Positions 1-64,000 of a stretch of DNA of 64,000 nucleotides are shown one piece after another. Positions within the stretch are counted from its first letter, which is position 1. Each line of letters starts with the position of its first letter. A model generated the notes under the pieces. It was not told the origin of the DNA, made no database searches, and saw only the letters and a list, made by a program, of their open reading frames with translations. Source of the DNA: Octopus vulgaris. Its lineage: Eukaryota. Where the stretch lies: the NCBI GenBank assembly GCA_951406725.2, contig OX597824.1:44020001-44084000 (forward strand), in the 5' to 3' direction. The translations under genes were made by a program, and so were the position numbers.

Positions 1-979
1 GTTATGAAGCTTTTCCCAAGACCATTAGTGATGCAAGTAGTTTCAAATTAGGTATCAAAACCAAGTTGGAGATTTGGTTTAGAGATCGATAGCTTGTTGC
101 TGCAAAGAAGGCTACCATCAGAGTAATTTCTTATGATGGAGTGTAATACCAAATTTTCATGACAGAAGAGTGAATAAGGATATATTAAAATCTTTCATAT
201 AGGCATTAGCATTCCAACCTGAAGAATGACTGTTTACCAAGAGTATATAGTTGCACCACGAATCCACCACAAATTTTCGTTACGTATGAAATGTTAGAGG
301 TTAAGAGAGAACTGGAAAACTCATTTATTTCCAAGACTCTTTAATAGCATGCCAAACAGGCAGCTCAATTCATCAAGAGCTTCCAACTGCATCTCAGTTT
401 CCACACCACTAGCAAAATACTTTGTATTCTGCGTTCAAATCCCACAGAAGCCAACTTAAGTTTTTATCCTTTCAGGACCAGTAAAATAAGCACTGACTTA
501 ATCAACTACACTCCTCACAAAATTTTGTGGTTATGTGCCTATGTAGAAATCATTATTCTTGAGTGGAGACAATGTCAAATAAAAGGAAAGGATAGTGTTA
601 CTGGTACTATTTTCTCAACCAAAGGTTAAATCAATTCTGGAGAAACTATCTCAGGAAAGTGTTTAAATATTTATAAAGCATCCAATCTTGCTCTCACGGT
701 CTTGTCTTCCTCCATCACTGTGATTACAATAATGATTTATATAGGCATGAAGCATCAAATTTACACTAATAGAGAAATAAGGAATTGTAGTGATTATGTT
801 ATTCCAAAGAACATTAGTAGAAGTTAAAGCAGTTTATGGACATGGTTTGCCAGAGCTTAACATATCACTGCACTCTTATAATAAGGCTTTGATACTCAAT
901 GAAATGCTGCGATAAAAAAATATTCATGTCTCGCCTTTATAATACAGCTCATTCAACAACATTTTACTTTACAACCACG

Positions 980-1222
980 CAGCCTCCCTGCAAACTCTAG
1001 GACAACAGTGAACCTGACAGCATCTTTATTATGGAAGCAAGCAACTTGCCAACATTTACCACAGCAGCAGACAGCTTCCCTGCAACTTTACCATAGCAAA
1101 CAGGCATCTTGTCAGCAATATTATTGAGACAACAAACATTGACAGTAATATTGCTTATGAAAGCAAAAGTCTTGCCAGCAATTTCACCATGGCAAAATAC
1201 AGTATACTAGCAGTCCCTTATG
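980..1222. repeat. Degenerate tandem repeat, about 8 units of 29-33 bp
   Basis: Recurrent unit resembling (c)ttgccagcaattt(t)accatagcaa, e.g. cttgccaacatttaccacagcag, cttccctgcaactttaccatagcaa, cttgccagcaatttcaccatggcaa. Confidence 0.6.
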
Positions 1223-1673
1223 AAAAATAAAGCAATTAGTATTACTGCCTCTCTGGAAGCAACTCCATATCACCTGAATGCACCACAGCTGTACAAGCAG
1301 CAACAAACAGCAATAAAAAATGGAAGATGTGTACCAGTTTGGTGAAAGATCTATACAGCAGTAAGAAAAGTAAAAAATTCTATTTTAGTAGAAAAATAAT
1401 AACCTAGAGCCCCCTCCTCCAAAATATGAGAAAGCTGAACAAGAAAATATTTTTTTATAGTAGAAAAAGGCTAGGGGTTTGGGCTAGAAGTCTGGTTTCA
1501 GAGAATGATACAGAATAAAACAAAATTAGAATTTTTTAAAAAATCTAAGTAAAATAAATTAATTTTAAATGTGTGTGTGTATATGTATGTATGTATACAC
1601 ACATATATTACATAAAATAATTAAGCTCTAAGGTAATTTAAAGGAATTGTCTCAAGAACACTTGTCAAAATAG

Positions 1674-1716
<43 letters not shown>

Positions 1717-3026
1717 TGTAGTATCAAGATAAATTAACATAAGCAATATAATTTCTTAAAAATAAACTTGCTGCAGGTGATATTTAGAGAAATAAGCTCT
1801 TTTTTTTCCTTTTTATTTTTTAAACCTGGAGTGTGCACTTAAGGCCAAATTAGCCTCAATACCAAACCAATTGTTGGGACCTTATCTATATTACCTTCAC
1901 AAATGCTCAATTCCTTTCCCAAAAGAAGCTGGTTTTATAATTTTACTTTCATCACATTTGGTTTCAAGTTTGAAATCAATAGCTAAGCACTGATTAGTTT
2001 TAGTTAAAAAAAAAAACTTTGAGAACAATGATATATGATTAGTCATCAACTAAAAAGAGCTTGAAAGGGGGTAAAAGTAACTAACTTGAAATAGCAGTAC
2101 TTATGCCTGATCTCATAACCCCAGCATATGAATATGTGAATGAAAAGAAATATTGAAAGAAATTGGCATTTCTTTTTAACATTCAAACTCTAGCAATGAA
2201 GGGTGGGAAAACACAGAAAGAGACGGGCAATAAGAGGTAGATATTACCCAGCTGGTAGGAGTCAGAGGAGTCAGAGCAGTTTTGAAAATACCATAAAAAT
2301 GGCTCAAAGACCACATGATCCTGGTAACCTGCTTTATGGAGTAATTAAAAAACAAATGTGCAAATACAAAACATGGAGGGTGTTTTTCTTTTCTTTCTCC
2401 GTGATATCAGTTTGTACAAGACTAATCCAGAATTTTCCTTAATAACTGATGAACAATAGTGTCTTATTTAAATCTTAAATTCACACTCATTCATCTAATA
2501 TTTCAAAGAGTTTTCCCTTTATTTCATTATTTTTATTAATATTATTTTTTTCCATTTAAAATAGCAGTATTACCTACCAGTTGTAGTCTTACTCAATTAA
2601 ATTGCCATCGTCATGATCCACAACTATATCGCCTGTTTCATAGGTTTTTTTTTGTTTGTTTTTTTTTTTTACTAAGTGAAATACTTACATTTAAAAGGTT
2701 ACACGGTTACCATCCAAAGGTTTAACCAATTGACTCTCTATTTTGTACAGTTCTGGGATACAGTTTTTCTTCAGATATTTTTAAAATTTTGTTTGTCTTT
2801 ACACATTGTACAAAATAAAAGCCTAATAAAGTAAGTCCACCAAAGGGGATAATGAACTGCTAGAAATTACAGATCCACTGTAGAGCAAGATGACTGATCA
2901 ACCAATACCAGGTTGTGTAGCAGGACTTTGCACGCTGGAAATCTCAAGCTGTTTAACCAAAGACATAAGATCTGGTAATTTATTATCTTTTTTTTTTTTT
3001 TTTTCAAAAATTTTTTTCCCCCGAGA

Positions 3027-3357
3027 TCAAAGTTTCAGTTCGTTGGCAATTTTGGATGCAATATTTTTGAATCCTATTGATGTCCCTATAATCCGTTTGA
3101 AACGAACACCATTCAATGACAGTCTTGGAAGCTTGCACACTTCCATCTCCCATTGTACTAAGCTGTCTATTTTTGGATCTCCATGGATGCAGAGCAAGAG
3201 AAACTTTTCCCGTTGCTCATAATCACAGTTGTTTGAATCCAAGACTTTGCGAATTTCTTTCATCATATCATTAGGATCCATTGAGCTGGTCGTTTTCATA
3301 CTCCATGTGAACCTCAACGAACGCGGCTTAACTTGATCTTCTTTATCATTCACTGAC
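3027..3357 (-). CDS. MARK: MARK/PAR-1 last coding exon, KA1 domain (alternative in-frame acceptor extends it to 3372)
   Basis: (R)[109 protein letters not shown] matches the canonical MARK KA1 C-terminus. TGA at 3029-3027; acceptor CAG at 3360-3358. Confidence 0.97.
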
Positions 3358-4023
3358 CTGCGGAACAATTTGCTGAAAATTAGAAAGATAATCGGTAGGG
3401 GAAATCAGAGGACATAAACTAAAAGGATTTTAGAATTAACTATAATTTAAATAAAAAGAATATAATGGTTCTTATTGGAAAAACTGAAGTAATTTCTTTG
3501 TGAGGAATTAAAAATCCTCATAATCAAAAAAAAAAAAAATAGGATGAAATTAGGAAAGCAACTGTTCCTTTCTGTATGAGCTTTTTAGAACAAAACAAAA
3601 AATTTGTATCTATGAAAGAGACTAGAGACATTTTTAAAAAGAATGTAAAATAAGTACATCAGTTTCAAAGAAATGTAATAATTTCATAGAAAGCAGAATA
3701 AATTCTTTTTAAAAAACTAGAAAGAAAAAGAAACCAAAAGGAAATTGAAATAGGATTAACTAAAACATTTATGTAAAATATTTCTGGTTAAAAAACTAAA
3801 TTGCTATGAAAGGATAAAGGCTTTATATGGAGGTTTGGGAAAGAGGACCAAGTAACTGTAAATAGGGGATATTAAGATTAAAAAAGGCCACATTGAACAG
3901 AAGTAAATATTTTGCATGTAACATTTAATGAACTGAACAAATATGAACAAAATGTTGGTGTATGTGTAGATATACGAAGGTGTATGCGTTTGAGTTTGAG
4001 TTTTTATGTGTGTATGTGGTTGT

Positions 4024-4058
<35 letters not shown>

Positions 4059-4885
4059 CATACATATATAAAAGCACATTATACAAACATGCACACATAG
4101 GAAATGAACAAAACATTCTGTGTTCTCTGATTTCACCACATTCAACATAAATAATAACAATGAGGAAGCAAACAAATGAAATATATTGTTAGACATTGAT
4201 AAATGTAATTAACTTGAGAGGAAATCTAGTTTGGTAAGTTCCAATAACAATTAAATTGGACAAAACTGTTAAGCGTGTTAAACTAAAAATAATAAGAAAA
4301 AATAATTGCATACAAATGCTTGGTGCAATTCAGTTCAGTCATTTAATAGGCATAGCTTTGCATCCTCCTGATTATTGATTTGAGGAGGAGCAATGCATTG
4401 ATGTGAGATTTATAACATTTTAGAAAAATTTCTTCATATACTTAGTCTAAAGTTATGAGTAAAATTTAAATCAGAGCCAAAATAAAAGAAAAAACAGTCC
4501 CAAGAATGTATCAGACAAATTTGGTCAAAAACAGAAGTACAACTGGATTTTTTTCACAAGCAATTATAACAGAGAGGAAAATAGAATTAGCTGAAAGCCA
4601 AAGGTTTTAATTATCATTGGTTAAGCATCCATTTAGAAAGGAAAAGGAAACAAAGTAGAAAGAAATTTTACATCTAAAAACTTTGTCTAATAATGATTAT
4701 CTAAAATGACAAACTTAAATTCATTATTTTCAAATGAACATTCCAATTGGAAGCCTCTTAAAACTGAGATATCTAACATTAGCAGTATGTCATTAGGTGT
4801 TTTTAGTGAACGAATTTAAATTGTATTTCAGCTTCTATAGCTGGTACAGTTTCGAATGTATAAAGGAAAACAAATGTATATTTAA

Positions 4886-5105
4886 CCCTTTTGATACCAA
4901 CCTGCCAGTGACTGCTCCTGGTTCTATGATAGAAATTTTCTGTTTTAAAGAGATCTAATTTCAAATCATCCATCTAAATTTCATGTTGACTTAATTCCAA
5001 ACACTAGCTTTCTAGCAGTGAAGTTATTTTAATAAATTCTTCTAATTTTCAAAATTAATTGAAACAAAGGGAATGTATTTCATCAGAAATATGGTAACAA
5101 AAGGG
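4886..5105. mobile_element. piggyBac-like MITE (TTAA target)
   Basis: TTAA|CCCTTTTGATACCA...TGGTAACAAAAGGG|TTAT. Related truncated copies at about 35315-35457 and 40691-40870. Confidence 0.75.
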
Positions 5106-8100
5106 TTATATAAGGATTTGGGTGTAAAGGAAATTTGAAATAAAATATGTAAGATTAGATAAAATTAATAAACAAAAGCTGAATGATCAATGGTCTTTGT
5201 AAACTTGTTATAGTGTGCATTTTTGTAAGAAAATCAAATATTTCAAGGATATTCAGTCAGAAAACCACATCCAGTTAAATTGGTTGAGTTAACAGAAAGA
5301 AAAGCAAAATGAATCCAAAGCAAGCAAAATATGAAAGAGAATTACAGATAAATCTATTCACATTTGTAAAATTATTTGAGCAACAGTAAAAGTAAAAATT
5401 TGAGTGTTACAAAATAAAAAGTCTAGCAATTAATAAATGTGTGTACATACTGGCACAAATAACAAAAAATGTTCGTCGAATTTTCATCAAAGATTCTTTG
5501 GTCTAATATAACGTATTGATGGATAAATATTATGCTGGCTTTATGTGATTTAAAACCAACTGAGATTAACATTGCCATCAATAGTTCTAACTTTTCTATA
5601 TTGAAATGCTTTAATGCTAGCATCAGTACTGCATAGCAGTTAAGCATGCTCAATCAATTTTTACAATGTTTCGATAATCTAAACAGTAGTTTATGGAACT
5701 TTTTGAAATAATAGATGCTTAATACTGTTCTAACAAACATTCCCCTAAGTGTTCTACAGTCATTTGAACTTATTCAAATACAGACATTTTGTAAGATAAT
5801 TACTCAAGCAAGATTTTTTGAGAAAATCATGATGCAGTAGATATCATGGACAGAACAAGAGACTTTGTGTGGTTGTCATAGATTTCACAAATGCATTTAA
5901 TATTGTATTTAACTGGTTGGCCTATGATAAGTACATAGAGTGTTGGGATATCTGAAAAAGTTCGCTTATATGATACAATCTCAACACTAGCAAAAGGGCT
6001 TGGGCAACACAGATGAATTCCATTTGAAGTCAAGCAGGGCTGAATGCTAGAACCAACATTATTCTCACTTTGTTTATCAGAGATGCTCAAGCAGGCATCC
6101 TTCAACTCAACAGAAATTGTACACATACAGACAAGACCAGCGTTATACCTCAAAACTAACTCTGCAAACAGACATATTAGTATTTGCTTTTGGCAGTAGT
6201 TACAAAGTTTGGCTTGAATATTAATATTTGGAAAACTGAAGTTATTTTATCAACCAAATCCTCACTTTAGTCAAATGGTACAATTCAAGCCCATTATTAT
6301 TGATGGGCAGAAGAGGTAAATCAATCTACTTATCTAAGGTAGTACAATCAGTAGTGAAAGTAGTTTCAGTGATAAAGTAGATTGCAGCTTCACTAAGACC
6401 AGTTTTGCATTTAAAAGGATGAGGGAATGACTGGAACTAGCAGCTTGTAATATCCCAAGTAAAATGCAAAGTAATTATCCACACTATTATATGCATCACA
6501 AGCATGCAAACAAGTATATAAAAAAAATAATGCATGCATTCATGAAGCACTCAAAGTAGATCATTCATAGCAATTGAAAAGATAAGGTCAGCACCATTTT
6601 CTTATTGAAAATCAAGCACACCAGCATAGAAGAGATGTTGGCACAGTAAAATATCAGCTGGTTTGAGTATGTGCAAAGGGTGGAGAAAAGCTCAGTTACT
6701 GAGACATACTCTGCTCACAATTGCCTACAGTATCAGCAACATGATCAGATTCCAAATGTAAGAAGGAAAATTGAACATTGATACCTATAGTTGGACCCCA
6801 ACAGCTCAGGAGAAAAACCAGTGGAGGGGAGTGTTCACTTTTGAAATGACTTGTGATTTAAGATACTAACAATCATCCTTAACCATCAACAGAGAATATG
6901 ATGATGACTTAAGATTTAAAAAATCCTCCTTTATTTTAAGATGTTTGATAATAAAACTAGATGGTTCCCGGATTAGTAAGAAATAATAGCCACATCTCCT
7001 AAAAAAAGTTAAGTGATCAAGGCTGCTCTGCTTGATTATAGATGACCCAGAGCTAAGCAACTAGATTTTCAATAATAAAAGAGAATTTTTTTTTTTCTGA
7101 AACTACTATTTATACATGTAACACAAACAACAGGGTTGGAAACTTTTGGGGAAATTATCAGGTTTTGCTTTTAATTGTTAATGCTGTTTTGAAATCATGG
7201 AATTTACTTTCACAACAGCTGTTAAACAAGCACATAGAGGTATGAATTTTCCACTATATTTCTCTACTTATATCTAGGGAGAAGAATCTGAAATTTAAAG
7301 TTTTGAGATTTAGATATGGAATAGAAATAAAAAATTTCAGATAATACACATGTTTGAATATCTAAAAGAATGGAGGGTTATGTGATCAAAATAGTAACAA
7401 TAGAGAAACAAATAAGTTTTGATATTAGAAGTGGGTTGGTTGATGATGAGTACCCAAAGCAAGGCAAAGTAACGAGCTAGTGAATCAACTGAAATTTGGA
7501 GGCCGTGTTCCACACTTATAAACATGTCCTTTGTTTACAGAGACTCATGGAAAAATGTAATAGCTGTTATTCAGAAATATTATTATATGTACTAGTAGAA
7601 CATAAGTATTATTTTCACAACTATATATTACAAAGACTACAGTGTGTGTATGCGTGCACACACACACATGCATTATTTTACTGCTACAAGGAAAATACTG
7701 ATAGTTACTTGGAAGTTTCAGCCATAATCAGAGTGTAAATTATGCTTGTTTGCAAATCTCATTATATAATTACTTGGAGTTCATCACAAAGCCAATATTG
7801 AAAAATCAAAATTCTTACTCAGTCATAAATCACTGAATCTGTGCTGTGTCTAACCTAAATTTGACCTATGCCCCAATACAAATCTAACATATCACCTTCA
7901 CCTCTATATATACACCCATATTAATAATCAACCATTAATTTCTGACATATTTAGTGTCAAAAATCATCTGAAGATATTCAACAAAGCTAATTTTAAAAAA
8001 CTGAGTATGAACTGTCCGTGATCTGTACTCCTATACAAATCTCACAGTACCTATATTTTACATACATGCTCAAATGAAGTATAACAATAACAAACAATAA

Positions 8101-9714
8101 TTCATTAAGCCACCCAAATAATTTCAACTTTAAATATCTGATCAGAAAAATGTTTTTACCATCATTCTTTCCTACTCTCACCTATAGATATTTTCATTTT
8201 TCTTTTCTTTCAGCTTCCTCTCACCAAATTTATTCTACTACTAATTTGTATTCCTACAAAATTTTCTCCCACCCAATTAAAACATACATAATGGTATTTC
8301 TATACATGCCATGAAAATACTCCAGAATACCACACATACAGCTTTATTTCTCTTTCCACAAAATGAACCACAAATAATTATATCTAAGACTTGCAAAACC
8401 AAAATAATTAGCAGTCCAATGATGATAACACAGCTGAATCTTCAAAGAGACATTTCTTTGTAAAATATATGTTACTCTATGGAAAAGTATTGAGATCCTT
8501 CAATTTAATAATGGACTGTTTTAAAATTTGGCTATAAACGAAAACACATGCATGTGTGTACACACATACGATACAGGAAATGAGAAACAGTGGTTTACAA
8601 ACAATTTAGTTACATTAATATTTGCATAGTTAAAATATTATGAAATTTGTGTGTGTGCGCATGTACACAAACACACACCTGTGTATATGGATACATATAT
8701 ACATGTAGTCATCCAATACAATTTATATGTGTATTTTGATCTTGTATTCTTCATTTTGTCACAAGATATCCATTATTTCATACAAGCAAGAGACATTGTA
8801 TTTTGACAGTTTTAGATATATACATACGAATAACTAGACCAGAACGAATACTCTCATATCATACAATTAACATTGATTATGAATTGGGACCTATATCTAT
8901 ATTCAGGTCAACAGTACAAGTACAATAGTATGCTTTGGAGTATAAATGTGTATGTAGCAACATTTTATCTCCTGCTTTTATTATCAGTAATTCAGTACCT
9001 TATGTTTACATCCAATTTTTATTGTAATTAATTAATTAGATACTTATATGGATTCTTCAAACCTCAAAAATATAACAGAGGTAGTTTGTGTGATGCATAT
9101 CAAGTGTGATATTTCTCAGTTCACAACTAATGCTTAAGTGATAACAAACAATGAATGAAAAAAAAAAAAATCATAAGTTGGTAGTTGACAATTCAAGTCA
9201 TAAACTTACAACAGTTACTGATACAATAAAATCAATAAGCTATCATTTTAACAGTGTATGAGAAAACATGTTATTAAACATATCAGAATAGGAGGAAAAT
9301 ACAATTCAAAGAAAGTAATGATGGTTTTGTGTTAAGAAAAACCAATTAATAAATCCATAAAATTTAACAAGTTTGTATGACTCGAGAGGTGATGTTTCTA
9401 TGAAAGCTAGGTTTTTTTCTGGGAAAGGGAAATGCAGTCAAAAATATCAGAGTCAACCTCTCCTAAAACTACATGAATTTTATTAAATGCATGATGTAAT
9501 GTGCAAAAGAGAAGGAAAATAAAAAAAAAAAAGAAGAAATGAAAAAAAAAAAACCCCAAGAGAAGAGCCCCATTCAAATGGCAATAAAATAATCTACAAA
9601 GCATCTGAAATTCAGTGAAATACTTGATGTATATTAAGAATTGATAAATAACAATAAAATGATAAATACGAACATATACATACATGTGTGTGTGTGTGTG
9701 TGTGTGTGTGAGAT

Positions 9715-10053
9715 CACTGCTTTTCCAGGCTTGCATGAGTTGGACAAAGTATTATTGAGGCAGATTTTTCTACAGCTGGATGCCCTCCCTATCACCAACC
9801 CTCACTTGTTTCCAAGCAAGGTAATATTTCCACATAACCAGACATGTTTATGCAGGATATTGGAAAAAAAAACAACACTTCTTATAATTTTACAACTATC
9901 ACATAATATCAAGACAAGGCAACATGAACATATGCAAACTCATACAATGGGTTTCTTTCAATTTTCATCTATAAAATTCACTCTCAAGGCTTCTATCGCC
10001 CTGGGGCTATAACACAAGACACTTGGCTAAGGTGTCATGCAGTAGGACAGAAC
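9715..10053 (-). mobile_element. Decayed SINE copy
   Basis: tttctacagctggatgccct..., ttgtttccaagcaaggtaatattt and aagacacttggctaaggtgtcatgcagtaggacagaac are shared in reverse complement with 41680-42050 and 49400-49740. Confidence 0.7.
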
Positions 10054-10099
10054 ACAAATTCATACATATATCATTTAATGTATACAGTATAAAGATACA

Positions 10100-11050
10100 A
10101 GTTGCTAATAATTTCTTGCTTTGGAGACACTTGCCTAGACAGGATTTTATAACATGCCTTGTGTCTCCAAGCACTCTTCAGGCTGAGCACTCTATATGCA
10201 AGTCAACTATTAATAGCTTATATCTTTATATTGTGTACATTAAATGATATTTATCCCTTATTGGATGGAATACTTTTAAGGAAACAATAAACTATGTGTG
10301 TGTATATATACCTATACTTACATATACAAACACACACACACACACACATATATTCTATTCTACTATTGTTTTCAGTCATAATGACTCCTTGGCCCAGTGT
10401 ATTTTGATTGCCACGTTTGTGAGTCGATATTGGAATACTTGAAAACAGCACTGAGTTGCATATTGACTTCTTAAACCCACTTGAATACCGTGTTCAAATT
10501 TTTCCATAGTATCTTCGGGGTCCTTGATTGCTTGTGATACTTTTTTTTTATCATCAGCATACCTGGTGAGTGTTTGAATATCTGATTGAAGCGTGTCTGA
10601 GGGAATCACCATGAACTAATACAGTTTCCTAGGTAACTCAATTAGTATTAATTAGAGAGAAGACCATTGGTTGTGACTTAAAAAAAAAAGTCACACAACC
10701 ATTCCCTTAGTTTACTAATGATACCAAGGTCATGCAATTTGTGACAGATCATCCCATGACTGACTTTGTTGAAACCCTCGACAAAGTTGAGATATATCAC
10801 ATCTACAATTGGCTGGTTGACTTGTTGCTTCAGTACTCATAAAGTTGTAATAGCTATGTGAGGCAGATCTTTCCTGCATGAAAGCCATGCTATATATGTC
10901 AATGAGTGGGTCATTTCCTTCTAAGATGTGATCAGCTTCTTTCTGACAAGGTTTTCCATGGCTTTGCAGACATGTGGAGTCAGAGAGATAGGTTTGTATT
11001 TGTTAGCATCTGCTCTGCTTCCTCCTTTCTAACATTTTGGGAAAGTTGCC
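10100..11050 (-). mobile_element. Decayed CR1/Jockey-type LINE reverse transcriptase fragment
   Basis: KGGSRADANKYKPISLT, HGF, VDVIYLNFVEGFNKVSHGMICHKL and TRYADDKK (YADD) occur in collinear order on the minus strand. Confidence 0.8.
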
Positions 11051-11499
11051 ATTTGTAAGGAAACTCTGGTAAAAGAATCGGCAACAGTTTTACAAGAGCT
11101 TTCTTGTTTTTAAAACAATAACCGGAAAACAATCAAGACCTGATGCTGAGTTCCTCTCACCAATGAAATGGATACTTGTTTCTTCTCTGTGTGGAGCTGC
11201 AGTGTTGAAAAACTCATCATGCTTCCTTATTTGCATATTGTCCAGTGGATAGGTGAAAAACACTTTGGAAATGTTTAACCTCCTGGAGTCTGCAGTCAGT
11301 GACTGTTGTAATAAACAATGGTTCTATCAACATGACAGATTCTACTGCAAATTTACGGTTCCTTTTATATTTTCAACTACCTTGGGTTTCTCTTCCCTTT
11401 CTTTTTCATGGGAAGTATGAGTGTATTTTCAATATCTAAAAGACTGTTTTTGGTGTGAGACTTCTTGCTATTATTAGGCAATTTGAGACTGTTATCTTT

Positions 11500-12505
11500 T
11501 ATCTCATAAGAATCCTACTGTTCTATTATGTACATTATTTACATCCTCATAAACATATAAAGACATATCTTCACATCAAGATAAACACATTTCGGCTGAT
11601 ATACCCTCCAACCTTCTTCAAGTGTCTTGAGGAAATTCTCATTACTAAGGTTTTTTTTTTCCGATGTTATTATTATAATTGTTCAAGTCACTGCTTGGAA
11701 TTGAACTCAGAATCTTGAGGTTAGTAGCCCACACTCTTAACCACTACACCAAATGCCCGTGGGCGATTATGGAGTGAATTTTAGGGCTTATAAATCTAAT
11801 ATTTTTCTATCCTTCCTTAATACCTGTTCCCATATGCTGCTCATATCTGCACTCAGTCTGCTTAGGAGGTTGTTGTAGTCTAGCATATGTGCTGCTTCTT
11901 TTAGTTTCTGTATTTTCCAGTGGTGTTCTTTGTCTATTATTTTAACTTCATCCCACAAGGGGTGGTCACCATTTTCCCATATATTGATCAACTATACCTG
12001 ATTTATCAATATCTCCTCATGTCTACCCTTCTTTTTTGAGGGGACAGCATGTTTCGCCTTTGTATAACCTACCACAGCTGCATGGGATGGAGTACACGCA
12101 GTCTTTCATCATATTCTCTTCTATTGGTGGTTTTACTTGAAGGAGATATTTGCTAAGTGTTGTAGTACTCTTGAACACTGTCCTGATGTCATATGGGCCA
12201 CATATCTTTTGTATCTTTTCAGAGAGACTTTCACATAGAGTAGACAGACTGTAAACAGTTTTTTGGCCTCATCCTCTCTCTTCATAATTGGAGGTGGTAG
12301 TTGTTTAACAGATCGTTATTGAGCCTGATCATTTCTTCGTGGTGTGTATCACGATTGCTACTTATATTCTTTGCACGATGTTTTAGGCACTAAGCAATTC
12401 CTCTCTTTACACTGTATGAATGGTGTGAATTGAAGTTGAGGTGTTGTCCAGTAAAGGTCGGCTTGCAGTATACAGATGTCCTGAATCCATACTTGGCATT
12501 CCTGG
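11500..12505 (-). mobile_element. Penelope-like retroelement, 3' fragment (RT thumb plus GIY-YIG endonuclease remnants and 3' region)
   Basis: SVYCKPTFTGQHLNFNSHH (VYRKPT..YLNFxSHHP); CVYSIPCSCGRLYKGETC (GIY-YIG); WDEVKIIDKEHHWKIQKLKEAAHM...LL ending at a stop at 11788. Confidence 0.85.
11690..11758 (-). other. tRNA-derived (Pol III A/B box) sequence, SINE-head-like, not a functional tRNA
   Basis: GGGCATTTGGTGTAGTGGTTAAGAGTGTGGGCTACTAACCTCAAGATTCTGAGTTCAATTCCAAGC contains A box TGGTGTAGTGG and B box GAGTTCAATTCC. The acceptor stem is poor. Confidence 0.65.
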
Positions 12506-12526
12506 ACATATAACATGCATCAAGTA

Positions 12527-13521
12527 AATATATACAAATGCATATATATGTATGCATGCACATGCACAAAATCTCCTGGCATATGCTTATACAAGTTAGT
12601 TGTTACATGCGAAAGAAAGAGAAGGAAAAAAATCAGAAAATGTTGAGTGGGGAGGAAGAAAACAGTAGAAAAGAGGAAAACGAAATAAAAAAGAAACAGA
12701 AAATTAGAGAGAGAGGAGGGGAAGATATATAGGGGTAGAAAGTATTACTTGATGACATTAGAAAAGTATCCAAAGGCGATTAGATACTTTGTTTAGTTTG
12801 CACATTGAGCACATAAAAATGCACACATAAAATGACGTATATCTATTTAAATACAAACATACATACAAATACATCTCCACACATATATAAAAGTATATAC
12901 ACATATATGTATATAAATATATACACATATATATATGCACACACATACCTACAATACATACACAAACATATAAATATGTGTATGTAGATGTGTGTGCGTA
13001 TATGTGTGTGTGTGTGTGTGTGTATATATATGTGTGTGTTATATATATATATACACACACACGTACATAAATACATATATGTATATATTTATATATACAT
13101 ATATAAATGTGTATATACTTTTATATATGTGAGCATGTATTTGCATACACATTTTTTGTATATTTGTATGCGTATCTATATGTGTATTTGTATGTTTGTA
13201 TTTAAGCAGATATAAATGTAATTTTATGTGTACGTTTTTATGTGCACGTTTTTATGTGCTCATTGTGCAAACTAAATGAAGTATCTAATCGTTTTTGGAT
13301 GCTTTTCTAACATCATCATGTAACACTCTCTATCTATATATATCTTTTTCTTGTTCTCTAATTTTCTTTTTTCTCTTTTCTACTGTTTTTTTCCTCCCCG
13401 CACACTATTTTCTGACTTTTTTCCTTCTTTCTTTCGCCTGTAACAACTAACTTGTATTAAGCATATGCCAGGAGATTTTGTGCATGTGCATGCATACATA
13501 TATATGCATTTGTATATATAT
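12527..13521. repeat. Long inverted repeat (about 350-bp arms) with a microsatellite-rich spacer
   Basis: atatatacaaatgcatatatatgtatgcatgcacatgcacaaaatctcctggcatatgctt... / ...aagcatatgccaggagattttgtgcatgtgcatgcatacatatatatgcatttgtatatat. Arms at about 12527-12875 and 13178-13521. Confidence 0.9.
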
Positions 13522-14419
13522 TTATGTCTTGCCTATATATGTCTATATATGTATGTAGCCATGTACCTGTGTCTGTATGTTTAGTGTATATATGTATATT
13601 ACAGAAGGTTTGGTATGTAATCTAGTGTGAAAAGTTTTTTAAACGGATATATCTTTTAATTGATTAATATTTTACAGCTAATTATTTACCCTGGGTATTC
13701 AGGCTATGTCCTTCTTTATAAGCTATTTTTGATTTAAGATTTTCTTCAATTTTTATAATATGATTTTATACTGCAATTTGTTATTTCATGCAAACGGTTA
13801 CTGAAAAGACCATTAGTTGAAAGGACCAATGAAACAAAGCATTTTCAAATGTGTATCTATCAAACTAATAGTATATATATATATTTTTATAACCTTATTT
13901 TTGTTCCATTCTAAACAAAACTGTCCGATGAACAGGAACATGAAACTTTGAGTAACAGTTTTTGTGATACTTTTGCAGCTTTTTAATAAAGTATACACAC
14001 ACACACACACACAAAAGAAAGTAATTCAATGTTATGGGAAAAGAGAAACACTGACTTAAAAATAATTTTGTGAGATGAATATCTGCATAATTATGTTAAG
14101 AAATTACATTAAGACTTTCAATAAATTAGAGTATAGATGGCAGATTAAAGAGATATCATGTTATGGCAAATACTCTTTATAAGCATTTGGAATTCCATAT
14201 GTCCAGTTGCATTCTCATTTTATTTTACACACAATTATTGAAGAACAGTATTGTTGCTTATAGATTTCCAATGGGATAATCTATTTCGCTGTATTGCTAA
14301 CAGCCAGAGTGACAAGGAGGTATCTGAAACTTGGTGCAGAATATATTGCAAAGGACTTTATAGAGAAAGTACTGGTTGTTTAATTTTCTTAACATTCTCA
14401 GTGAACAAGCCTCACTTAC

Positions 14420-14508
14420 CAATATGACAACCAGCCTCATTTAGAAACTGAAAAAGCCTAGCTGCTCAAAACCGAGCAGCTGATGGATCAGGGGTGTTTT
14501 TCTCACCC
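14420..14508 (-). other. Candidate stop-containing (poison or truncating) alternative exon of MARK
   Basis: aattttcacag|GGGTGAG...ATTG|gtaagt, 89 nt. In phase 2 it reads RGEKNTPDPSAARF*. Confidence 0.45.
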
Positions 14509-16371
14509 CTGTGAAAATTCAAGTAATGTTAATTTTGAGTCAAGTTTTTAATACAAATAAATATAAACTCAACAAAATGTGTTGAGAGTTTTCTTTCATC
14601 TGTCCTTCCTATCTTTCAAGATATCTAGACACACATACACTTTATATGTTTCCATCTACCAAATTCCACTCACAAACTGAAACTATGGTAAAAAAACACT
14701 TGCTCAAGGTGTTGTGTGCATGTAGAGAAAACTTCTTAACCACAGATCATCATCATCATTTAACATCCGTTGCCCATGCTGGCTTATTCTTTTCTATTTT
14801 GTGAAAGGTTTTTTCTGTGAGTCCTTATTTACCAATCCAGAGCAATATAGATTTTACCTATGTTGAATGAAGTAACTATATATGTAACAATTTGCATAAC
14901 CAAATTGTAAATGGTTTCCTTTTATTTATAAGTCTGTGATCGATAAATAGTGTACTGAAGTGTTTGGATCCAATGTTAGAATCTAACATACATACACCAA
15001 ACCATTATATCTTTTCTTACTCTTATACATACTTTTACAGTGCTCACAAATCAAACCTCAGTTATGGGATGTTTTATAAAAGTAACTTCCATGCTGTAAA
15101 TAAGACTTATATGAACCTCACTATTTCCTCCAACCTCATCTAAACTTTACAATTTTGAAGACAAAAAATGAAAATGGGGTGGGGGATTGACATCTAAGAT
15201 GCAGGTAGAAATTTACGGCAGGTTCTCAGCAAGCAATTACTTTTCTTCTTATTCTCCCTATTCTCAATCTTCTTTCATAGCTTCACTTCAATGAGTTTGG
15301 AACTGTAACACAATAGTACTAATAATTGATATATCAAATGATAAGAAGTTGAAATTGGAAGATATAATAATGAAAGTTATTCCAATATTTTCACAAGGCC
15401 TCAAACTTTAGCAGAGGATGTAATTGATTTATTCTATTACTGGTATTATTTTATCAACCCATAATTTCTTATAATTTCTGAAGAAATTTTAAGATTTTTA
15501 ATGACACAAGTCAAGCAAATTAATTCTAATTAGAAATTAAAAAACTGATTAGTCTCTTTGTCTCTTTCTGGCATCAGCTAATAACAATTTCTGGTTACAT
15601 AGACAAAATTAGAAATGTTTAAGCTAGAAAGTAAAGTAGATGAGAAGTTTCAACATGATATTCCCGAAGTAGTCTGATTAAAACCTAAACTAGAAGCAGT
15701 TTCAGCTTGCCAGTATTGTAATCCATTTTGCAGCATTCAATGTTAGTTTTGCTTGATGCTATCTAAATTCAGACTTGAAACAACAGTAATTTTTTAATAT
15801 TTCAATTAGGAATATCTATTTGCTCCCTTTTGTTGGGAACTGAATGCTTTCTAAGTTAGTGGATCAATTATATGGTGAGAGCAAGAAAAATATAAAGAAA
15901 ACGTTTAAAAAAAAAAATCTCTGAGAAAGTTTGTTTCAAGCAAAAAAAGCATGAGGATACTGTTAGAGAAACATGTAAGTTACAAGCAGATTTAGCTTTG
16001 AAAAATCTACAATTGCAGAGAGTTAGTGGAGGTAAAGACAGACTCAGTTATTGAAAGTTAATTAGTGGGAGAGGAAAGAGAAAAGAAAAATAGAAAGATA
16101 GAGCGCAAAGATCAGAGATTGCATGAGGAAAAGAACCTAGGTAGAGCAGAACATCCGAGAGTAAAGACATATTACAAGAAGAAATAAAATATTCTAAAAC
16201 ATTGTACAATAAATTTAGAATAATTATCAAAATAAATAATTGCATTCGGAAATTATATTTTTAAAAAGATTTATGAGAAAGAAAGAAAATTTAGAGGGTA
16301 AAAAGATGGACAAGCAATATGAAATGTCTTGCCCTAGTGGACTAGTGTGCTATTCAAAAAGGTTTCCTCAC

Positions 16372-16407
16372 CCGGGGGTATCTGTGTATGCCCTTCTGGG
16401 GTCACCA
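16372..16407 (-). CDS. Candidate 36-nt alternative microexon of MARK (SGDPRRAYTDTPG)
   Basis: Strong acceptor ttttttaatttcttccag and donor CGG|gtgagg. Phase 2-2 and frame-preserving, GC-rich against an AT-rich background. No transcript evidence is available. Confidence 0.55.
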
Positions 16408-18852
16408 CTGGAAGAAATTAAAAAAGCTGTCACCTTATAAAGAGTAAAAACGAGATATTTTAAAAGAAAATTAGCCTAAAAGATTCTTATGGGAGAAAAA
16501 AAAATCATACAAATCTCCGGGTGGGGTGTTGCCATATTGGTAAAGCAAAAGCATTACTTAACACTAAACTACAGGGACTGGATTAGTCAACAAGAGAGTT
16601 TACTAGTTTTCACTGTGATGCAATGAAAAGACAACAATAAAGCAGCTTATAACTAGTTTGTATTTGAGTTATTGATGCCTTCCCTTCTTTCAGCAATGAT
16701 CTAGACGGAAATATATATTTTGTATATAGATTACAGAACTGATTATTATGCTATATATTTATCTATTTATTATTATTATTATTAATTAGTTTATTATTAT
16801 TATTAATCTTTATTGAAATAAAAGTTTACATCAAATTATGAAAACACAAGTTTAGTTTACAAGTTATTCACCAAAGTATATTTGCTACATTTTATTTACA
16901 AAAAGCTATTTAAATAATTTCTCAGGGGTTATCAAGGATGGTTATCAGAATGGAAAGAACTAAACTGAACGTAAGAATAGTTTTCAAATTCTGATTTGAG
17001 TGTTTTATGGGAAAAAAGAATTAATGTGTCTGTGCATATAAATATTACAAATTAGCAAATACCAATTATGATTTATTCCCTAACCCTTATAATCTGTTGT
17101 GTAAGATGTTGAGTGGGCAGTCATCTCACAAGACAGCACAAATTCATGGCAACTCAGACTAATAAATATGTTTTCAAACATGAACATAAGCAAAATACAC
17201 AAATTATGTTAATATTAAGAAAAACAATAGCTACAAAAGAAAAAAATAAATAAAAATAAAATAAAAAATATAAAAAAGAAACAGTTTACAAATCTATAAA
17301 ATAAAACTTAATTTGTTTATTTAGTTTAAATGTAAAATTATTCCAACACATACAAAAAATTTTAAATGTTAAAAAGAAATAAATAAAAAAAATACTCAGA
17401 TAAAAGGGAGAAAAATAACCCTAACATTTGACATCTGTAACAATTGGACAGAATCAAGAAACAGAAGAATACATCATGAATTCTTCTCCTTCTGATGCAA
17501 AGTTTATGAATGAATTTGGATTTTATGTGCATTTAGTTTTGTATCAAATTTGTAAAAACTTCACTTCAGGATATGCAGAGAAAACAACATAAGAGCAAAA
17601 TAGTAGCTAGATAAGATAATAAAAGCAAAGAAAAGCCCTACAAAAAGAAAAGATGCTAGGCACAGCCAACCACTCATCCCCAACATCTTCCCATGAGCCA
17701 ACAGAGCAGTCTCTATGCAGGCATCTGGCTCGCTAAAAACAGAAGCCAAATCTCTTTCAGATCATATCCTTGCTATGCTAAAGAAAGGAAGGCACTGAAT
17801 CATATAGTCTGAAAAGGATTGAAAAAGATGGGATAGTTGCAATTCAAAGAATATTGATTGTAAGACTGCTTGACTAGGGCTTGGTTGGAGGGGCCAAATG
17901 ACACTCATATCTACCACCAATTAAAATTTTCGTTATGTTAGCACAATAATATTTCTGATAGATATAAAATTGATGTTGGTCGAATAGACCGCTTCTCATC
18001 TAAGACTCCTCACTGCTTTAAATTATTATTGAAATATATGAAGAATACTGAACATGATCTAAGAATGTTTTTCTTCTCTCTCTCTCACTCTCTCTTTTTT
18101 TTTGTTTTGTTTTTCCAACAACTATTGGATATAGTTAACTGCTGCTAAAAGAAGGTAGGCAGGAGAATAATATTAAGTTTAAATCCAAAAGTAAAAGTGT
18201 AAATAAAAACCCAAAACAAAACAAGACTTTCAAATATATATCCAATAAACTACTGAAACTGAGGAAAAAGACACAATTGCTAAGTCATCACAAATTAATT
18301 GATAAGACAAACAAGGAATTGCCAGAATATAGATAAGATTCAAGAGAAGGCAACTCAACATAACTGAAAAATTTTTAATAAAGGATATACTAATAACTAT
18401 AAGGAAACAAATGAAAAAATTGATTACCCATAAATATAAGGAAAACAGACATCGTGCACATGTTTCTTGGAATCTGAAATAATAATTCTCAAGAAAACAA
18501 TAGAAATTCCAACCCATATCTTCCTAAGTGGTGTTGAGAAGTATTTAATGAAACTAAATGGTAAAGAATGAAGCAGAGTTTTATGATTAGAAAATTGGAA
18601 AAATTCAAACAATTTGAACACACACACAACTTAAAAAGAAACAAAGAAGCTTGTATTATTAAAGTGTATGTGTGGCACATGAGTGCATGTGTATAAAGTG
18701 CATGTATGTACCAACACACATACACAGCTATACATATATACACAAACACTATTTGAGAGGTAACAAAACGCTGTAATAACAGTGGTGGTGAAGATGATGA
18801 GAAGGTGTGATGGTTGAGAAAGGGGTTGGAAAATACACTCATTAACACTTAC

Positions 18853-18930
18853 AAAGAGACAGCAACCATCTTACGAGAGACGACGTCATCATATTACTTC
18901 AGTTCCAATTGGCGGAGACTCAATTTACTC
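18853..18930 (-). other. Candidate stop-containing alternative exon of MARK
   Basis: cttcctgaacag|GAGTAAA...CTCTTT|gtaagt. In phase 2 it reads RSKLSLRQLELK*. Four CpGs are retained in a CpG-depleted intron. Confidence 0.35.
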
Positions 18931-21523
18931 CTGTTCAGGAAGTAGAACATGGGAGTTAATAATGTTGCTGTGATGGAGAAGGCTAACAAGATTTAGTAGA
19001 CCTGTCCTATTCTATGGTTAGCTAATACTAATAACTAAAAATACAAGCTGTCCGACTTAGTATAAATGATAGTTTCACAGCACACTTAAGTGAGATACTA
19101 GCTGTAATACTGTTTTAACGGATAAACTGACAAGCCAGTATAAATTTCAACTAAATTCCATAGGTAAAATCCAATGTGAGAATTTAGCAGCTCATGAAAA
19201 AGAGGGGAAATAGTGGTAGATGAATTTAGAGAATTTAATTACAGATATGTTCGGAAATCGAATATATAAGTAATGTTTCCCTAGGCACTTTGCATGAAAT
19301 TATTGAGACCATATACATTCTCCTGTGGCATGCATTAGAACTAAAAATTAAAAAAATAAAAATTACATTATATGTTTCTGAAAAGAAATGACAACAAAAT
19401 CAAAGTCAAAATAAAAAGAATGAAAAGAAAAATAATAGAAATGAATGAGACAATTTTCCATCAACTAGTATGGCAGTACCACAGCACAGACACTGTCAAA
19501 TGACCGAAGCTAGTGAAAACAAGATATGGTGTGGGAAGCAGTTTTAAGGAGTTAAAGTATTAAATAACAACTACTTGTTGTAGGACAAAGACACAAAAAG
19601 TTGTATATCAACAACAGGTGAAGATGTAACATTTCTAAGTATATGCTACAGAAAAAATAAAAGATGAGGTTATAAATGTGAAACTTAAAGAAAAGGGAGT
19701 TTTGTTATATTTTACATAAGGAGGAAAAGAGGGGCCTATCTAACATTTTAATTATTCAGAAATAAAGCCACACTGTAAATTCACACTTGAAACAAAAGAA
19801 ATGTGTGGCACCAGTTACTGCTGAAGTTTTAAATGTTTCCATAATCAATCAAAAGAAGAGGATTGTAGAGGAAAATAAAACATTGGTGATTGTGTGAAAG
19901 AAAATTTGTATGGTCCAAGATGACTTAACATACACAAAAATTAATGAACAACTAAATTAACTAAAACACATGCAAGTTTACACCGACAACAAAATACAAT
20001 AATCTTTACCAACCAAAAACTATTTCAATTATTTTCATTGTGTGGATAGGAATTAAAGCTAAATACATTTAGTCAGACATCTATTTATGCATTTTGGAGC
20101 CAAGTGTTTTCATATAAATAACAAAAAGCCAAAGAATACTAAGCTAAGATAGATGAAAAGATACCTTCCTTAGTCATAAGCTAATAGAATTTCCAATTAA
20201 TGATGTGAAAAGAACTTATCTCTAAACTTAAATATAAGAATATTTAACAGAAAGACAAATATTTGATCTTCTTAAATATGAATGATAGGTAATTGAAAGT
20301 TGATATTTTTGTCTTTACCAAAAAGTGATTACCATTAGGGAACAAAACTAGATAATGCACTAGAATTTACTGCTATACCAGAATCAGCCACGCTAACAAT
20401 TCTTAATCAAGGCACAAACCAAGGACTTATACAGAAAATGAAAGGAAACAAGTTATTCCATGATTGCCTTTCCTAATAGCAGAAGTTTGCAAATATTAAT
20501 TAAAATGTCTTTTAAACAGTTCCCCAAGAATCTAGTCACAAAGATATATAGCTAGCATTCACATTGGAGTCTGTTAACTTAGTAAACAGATACAAAGCAG
20601 CATGAAGTCACCTCATAAAATCTATAGTTTTCCAGCTAGGTAGATCTCAGCTTCTCTTGCATGTAGCACAATTCCACTGCAGTAAGTGAATTTAGTTATT
20701 CTCTAATCTTTCCTTATCAAGAGAAAAGGCAGTCCATATGATCCTTCACAGAGTCCCCTAGATTAGTAGGAGAAAGGTATCCTCAAACCAGAGACCTGGT
20801 CCAAATGCTTAAAACAGATTGGCCTCCACTTAAGGTCCCCAAAGTGTCAGTGCTAGTGTTATACCAGGTGACAGGTTAACTCTACCACACAAGGTTTTTA
20901 AGTTTAGTGATGAAAGTGATTTGGGATTGCTTTTTAATTGTACATCACCAACACAAATTCTAAATTTACTTATCCTCAAATTAAATTGGGGTAAAGAAAC
21001 TTCTAAATTTTGCTGGTGTTCTTAGCAAATTTAAATTGTTTTGCTACTCAATAAGGAACAGCACTGGATGCCATCATACATGATGTTTGTAACAAAATGT
21101 TCTGGGAAATTAGTCGTAACCCTAGAGAGGGTAAAATATAACCACCAAATTCGCAATTGATATAGATTTAATCATTATACATGTAAAAAGCTTCCACAAG
21201 TCTTGTTGCAATAATGATAATTGAAACAATCTATAAACCTTGTTTCATGCCTATTCTATGTGCAAAATGCCCAGAAAACTGTACATAGACCTCTTAAAAC
21301 TACACTGGCCACAATAAGTTTAAGACAAATGATGACAGTTCTATTCCTAATATATTTTTAACGAAACTGTATAAAATTTCTTTTCACAGTTTATGTAGAA
21401 TTTTTTCTCTTGCGAATGATATAGGTGTTATATATCTTTCTACAACTTGAATAATTTTAATGCACAATTAATTCATATGATTAAAAACTGTCAGCAAAAT
21501 AAGTTTTTAAGACTGTACTAATA

Positions 21524-21808
21524 TTGGAGTTAAGATTATTTGCCAACATAACATGGCAGTCCTGGTTTAGGACGAATGTTGCTGTAATTTAGCCACAGCA
21601 GACATTGTCTCCAGCTGGCTATACGACATGACCTGTGTCCTTACATTTCTGAACAAGGGGAATCATGCACCCCACTTGTTTGAAAATATAAGGACACAGA
21701 TTGTGTCATACAGCCAGCTGGAGACGATGTCTCCTGGGGCTAAATTACAGCAACGTTCATCCTAAACCAGGACTGCCATGTTATGTTGGCAAATAATCTT
21801 TACTCCAA
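21524..21808. mobile_element. Fully palindromic fold-back MITE nested in the Tc1 element
   Basis: About 137-bp arms ttggagttaagattatttgccaacataacatggcagtcctggtttagga... / ...tcctaaaccaggactgccatgttatgttggcaaataatctttactccaa around a loop of about 9 nt. Confidence 0.85.
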
Positions 21809-21949
21809 AGTACTGTTGCTGAATATCTCTCGTTGTGAGATTTAAAAATAGTAATTTTCAAGTGTACTAATATTATTTTGGATTATTTTGTTTAAATTGG
21901 AAATTTCTGGTACAAATGATCAACAAACAAAAAATTTATTATTAGTATC

Positions 21950-22942
21950 TAGTTCCATAGCCATTATTTTCAATTATGACCATACAATGGGAGGACATGG
22001 AGTTCGACAAATAAGCACAAAAATCACTTGGAAAGTTCTGCCATATTTCTTCAATAAAATTATATAATTGGAACAAATGTGTTGGTTTCTTAGCATGAAC
22101 TCTTTTTAGAAACATAACTCTATAAGTTTTTTATTGGATTCAAATTTAGGCTCTGCTGAGGCCACTCAATAACCACCATATTATTGCACTCAAAATATTG
22201 CAAAACTTTTCTAGCCTTATGAACAGGGCATTTGTCCTGCTTGAAAATAGATTCCGGTGGCATCTGCTTATTTAAATATAGCTGCACATTTTCATTTACT
22301 AATTGCAGATAGCCTACACTGTTCAGTCTGCCATCAACCTTAACAACTGGACCAGCACCATTACCTTCAACCCCCACCCCGTTTGCGCAGTTTTCTTGAC
22401 ATACTTAGGATGGAATTCTTCAGTTGGACAGTGTCGAACATAAGTCTTTCCATCAGATCCAAAATTGCAGATGCGGGATTTGTTGCTCCAAAGAACTTTT
22501 GCCCAGTCTTCAGTCATCCACTCAATATGACTTTTAGCAAACTTGATCTGCTTCTGCTGGTTCATCTCAGAAATTTTCAACTTCTTTCAAGCAATCCAGC
22601 CAAACAGTCCAAGTTCTTTTTGGCAGTTTCTGACAGTTTGTGGTGTAAAGCTGATGTCAGTTGCATCAGATAATTGCTTGCAAATGTCCACTGCTGTTAG
22701 CATTTGGTTACCTTCAGAGAGCCTATGAATTCCCGATTCATCTGTACTGTTGTCTTTTTCAAAGCACCCATTCTTTGCCAATTTTTGTATTGACTAGTGC
22801 TTTGATAAAGCTTCCATGCTTGAACACAAGCCATTTTGCTGCATTCTAATCGCTTGCTAATGTTCATGAAGGACACATTTTGCTGATCAAGTAACACAAT
22901 CTCTGATCTAATAACTGGACTGATACTATGACACTTTCCCAT
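21950..22942 (-). pseudogene. Frameshifted Tc1 (DD34E-type) transposase
   Basis: Fragments: MGKCHSISPVIRSEIVLL (paired-like HTH); FAKSHIEWMTEDWAKVLWSNKSR (degenerate WSDES); FKQDKCPVHKARKV; WPQQSLNLNPIKNL (degenerate WPSQSPDLNPIENL). The 3' boundary is approximate. Confidence 0.9.
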
Positions 22943-25900
22943 ACTGAATTAATGTGTAACAATGCTCAATTATTAAACAAAATAGTGCAGTACGACCAGC
23001 CATATGACCACCCTTTTAATTTATTAATTTGCATAATCTTGGTACAGTCTTAAACTTATTTTGCCGAGAATTTCTAATCATTTGAATTAATTGCACATTA
23101 AAATTATTTGAATTGTAAAAAGATATCTAATTCCTATATCATTCCAAAGAGAAAAAAAATTCTGCATATACTGTAGAAAGTAAAATAATTTTATACAGTT
23201 TTGTTAAAAATATATTAATGAAGGAATGAAATTGTCATCACTGGTTTTAAACTTATTTTGGCCAGTGTATAATAAAGCAGTTTTCATACACACCTGGATC
23301 TCATACTCCAGAAAGTTTCCACTGAATCAACAATGTCAATAATGAGACAGAAAAAGGTATAACAATAAGTAATCTTGTGCAAGTATGTGTACACAGTAAA
23401 GACCTAGAATTGTGTTACACTCATTGTTATGCTTCCAAGAAATGCATAAGTATATAGCTCCATTCTACCCAACTTATAACAGGCTCTAATCTTTCAAAGT
23501 AATACTAAAAAAGAAGGGCAATCAGCTATATAAAAACAATTGCTCCAACAATAGGTAAACAGCTAAAATGGCTAAGTTATTTGTAACTCAGAAAAACTAA
23601 TGTAAACAGTATGAAAGAAAATAAAATTTCACACATATATATAACCAATATCAGCATGGAACACAGATGATAGATGAGGATGATATAGTACAGATTTCAG
23701 TTGTAGCTATGCAAAAACCTATTTACTTCCATCATTCTCTGCATAGTGAATGTGTGTATCTATTTACTCATATAAACATGTGCAAATGCAGCCTGCACAC
23801 ACTATGCACAACATTTTACAGTATTTTTGTATGCTGACAAAAATTAGATAGAGTATCTTATTACAATCCTTAAAGCTATCATGTGTTACTTCTTTGCTTC
23901 TTCCCTTCGGTTTTTAAACATTTGACCTTAGCACTTCCTTTCATGCCTTCTGTAGTCGAGTGAAACCAGGTGGAAAAGAGGTAAGAGTTGTTGATGGTAT
24001 CACATCAAATAAGACTTAGAATAGAATCAACTGTAACAGATTTGGGGCAATATAAGGTTTCAGATGCATGAAGAAGTGCTGTATTCCAGACACATCCAAT
24101 GTATGCAAGTACAGAAATCTAGACAATAAGGTAACAATGGCATTACTTATACATCTAAATAACTGTAAGTCAAAATACATACACCTAAAATATTTAAGCA
24201 ATATCTTTCTGATTAGAAGTATTCTTGTATAGTAGACAACCTGTGGTAGTAAGAAATACTTGTAGCCATTTACTATTTTGGAGTGAATGCCTGAGAGGCA
24301 GGGAGGTGTGTGTGTATGTTAGTGTGTGCGTGCACACGCGCAGAGCTAAGATGTTAATTGGCTTAGGAAGCCCTAGTTAACTTTGCTCAAATAGGGCTGT
24401 TAAAAAGAAACCAAGTTCATGCTGCATCTCTGGCAGCTCTATGTAGGCAGGCAGCTATAATTTATTATACAATCTGCCAGACAGTGTAGAATGACTTACT
24501 TCCTTGTAGCATTCAAATCAAAACGGGTAGGCTGAATCAACCATCATACAATTAAAATTTAGAAATATGGATTGCCAACAGCAAATAACTATAAGATTAT
24601 ATAATATGTTGTGCAGTGAGATTATAAGTTATATAGAAAAAGTTTGAATTAGGCAACATACAAAATGTGTGATATGCATATATTTCAGTTCATCTTATAA
24701 ATTACCCATTAAAGTCTATTCACATCACCCAAAATTTTCCAAGCTCTAAAGTTGCACCCACTGTGGCATTGAGGATAAGGATAATCAGGGTCTGAACATC
24801 TTGTCCAGTTACTGCCATCACTGCATATATACATAACTTCAGTCAACTTAGGTGTCAACATCTTACACTCATATTCCACTAATAAAGTAGTCAACTGCAT
24901 TTAACAGTAAAACCTCAAGCTCCAAAAGCATATCTATCTAAATTTACTAAACTCATCTCATCTCTCAAGTAATATTTGGTACATAAATCCAAAACAGTGG
25001 TATGTGTGTGTGTGTAAATTATGTGGATTAAGTACTATACAAAAACGTTTTTAACAGTAAATTTATTACACTCTCATCAAAAGATTTTAATGTAATTGCA
25101 TCATTGAAATAAATTCATTTTATAATATTTTGCAAAGTATTGTAATATTTAAAAAAAATTATTTCATTATTATTACTTCTTATTCTAAAATAAGACATAT
25201 ACAGAGACTACAATTGAATAATAAATTTTGGAGTTTTAATTTTGTCATCTAAAACTGAAAATGCTGTTAAGGTTGGTGTGACTGCATGTGTGGGTGGTTA
25301 TAAATAAATTAAGCAATATGTAAATTATGCTAAAACTATTCATTTACAAGTTCTTCCCATGTACAGAGAATTTAGTCTGCACATAACTTTTTTTTAAAGT
25401 GGGGAGAGTATTGAACGTCGAAGCAAATAAAAAAAAAGAGAAAAAAAATTGCAAGGGGAGATAAGCTATCCTCTAATGGAGGTGATCTAAATTTTATATT
25501 GCAAGTTTGAAACAAGTCTACACCCACATACACATGCATATGTACAGATTATTTTCACAGTAAAAATAAACACAGATCGCTGATGAAGGATAGATTTCAT
25601 TTCTAACACAAAAAAATGCTTATCTTTTACCTTTCAAAGACAATTTTCAGTTGTCTCATTCATGTAAGACTGAGGGAAATTTTAGTTCAATCATTTGATT
25701 TTAGAGTGAAATATGCAGTAATGAAATAGAAATAGAACCAGTTTGTCAATAAGGCAAGCTGAAACAAGCAAAGCTATGTGCCTTTACTAGGAAAACAAAC
25801 ATAATGTTTGAACCTAAGACAGAGCATTGTAACACCATTGCCTCAGTTATTGTGCATCACCATTGCTGATAAATATTTATCAAAAAAAAAAAATCCCCAA

Positions 25901-27674
25901 GTTTATATTTGTAAGATTAGATCAAATATAACAATATATAAATATATTAGAATACAAGGACTCTTAAAACTTGTAGAATACTGTAGTCCTAAGAACAGGA
26001 AATCACATTACAAATACACAAATCACAATAACTGAATTTTCATTTGAACCAGAGAAAAGGGTAAAATAAGCCTTCAATAAGCCTTACAGAAATGAAACAA
26101 ACACAAAACACACAACAAAATACAGACATAGAAGCAAACAAACAATAAGATGCAAATACATATGCATATGAGAAGGAGAAAAAGATGTTTCCATACAACG
26201 TGTGTGTGTAAATTGTTATATGTATACATAAAATACGTAAAGTATATTATGGCAGAGCTGTTAAGGTTTCTTTGCACTCATGAGGTCTTGGGCTCTATCC
26301 CATTGTGTGTCATTTACTGAGATAACTCATATCTTGTAAGTAAAATTGGGTGACTGAAACTGTGTACATCAGATAGATTGTACATGTGATTCAAAAGGTA
26401 CAGTTTTGTCACACACACTGTATCACACTGATTCCACCTGAGAATTACATTCAAGACAAATGAATCTGTAGAAGAATGCTCAGTCATTGACAAAGTAATT
26501 CTGAAGAAGGTTAATCAAACAAGTGAATCCTAATCATTGAAAGACTGACAACTATACATGTAGAAATAAATGAGAGAGAGGTGTGTTTGTGTCTTTCTGT
26601 ATGTATGGATGGATGGATGGATGCGTGTACCTTGCTACACATTCCCAAAGTGCCATGAAACAAACAATATTTTAAATCTTGGATTCAACAAACATTTTGG
26701 TTCATTTCTTACTGCAAATAAGATAGGGTACATCTTTTAGCTTCTCAGACAAAAATTTGAAGCTATTTGTTCACATAATGCAATGTCTATGGGGATGAAT
26801 GAAACCACAACAAAATATCTTACAATATAACCATTGTATATCATTAATTTGTGTGTATGCTGCATAAGAAAAAGAGGATGGAAGAGAGAGAAAGATTTTG
26901 TTTTATCTCATTTCAACTCTTCTTGAAGGTATCTAAACAGTCTGGGACTGATAGAGTAAAGTGCCTCATCCAAGAATCCAATTCATTTATCATCAGACAG
27001 CTCATTTATTTCCGTGAATCCCAAACTCTAAACTAATAAATCAAGAAGTGGAGAAAACAACCCTTTCAGAAACACGTGTCTAAAATTAAATGTGAAGTGT
27101 AAGGTTTTTACAAATTTGAAGAGTAAATAAATTAATAATCCCAGGCCAGCAATAAAATAATTTAAAACATTATTTGATATGTAAAGAACTTCATTTGCAG
27201 AAATACTTTACAAACCAATTCAAGTTGCCATAATATAGGCTGATGTTTACCGTTCAGAAGAAGACAAAAAAAGAAAAAGAAAAACAAAAAAGGTTTTTCT
27301 TTAGAATTTTATGTCTAAATCTACTCAAAGAAAAAGATAAACTACGATAGAATAATATATATTTTTTTAAAAATACTTTATTGTTCTTGTTACAAAGCCT
27401 TTGTTGAACAGTGCTGACTAAAAGATCAACATAGTATTAGACTCTAAAAATCCGTCTATGGGAAGAGACTAAAAGTTAGTCACATAGTGACAAATATAAA
27501 ATAATAATCAGTCACAACACAGTGAGTAACCAATCTAAGAAATGGGAGATGGGGAATGTAAAAAAAAAGCTTCACTCTGGGAGCTGGTTGAAGGCCATGA
27601 GTCAGATACAGCAATATTTCTCCCTTCACAGATGTAGTGTCAGTAAATAGGCAGTAACTCCCTTAGCCACTTAC

Positions 27675-27902
27675 CTTCGACTAAATTTTGAAGTTAGTTT
27701 GTTCAGGAAAGACACTCGAGCTACTTGTCCGGCTGTTGTGGTATCCTGAGTATGCCCAGGAACACCAGGGCCGTTATATTGGTTGAACTGCCGTCGGTCC
27801 CTAATGTGGCCTCCGTGGAATGTATTTCGGCCTGCTGTGCCTCGGAATAAAGGCTTGTTTGCAGCAGGTGATAAGGGAATTGAAGTTTTCCCTTGAGCCG
27901 GT
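27675..27902 (-). CDS. MARK: MARK/PAR-1 internal exon (spacer region ending in the basic LTSKFSRR motif)
   Basis: ttttcag|ACCG...TCGAAG|gtaagt, 228 nt, phase 2-2. PAQGKTSIPLSPAANKPLFRGTAGRNTFHGGHIRDRRQFNQYNGPGVPGHTQDTTTAGQVARVSFLNKLTSKFSR contains the conserved RxTFHG and KLTSKF motifs. Confidence 0.95.
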
Positions 27903-28070
27903 CTGAAAATGAAATAAGATTGTGAGATAAAACAAATATTTTTTTTTTTAATTTATAGACTCAGTCATTCACACTAACAAACAAATAATAATAATAGATA
28001 AAGATGATTTGCAATGTTTTCATATTGGTATTTTTTAAAAAGGTAGATTTACCCCCCCCCCCAAAAAAAA

Positions 28071-28235
28071 CCCCAATGCCTTGGCCAAAGTAGGGAAAGG
28101 TAGTACCTGCAGTTCCTTTCAAGGCTACTTAAATATAGATTTAAAAAACAAACAAAACTCCAAAAATAATGCCTTCCCCTAATGCTTTAGTCAAAATAGG
28201 AAAGGTAGTACCTGCAGCCCCTTTCAAGGCGACTT
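28071..28235. repeat. Local direct duplication of about 60 bp
   Basis: ccc.aatgc.tt.g.caaa.tagg(g)aaaggtagtacctgcag..cctttcaaggc.actt at 28071-28130 and 28177-28235. Confidence 0.85.
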
Positions 28236-30024
28236 GTGGCTGGTGTGAAGAAGTTATCCCCAAACCAGATACCTAGCCCATATGCTTGTAACAGAGTGGA
28301 CTACAGTAAATGTATTCAAGATGTGATGATTTAAATGATTAAGCTATATATTGCATACTTTTACATGCAGCACAGGCAAGATCAGGTTAAAATTTATGAC
28401 CTGAATCAGATACAATTTTTAAAATTTCTTAAGTAATAATCTCTATTGAAAAGGTATGATGTAATCCATGCAGTTTGTAGCAGTGGGAGTTGTAAAACAG
28501 TAATAAAGTTGTTGCTGCTAATATTTTAGAGAGGGATAAAACTTGGTATAGTGAGTGATTTGTGAAATTCAAACATTGATTTTCCTAAAGACATCAGTAT
28601 AATTAAGTAGCTGCAATGGGAAATAAAGTAAACTTATATAAAACACCAAAAAATCTCTCTGCTGTAGTTTAGAACATGTCAACAATAGAGTTTTTTTTTT
28701 TTTTTTTTTTAAGAAATCAAATTTATTACTTGATACTTATTTTTATCAACTTTACAGAATAAAAATGAAAGTTAACATTAAAATTTGAATCTATTACTGT
28801 GTGAGAGATTGTACATAACATGAAGACTAAGCTTTCTGATACTTCATCTTTATCATACTGATAATTGTAATTTCCTACGACACAAAATCTGAAATTTTTG
28901 TAAGGAAAAAAGCAATAGGAGTCAAAAAGACTAATATTGCACTCTGATCAATTTAGAATTATATAAGAGGTGGAAGTGGGACTGAATTCTTCCAAAGATA
29001 TTTTGGTATATATATTTTTTTGCTCTAAAGAACGAATTTCTAACTTGACAGTGTGGATTTACTGTAATTTATGAAGTAGGTGGGTACCCAATACATCAAA
29101 CTTTTTTTAAAGCTTTAGTGATGATTAACAATATTGAAAAAATGTTTCTAATCTACAAAATAATAATCCAAGAAAATGCATAAAAAAATGGGGATTTGGG
29201 GCATAAAATTCAAAGTATTAGTAACAAAAAAAGGGACTGAAAAACTTAAATACACAATCATGAGATAACAAATCAGCATCAACATTTTAAAAATCTGTAA
29301 ATAAATTTTAGAAAAAATAAATAATAAAAACTCAGTCAAAATTTTGTGCAATTCCAAAGCTCATACAGACACACACCAACAAATATATGCAAGATACTTG
29401 GAAACATAATCTGTTCAGTAATAAGGAAATAAACTAATCATTAGAAAATTATTTTTAGTTGAATTAATTTTATTTAACAGTAAAAATTAGATAAAAAGCA
29501 ATAATAATTATTACTGTTGTTACTGTTAATATTATTTCCATATCAACACTTATTCCTTGAATCATAATCAGATCACTATCTTACAATTTCAAAAGTAAGA
29601 GGAACCTGTTTAATACTGCTTTATTTAAAGAACATAATTTAAAGTATATGAATAGAAACTTATATGAGAACTTGGAAATTGTCTAAGAAAAATAATTATC
29701 AATTGAACTATAATAATACAAAAAACATACTTCAGTTGAGTTCACAGTAACTGAACAGAATTTTACATCACTAGAAGCAAAATTTTACACCTCAATAGAC
29801 ACAACATAGGTCCATATAAATTAAATCTAGAGTAGTTCTATAATTATTTACACAGTCCTGTAAGAAAGAGCAAAAATGGATATCAACTTTTGAGGACAAA
29901 AATGCTTATTTAAGACTTATTTCCCTTTATTTTTTTCTGTTTAAATGATAAACGGGGATGGGAATTGTTAAGTTAACTGCATCACAAAATTTTCAATTTG
30001 ATGAAAAATGTGGTAGAAAAAATG

Positions 30025-30060
<36 letters not shown>

Positions 30061-30326
30061 GTAATTATAAAGAGAGAGAAATAATGAAAATGATGTAAAG
30101 GATTGGAAATGTCCTCAACAAAGAATCATGCAAGATGGTGCAGAGTGTTAGATAAAAAGCAGACAATTGACAGAATATTTAGGGAGGAGGGAATATTCAT
30201 CCGATGTAGGAGGTGGTGGAAATACAAAGGCAACATATTTCAAAAATCCAAAGAACCATCAAAATTCAAATCGGCCATGGCAAGGAACTAATTTTTCTAG
30301 CAGTTGTAGCACCAATCTGTACTTAC

Positions 30327-30476
30327 GTTGGCCTATAGGTATCAGATGTGTCTGAACTAATAGGTGGCAAATCTGGGACTCGTGATGGTTGACATGTGCT
30401 GGCTGACTTTACATGGCCCTTAGGCCTTGCTGATGGGGGCTCTGAAGATGGATTGGAAGTAGAATTTGGTATATGG
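30327..30476 (-). CDS. MARK: MARK/PAR-1 internal exon (spacer region)
   Basis: cttttctcttccag|CCATATA...CCAAC|gtaagt, 150 nt, phase 2-2. HIPNSTSNPSSEPPSARPKGHVKSASTCQPSRVPDLPPISSDTSDTYRPT is in frame with both neighbours. Confidence 0.85.
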
Positions 30477-33059
30477 CTGGAAGAGAAAAGCAGATTCTCA
30501 GGTTCATTACAACAGGCAGAGTTACTAATAGGAAATGAGGCAGAGACACTGATGAAGGCCAATCAATCCATATGGTAAATCTGAATAGCTGTTGCATTGA
30601 TGAGTAGCATAATATATTTGATCTTCTGTATTTGTAGAATTTCTTGCATAAACAAAAAGTTTAAAACCACAGAATCTTTGCAGCAAAACCAGAGCCATCA
30701 GACAGTATAATAATAACAATGTGATAGAAAAGTGTTGATATAATGATAACGTGTTAAGTAATTAGCAGTAAAACTATTTTTTGATGTTTCTCCAGTTTGA
30801 TTATTCTAATATTCCTATTTTTGAAATACATGTGTTGTGTTCCTTAATGGAATCAGAAGAAACTCTAAGAGAAGCATTTGAACTTTTGATATGCTGAGCT
30901 TGTGTAGAATTATATGAACAGAGTGATTTTGGCCCAACGGAAAATCAAACAAACAATATTTCATCTAACATCATTTGTAGAAGACAATTATCTTGACTAA
31001 AAGAACTCATCTGGTTCCTTTTTTATTTACAAAAAGTTAAACTTTTTATAGGCTTGTGGGAAATATAAGAGGCAAAACAATTCCAAGATGAACTGGAAGC
31101 AGTCAAAGAAAGACCAAATAATCTTCAATGGAAAGAAATGTCACCTATTTTTGGATCAAGTAACATATTCTTTCTGATTGCCTCAGAGCTATTAAAGAAG
31201 TTTATATACCATTAATATTAGTTCAATTTGCTGGGTAGAAATTAAAAACTAAACTACTTGAAAACCATGTTTTTTTCAGTGTTCAGTACAGAACATAAGA
31301 GAATCTAATAAATAAACTTATGAGTATATCTAATTTTGTATAAACAAAGTAGAAGTAATCTAGAAAATATGTAAATCACTTGATTTTTACAAGTAGTTTA
31401 TGTGAGTAAAAATTAATGTTAATAAAATATGTTATTTAGAGAAAGCTTAGAGTTTGTGTTTTTGTAAATATTGACTCGATGTAAAGATATCCAGCAGATT
31501 TTAAATGGTTTGTGCAGGGCCGAAATTAATGTAATTACCAGAAGTGAAAATAAGTAAAAGTGATTTGTTACAAGAATTTGCTGTGAGTCAAAACTGGAAT
31601 ATGACAAACAAAAATAATTACCAATTTATTCAATAGAATTCAACAGCATTTCAGGTAAACAAAAAACAAAATAAAAACCAGTCCTTTAAAAAGTATTTTT
31701 TCCAAATAGAAATCAATAATTAGGACATCTGAACAAATCTATTAAATTCATTTGACAGGACAAATTTCCTCCATCAACCTCTGATGTGAGTGATAAAAAT
31801 TCAGAATATTAAAAAGGAAAGCAATTTAAGGTTTTACTTTTTTGGTTAAAGTAAGCATTGCACATGAGTTTTCTTTTTAACATTTTCATAAAGTCCCCAT
31901 CTTCATGAAAGTTTAAATAGCCACCACATAACACTAGATGAGTATGAGTTAGTAACTTGTTGGATAATAGTTTAGTTAGTTGATGTATAATTAGGGAGTA
32001 GAAGAAAAAGTTTGGTCTACAAAGTTTACATGCATATCAAATTGAAAATTTTCATTTTAAATGAAAGTAAATATTTTCCTAATTATGACTATTAGTCAGT
32101 GTATAAATGGAAAATATTTAAAAACAAAATTCCAACTGAAAACTATATTCAAAAGTTTGTATACCATTTTCTTGTGTTTAGAGTTACAGATTCTTGAAAT
32201 AAGTTTCCAACCAAAGTAGAAGCAGCTTCATCATCCTAAGCTAAAGCAAATTTATAGACTTGATGCACATTTAGATTTTCCTCTTTCATCAACCAGATGT
32301 ATTAAATTTCATAACATGAATAGACAATATGCTGGAAACTCAGCATACTAGTTATATAATAATGTATTAGAGAAAATGTTACTAAATAATGTGCTTTGTA
32401 TTACTGTAAAATAATGATAGAAATTAAAATATATATCCATTTCACTGAAAAAAAAAAATAATCAGTTCAAATTTTGTACATGAGAATTATTTCTGGAACA
32501 AACAATTAGCTTGAATAGCAGAAGCAGCTAATCTTGAATGGCAAATGCAACAAAATTGTTATCATTTTTAAATGATTTCAAAATAATTTTCTGAAAAATG
32601 CATACTATGTTAGGAAAATTGAATAAAATTCTACCCTCATAGCATTCTCTATTTTCCATTAATTATGCATTGTAATAATTAAAAAAAAAGAAGTTTTAAT
32701 TACATTTTAGACAATTGTTCCAAATAATCAAGCCATTAGAATGCAATTATGTGCTACTGACATTAAAATATTCAATATTTAAAAAATTTCTGGAACCAAA
32801 TTTTAGTGATTTGTGTAGTTAGTGCCATGCAGTGAAAATGATACAATGCTAGATTGTATAATAAATTTGGAAAGACTTCATAGTATCCAAATACACCAAG
32901 TAGAAACAGTGTAATGCAATTTACTAGGCCATAAGATATCAGTACATTATCATTATTACTAGTTGATGGATGGTAAATCAAATTAATACACTTGTCAATG
33001 TTCACATACATTCCCATACTTCCCTTGTACACGCACACACATACACTCACACCGAGTTG

Positions 33060-33540
33060 AAATGCTGTTTGATTTTTCTGCCTATTCCTTTAAAAAAATA
33101 CAATATCTTAATCATACCCAGGATTCTTCATCAGCTTCCTTTGCTGTTTGTTGGAAAAACTCTTGTGCAAGACTTTCTCTTTTCAGTTAATGATCTTTTC
33201 TCTATTAGTCCTCATATTGTACTTATCATTGTCATTAAGTGCACCCAGCAACATTTTTTCCATCACTATTTCTGAGATAGGAATGCAAGGACTTAATCAC
33301 CTTCACAACAGTATCCGCTATTCCAACCAGTCCTCTTGCACCTTCCTTCCTAAGTAAAGCTCTGATATGTTACTTCTAGTATAAAGGTATCCATGTATAG
33401 CCATTACTTTCCTAGCTTTTCGATCCATTTCACAATTCCTGCATAGTAACATATCACACCTTCAGCCCATGCATTGATGCCTCTAATCAGGTTCCCTTCA
33501 CTTAGCTTAGACCTAAATAGCTTTTTAACTCTTCTGGTAT
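33060..33540 (-). mobile_element. R4/Dong-like (RLE-type) LINE fragment
   Basis: RRVKKLFRSKLSEGNLIRGINAWAEGVICYYAGIVKW followed by HGYLYTRSNISELYLGRK (HPRSDVxRLYLPRxxGGRG-like). Confidence 0.75.
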
Positions 33541-34044
33541 CATTATCATCATTATTATTATTGTTGTTGTTATTGAGTGAAAGAACAATGCATGTCATCA
33601 AAATGACACCAGGTTACAAATATATGAAGCCCAATGTACTCAAAATAACTACCCATCTGATAAGGGCACACCAGGAACATGGACTGCAACAATATGTGCA
33701 TGACATGGTGATCTCATTTATCAAGATAAATAGTGCACAGCCTAGCAGGTGGGACCCAGTTAGAATTTTCTTCAAGTTGAGAATCCCATTCTGCTCAAAA
33801 GGTCTCTGAATAAGGGTTGTTTAAGGATGATAAATGAAACACCCATTTTTCCAGTGCTGAATTATTAAAACCCCAAAGAATCCCTCCCAACATATGACTG
33901 ATGCTCCTCCACTGCTCATAATCAGAGCTGCACATATTGTCAGCCACTAAGGGACATGCTCAACTGGTTAGAGTCAAGCAAGTGACAAGCAAATCTGTGG
34001 TATTGAGCAGAATATTTGCCGTAGACCATCTTTTACACCAAGAC

Positions 34045-34046
<2 letters not shown>

Positions 34047-34098
<52 letters not shown>
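34047..34098. repeat. (TA)n microsatellite
   Basis: Read directly. Similar tracts at 1679-1713, 4026-4054, 30026-30056 and 40009-40048. Confidence 0.95.
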
Positions 34099-34100
<2 letters not shown>

Positions 34101-34199
34101 AATCAGTTAACATCAAAAGCCATGAGAGCCACAGTCTGGTACCGCATCAGGGCATATGTTTATTGTTATTATTATTCAACATTTTATAGTTTCAGGCAA

Positions 34200-34960
34200 A
34201 TTTCTACTGTATCACTTGCTATACTTCTGCATTGTTGAGGTATGTGCAGCATTGGTTGGTTGTTTTTTTGTTTAGCTGCAGTCTTCTGTTATATTAAGGT
34301 TTGTATTGTGTTGTGTGTGTAATGAGAGTCGTGTTGTTCTGTTGGATATCCAACTGTAGTGTTTTCATTCATATGTTTTTTATCACACCCTAAGGTTCCA
34401 TTTATGACTGGTATTTTTTCACCGCCATGCTCCAAATTTTGAAAACTTCAGTTTTGAGGTCTTTGTGCTATGACAATTTCTCCACTTCTTTTTGGACAAT
34501 ATTTTGGTTAGAAGAGACAGCAGTGTCTATCAGTAAGCAGGTATGTTTTTCCAATCCTTGATTAGCTTTGAGTTCTTTGTCAGTTTTTTTTTTTTTTTGT
34601 GGTGTTGGCATATTCCCCAGTGGATATAACTACTTACTTAGTTATGCCTGTGTATATATTCAGATTTGGCTAGGACTGGGCAGCCAGAGACACCTCCTTG
34701 TGTATAGAGAAAACCATTTTCTTTTTTTCTGTGTTGCTTTATTACAGGAAGTAGTCATCCACTTTTTGTTTCTAAGTATTTTTCTCGTCCAACTGCTATA
34801 GTAGTTCTCTGCCTGTGTCAAGCTGCAACCTCCTTCCGAGTTGGGTAGATATATTCTGTTTGTGTCTGCTTTGGGGTGGCAACTTCTGAATGCTGTTAAT
34901 AGGCTCCTGAATTTTCTAAGTTTCTCAATTCACTAATTTTCCCGTTTATTATGTTGAAGC
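34200..34960 (-). mobile_element. Second R4/Dong-like LINE fragment (thumb plus restriction-like endonuclease region)
   Basis: CHPKADTNRIYLPNSEGGCSL and CLLIDTAVSSNQNIVQKEVEKL..KDLKTEVFKIW..IPVINGTLG. Confidence 0.75.
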
Positions 34961-35314
34961 AAGTAATTTATTAATATTATTACCTATCTATCTATCTATT
35001 TGCATTTCTGAAATGAATTAATTTAAACTAATGGAAGTTTTAGTGTGATTTGCACCATATTAAATAACAAGGACAGTTGGGTAAACTGGTAAATCAAACT
35101 CTTAATGTTAAACTCTTAAGGTTAAATTTTCTGGAGCACCACAAATTCACAACTTGATGAGTTCAATCTGGAAGTTAACACTGCTAATTAATTAAGCTTT
35201 GTAATAATTAAAAATTACAGTTTTACTTAATTTTTAACCAAATAATTGTTTCAAATACTATCAATCACTGATAGTATAGTTACTATCTTAGAACTATTTC
35301 AGTAGTTAATTTAA

Positions 35315-35457
35315 CCTTTTGATACCATCCCACCTGAGATCACTTCTGGTTCTAAGGTATAGACTTCCTGTTTTAAAATAATCTTAAATTAAAATTTTCT
35401 ATCAGAATTTCATGCTAATTTACGTTTCAAACATCAGCTTAATTATGACGAAGTTAT
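35315..35457. mobile_element. Truncated copy of the piggyBac-like MITE
   Basis: ttaaccttttgatacca...ggttcta...ctgttttaaa...aatttcatg...aaac..cagctt aligns by eye with 4886-5030. Confidence 0.65.
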
Positions 35458-35785
35458 AAGTCAAAGCCTACTTCAAGTAATTTGTGTAGTGCTATAAAAA
35501 AACCAAAAAAAAAACCCACATACATATGTTTGTATTTCAATACAATAATAATAATAATTAAGGTAATTTAGAAAATCTGAAAATATTAGTAAACATACTA
35601 GCAAGTTTATTATATACAAGGAAATTTATAAGCTTTTGCATAAATCAAACACCACTGAGCTAAAACAGAAGACAAATTAAAAGTTTAGTTTACATAAATT
35701 CTAATAAGATGAAAATTATACTTTTCTTCTACTTACCCATAACAAAACCAACAAAAGCAATATCAAAAGAATTCAAATGTCTTAC

Positions 35786-35964
35786 CTCCGGTAGTCTTGA
35801 CCATTAGTTGTTCTGTTATTTTTTTCTATACTTGTCTTATTATCTCCAGGTCCAAAAGTACTTCTTCGTGTTAGAGAAGAACCACTTACAACATTGTTCT
35901 TTGGTGTTGTAGAAGGTCCACTTGGTTTTTTTGGTACCGACATTCTAACAGGACTTGCACTAAT
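35786..35964 (-). CDS. MARK: MARK/PAR-1 internal exon (spacer region, LTRRSTF motif)
   Basis: ttgcag|ATTAGT...CGGAG|gtaaga, 179 nt, phase 0-2. ISASPVRMSVPKKPSGPSTTPKNNVVSGSSLTRRSTFGPGDNKTSIEKNNRTTNGQDYR resembles the MARK MTRRNTY motif. Confidence 0.9.
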
Positions 35965-37399
35965 CTGCAATTTAAAATTCATTATTATTATTATTATTAT
36001 AATTATAAATGATAATGACTTTTCTTTATTGGCCATACGGGCATCAGATAAAGGGGAGATCACAAAGATATGTTATATAGAGTGTAGGGATTTACTCAAA
36101 AACTGAATGAGAAAAGAAAAAATCAAATGAAATATTTAAAAAAAAATCCTGCTCAATACAACTTTACAACTCAGTAATGCCTGGTAGTATACAAATGTTT
36201 GGGTTTGTTACTAGTCTTCTATAGAATGCAAGCATGGAACTTTCACTGTTATTGTTTGGCTGATAAAATGCAGTGAGCACCTGACAACATTCAAAATCTT
36301 GGTCTTTGTCTGACCCACGATTGTAGCTCCATGAAAGAGATGAATCACAGAAAGATGATTCTCATGAATGGCGACTACATACACTCACTATCTATACATT
36401 TCTGCAGCTGGGACAACTTGAGTATGCCTGTGCATTAGCAGCTACAGCATACTTAGCCTGCCATGCAGAGGGTGCTAGTACTAGTTACCACAATCCAATC
36501 AGGTGTTAACTGGGACAAGGCACTATAGTCAGGCAGTGACCAATAATGGAGACAATGTGTTTGTCAGATATACCCAACTTCTCAGGGACAGTTTCCCCTC
36601 AGCTCATTTCTGAGTAAGACTGAAGACCTGCTCATTGCCTCATCTTAGTTACAGCCCAGTTAGTGATTGAAATTGAGCTATATCTAGAGCAGTTTAACTG
36701 GTGTGATGGTCTAGTGCCACACAACTGTCCACCAGCATGGACTTGCCTCTCCAGGTACCAAGCTGCAAGCCTATTGACTGGTTTGAGTTGGTAATAAATT
36801 ATAATTATTCTATTTTTTTTCTTTTTCCTGCAGTTGTGAGTGTCTAAGTGATGTCTTACCTAAATGAAAATATTGTAAAATGCTATTAATATGTAATAAG
36901 GAAGGTTAAAGTTGCAAGTCCAAATAAGATTATTTCTGGCCTCAAAAACATATATCTTAAAAATTTTATTTTTAAGATATAATTTTTATGTTATTTCAAA
37001 TCAAACAAATCTATTCACAAGAAAGCTATTCTAAATGGGCAAAAATACTGAACATTTTTAACAAATGAGATTTTGTACACCAAAAAAAGAAATTATCTCA
37101 AAAATGTTATGGAAGGCAACAAAAACATGTAAAAGTTTCAAAAATAGTCATTTAATAAAAAAGAAAAAACCTTAAATAATAGCCAATAATGATGAACAAC
37201 TGATTTACAGCAAGCATATTTAAATTAATATGAAAGTGCATAGTGAAACTTGTAGCATACAAAAATGTAACATTAGTAAACTAAAACGATCAGAGTAATG
37301 GATTCTCTTGACTAAAATATGAGTGAGAACAAGAAAAACAATGAATTTGCATGAAAAATACAATAGATGGCTGCAACTAGAAAGTTAAACCACAGATTG

Positions 37400-38700
37400 G
37401 TTCTCAGCTTGTCAGGAGCTAACCTTTTTCCATTTTTGTACTCGTGATTTTGCTACTCATTGTACTTAGATGAAAGATAACAATGAAATTACTTCTGAAG
37501 ATAACTCTGAAATTCATCTGCAGGTAAGTATGAAAGCTGGCATTATCTATCCCAGACAGGTGACTATAGTGGCATGGATATGAAATGCAAATGGGTTTTA
37601 CAAAGTAGGTACCCCCAGTCCAACATGAGGTAGTGAAGAGGAACTCCATTAGCAAATACAGCCTTAACTGCATCACAAAGACTGGCCTTCCAATTTAGAG
37701 CCAGAAAACACTTCACCTTCCCAACAACTATTTATCTTCTACAAAGCTCAGGTGAGACCCACAATGGAGTACTGTATCCACACCTGGTGGTATAAGAACT
37801 CCAAATCCAAAGCACATAAGTAATTTAGAATCAGTAGAAAAGGCAGAGAGGAGACAGCATTAGATTGTTAACATCGGCCAAGATAGGCTTTTCCCTGGAT
37901 GTGGTCAAAAGCAGGCAGGTAGGTAGGTAGGTGTGTGTATGCATGTGGGAGGAGTGCATGTCAACATCACCATTCCAGATCAAGTACTCCTGTTTGGGTT
38001 TCATCTGAGCATTGCAAAGCATTAGCAGTAATTGTTGTTGCTCCTGGGGTTGCGGTTGAAGGAGATTCTAATTCTGAAGAGAAAGGCTAGTCTTCGAGGC
38101 AAAATATTTTATTTTTAAGGGTGTGTGCGCGCACCAAGAGACATCACCAGTGAAGCTTAGCATTAAGGCATCTAGTTGCATGCTACATGTGTGTGTGTGT
38201 GTGAGAGAGGGGGGTTCTTATGTGCAGTGACTGAAGGAGGCATGATTGGTATGACATCCCTTGGAAGGGTTTTTTTGATATCTCTGTTCATATAATCAGA
38301 GCAGGTTTCGTGTGAGGTGTCTAGGTTGCATGTGGATAATTTTGGGAATATGAGGTTAAGGAGGAATGAAGGGTAGTCTGCATAAGTGTGAGTGGTGTTA
38401 AGGCAACAGCAGGTAGGTGGTTGATGTATAAGAGAGGGCATGTGATACAAAACTGAAGCCTGGGGCACACTACAGTGTATCATTTGGATATCCCATCAGC
38501 ATATGCTGTGATAGTGTATTGTGACAAGAATCCACCATTGCAAGAGACAAAAAAGAAAAAAGAGAGAGAGAGACAGGAGATATAGGTAACAACACTGGTT
38601 TTACTAAATTTCCAGAGGACAAGAACCCACTTAACACATTCTTGACCGGTCATGAGTGAACTCATGGTATCATGCCCAAACATTTTTGGTATCTAGGAAA
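37400..38700. mobile_element. Jumbled, decayed Jockey/L2-like LINE RT fragments in both orientations
   Basis: Plus strand FYKAQVRPTMEYCIHTW (about 37735-37790). Minus strand SVPQASVL...HTYADY and LCNAQMKPKQEYLIWNG. Confidence 0.6.
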
Positions 38701-39286
38701 GGTAATTGATATCAGTACATTACTAGGAGCCTCATCTACATGCTTGCAACAGAATGAAATTTGCAAAAAGCACCTGTGGCTCAGGTGATAGCATTAAATC
38801 AGATGGCATATATCAACCAAACACACAAAAAAAAAAGAAAGACTATGCCACACACAACAGTATTCCAGGGGATAGTGACAGTCAAACAAAGAGTACACAT
38901 ATATTTATATCTATATATGCATTTACTCCCAATATATGGAATTGCTGCTTTAAAGTCATATAGTTACACACTAATACATGCATACACACACATACAATCT
39001 TCTGAACACCACTTCATGTACTAGTGACAATAACAAAAAAAAATCAAAAAAAAAAAACCCCAGCAGTAGAGAAACTAATGCCAAAAGTGCTCAAACAGGA
39101 TACTGAAGATTACAATATTGAAACAACAAAGAAGTAGACAGAAAGAGAAAGGATGAAAGGGAAAATAAATATATTTCAGTCTTTAACCTTCCTTACTAGT
39201 TTGTTTTTAAAGAATCAGATCAATAACAAAGTGTAAACATAAATTCAAAATATGAATTAAGTTCAACATAGAGAGAAAAAACAAAC

Positions 39287-39462
39287 CTTGGGAGACTCCA
39301 GAGGCATGTTACCACCAGAAGGGGTCTTCATTCGAGAACTCAATGTACTTTCTTTTGTAGTAGTATTAGTATTAGTATCTATTGTGTTTTGCCTTCTTGT
39401 TGCATGAGAACTCGAAGACTGCGACTGTGAAGATGATGTAGCACTACCAGGTCCAGCAGGCC
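39287..39462 (-). CDS. MARK: MARK/PAR-1 internal exon (Ser/Thr-rich spacer)
   Basis: attgcag|GGCCT...CCCAAG|gtttgt, 176 nt, phase 1-0. PAGPGSATSSSQSQSSSSHATRRQNTIDTNTNTTTKESTLSSRMKTPSGGNMPLESPK. Confidence 0.88.
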
Positions 39463-39674
39463 CTGCAATAATTGGGAGGAAAGAAAATAATGTCTATCAT
39501 ACAGAGAAATGTATTTTTCGTTACACATTTTTTAAATGAAAACTTTTGATAAAAAGGCAACAGTTCACAAAACATTTTCAATAGAAAGGCAAGATGAAAT
39601 CTTTCTTGTAATAACTTTTTTTTAATAGGAAATAACTTTTGAGAATTGCAAAATCCCCACCCTCTACCATTTTA

Positions 39675-39906
<232 letters not shown>

Positions 39907-40005
39907 TCATCATCATCATCATCGTTTAACGTCCGTTTTCCGCGCTAGCACGGGTTGGACGGTTTGACCGGGGTCTGGGGAGCCAGGGGCTGCCCCAGGC
40001 TCCAG

Positions 40006-40010
<5 letters not shown>
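39907..40010 (-). mobile_element. Oppositely oriented 3' tail of the same SINE family
   Basis: (tca)n-gtttaacgtccgttttccgcgctagcacgggttggacggtttgaccggggtctggggagcc is an imperfect reverse complement of 40500-40606. Confidence 0.8.
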
Positions 40011-40052
<42 letters not shown>

Positions 40053-40054
40053 GG

Positions 40055-40606
40055 CACGTAACAATCACCATCCAATCGTGGCCGATCGCCAGCCTAATCT
40101 GGCTCCTGTGTCGGTGGCACATAAAAAACACCATCCGAGCGTGGTCGTCTGCTAGCCTTGTCTGGCACCTGTGTCGGTGGCACATAAAAACACCATCCGA
40201 GCGTGGCCGTTCGCCAGCCTCGTCTGGCACCTGTGTCGGTGGCACATAAAAACACCATCCGAGCGTGGTCGTCTGCTAGCCCTGTCTGGCACCTGTGTCG
40301 GTGGCACATAAAAACACCATCCGAGCGTGGCCATTCGCCAGCTTCGTCTGGCACCTGTGTCGGTGGCACATAAAAACACCATCCGAGCGTGGCCGTTCGC
40401 CAGCCTCGTCTGGCACCTGTGTCGGTGGCACATAAAATCACCCACTACACTCTCGGAGTGGTTGGCGTTAGGAAGGGCATCCAGCTGTAGAAACACTGCC
40501 AGATCTGACTGGCCTGGTGCAGCCTTCGGGCTCCCCAGACCCCAGTTGAACCGTCCAACCCATGCTAGCATGGAAAGCAGACGTTAAATGATGATGATGA
40601 TGATGA
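40055..40606 (+). mobile_element. Young CpG-rich SINE-like element with an internal 62-bp tandem array and (TGA)n tail
   Basis: Six 62-bp units (cacataaaaacaccatccgagcgtgg...gcacctgtgtcggtgg), then ggaagggcatccagctgtagaaa...gcatggaaagcagacgttaaa(tga)n. The 3' motif is shared with decayed copies at about 9770 and 41980. Confidence 0.8.
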
Positions 40607-41674
40607 TATATATGTATAAAACAGAATGAGAAAATTAATAGTGTTAATAAAGGGAGGGGAGCAAGGATGGACAAATGCAATGATTATATTTAACTTTTTC
40701 GATATTACCAGCCCCTAGTTTTATAATACAAACTCAATATTTAAAGTGATCCGAATCAACATTTCCATCAAATTTTCATATTAATTTATGTCCTAACACT
40801 AGCTTAATAATAATGTTAAAGTCATTTTATTAAATTTTTCATTTTCAAATGTAATTGAATTAAAGGCAGTGTATGGTAGCTAATGGATTAAACAGCATTG
40901 ACAAGAAACAGTTTCTTATTAGGGAGACACGAGAAACAATAGTCATTCCTAATCCCCAAATTTTTCTAGATTCTTATGGAACTTATGGTAAAGGAAATTT
41001 AGTTCTTTATTTTTTGGAGCTAATGAACAATGCAATGATGAAGCAGTTCTCCTGTGGTTCCTTCACTCTTAGCATCTTATCTTGATATAAATTCATGGTT
41101 CATTAACTCCACAATGACCTTAATGATGACTTTCATCAGGTATCTACCAATTGTGTGACAGGGCTATACTTGAAATTTTAAAATTAATACTAGTAATGGT
41201 AATGACAATAAAAAGATTACAAATGTCTGTTAGACATGCAGAACTACATTCTCATAATTTCAACCACTTCAAATAATCGCACTATGCTCCTTATTGAAGC
41301 ATGTAACTCTTATCTTCAGTTGCTTGAAAAATAAAACCGGTTTTCTTCCCAACATTTTGACAAGAAGCACATTCAACTGTGAAAACATTGAAGATGGGTG
41401 GGATGAGGGTATGGGGTCATCATTCAAGCTAAAAGGGCTTTAAAGAAAAAATATTCAAGAAGACTAAGATATTTCAACAACAATAACTTCACTTTATATT
41501 AATAACCCTCCTTAAATCTTTTTGAAAATTAAATGTGCTTACATGATTTTATTGAGATTTTTTTTAAGGTGGCGAGCTGGCAAACTTGCTAGTGTCAGAA
41601 AAATGCTTTATGACATTTCTTCATCCAGAGTTCCCACCAAGGTCAACTTTGCCTTTCACTCTGGGCACATTCCG

Positions 41675-42052
41675 TAGCTATGCAGTCAAGAAGTTTCCCA
41701 ACCACATGGCATTTTGTTCAGTCCTACTATGTGGAATTTTGGGTAACATCTTTTACTATAACCTAAGCTGCCCAAAACCTTGTAAACAAATCTGGTAGAT
41801 GAGAACTGAAAGAAGCCTGTTTTGTGTATATGTGTGTGCTCTGCATGCATGCAGGGGTGTGTACCTCTGTCTTGACAACATGTGATAGTTATAAATGAGC
41901 TTCAACCTTAAACAAGCAGTGTTCTTCATTTCTAAACTTCCATGGAAACATGTCTGGCCATGGGAAAATATAACAGGAAGGGCATCTAACTAGAAAATCT
42001 ACCTCAATGAACCATATGAGAAAGGAAATATGTATGTTAAGATAATGATGAT
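41675..42052 (+). mobile_element. Decayed SINE copy
   Basis: Head with gttcagtcctact, then gaactgaaagaagcc, acatgtctggccatggg, aggaagggcatc and a (tga)-like tail. Confidence 0.65.
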
Positions 42053-43156
42053 AATTTTTAGTTTGTCAAACCTCAAACCAATTCATAAAACCTGTTGTTA
42101 GTATATACATATAATGAACTACATCTGACTTGATTTTGAAATTTTTTCATCTTAGTTTAGAAGTATCATTATTTTCTCATGACTTCTTAACTTGTTCCTA
42201 TAATGTATAAAATAACTCAGAAGAAATAATGAAAATTAAGCAGGGAATAAGCTATGACCATCACTTGCAACTGAGTATGACTTAGCTGTATGAACAATAA
42301 TACTTTTGCTGTTTAAAGGGGCCATGTGGTTGCGAACACACATAGATACCCTTTTGATCTCCCCAGATGTGAAAGCTAGAGGAAGAGGAGGCTGCATCAT
42401 CACTGGTGTGGTGCTATGCTTATTAACTCCCAAATGGATAAAGGCAAAGTTGACTCTGGTGGGATCTGGATTCAGAGTATAGAGACAGAGCAAAATTTGC
42501 AAAACATTGTCTCTAATGCACAAATAACATCTCTGCAAATTTACTTTGACGATTTAGAAATTTACCACATGTTAAGAAAAATAAACAATAAATAAAATAA
42601 TTAGAATTACTTGATGAAAAACTAATTATAGAAGTATGACAGAATTATAGTAGTATTAACATCAATAAAAACTTCCAATAAGCGGTCTAAAAATGCAAGA
42701 ATTATATATATATATATATATATGAATGAATGAATGAATGAATGAATGAAACAGGTGATATGAATCACATGGGAAACATTTGATAATGGGTACAGGAATG
42801 GCTATATGATTAAGGAGCTTGTTTCACAACCACACAATTACAGATTTGATTCTACTGTACAGCTTTCAACAGATATCATACTATAGTCTTGGATTGACCA
42901 AGATTTTATAAGTGGAATTTAGCAGACAGAGGCTGTGGAAGCCTGCATTATTTATGTGTGTATCTTTTGCCATTTTAAACAAGAAAATGGTGCTTTATGA
43001 ATCAAGACCCTTGCATTAAGTTAGACACTCCTTTCTCACTCCTGCTGCCAGGAAAATGAATGAAAATATAAAAAGTTGATGTAATCAGCAATTTTTGTGG
43101 TATGTTAAAAAAAAATAAAACTGTGATTAAAAAAAAATTTCAAACAATCTACTCAC

Positions 43157-43325
43157 CTCCATGGCTGTAACGCCGAGGAGGTTTCTGATTAGTGGCAGAA
43201 AGACTCCTTGTAACACGATTGGGTGACTGATTTGTATTAGCATTAGTTTCAGTTGTTGGTCGGTTCGTAGTCATCGGCAAGTGCCGAAGAGATTGGTTGC
43301 TACCAGATCGGTCACTGCCTTCCAA
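43157..43325 (-). CDS. MARK: MARK/PAR-1 internal exon after the UBA domain
   Basis: attttag|TTGGAA...CATGGAG|gtgagt, 169 nt, phase 0-1. LEGSDRSGSNQSLRHLPMTTNRPTTETNANTNQSPNRVTRSLSATNQKPPRRYSHG shows the MARK-like QSP..V.RS.S...RRYS pattern. Confidence 0.93.
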
Positions 43326-43640
43326 CTAAAATAAATAAGTAAAAATAAAATTTCAGTTATTAAAACAATAAGCTACATAAAATAAAATCTACTACTTCCA
43401 TCTACATGATAAATTAAAAATCACCCTATTAATATGAAAGTAGAAAAACAAAAGAAGGATGAAGACTGATGCTCAAGTAGGCAGATTTGATCATAGAAGA
43501 CTTAGTATTGACAATTGAGATAGCACAAGACCAAAAAGCATGAACAGCTGGTATACTGCAATCTCATGAAACTAATACTGAAATGGAAATAACTGGATCA
43601 GAATGCAGGCAGTAACGATGTTTAACAGTGATCAACTTAC

Positions 43641-43753
43641 ATCAGACGTTCTTCGTCCCAAAAGCAAATATGTTGCCATGATATCATCATATTTCTGCTG
43701 ACTCAAGGAGTTTTCAACATCTTTCAAGGTATAACCCATACTAGCCATAATAT
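43641..43753 (-). CDS. MARK: MARK/PAR-1 UBA-domain exon
   Basis: ttttcag|ATATT...TCTGAT|gtaagt, 113 nt, phase 1-0. IMASMGYTLKDVENSLSQQKYDDIMATYLLLGRRTSD is the canonical MARK UBA (MGY...KYD..MATYLLLG). Confidence 0.96.
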
Positions 43754-46700
43754 CTGAAAATAATTAAAATAATATTACATTTTTTCATTGTCAAATCACT
43801 GAAATATTTTAAAGTTAAAAATGAATCAAATATTTCATAATAAGAATTTACTTATTCAGAATTATTAACCATCCTTACTCTTAATTTCAATCTACTATGG
43901 AGAAGAAAAGAAGAGTGGGGAGGCTGTAAGAATTTCATAGCTATATAAATATTTGATAATTTGTAAAAACAAATTTAAGTTAAATTTTAAATTATATAAA
44001 TCAAAGCAAAAGATAAAAGCTTATAAAATATATTCTTACTACTTTAAACACAAAAATATTTTGTTATTGATTTTATAAGTAAAGCCTAAAATGTTAGTTG
44101 GAATTTAAAAAAAAAAGCTTGTAAACCTTATTAGAATACACATAAAGAATTCCTACAATTAAACAGTTAGAAAATGGTCTAAGTTTAATCCAGAAGTAAG
44201 CCAAACAGTACAATGCAATAATACAAGAGTTTTTTTCTGTTCAACTTTTACATAACATCATCAAGTTTAGTTTATAAAATTAATCAAATCCTCAGTTGTA
44301 TTTGAGGTTTTATAGATATATATGCTCCAGATTTAAAATGATAGCTTGCAATCAATTTGCTAAGCACTTCCCGTCACACTATAGTGTCCATCACACACAC
44401 ACACACCCATGCACACACATAATAAATGGAGTTTTCACTGTATGTGAGAAGGGAAACTTGAGTCATATTTTTCTTTTATTAATTAAGAATTGATAGGACA
44501 AAATGAAGTGAAAACTTTAAAATATTGAAATAATAAGCTAAAATTAGCACAACATTCTCATGATAATAAAAAGCTCAACATCAGCATCTGAAGTGAGTAT
44601 TCAATTACAAAATCAGTTTAAGAGTTTAGTTTCTACCCCCCACCCCAAATATTATTCAAAAGTGAGGGCTGTCAATAGCAGCAATGACAGAGTGCTGCAT
44701 AAAATATTTAGTTAGGTTCTAGATACCAATTTTTGAAATGAATAATGGTCAAAAAGAATAAGAAGTGCTCAATACTTAAAAGACATCATTCAAATATTTA
44801 AAATTGATTATGGAAAACAACATGGAAAGAATCGAAGGTAGATCTGAAATAAATCAACGAGTGCAGTTAGGTTGATAAAAGATGCAAAATCAGACTAAAG
44901 GAAACAAAAAAACATCATGACAAGATTCATAAACTGAAGGAGAGGGGGAAAAGTAAGAGCAGTAAGCTATTTCATCCAATTTCACAATGAAAATATGCGC
45001 ATACAATTTTATTAACATGACATGTGCCATCACACACACACATGTACAGAGATAGTGTGGTGATGAGAGAAAGCATGTGTAGTGCCAAAAGAACATGCCA
45101 TTCACTTGTCAAATTTCACAATTGTATGTGACTATGCTATTAAAATGACTACATATTTAAAAAAAAGTTCTCAATGTTTTGATATGGGTTTGACAAAGGC
45201 CATTCAGTTAATGAGATAAATATATATATATATATATATTACAGTCATGATATAAACTTGTGCTTAGTAAAAGTGTATGTAGAATAAGTGAGAAAACACT
45301 TTCCACCAAATGGTATGACATACACAAATAAAAAATACCAACAAAACAAAAGAAAAAATAGAAAAGAAAAGGTTGCACAAATGCACAGTTTTTTTTCTCT
45401 CATGGATATATAAGTATGCATAAGTGAATTTTCATAGAGATACAAGTAAAATAGATATTTTCTGTAACACAGAACAAAAACTGTTTTCTGTACTATATGT
45501 TATTTGCTCTGTGTGTGTGGAAATATCATCTAAAATAAACAAAGTTTTTACATAGCTAATGTGAAGCTTCTTGTATTTAGACAGCAAATTTACATTTGCA
45601 CAGAAAATCATTAATTATTAAACTGAAGTTAATGATAATAAAATATCAGCAAATCTGAAATCCTCTGCCCCACCCCACTAATGTATGTAAACCAATTGAT
45701 TCTATTCCAGAATTGTCAAATGTGCAAAACTTTCCACACATTATTCTTGTAAGTTGAGCAAAACAAGATTTCATTCATTCACACTAAGACACAGAGATGG
45801 TGGAGGCAGGGTGTAACATTTAATATTTCATAAAGAATGAAGTTTTTCGGTTACTTCATTAAGTAAAAATGAAAAATACTAAACAAGTAAAATGCAATAA
45901 AAGAGCATGTAGAAAAAAATTAAAATGGAAATGTAAGCAAATAATAAATGTATGTATGTTACAGTGCTATACATTTAAAATGATAGTAATCAAGTAGACT
46001 GTGATGGAACAAGTATGAACAGCTGTTCTAAGGGAGTGAATTCTATGTCGAACTATATACCTGTATCTGCAAGTGAAAAGCATGTATGTGATAAAAAGAC
46101 TGGTTGTTGGTGAGAAGTCAGGGGCAAGATGAATTAATACAATAATCATTATATTTAGATTTTTTTGCAAACAACTTGCAGATGCAAGTGCAATGAGTTG
46201 AAAGCTTTGCATACTGGATGCTAGCAAGTTTATGGGGGTCATCAGGAGAGAACGTGTGCCATTTCAGGGCCTACCTCATGACAGCATCATCCCCACCCCA
46301 CCTCCGTTTGTAGTCACAAGAAACTATTAGCCCCCTTACTTGATCCTTCATTAATGTGTTTCAGAAGTAGGTTGAAAGAATAGATAAAATGAAAACTAAC
46401 ATACTGAAAACTAAAATGAAATGAGACATCCACAATAATCATTACATAGGTAATGTCTGACTAAAAATAATATTTCAGAGAAGATGGTTAAGATTTCTAG
46501 AGCTTCCAATAAACAGTAATATTAAATGAAAAGATTAACAAAAACAGACAGACTTATAAAAAGAAAATAAATTGAGTATCAAGAAATAAATGAATCCAGT
46601 GTCCAAGTAAACATTCACAAAATTTTCTCAATGTTTCCTCCAGACATATAAAGCTCTCACTGTAGAATTAAAAAGTCTGTCAACTGCCCAGAGAAGATGT

Positions 46701-48412
46701 AATTCTTACTCAAGATTTATGATAGCAATTATGTTCACAAAAGCCAAATATGTTCAATAAAAAATGATAGATGCTGCTAATGTAATCTTCTCCAACTGAC
46801 AAATGTTTTTTTGGTGTGTAGAAGATATTACATGGCATGTGAAGGACATTATAATAGTAAGCAGGAGAAAAGAGATCTATCTCAAAGTTAATATTATCCA
46901 AATTAGAGAAACTAATGATAAACTACTGATTAAAAATAGAGGAAGTTAACATTCTTTTGCACTGACTGAAAATAAATGAAAGCTAAATCATATTAATTTC
47001 AGTGACTCTTAACAAAACCAAGACATGGTTGTTTAAGATTTCAAAGACATAATTTAGTAAACATAAAATGAATTGAAATTAACTGGCATAGCAATTAAGG
47101 AACTCCTCATTGCTTGCAGTAAAACAAGCAAATGAATGACAGGTTAAAAATGGGAGTTGGGTTTTAAGTAAAGTTGAATGTTAACATAACTTGAAAAAGT
47201 ACAAAATATTGATCATACAAAAATTGGAGCTAAGAAGAATAAAAGAGATAATCAGATAAATCTTTAATCATTTAAGCCAAGTAGCAAAACTAAGTGTAAA
47301 AAAGGATTTTCCAACTGAAGACAAAAAAAATGCATAAGAAACTAATTAATACCACTAAATCAAACATTAGAAGGACATATTCTAAGTAATTTCTTACAAA
47401 TATGCAAACAAACTATAAGGAAATAGTGAAAACTTAACAAATTTTTTTAAAGATTCTTTGATAATGAGTTAGTCAAATAAGGGTTAGGGATGTGTACAAA
47501 TAGATTTTTTTTTTAATTTTAGAAGTTTCTGGTTCATTACAAGTGCTCTCCTTTCTAACATAAGTGATAATAGAAAAAAGTAAATGCTGACAATATTAAG
47601 TGAAAGTGTTACTTAGCAAAAAAGCAAACTAAAATTGTTGCCAAGTGTTGAATTCAATATCAATCAATCTTATATAAAACAACCACAGAAGTTGAATGTC
47701 AATGAAAGACTAATTAATTTAACTTTATATGCAACAGAACTTTTATTTTTCTTAAGATGCTAACTTCATTTAATTGTTGCACTGAACATTTAGCTGCGCT
47801 TGCAGTATTCATGTCACTGAAAGCTGAACTGTTGCCAAATCATATCTGTGAATGTAAACTATTTCTACCATTATTTGTTACAGACATCAAAGTCTACCTT
47901 AATCTTCATAACTCTATTAGGTGTTGTTTTTAGCACTCATAGTAATAGGGGTTAAATATATAACCTGGTTAGCATGTTGGACAACTGTAAATAACTAGTC
48001 AAAACTAAGTACTTCAAAGATATAATCAAAACCATAAGAAAAATTTGAAGTATTATTCTCTCACCAAAATAATTTCAATAATTTTATGTTTACAGAATTC
48101 ATTATTGATTTTGAAATGAAAATGAGAAAGTTTGAGTTAACAACATGTAAATATATTTGCAACTGAAGGTAATAGAACATTCACACTTTTCATTTGTAGG
48201 AAATTTGGCAGTTTATTGATTTACAGCATCACTCATTAAGCTGTGTGACCCACTCAATCCAAATTTGTTATTCATGCACTCACAAAATTATATAATAGAA
48301 TTTCCATATCAGTTTGAAAGAATAGTGTATGCAAAATATACCTAAACTTGTATACTAAACATAGAGAAAAAATATCTTTTATAACACTATTACTTTTAAT
48401 CCTTTAAAACTA

Positions 48413-49270
48413 TTAGTGGTACTGAAAAGTAATGCAGCATTTTCAACCGAAGATTCTAACATCATACTACAAATAGTTTACAGGCCAAAATAGTGCCTCT
48501 GCAATCAACCAATCAGCATAGAGTTAATGTGGATATGCACTGTGTGTACATACACTCTATCATATAGATCACATGGACTTTAGTGAGCTGCATATTTAGT
48601 ATTGCAGGTTTTACAAATTTTGTAAGGGTAACAATGCAACATCTGCAAGGGAAAACATATGTACTGTGTATTCTGATAGAGAGGGTTCAAAATGCCAAGG
48701 GTTGTTTAACAAATTCAAAAATGTCAATTTTGATCTTTCGGATGGGTATCAATCAAGAATGCCAACTGTTCTCAATGGCACAGTGAAAACAGCAACTGAA
48801 AAGGATGTGTATCTAAATATTGGGGATTCATCCTAAAGGCTAAATAAACTTTGGTTCACTGTACAAGGTCATCTCAGGCAGATTAAGAAAGTGTATAGCG
48901 AAGAGAAATGAGTACCTCATGAGCTCATGAATAAGAGTGCATTCAATAAGATAATCCAAGTAAAAAATTTGTTAGGCTGGTAAGTTCTACCTCAACAGAT
49001 TTAACACCATCAGATTTTCACTTATTTAGGTCACTTGAACACTTTATCAGTAGAAAAACATTCAGAAGTAGGGATGATGTTCAAATGGCACTCCAAACAT
49101 TTTTCTTTTCTAAAGAACAGCCTGAGAAATCAAAACTAGTTCCAAGGCGGGGAAAATGTTATTGCTAACATTGGTGATTGTATTTTGAATGACTAAATAT
49201 ATTTACAATATGTTTTATATTGATTTGAACTCATTACATAAAATGCAACATTACTTTTTAGTACCCCGAA
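48413..49270 (+). mobile_element. Internally deleted, decayed mariner (DD34D) element
   Basis: Imperfect TIRs ttagtggtactgaaaagtaatgcagcatttt / aaaatgcaacattactttttagtaccccgaa with a left TA. Remnants KFKNVNFDLSDG (N-terminal HTH) and STDLTPSDFHLFRSLEHFISRKTFRSRDDVQMAL (YSPDLAPSDFHLF motif). Confidence 0.85.
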
Positions 49271-49404
49271 CACTTTCCTGACAAAGTAGATTAAATGTTT
49301 AAAAAGTTTTTTTTTTTTTTTTTTTCTACTACTATTGGTAAATTTTTAAATAATTTACATATAAAAAATATAAGAAACACAGTAGTGAACTAATTTCAGC
49401 CTAA

Positions 49405-49745
49405 CAGAATTACTCAGAAGCAATTCAATTTCCAATCACATAGTTTTGAGTTTGGTCCTACTGTGTAGCACCTTGGGAAGAATCTTCTACTAAGCCCTAG
49501 GCCAACCAAAGTCTTATGAGTGGATCTGGAAAACAGAAACTGAAGCCAATCATCCAATCATGTGGGGAATGGGGGGTGCAGTTCCTTGTCTTGACTGTGA
49601 TAATTGTAAATAGGCATTATATAAGCAGTGTTCGTCATTTTCAATCTTTTGTTAGAACATGCCCAGCCAAGGGAAAATATTACTTCACTTGGAAACAGGT
49701 GAAGATTGGCAACAGTAAGGGCACACAGCCATGTAAGCATGAAAA
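49405..49745 (+). mobile_element. Decayed SINE copy
   Basis: ctactgtgtagcaccttggg...tcttctactaagccctaggccaaccaaagtcttatgagtggat...gaaactgaagcc...aacaggtgaagattggcaacagtaagggca; same family as 9715-10053. Confidence 0.65.
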
Positions 49746-52700
49746 AGTGGTCATTAAAATTATGCATTTTACAAAACTTTTTTTATTATTATTAACCTTT
49801 TTACTTTCCTTGAAACTAATAGTAATTTTAGATTAACTTGCAGTAACAGTCTTCCATATAGTTTTCCTCTTCTATATGAATTTAATTACTACTATTATTT
49901 TAAACAAGGCAAAATAAGAATAAAACTGAAAACTGAAAATTGAAGCTACTTCACTTCTCACTGCTAACATCAATAAGTTTAGGCTGTGAAATTTAATGAA
50001 CCTCATGACAAAGAACTATTTTGAAAATCGTTACAACCACTAAGGACCATTACTATATTTATCGGACACTGCAAAGACATACTAGTTTTTTAAAAATATA
50101 ACACAACAGAGAAGAAATACATACTTTAAAGAACCCATCTTTAATACATGATAAATAATTTGTGAAATTATAAAACAAGAACTGAAATAATAAATAAAGA
50201 ATAAAATTACCTCGAGAGGATCATTAAGCTAAACTACTAGGCATTGCATTAATTTATACCCAAATATTATTTAGTATGCATATAGTCATCCCTCACATAT
50301 ACTAAATATGGCCTGAAATGGGTACTAGTCTATTTTTGCCTCTAGCTGAATGCCTAATTAATTTTAACTCACAATAGTAACTGCAAGTGTACTGATTCCT
50401 ACTGATCATTTAGCAAAACCATTTATGAAGGGAACCTCTGAAACTCAAATGATTACAAGTCATAGTCTTTCGTAAAGTTGCTTTCTGAATTTTTTCATGA
50501 AATTAGGTACTAACATTCTGTAAGTACAAAAGAAGGCTAACAATTCTATATACAATCTATAACATTTCCAGGAAGTGCAGAGACTAAGCCACAAAATCCA
50601 GTGACTTGTCCAGATACAAAAGATGACTGCAGTAGATACAAATTTGATTCAAGAGATGGAGGTCTTCTGTTGCATTAATTTAATCTTGTGAATACATGCA
50701 TCAACTTTAATTATTGATCAATTATAAAGTTAATAATGGTCTTTAACTTAGTTGCATGTCTACTATTTATTGGAGTTTTATTATTACTTGCACTATCACA
50801 TTCCTGAAAACAAAGACTTAACTGAATAGATACCAAGTTATTATTGGTATTCATTTTATAAATCTTAATGGAATGAGCGTCAAAATCAACCCAATATCAA
50901 TTGAAATTAGAATACTGAGATAAGTATTTACACACATACACACAAAGAGGTTAAATTGTATTTTAGTAATTTTGTATTTATTTTACTGTTTATTTCTTCT
51001 TTTTGTCTCTCTCTATACTCATAACTAGTAATTCCTTACCTCTGTTCTGCAATTTTCAAAACAAAGTGGCAGAGCAAATGAAAATATCATAGACCTAACT
51101 TATATTAAATATAAAAAAAAAAAAAAGATATTCAAAATAAGTTTCAGTAAAACTACACGAAACAGACAATATTAAGTGTATTGGCCTTTCTTCTCTAACT
51201 AGATCATTAAAAATATATATACATCTAGAGTAAATTAATCTAAATTTGTAATTTAAGAATGGACAGAACCAAATGCTTGTATCTCTTACAATTTTGACAT
51301 GTATGCTAACCTTTACGCTGCCGAGATTTTGTTATTATTTACCTAGAAATGAAATAAACACATGTTGATCTATCATACTTAGTGTTTAGCTTATTATAGA
51401 TACATTTATGTAGATTATGCTTTAACAATTTGATGTTGAATTAGGAAGCTAACAATGTCTAACAAACAAAAATTCGCCATTTGATGTGTACATCACAAAT
51501 AATAGCAAAAAAAAAAAATTCTTCAAAGACTAAAAAAAAAAATGACAGGATGTGGCTTTGGCTGCGGTGGTAAAAAAAAAAAAATCATCATCATTCTGAT
51601 TGTGTATGCTTGCTCTCCCATCCTATCCATGCTACATTTGTAACAGTAGCAAACTGCTTGCCCTGTTGTTTTTATTTAGCTGCAAGGGAGACATAGAATA
51701 GATCTATTGGTCAACAGTAGGTTCTTTTTCAGAAGTAGTGATCTAGGACTACATAAGTCATCGCAGTTTTTTTTCTTCTTTTTTCCCTGAAGGATGGCTA
51801 AGTTGTAATTTGAAAGAAATCTAGCTGCTAATCCTATCTAATAAAACAAGAAACACATTCCTTTCTGTCTATTACACTTTGCCTAAAAAATTTTTTTACA
51901 ACTGGATGCCTCTATATTTATCAATTCATATTATTTGTGTATATTCTGAATTAAAATGCAGATATATACATAATGGAGGTAGTTTATTTCCAACAATCAA
52001 CAGTTCTCAGGAACCAGAATGAACTAGGGAAATATCAAAATAAACTGCACAAAACTACTCTTCAGTTTGAGGAGAACTTAGCATCTATACTCTCACACTC
52101 TCAAAGTACTTTTGTATTCCTGAGAGATCTTGTGAGAAGATCTATTAGGCGACAAATTGGTAGGAAATACTTAGTGGAATTGTCAACATGTTAGACAAGA
52201 TATCTTTCAGTAATTGTTTTGGCTCTCCATGTTCTGAATTCTTGGATAGATTTAATCCAGTGGTTGATTTAATACTACCATCTGGCACTTAGGTACTTTT
52301 AGTGGATTACACTCTCCTGCAGGCATTTAGGTTAGGCATTCCCTTTCTTCCACAAATCTAAAAGCATCCAACTCCAAGAAAAATACAGGGTTATGGTGCT
52401 CCCCTTTTTTTGTGGGTAGCAAATGGAAGTTGTACTCATGGCATTAGAGGGCAACCAAATACATTTGTCAAATTACAGTTCTTTAATGAAAGAACAAAAT
52501 TTGGCATGATGAAATTGAATCCATATATGACAAATCTAACATCACTTCAAAAATGCTGTGATCAGTGTTAGGGGACACACACACAACTAAAAGCAAATCT
52601 TAACATCAAGATTTTTAAATCTCTAATTTAGTAACAATAAATCTTAAGAACATTTTTCTTTCTTTCACTGTATTTATTTCTCAAACTATAGCAACAAAAA

Positions 52701-55409
52701 CTACTTGTTCAGAAAAAGTCGTGTCTCCATGTGCCTAAGCATACCACTAAACTAGTTACAAATATTTCAAGATTCCCTTCCACTTCTCTACATTTTTTAA
52801 AACCATTTAAAAGCTTTTTTTTTCTTTAGTACACCACTAATCTTTAGTAGCAATATATTCAGAAAAAGATAGGTATGGAATTTTTTTTTTTTTAATAAAT
52901 AAATACATAACTAATCATATTTTATAGAAAAATTGAAGTTGTTTTACAAAAAGCATTCACTTTACAAATGTAAAATACAATTGAAGTGATACTGATATTA
53001 CTTAAGTTTATAATTTTTATCTAAGAACAATTATTTTTACATGATTTTTTTTTACACAGACACTCAACAGAAAAATAACATTGCTGAAATCCGTATAAGA
53101 CAAATTAAATGAACAGGAAAATTACAAGTATTTGCAAAGTAAATTATACTTATTTTATAGTTATTTTCAGTAAAATACAAAACGAAATATAGTTAACTTA
53201 TAAACAAAAATACCAGACATTTAACATATTCAGGGATAAAATCTCATTGAGAAATAATTTATTTCTAAAACAAATATAGCCAGCCTTAACACAAGGTTTG
53301 ATTAAAGAGAATGCATTTTCAAATATATCAATTTATATTTGCATTTGTTTTTAAAACTTCTAGAGAAAATAATAAACTCTCAAAATTCCAGAATAAATTA
53401 ATGTTCTATAAATGTTTAAATGGCCCACATTATTTTATGAAAATAAGAAACATACATATTACCATGGAAATAGAATTTACAGCATGAACTACATTGCTAA
53501 TACCAGCAATTATGAGGAGGCAAAAAGATAGACAAACATAGGGAAAGATAGTTAAAACCTAGGTTAAAACACAGGTTCTTCTCTCTCACTCTCTCTCTTT
53601 CTCTCTCTCACTCTACCTCCTACCAATAGCACTGAATCAAGATAAGCAGATCCTGATAATGAGAACAAGATCTAAGACCCTAGAATTGGAAATTGGCACA
53701 ATATTCCGAGGTGCTCAAGAAGAGCATGAAAACCTTAGCTTCTCACCTTGATAGCGATGTAGGCCATTTATGTTGGAACCTGTCTCTGTTGAGGACACTA
53801 AAGAAAGAAAAACAGGTTTTCAAAAGAAAATTATTGATCTGAAAGATAAATTAATTCATTAGCAGTTTATCCATGGAAGTTCCCTCCTTATAAGTTGTTA
53901 GATCTGAGAAGGAAGGGCAGGGAAGGGACTGGGAACAAAAGGAAAATTGGTTACCATTAAAAAAAAAGCATTGCCTATGAAACTATGTGATACACAAATG
54001 AGTGTATGTGTGAATCAGATTTGAAAAAATATATCAAGTATATTCACTCTTAATTATTTGTTCCACTTAGACCAATCGTTTAAATTCGTAGTGAGATGCA
54101 GTATACATATGTTTGATATTTATTTGTGTCTAGAGAAATAGCAATACATTAACAAAAATATAGGTCTACTGCACATTTGAGCTAAATAACCAGACTATTT
54201 TCCCTTGATTTAAAAACAAAGTATTATCTGTCCATTTAAAAATATTTGTTGTGGAACTAATCAAGACTGTCAAATAAAAACAATATAAGAAGACAACCAT
54301 GCATTCTGACAACAAATTTTCAAACAGTTAATGAACAAAAATTGCTTATGATAATAAGATTATCTTTCAAAAAAAAAAAAGTTACAAATGCATCTATGGC
54401 CAGAAGACAAAATACACCAATCAACACAATTGAAAATATAACCTTTAGAACTAATCTAACATAGAACAAAACAAGCAAATACAGTTAAGTTGAAGGATTC
54501 TGCATTTGAGAGAGAAAGAAAAAGAGAGGATCAGGGCCATTGGTTAAGATATCTCCATACATATTAACTTCTTTATGGAGTAATTTTAATGTAATAATTA
54601 TGAAAGGCTTCATATCAACTACTAATCTCAAACACTTTATAATATCCAGTAAGTTTAAATATACGATTTTCAATATACACACAGCAACAATAATTTCCTC
54701 ACACTCACTTTAACCTGGCTATTTATAGGGCTCTATACCAATCTATATCTTGATACCCAAGAGTTCTCACACCAAGAAAAAGAATAAACCACCTATTAAC
54801 AAAACAGAAATTTTGTGAATTCAGATTGGGTGAATGTTCTAGTTATGAATGTTTTGAATAGCTGTCGTTATATATAAAACTAGAGGAAAAGTGAGGACCA
54901 AAAAATGTTAATTTCCCAATTAGTATTTAATAATTATGTAAAAATGATTTCCATTATACAATAATTTATATTTCAACTTATTATCTAATTCACTAATATC
55001 TTTCCTGTTCCATTACATCAAAACGTACATTATTTCAGTGAATTTATGGACCTTTGAGTTATTCAATGTGTTAGAACTTTTTTTTTTTTATTATTTGGTG
55101 CACAAAAGGAATGGTTCTAATTGATGTAAAGAACCTCTGACTTTACTTCAGTACATCTAATAGCTTCATGCATCAAGTCCGTGCCTTCAATTGAAAGGAA
55201 CAATAAAGAATTGTAATAATACCCTCATTCCTTAAAGATTTAGCTAGAGGGGAAAAAAAGAGAAAATAACATTACGTTAATGATAGAACAATGTATATAA
55301 AAATATATTGTGCTTATGTATATAAAAGTGCATGTGTCTAAATACATACATACACATACATATTCCATATGCATTTATACACATACATATTGATCCTATT
55401 CGAACAGAA

Positions 55410-55413
<4 letters not shown>

Positions 55414-55481
<68 letters not shown>
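55414..55481. repeat. (AAT)n microsatellite
   Basis: About 22 perfect units. Confidence 0.95.
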
Positions 55482-56404
55482 TCAGAAATAATTGTAGAAA
55501 ATAAATTTAACATTATGTATTTCAGAAACTACTCTTAGTATTTCCCTTTATGTTGAACTAGATACATTCTATACACAATTACAAACCTTTTAATTGTTTA
55601 AAAAGAAAAATGAAAAAAAAAAAAAAAAAAAGAAAAGAAAAACATGGAACATGTTTAAAAATCTAACAAGTTCATCAAATTTTATTAAACATGCACCCCC
55701 AGCCATGTCTGGTTCACCTCAGCTCCATTGCTAATTTAGATTGTAATTCAGTAGCAAAGATAAATATTCTAGATTTTAAAATAATTTGTAACCATCATTA
55801 TATATTAACTCAAAAATAAAGCTAGCTTAATTTGTTTTACTAATTAAATATCTACACAAACACTTGGTTTTTTTTTTTTTTAAGAATTGCTTTCCACAAT
55901 CTCAGTATATCTTAACATCTAGCAAAAGCAGTTATGATAATGCATCTAAGTAAATTGTTGTAAGTATCAAAAGAAATATATAGAACAGAAAATTGAAGAA
56001 AATTTTTAAATGCTAACAAAATATCTATAACAGGTTGATACATCAGCAAGTAAGAAATATATCTGTAATAAAATTCAGCCCCAGATCAGAAGTTTATCAT
56101 GGTCAATACTTTCACTATTGTTGCTTTTATAATTATAATTAACTAGATGACCTGTGAAAACTTCACAGAAAACATACAAAATGTAAGCATCTGTAAATTG
56201 TGTGCTGGTGCCATGAGAAAGGTTTCTATATTGTGACACTTACAGAATATAGAAAGAAGTATAAAACTAATTAACTATATAATCCAACCAAAATGTCTCA
56301 AGTTAAACAAACCTAAACAGAATTACTATTTAGCCTTAAAATACATCATACATATTCAAAGAACCATCTTGCTTTAGTGGTATGGAATGTTTTTCTGGTA
56401 TTGT

Positions 56405-56712
56405 TTCATTCTTTTACTTGTTTCAGTCATTTGACTGGCCATGCTGGAGCATCACCCTTTAGTGGCAGAAATCGCCCCTTGGAATTATCCCCTGAAAGCC
56501 TGGTGCTTATTCTATCAGTCTTTTCTGCTGAACAGCTAAGTTACAGGGACGTAAACACACCAACATTGGTTGTCAAGCAATGGTGGTGGTGGGAGGGGGG
56601 ACAAACACAGACACAACCTTATATACATTATAAATGATGGGCTTCTTTCAGTTTCCATCATTGAAATCCACTCACGAGGCTTTGGTTAGCCTGAGGCTAC
56701 AGTAGAAGACTC
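56405..56712 (-). mobile_element. Decayed SINE copy (second 3'-end type)
   Basis: tttacttgtttcagtcatttgactggccatgctggagc...cctggtgcttattctatc...gggcttctttcagtttcc...aaatccactcacgaggctttggt is reverse-complement similar to 60750-61070. Confidence 0.7.
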
Positions 56713-57209
56713 TTTAAAGTATAGAGTTAAATTTTGTGTAGCCACCTGTTGGCAACTTTTCTCCCCCAACCATTTTGTAGGGGGTATTACCAATTTTTCT
56801 GGGCTCTTTTCACAGCAATACTCCATTCAAAATTTGCATTAGTTTTTGTAAGGCGGGGGTTAGAGAAAACGTTGAATGTGCCTGGGAAAAAAAAAAAGAA
56901 GAAAAAACATGGTCTCTCCCCTCAACTAAAAGACATGAAGAACTATGAAAGAAGGCAAACAAGTACCAGGGGTGGGGGGTGAGGGAAGAAGAGAGAACTA
57001 ACAGACAATTGTTCTAGAACTCTCGGAATGCAAACATAAACACCTGAAAGACTTTCCCTCTATTCATTACTAAATGTCTTCCCCTCTCCTTCATTGTTAA
57101 AAATAAAGAAGCTAGAAAAGATCAATCGTATTTCAGTCTAATTGTCATTTAAAATGACTAACGCTTTCTTTTCTCTGTCTCTATTGCTTCACTTCTTTTC
57201 TTTAAGTTT

Positions 57210-57930
57210 AAGATGGTGAAGTCATGAGTACGATTCTTGGCAGTGCACTGTGTTCTTGAGCAAGGTACTCTACTTCACATTGGTATAGTCCACTCAGTTA
57301 GCAAAAATTGTAGCTGTAATTCAAAGGGGCCAACTATGACACCTTCAGTGTGAGGCTGAATTTCCCTTATGGTATGCATGTCTGTGGAGTACTCAACCAC
57401 TTGCGCATTAATTTTACATGCAGACTGTTCCTTTGATCAGATAAACAGGAACTTCATCATCGTAAGCGATGGAGTGCCAGGTTTTAAAAGAGAGTGAAAG
57501 AAAAGGAAATGTTCCATATCGTAAGGTAAAAATGTCAAGTGTTTAGTATAAGCGATGAAAGCTAAGATGAAATAATTGGTATTCCATTGTGTAGTGACTT
57601 TGCCTTCAACTCGCACTCAATTTGATAATAGCCTGCACACCAGTGTTTATCTGGGGGCTTGGCCACCAGATCTGTGAGACCCATAAACGCCACTGTTAGG
57701 ACCAGATTAACACCCATAGTGACCCTGCTCCTATATAGGAACATTTTTCATTTTCTTCCAACCACTTGAAGGTTTATCTTGCTCCAGTCCACTCAGCTGG
57801 CCAAAATTAGTTGTAGCTGTAATCAAAAGGGGTCAGCCTTGTCATATTCTGTGTGAGGTTGAATCTCCCTGAGAACTACATTAATGGTATGCATGTCTGT
57901 GGAGTACTCAGCCACTTGCAAGTTAATTTT
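57210..57930 (+). repeat. Two direct copies of an interspersed SINE-like repeat
   Basis: agtccactcag...gtagctgtaat.caaaggg...gtgagg.tgaat.tccct...atggtatgcatgtctgtggagtactca.ccacttgc at 57287-57415 and 57786-57928. A more diverged copy lies at about 26390-26490. Confidence 0.75.
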
Positions 57931-60388
57931 ATCCTCATATGGTAATGAAAAGTGAAAGGGACATCCAATATTTGCTGTAGTTATTTGTCTTTGATTTAAA
58001 AATGTGTCTATATATCTATATATCAACTTTTCTTTCAATCTATGTATCTACTGTCTATACCACTTCCTCTGTGTCCCTCTTTTCTCTTGCTTTTAATTTA
58101 ACAATGTGTGTATGTACCAACTTTTCTTTCACTGTATGCATCATTCTACTCAAAAAAAAAAAAAATATATATATATATATATATATGAGAAAGAGAGAGA
58201 GAGAGAGAGAGAGATGCACACACACACACTGCCATCTATATATCATACATAATGCAAACACTTAGCTGAAAGGCAATAAACTATGGTATTCACTCAGAGA
58301 TAGCATCTTTAATGGATGTGCTACATTTAAAAACAGTATATATCAGAAGGAAATGAAAATGTTTCCAACAGCTGCCAGTGATAACACCAGCCATATACTT
58401 AGACAAGAATTGCCAACCTCCAATATGTAGAAAAACAGTCACTAGTATTGTGAATACCTGCCTAGATGAATAAAAAAAATCTGTTACATGCAATAGAAGT
58501 AGTATTAAATACCTATTTATGTATCATAATTTAAACAGTGTGGTATTCGTCCAGAGACACTGCTTATATTGCATATAGTGAATTTATATTCAGCTGGGTG
58601 ATCATTTGCAATACCAGTGAGTACTTTTCACCATTTTCTTATACATCAGAGGCAACTGATCTTGATTAAACACATGGTTAGCTGTGAATGGACACCATTG
58701 AAAAGGCCCAACAACACTGAAATGCATCCAGTTTTCTTGCTAGCCACTGCTGGTATAATATTCATCTACTTTAGATATATTATGCTTTTAATGTCCATAA
58801 GAGGTGTTATATCTGGATTATTGCTGCAGTACATTGCCTTTCAACAATGTATTTACATTAAGATACATAGATGGCTATTTTAATTTAATATTGCTTCTAT
58901 TACATGTAATGTATATATGCGAACATACACATATGAAGGGCATGAGGGCTATTTGAAGACCGTTATCTGTATATTTTTCTCTTCAAACCAATTAAATGTT
59001 GCAGAAAGTTTAGATGAAACTTGAAGCTTCTAGCATGAATGTTTCAACTGTATCAAAGAGTAAAAAATAATTCTATAAATTCATATACTGTAAAGACACT
59101 TCATTTCATCCAATGGGTTCAAAACATTATCTGGAAAAATCATTGAAGGCTATTCACCAAAGAACTTTAAGTGTTGGCATGTATATACACCCTGAATGTG
59201 ATTGGTTTGACATTTTCATGGAGTACCAGATTATAGCAGTATGAGATTAGCAACATCATAGAGTAATAAATTTTTTGTAGTATGAAGAATGAAGCACGTG
59301 ATATTGGATACAAGTTGCAGCCACTGGCCTGAACACTTTCCAATCAAGTATGCACAATGCCTGAAACACTTTACCATATTGCATGAAATTTTCTGCAGAA
59401 TGAACTTTCCATCCCACACAACTGCCAACTGCACAGGCCTATGGATGTACAAGACTGAATGGACCTATATAATATATTTGCATAATACACTACTATTTTG
59501 TGAATATCTACAAACTTACATACTACAGGAAAGCAAGCACAGAAACCTAAACTAACGTGTGCACATGTGTGTGTGTGTGTAGATGAGTGTATGAAGAACA
59601 GCATACAGGACGTTACTGTTTGAGTGGTAGGGAGGAGGATATTCTATAGAAATTTGTATCAATGTTCTCTGTCTGTCAAAAAGCAGATTCCTTGAAGCAG
59701 AAACCATAAACATGACAACTAGCTAACTACAAGCTTCTCAGATCCTGACTTATGTATGACAAGAAGGTTGCAAATATAGTTGCCATTCCTTCTAATAGCA
59801 TTATCATTATTATTATTATTGTTAACAAGGTCACTGTCATGGTCACTAGACTGGCATCTTGGGATGTTGTTGTTAGAGTATTTGATGATTGAGCTGGTTT
59901 GCCTTACAAGATTCTGTGGTTGTCCCCTTTTTCTTTCTCTGCTTTCCATTGTATACTTTGGGAATGGTGCATGTGTGTAAGAATGTGCATGTTTACCTTC
60001 TTAAAAATGAAAAGGCATGACTTTGAACTTCTGTGATTTGTTTGTCTATCTCCTACTATATGGTGCCACTGATGTTCTTGATAATTTATATAACAGTAAT
60101 ATATATTGAACTTTTAACACCATTCTTTATATTCTTTGCTTAATACTGAAGAAGTAACTTGAAGAGATTATATTATGTTTTAACAAGAAATTATGTAATC
60201 TTGACATATATGTTTTATAAAGAAATAAGATACCATATATATTTTCTGTATTTTATTAATACTATGTATGTATGTATACACACAAACAGAAAATCAAAAC
60301 TCAAAACATGAGTGTATTTTTTTAACTATTATTCATCAGTAGAAGTTAGCTTCACCGATTAATTATATATATATATATACACACACAC

Positions 60389-60610
60389 AAAAGTCACCTG
60401 ACAGTAAATCAAAACCATTTAATTCCAAGATTTATTTATGCCTAACAACTGAATGGATTTAATAAAAGCATCTAAATACAAAACATCATGAAGACAGTTC
60501 AAACTGAAGTCCTTGTTGAGCGACACATTTTTACATTCAAGTCAATACCAAATTACAGACAGTATTTATGGAATTTTGACTTACTGTCGGGTGACTTTTG
60601 GCCAACCCAG
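60389..60610. mobile_element. Tc1/mariner-derived MITE
   Basis: Inverted ends aaaagtcacctgacagtaaatcaaaa / ttttgacttactgtcgggtgacttttggccaacccag|TA. The left tip is replaced by a (CA)n tract. Confidence 0.7.
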
Positions 60611-60639
60611 TATGTGTGTGCGTGTGTGTATATATATAT

Positions 60640-60795
60640 AACCAGAACCATGTTATTGAGAAATAAGTTTCTTACCACACACCCATGTCTATATGTGTGT
60701 GTATATATATATGTGTATATACACATATATATACACACACATATAGACATGGGTGTGTGGTAAGAAACTTATTTCTCAATAACATGGTTCTGGTT
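60640..60795. repeat. Near-perfect 156-bp loopless palindrome
   Basis: aaccagaaccatgttattgagaaataagtttcttaccacacacccatgtctatatgtgtgtg...cacacacatatagacatgggtgtgtggtaagaaacttatttctcaataacatggttctggtt; the arms differ by one AT unit. Confidence 0.93.
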
Positions 60796-61070
60796 TCAGT
60801 CTCACTAAAACCTTGAGTGAACTAAAACAAGCCTGTTGTGTGTACGTGAGAGAGGGACAGAGGGAGAGAGAATTTGTCCCCCGTCATCGTTTGTTAATAA
60901 GTGTTGGTGTGTCTACATCCCCTTAACACAGTGGTTTGACAAAAAAAGACTATAGAATAAGTACCAGGCTTAAAAATAAATAAGTACTGGAGTCAATCCA
61001 TTTGACTAAAAGTTCTTCAAGGCAATACTCCAGCATGGCTACAATCTAATTACTGAAACAAATGAAAATT
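60750..61070 (+). mobile_element. Decayed SINE copy
   Basis: gggtgtgtggtaagaaac...atagaataagtaccaggct...ccagcatggctacaatctaattactgaaacaa. Confidence 0.65.
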
Positions 61071-62919
61071 TAACAGATACATGCATAAAATGGGAAAACT
61101 GAGAACAAGTCATTTTTCCATGTCAATTCTATGTCACAGATATACAATCAGAACTAAATGAGGAAAATAAATTAGAATAAACCTCACACTTCAAAAATTC
61201 AAAGCAGAAATCACTCTCCTGTGACTAAAGTACTTAAAATCAAAGATAAATTTACAAAATATAATGCCATAATGCAGAAAGAAATCACTGAATGAATGAA
61301 AAAAAAACAAGTGAAAAGTTCTTAGAACTCTGAAAAAAAAAAAAAGAGAGAGAGAGATAAGGAACAAAATCAAATAAAATACTAGAAATCAAAAATCTGA
61401 AGAATACAGAACTTATCAAGAATAGAAGAAACCATAACTTCCTCCATAATAATTTACAAGTTAGTTCAAGAAATAGAGTGACAACTCATAAATCCTTATA
61501 TGCAAAAATAATAAAAAGATGAAAAATGGACAGAAATTCAATAATTCAAACCAAAAGAAATCCAACTACCATAAAACACAAAACATAAATCTACTAAAAA
61601 CAAGTCAACATAAGGAAGATGGTATAAGAATAATACTAGACATATCAACAACTGGAAATCCACCTTCCAAAGAAAAAATAAAAAGATACAATACAAATAA
61701 CTCAAAGAACAAAGTAAACCTTTTCCAAGAGTAAGAGTTCTAAACAAAATTGAAAGAAAATACAAATGATATAAAAATTCAAGGAAATACTAAACTGACT
61801 GATCCAAAAGTAATAAATTTATCACAAAGAAATTGCATAAAGCATTAAATAAAACTTTTGGAATAGGGACTTAAATTCACACCACACCTTACAACAGATT
61901 TTATAAAAAGATACTGAAGAATCTTGCAGAAAACTTTGATTATGAGAATTCTTCCGAAAGAAGGATTTTGAAAATCCACTCGTAAAAAAGACAAAACAGG
62001 ATTTTAACTTATAATAAACAGGAATAAACACTTGTACAATATCTATCTTGTCATCTACAATGTCCTCTGAACAGGCAATATAAGGTTGGTGTGCTAGGGT
62101 GGCTGAATATAATAAGGATGCGAACACGTGCATGCGTTTGTGTGCTTATCTCTGCCATCCTTTGTATGTGAATATGTATCTCTGTATACACGTGTGTGTA
62201 TGTGCGTTTGAACATGTCCATGCACATACCCATCATTTTTCCTCTTTCTCCTTCCCTTTTTGCTTATCTTCTTTTCTTTTATCTTTTATTCTCTCTTTTC
62301 TACTTTTTCCTCACTTCTCATTTTCATTTCCCTCTCATCCTTTCTCCTTTACTGACCCAAATTAGAGTATTGTAAACCAAACTAATGCCATATGTACTTT
62401 TGTTCAACAGTTCACATGTGCTGTCTTATGAGTAAATGCAGTGTGCTTCTTAGCCCAGTTTCTTGAGTAACATGCCACTGGAAGGGCATATGGCTGTAGA
62501 AAATTTACATTAATTTCCCCCTGACCAATGCTTGCATGGAAAATAGCATTATATTGATGATGGTGGGATTATTTTATGTATATTTTATGCATTATATTGA
62601 TGATGGGATTATTTTATGTATATCATAAATTAATCTTTATGTTTGACTCCCGTCTTATAGCCTGTTACTGGTCACAAACTAAGTGATTTGTAAACACACA
62701 TCAATACTCCTTTCACCTCTTGACCCATGTTTGTCTGAAAAAGCTTTTATCCACAAGCTGATTTTTCATTTTTCCTAATTAGATGCTCTCTCTCTTCTTA
62801 GAAGATAAAAAATGCATTAGTATTTTTTGATGAACTGTAACTTTAATTTGATAAAATCCAACAATGAAACCATAATGAAAAAAGATATTCATGTATGCAC
62901 ATGTGGGCAAATCACTAGC

Positions 62920-63831
62920 TGGTATTGATGTGCACAACAGCCAATTTGAGAAATAGCCTTTGTATCAATCCTCAAACTTTTAATAGCACAGTCAAGAGGG
63001 GGACTAAAAAATGGCATTGCCAAGTGAAGAGATCTGGGACATCACAGAAACTTTCTAAGAAGAAAAGGAGGAAATTAATAAATACTGACTGGCAATTTTC
63101 TATAAGTATCGCAGACTATACAGACATGTCTCCATATGGTGTAAGAACAGTACTGAAGAGCTAATATGACAAAAAGGTTCAACTAGGCTGAAAAGCTTTG
63201 CAACAAAGATGAGAAGATTTGGACATCAACAGGATCTTCTGACAAGAGCAAATTCCAATTTTCCAATTCAAAGCAGGTAATGTGTGGCATAACAAAACTG
63301 AGGTATGGAAGCTAGATTGTTTGCAAGGACCACCAAACACAAAAATGTGCAAGTAATTGGGGGCGGGGTGTTTGCATGATATGTAGATTATATCTCATTT
63401 TTGTTGGAAATCATTTGAAAGACCAAATACATTGTCAGATACTTGAAAAGAATCTACTATCCATCTCTTCTAATGTTGAAATTGATAAACAAAACAAAAA
63501 TCTTTTTCAAGATGATGATGTTTCATGCTATAGAAACAAATCATCACAAGCTTGGACAGGAACTTGGCATGATCAAATCTTTTAAATGGCAGCTCAAAGC
63601 TTTGATCTTCATCAACAGAACACATTTTGTCAGAAGGTTGTGAGCAGACGAAAGAGCGAATAAACATGAATTAATCAAATCCATGTCTAATTTTGTGAAA
63701 CTAGTCATATTAGCTAAAGAAGAGTCTACAAAAATATCAAGATAAATTTTCATTTATTTCGAACAATTATTCAATACATTATTAAATACTGCATTTTATT
63801 ATATTCATTATATAGTTATTGTAGGCCACTG
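62920..63831 (+). mobile_element. Decayed Tc1-like transposon fragment
   Basis: RSGTSQKLSKKKRRKLI (GRPRK-like linker) and ILEKNLL...LFQDDDVSCY (FQDDNAPCH-like). Ends ggccactg|TA. The left TIR was not found. Confidence 0.65.
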
Positions 63832-64000
63832 TATGTGCACGCATGTGCACATGCACACATACACCAAATATCAATGCATATATCGATAGGATAATGTACA
63901 AACATATATGGCTTGCAGAATTTCAGATCATGAGAAGTCATTTTACTAGAATTACCAAATTCATGTGTGAGTGGCTAAGTTATTCACAGACGTACTTTTA

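Follow-up and report, generated by a model that had tools for sequence, protein, structure and literature searches.

RNA stems that close over a donor splice site are known from several genes, ISTL1 of SMN2 being one of them, and the intronic complement that pairs with the GluA2 exon lies downstream of that exon. In the excerpted text of PMC2724269, the stem at exon 10 of human tau is described as donor-masking, and in Drosophila CG33298 a donor is masked by a box located 185 nt away, an arrangement backed by compensatory rescue. Passages of PMC8052449 report that complementary regions of human pre-mRNA are depleted over active splice sites, and that the conserved ones tend to be obstructive and show enrichment for A-to-I sites. 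The Q/R and R/G sites of GluA2 are exon:intron ADAR substrates located near donors (PMC1920255, in excerpt), and of the 492 splice-site edits counted in human cells, 385 fall on the 3′ AG, not on the donor (PMC5991522, in excerpt). In cephalopods, whose RNA editing has been studied mostly as recoding, one survey describes edits that alter splice sites as very rare (PMC9699675, in excerpt).

Here, we analyze a stretch of 64,000 nucleotides of the Octopus vulgaris genome (contig OX597824.1; hereafter, the window), in which an original prediction, made from the letters alone, had placed a microexon whose donor pairs with an upstream intronic complement and may be edited. A literature search, with large editing-site tables outside its scope, found no description of the element or of the exon.

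Results

A Cassette Microexon in the MARK/Par-1 Gene

The window is AT-rich, and its minus strand, on which all features described below are located, carries the 3′ portion of a gene for the cell-polarity kinase MARK/Par-1. The exons of the kinase domain are found in the adjacent 40 kb, and the remaining exons were placed by tblastn. The upstream exon (27675..27902) matches Octopus vulgaris MARK proteins with 100% identity and ends with ...SFLNKLTSKFSR in phase 2, while the last coding exon (3027..3372) encodes the KA1 domain and has alternative acceptors at 3372 (which adds KLFRR) and at 3357. Just ahead of the KA1 exon, inside a 24-kb intron, lies a cassette microexon of 36 nt (16372..16407), the sole candidate of its kind within this intron at the scan thresholds. 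It is in frame (phase 2/2) and, as seen in proteins and junction reads, inserts SGDPRRAYTDTPG in place of R, the 12-residue insert falling in a probably disordered region. Its length exceeds the 3–30 nt microexon cut-off given in the excerpted part of PMC9929638. The acceptor region (16408..16434) contains the AG, a pyrimidine tract and, judging by consensus, a candidate branch point at A16430; the donor GTGAGG occupies positions 16366..16371. An alternative terminal exon (coding part 18894..18930), which encodes RSKLSLRQLELK followed by a stop and is represented by protein P0023 and five junction reads, yields a MARK isoform without KA1.

The microexon is spliced in at the predicted site. In run X24, which comes from organism D (a close relative), 101 raw reads span the junction between 27675 and 16407 with the CT..AC joint expected from acceptor use, the inclusion junction is also present in contigs of runs X7 and X16, and the exon is found in annotated proteins. 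Use of the donor is documented by 75 X24 reads that leave at 16370 and join the last exon at 3357. Skipping is seen in run X17, in which a contig joins the upstream exon directly to the last exon. With canonical sites, a preserved frame and both inclusion and skipping observed, the exon is a cassette, and the possibility that it is never included, which had been raised along with the original prediction, no longer applies. As estimated from a depth table, the X24 read depth is ca. 120 on the microexon versus 108–131 on the upstream exon; inclusion in X24 thus looks high, and it follows that a stem would block little in this run.

The microexon peptide is present in 17 of 55 collected proteins: 14 of the 21 octopod ones and all three decapodiform-like (squid/cuttlefish-like) ones, in which it is identical. 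The latter assignment is inferred from their near-identity to the cuttlefish protein P0008 outside the aberrant ends of P0008. The remaining seven octopod proteins comprise four clean skips, one with another terminal exon, one that ends at the upstream donor and one with an aberrant junction; four annotated cuttlefish proteins read into intron sequence at the microexon position. None of the 25 bivalve and gastropod proteins contains the peptide, although scallop proteins have two other small optional inserts at the same pre-KA1 position. Two additional protein searches returned no further orthologues with the microexon, and a degenerate scan of metagenome contigs gave no matches. The peptide therefore appears, from the proteins compared, to be coleoid-specific, Nautilus being outside the sample.

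Predicted Pairing of the Donor with an Upstream Intronic Arm

A C-rich island in the intron (16506..16526), 100–120 nt 5′ of the microexon, is complementary to the 3′ half of the exon and its donor. Both arms were found where they had been predicted, as was a 12-position core (16526–16515 with 16366–16377) interrupted by two mismatches only, C16524 × A16368 and A16516 × C16376. A16368 is at once position +4 of the donor and the A of the in-frame TGA; A16516, on the intronic side, belongs to the second A:C mismatch. The complementarity holds for the 7-bp core (16523–16517) and for a second helix of 5–6 bp formed by GUAUG and CAUAC, and does not extend across the full length of the arms, the two helices being separated by an internal loop.

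In local folds (four windows at four temperatures), the core pairs 16523–16517:16369–16375 were predicted in 16 of 16 cases with probabilities of 0.96–1.0, placing the donor under the helix and the acceptor inside the loop. Folding of 1.0- and 1.6-kb segments at 20 °C left six of the seven core pairs at 0.80 or above and lowered the outer pair to ca. 0.3, and A16368 paired with the downstream U16126 at 0.85–0.86. Prediction of the helix over the donor GU is thus robust, unlike that of the A:C mismatch at +4. The core would cover the donor from exon position −4 to intron position +3, and in the same model the core duplex is worth −17.1 kcal/mol versus −12.2 kcal/mol for U1 paired with the donor. 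The region between the branch point and the acceptor of the microexon is partly paired in the folds; the corresponding regions of vertebrate neural microexons are reported to be unpaired (PMC12871342, in excerpt). A cryptic second exon ending at GTATGA within the upstream arm was considered and rejected: no frame-preserving acceptor was seen by eye, and no such joint occurs among the 15 of 18 joints listed.

When the 221-nt segment 16340–16560 was folded, as had been proposed earlier as a check, its stability was no greater than that of shuffled sequences (z = −0.06); the z value for whole-segment stability at 20 °C was −1.6. The upstream duplex itself (−21.4 kcal/mol) was reached by 14, 18 and 7 of 2000 dinucleotide shuffles of the upstream 150, 300 and 500 nt, respectively, and 9 times when the donor arm was shuffled 2000 times; the donor arm is bound equally well by 12 of 398 intronic tiles from elsewhere. 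As a single test, the complementarity is above chance (p of ca. 0.005–0.03); after allowing for look-elsewhere it is weak, and the excess is modest overall. The window contains the core 7-mer CACCCGG a single time on the minus strand, at a distance of 147 nt from its partner, and the adjacent 80 kb likewise contain it once. When 16 donors of the MARK gene were compared (with the other 15 exon boundaries set approximately, by script), that of the microexon had the strongest upstream duplex, the next one being −15.5 kcal/mol. One other donor of the gene has an equally strong downstream duplex (−21.6 kcal/mol), another is covered by an upstream helix with p = 1.0 at three of four donor positions, and a third by a local helix with at least 0.93 at all four.

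Copy Number and Conservation of the Region

The 301-nt region, the two-arm pattern and the arm at up to two mismatches each gave one match in the genome. Rfam gave two weak matches in 15500–17500 and none over the feature, octopus miRNAs that Rfam does not list being beyond its reach.

Sequence retention was followed with 21 sampled 31-mers of 16330–16560, run X1, a possible source, being left out of the comparison. The fraction of these words retained is 0.81 for organisms B and C (DNA runs) and for other runs of organism A, and 0.71 for the DNA runs of organism D (15 of 21 intact); a common deletion of 1 nt within the T-run at 16496 accounts for part of the loss. Seven intronic pieces from X16 contain 164 differences in 3493 letters, a divergence of 4.7%. 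The probability of at least 15 intact words is 0.030 at that divergence, 0.15 at 3% and 0.36 at 2%. These values hint at constraint on the region around the microexon, at the level of the region and not localized to the arm; no covariation was seen in these species, which are closely related. Protein binding is a frequent reason for conservation around small alternative exons.

The In-Frame Stop and Read-Through

At a phase-2 donor of the GTAA or GTGA type, the next codon is read from the letters that follow the initial G, and an in-frame stop whose last A is position +4 therefore always results. The upstream exon gives the same by-product: proteins P0021, P0040 and P0055 end with FSRR directly before the stop. 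The original prediction held that editing would convert the TGA to TGG and extend the reading frame. Neither the TPG end nor TPGW or GNLFE was found in any of the 55 collected proteins, and a transcript using the TGA is hardly visible in X24, where there is almost no read depth past the microexon donor. The nearest ATTAAA and AATAAA hexamers lie 570 and 935 nt downstream (at 15798 and 15433, respectively); with no poly(A) hexamer within 570 nt, a read-through form would need a retained 13-kb intron. The read-through claim is accordingly dropped.

Candidate Editing Sites

ADAR disfavors a 5′ G and sites close to helix ends. Both mismatched As, at 16368 and 16516, are indeed in a G[A]G context, as the original prediction had itself cautioned, and the helix ends 2 bp from A16368, which in wider folds pairs elsewhere. 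The favorable neighbors and long duplex of a site-selective ADAR substrate are therefore lacking at both. The exonic A16387 fits better: it stands in U[A]C within the second helix, and A-to-G change there would convert Tyr to Cys. Argonauta hians protein P0032 reads RRACTDTPG, with Cys at the 16387 codon and an adjacent second change, V to M. This Cys amounts to a single transition, seen in one protein whose sequence was probably predicted from a genome. On the sequence context, A16387 may be considered a better editing lead than the mismatched As, as a candidate site.

Positions 16368, 16387 and 16516 are not among the 40 of 394 difference rows listed, and intronic depth in X24 is near zero. 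Since differences of nearly 100% at well-covered exon positions are listed, near-complete exonic editing is unlikely in X24. MARK names were not found in supplements of PMC8382921, PMC4384741, PMC7192619 and PMC9699675; the files are small, and other tables may list the site. Pairing of the antisense strand through G:U at the same positions, a further caveat attached to the original prediction, was dropped, the gene being on the minus strand and the X24 library looking unstranded.

Conversion of either A:C to I:C, with I modeled as G, is predicted to strengthen the duplex by 6.4–6.8 kcal/mol (from −20.1 to −26.9 or −26.5). The effect on the donor is small: A-to-G change at +4 shifts predicted U1 pairing from −12.2 to −11.4 kcal/mol, i.e., by 0.8 kcal/mol, which lends little support to the expectation that editing would weaken the donor. 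The main predicted effect of editing at the mismatches would thus be a stronger stem, which the original prediction had left out of account, rather than a weaker donor.

Discussion

The reading that we favor, tentatively and at slightly less than even probability, is that the upstream complement may act as an editing-independent splicing silencer by pairing with the microexon donor. The upstream arm is transcribed before the donor, and CACCCGG could therefore capture the donor as it emerges and compete with U1, much as the boxes of CG33298 and the stem of tau exon 10 do (PMC2724269, in excerpt). A closed stem would lead to skipping, and its opening by proteins or helicases would lead to inclusion. 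The KA1 domain and the basic patch ahead of it have roles in membrane binding and phospho-regulation. Inclusion would split the basic SKFSRR patch with a 12-residue insert that holds RxxT and TP motifs, and might in this way tune membrane binding or phospho-regulation.

It is nearly as likely that the exon is real and the pairing incidental, the C-rich island being either a protein-binding splicing element or neutral sequence that matches the G-rich donor by chance. The equally good matches in other intronic tiles, the whole-fold z value of about zero, the confident helices at other donors of the gene and the high inclusion in X24 all agree with this, as do nearby motifs at ca. 16555–16540 and 16590–16583, which we take to be YGCY-like and ACUAAY-like splicing motifs. 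What speaks for the silencer reading instead is that the exact 7-mer is very rare here and yet lies within 150 nt of its partner, that the second helix continues in register, and that just 7–18 of 2000 upstream shuffles do as well. If the region's repeat content is considered, MITE-like foldbacks do occur elsewhere in these introns, and the original prediction had named terminal inverted repeats of a multicopy MITE as an explanation of the two arms. The element is, however, single-copy by all three genome searches, and the coding exon that forms one arm is conserved in coleoids, which, at the sensitivity of the searches, leaves this explanation with almost no probability.

The arm might also be an editing-complementary sequence for ADAR that serves to recode A16387, or to lock the stem through I:C at 16368 and/or 16516 and so promote skipping. 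We regard this as unlikely. In its favor are the heavy editing in coleoids (PMC8382921, in excerpt), the Argonauta Cys, the more frequent replacement of edited As by G during coleoid evolution (PMC7703385, in excerpt), the 5′ U of A16387 and the predicted stabilization by I:C. These points have to be set against the difference rows listed, which include none of the three sites, against the Tyr in all three decapodiform-like proteins, which are probably transcript-derived, and against the shortness of the helices (7 + 3 + 5 bp), the 5′ G of the mismatched As, the place of A16368 near the helix end and its alternative partner U16126; the Argonauta change is moreover one transition in one protein, beside V to M. 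The fuller scheme, in which ADAR editing of 16368 and 16516 to I:C would lock the arm on the donor as an editing-controlled and possibly temperature-dependent splicing switch in coleoid neurons, accompanied by Tyr to Cys at 16387, is quite improbable. More improbable still is that +4 editing weakens the donor and turns TGA to TGG, giving a KA1-less protein that ends in TPGWGNLFE instead of TPG. The reading frame does run as this proposal requires, but such a stop arises at any phase-2 GTRA donor, neither end is seen in proteins, retention of the 13-kb intron finds almost no X24 reads beyond the exon, U1 pairing hardly shifts, and a KA1-less form is already made through a separate terminal exon.

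If editing plays no part, as in the preferred silencer reading, the locus would add another donor-masking stem to those known, located on a previously annotated exon. The 160-nt element, with its conserved microexon, donor and candidate complement, is nevertheless a compact test case for structure-controlled splicing and for the coupling of editing and splicing in a coleoid.

Vertebrate MARK2/3 have small exons of 27 and 45 nt before the KA1 domain, and the small cassette exons of scallop MARK/Par-1 stand at the same position as the octopus one with an unrelated peptide. Like the pairs described in PMC8052449 (in excerpt), the octopus arm is an intronic complement near a splice site; what defines those pairs is that both boxes are deeply conserved, whereas conservation here is indirect and comes from one close relative. 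The likeness to GluA2 consists in an imperfect exon–intron duplex with A:C mismatches beside the donor. Unlike that of GluA2, the octopus duplex is short and broken, a G precedes each of its mismatched As, its complement lies upstream, and editing is a candidate activity. In form, the stem resembles those of CG33298 and tau, where the donor of an alternative exon likewise lies under a short helix, with the partner 185 nt away in CG33298 and ca. 150 nt away here. In contrast to both CG33298 and tau, the partner is located upstream of the exon, so that the stem, known here from prediction, encloses the acceptor and half of the exon.

Sequences around the microexon and intronic inverted repeats

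In wide folds, a stretch downstream of the microexon (16140-16125, minus strand) is the predicted partner of positions +3..+11 of the microexon donor, a pairing that, according to the same models, would compete against the upstream intronic arm's outer pairs. The sequence immediately upstream of the arm (16590-16540, minus strand) contains UGCU twice, along with one motif that resembles ACUAAY; these are possible splicing-factor sites. Compared to the window, a T-run at position 16496 carries a 1-base deletion in sequencing runs X7, X16 and X17, which is either a polymorphism or an assembly slip.

A strong complement is also found downstream of the donor of a 51-nt exon located at 53797-53747 (minus strand). 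At -21.6 kcal/mol it equals the microexon-donor duplex in strength, and the modelled pairing probability at this donor is only about 0.5 at 37 C.

The intron downstream of the microexon houses nested long inverted repeats (12528-13519) with arms of 62 nt (100% identity), 32 nt (97%), 66 nt (88%) and 187 nt (71%). This region is a foldback or MITE-like element that, as long dsRNA, would suit ADAR far better than the microexon-donor duplex does. Additional inverted repeats are present at 21280-23290, with outer arms of 36-106 nt and a 137-nt repeat (88%, 11-nt loop) at 21524-21808. Since many reads from other genomic copies map to 21500-21860, this segment is a multicopy transcribed repeat.

Alternative exons of MARK

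Two tandem paralogous exons, with peptides TIMKDKWMNIG... and TIMRDRWINVG..., are located directly 3' of the kinase domain in L004, the DNA that lies, in minus-strand direction, upstream of the window end (L004:3468-3367 and about L004:2895-2791, minus strand). They are alternatively used; since either form is present in octopod and decapodiform-like proteins, the pair is probably conserved and mutually exclusive.

Five junction reads and one annotated isoform revealed an alternative terminal exon, RSKLSLRQLELK*, at 18930-18894 (minus strand). It yields MARK without KA1, with a C-terminal end similar to the usual ...ANELKL*. The KA1 exon itself has two acceptors, separated by 15 nt (3372 versus 3357, minus strand), by which KLFRR is added or left out before KA1, and this optional KLFRR is likewise found in bivalve proteins.
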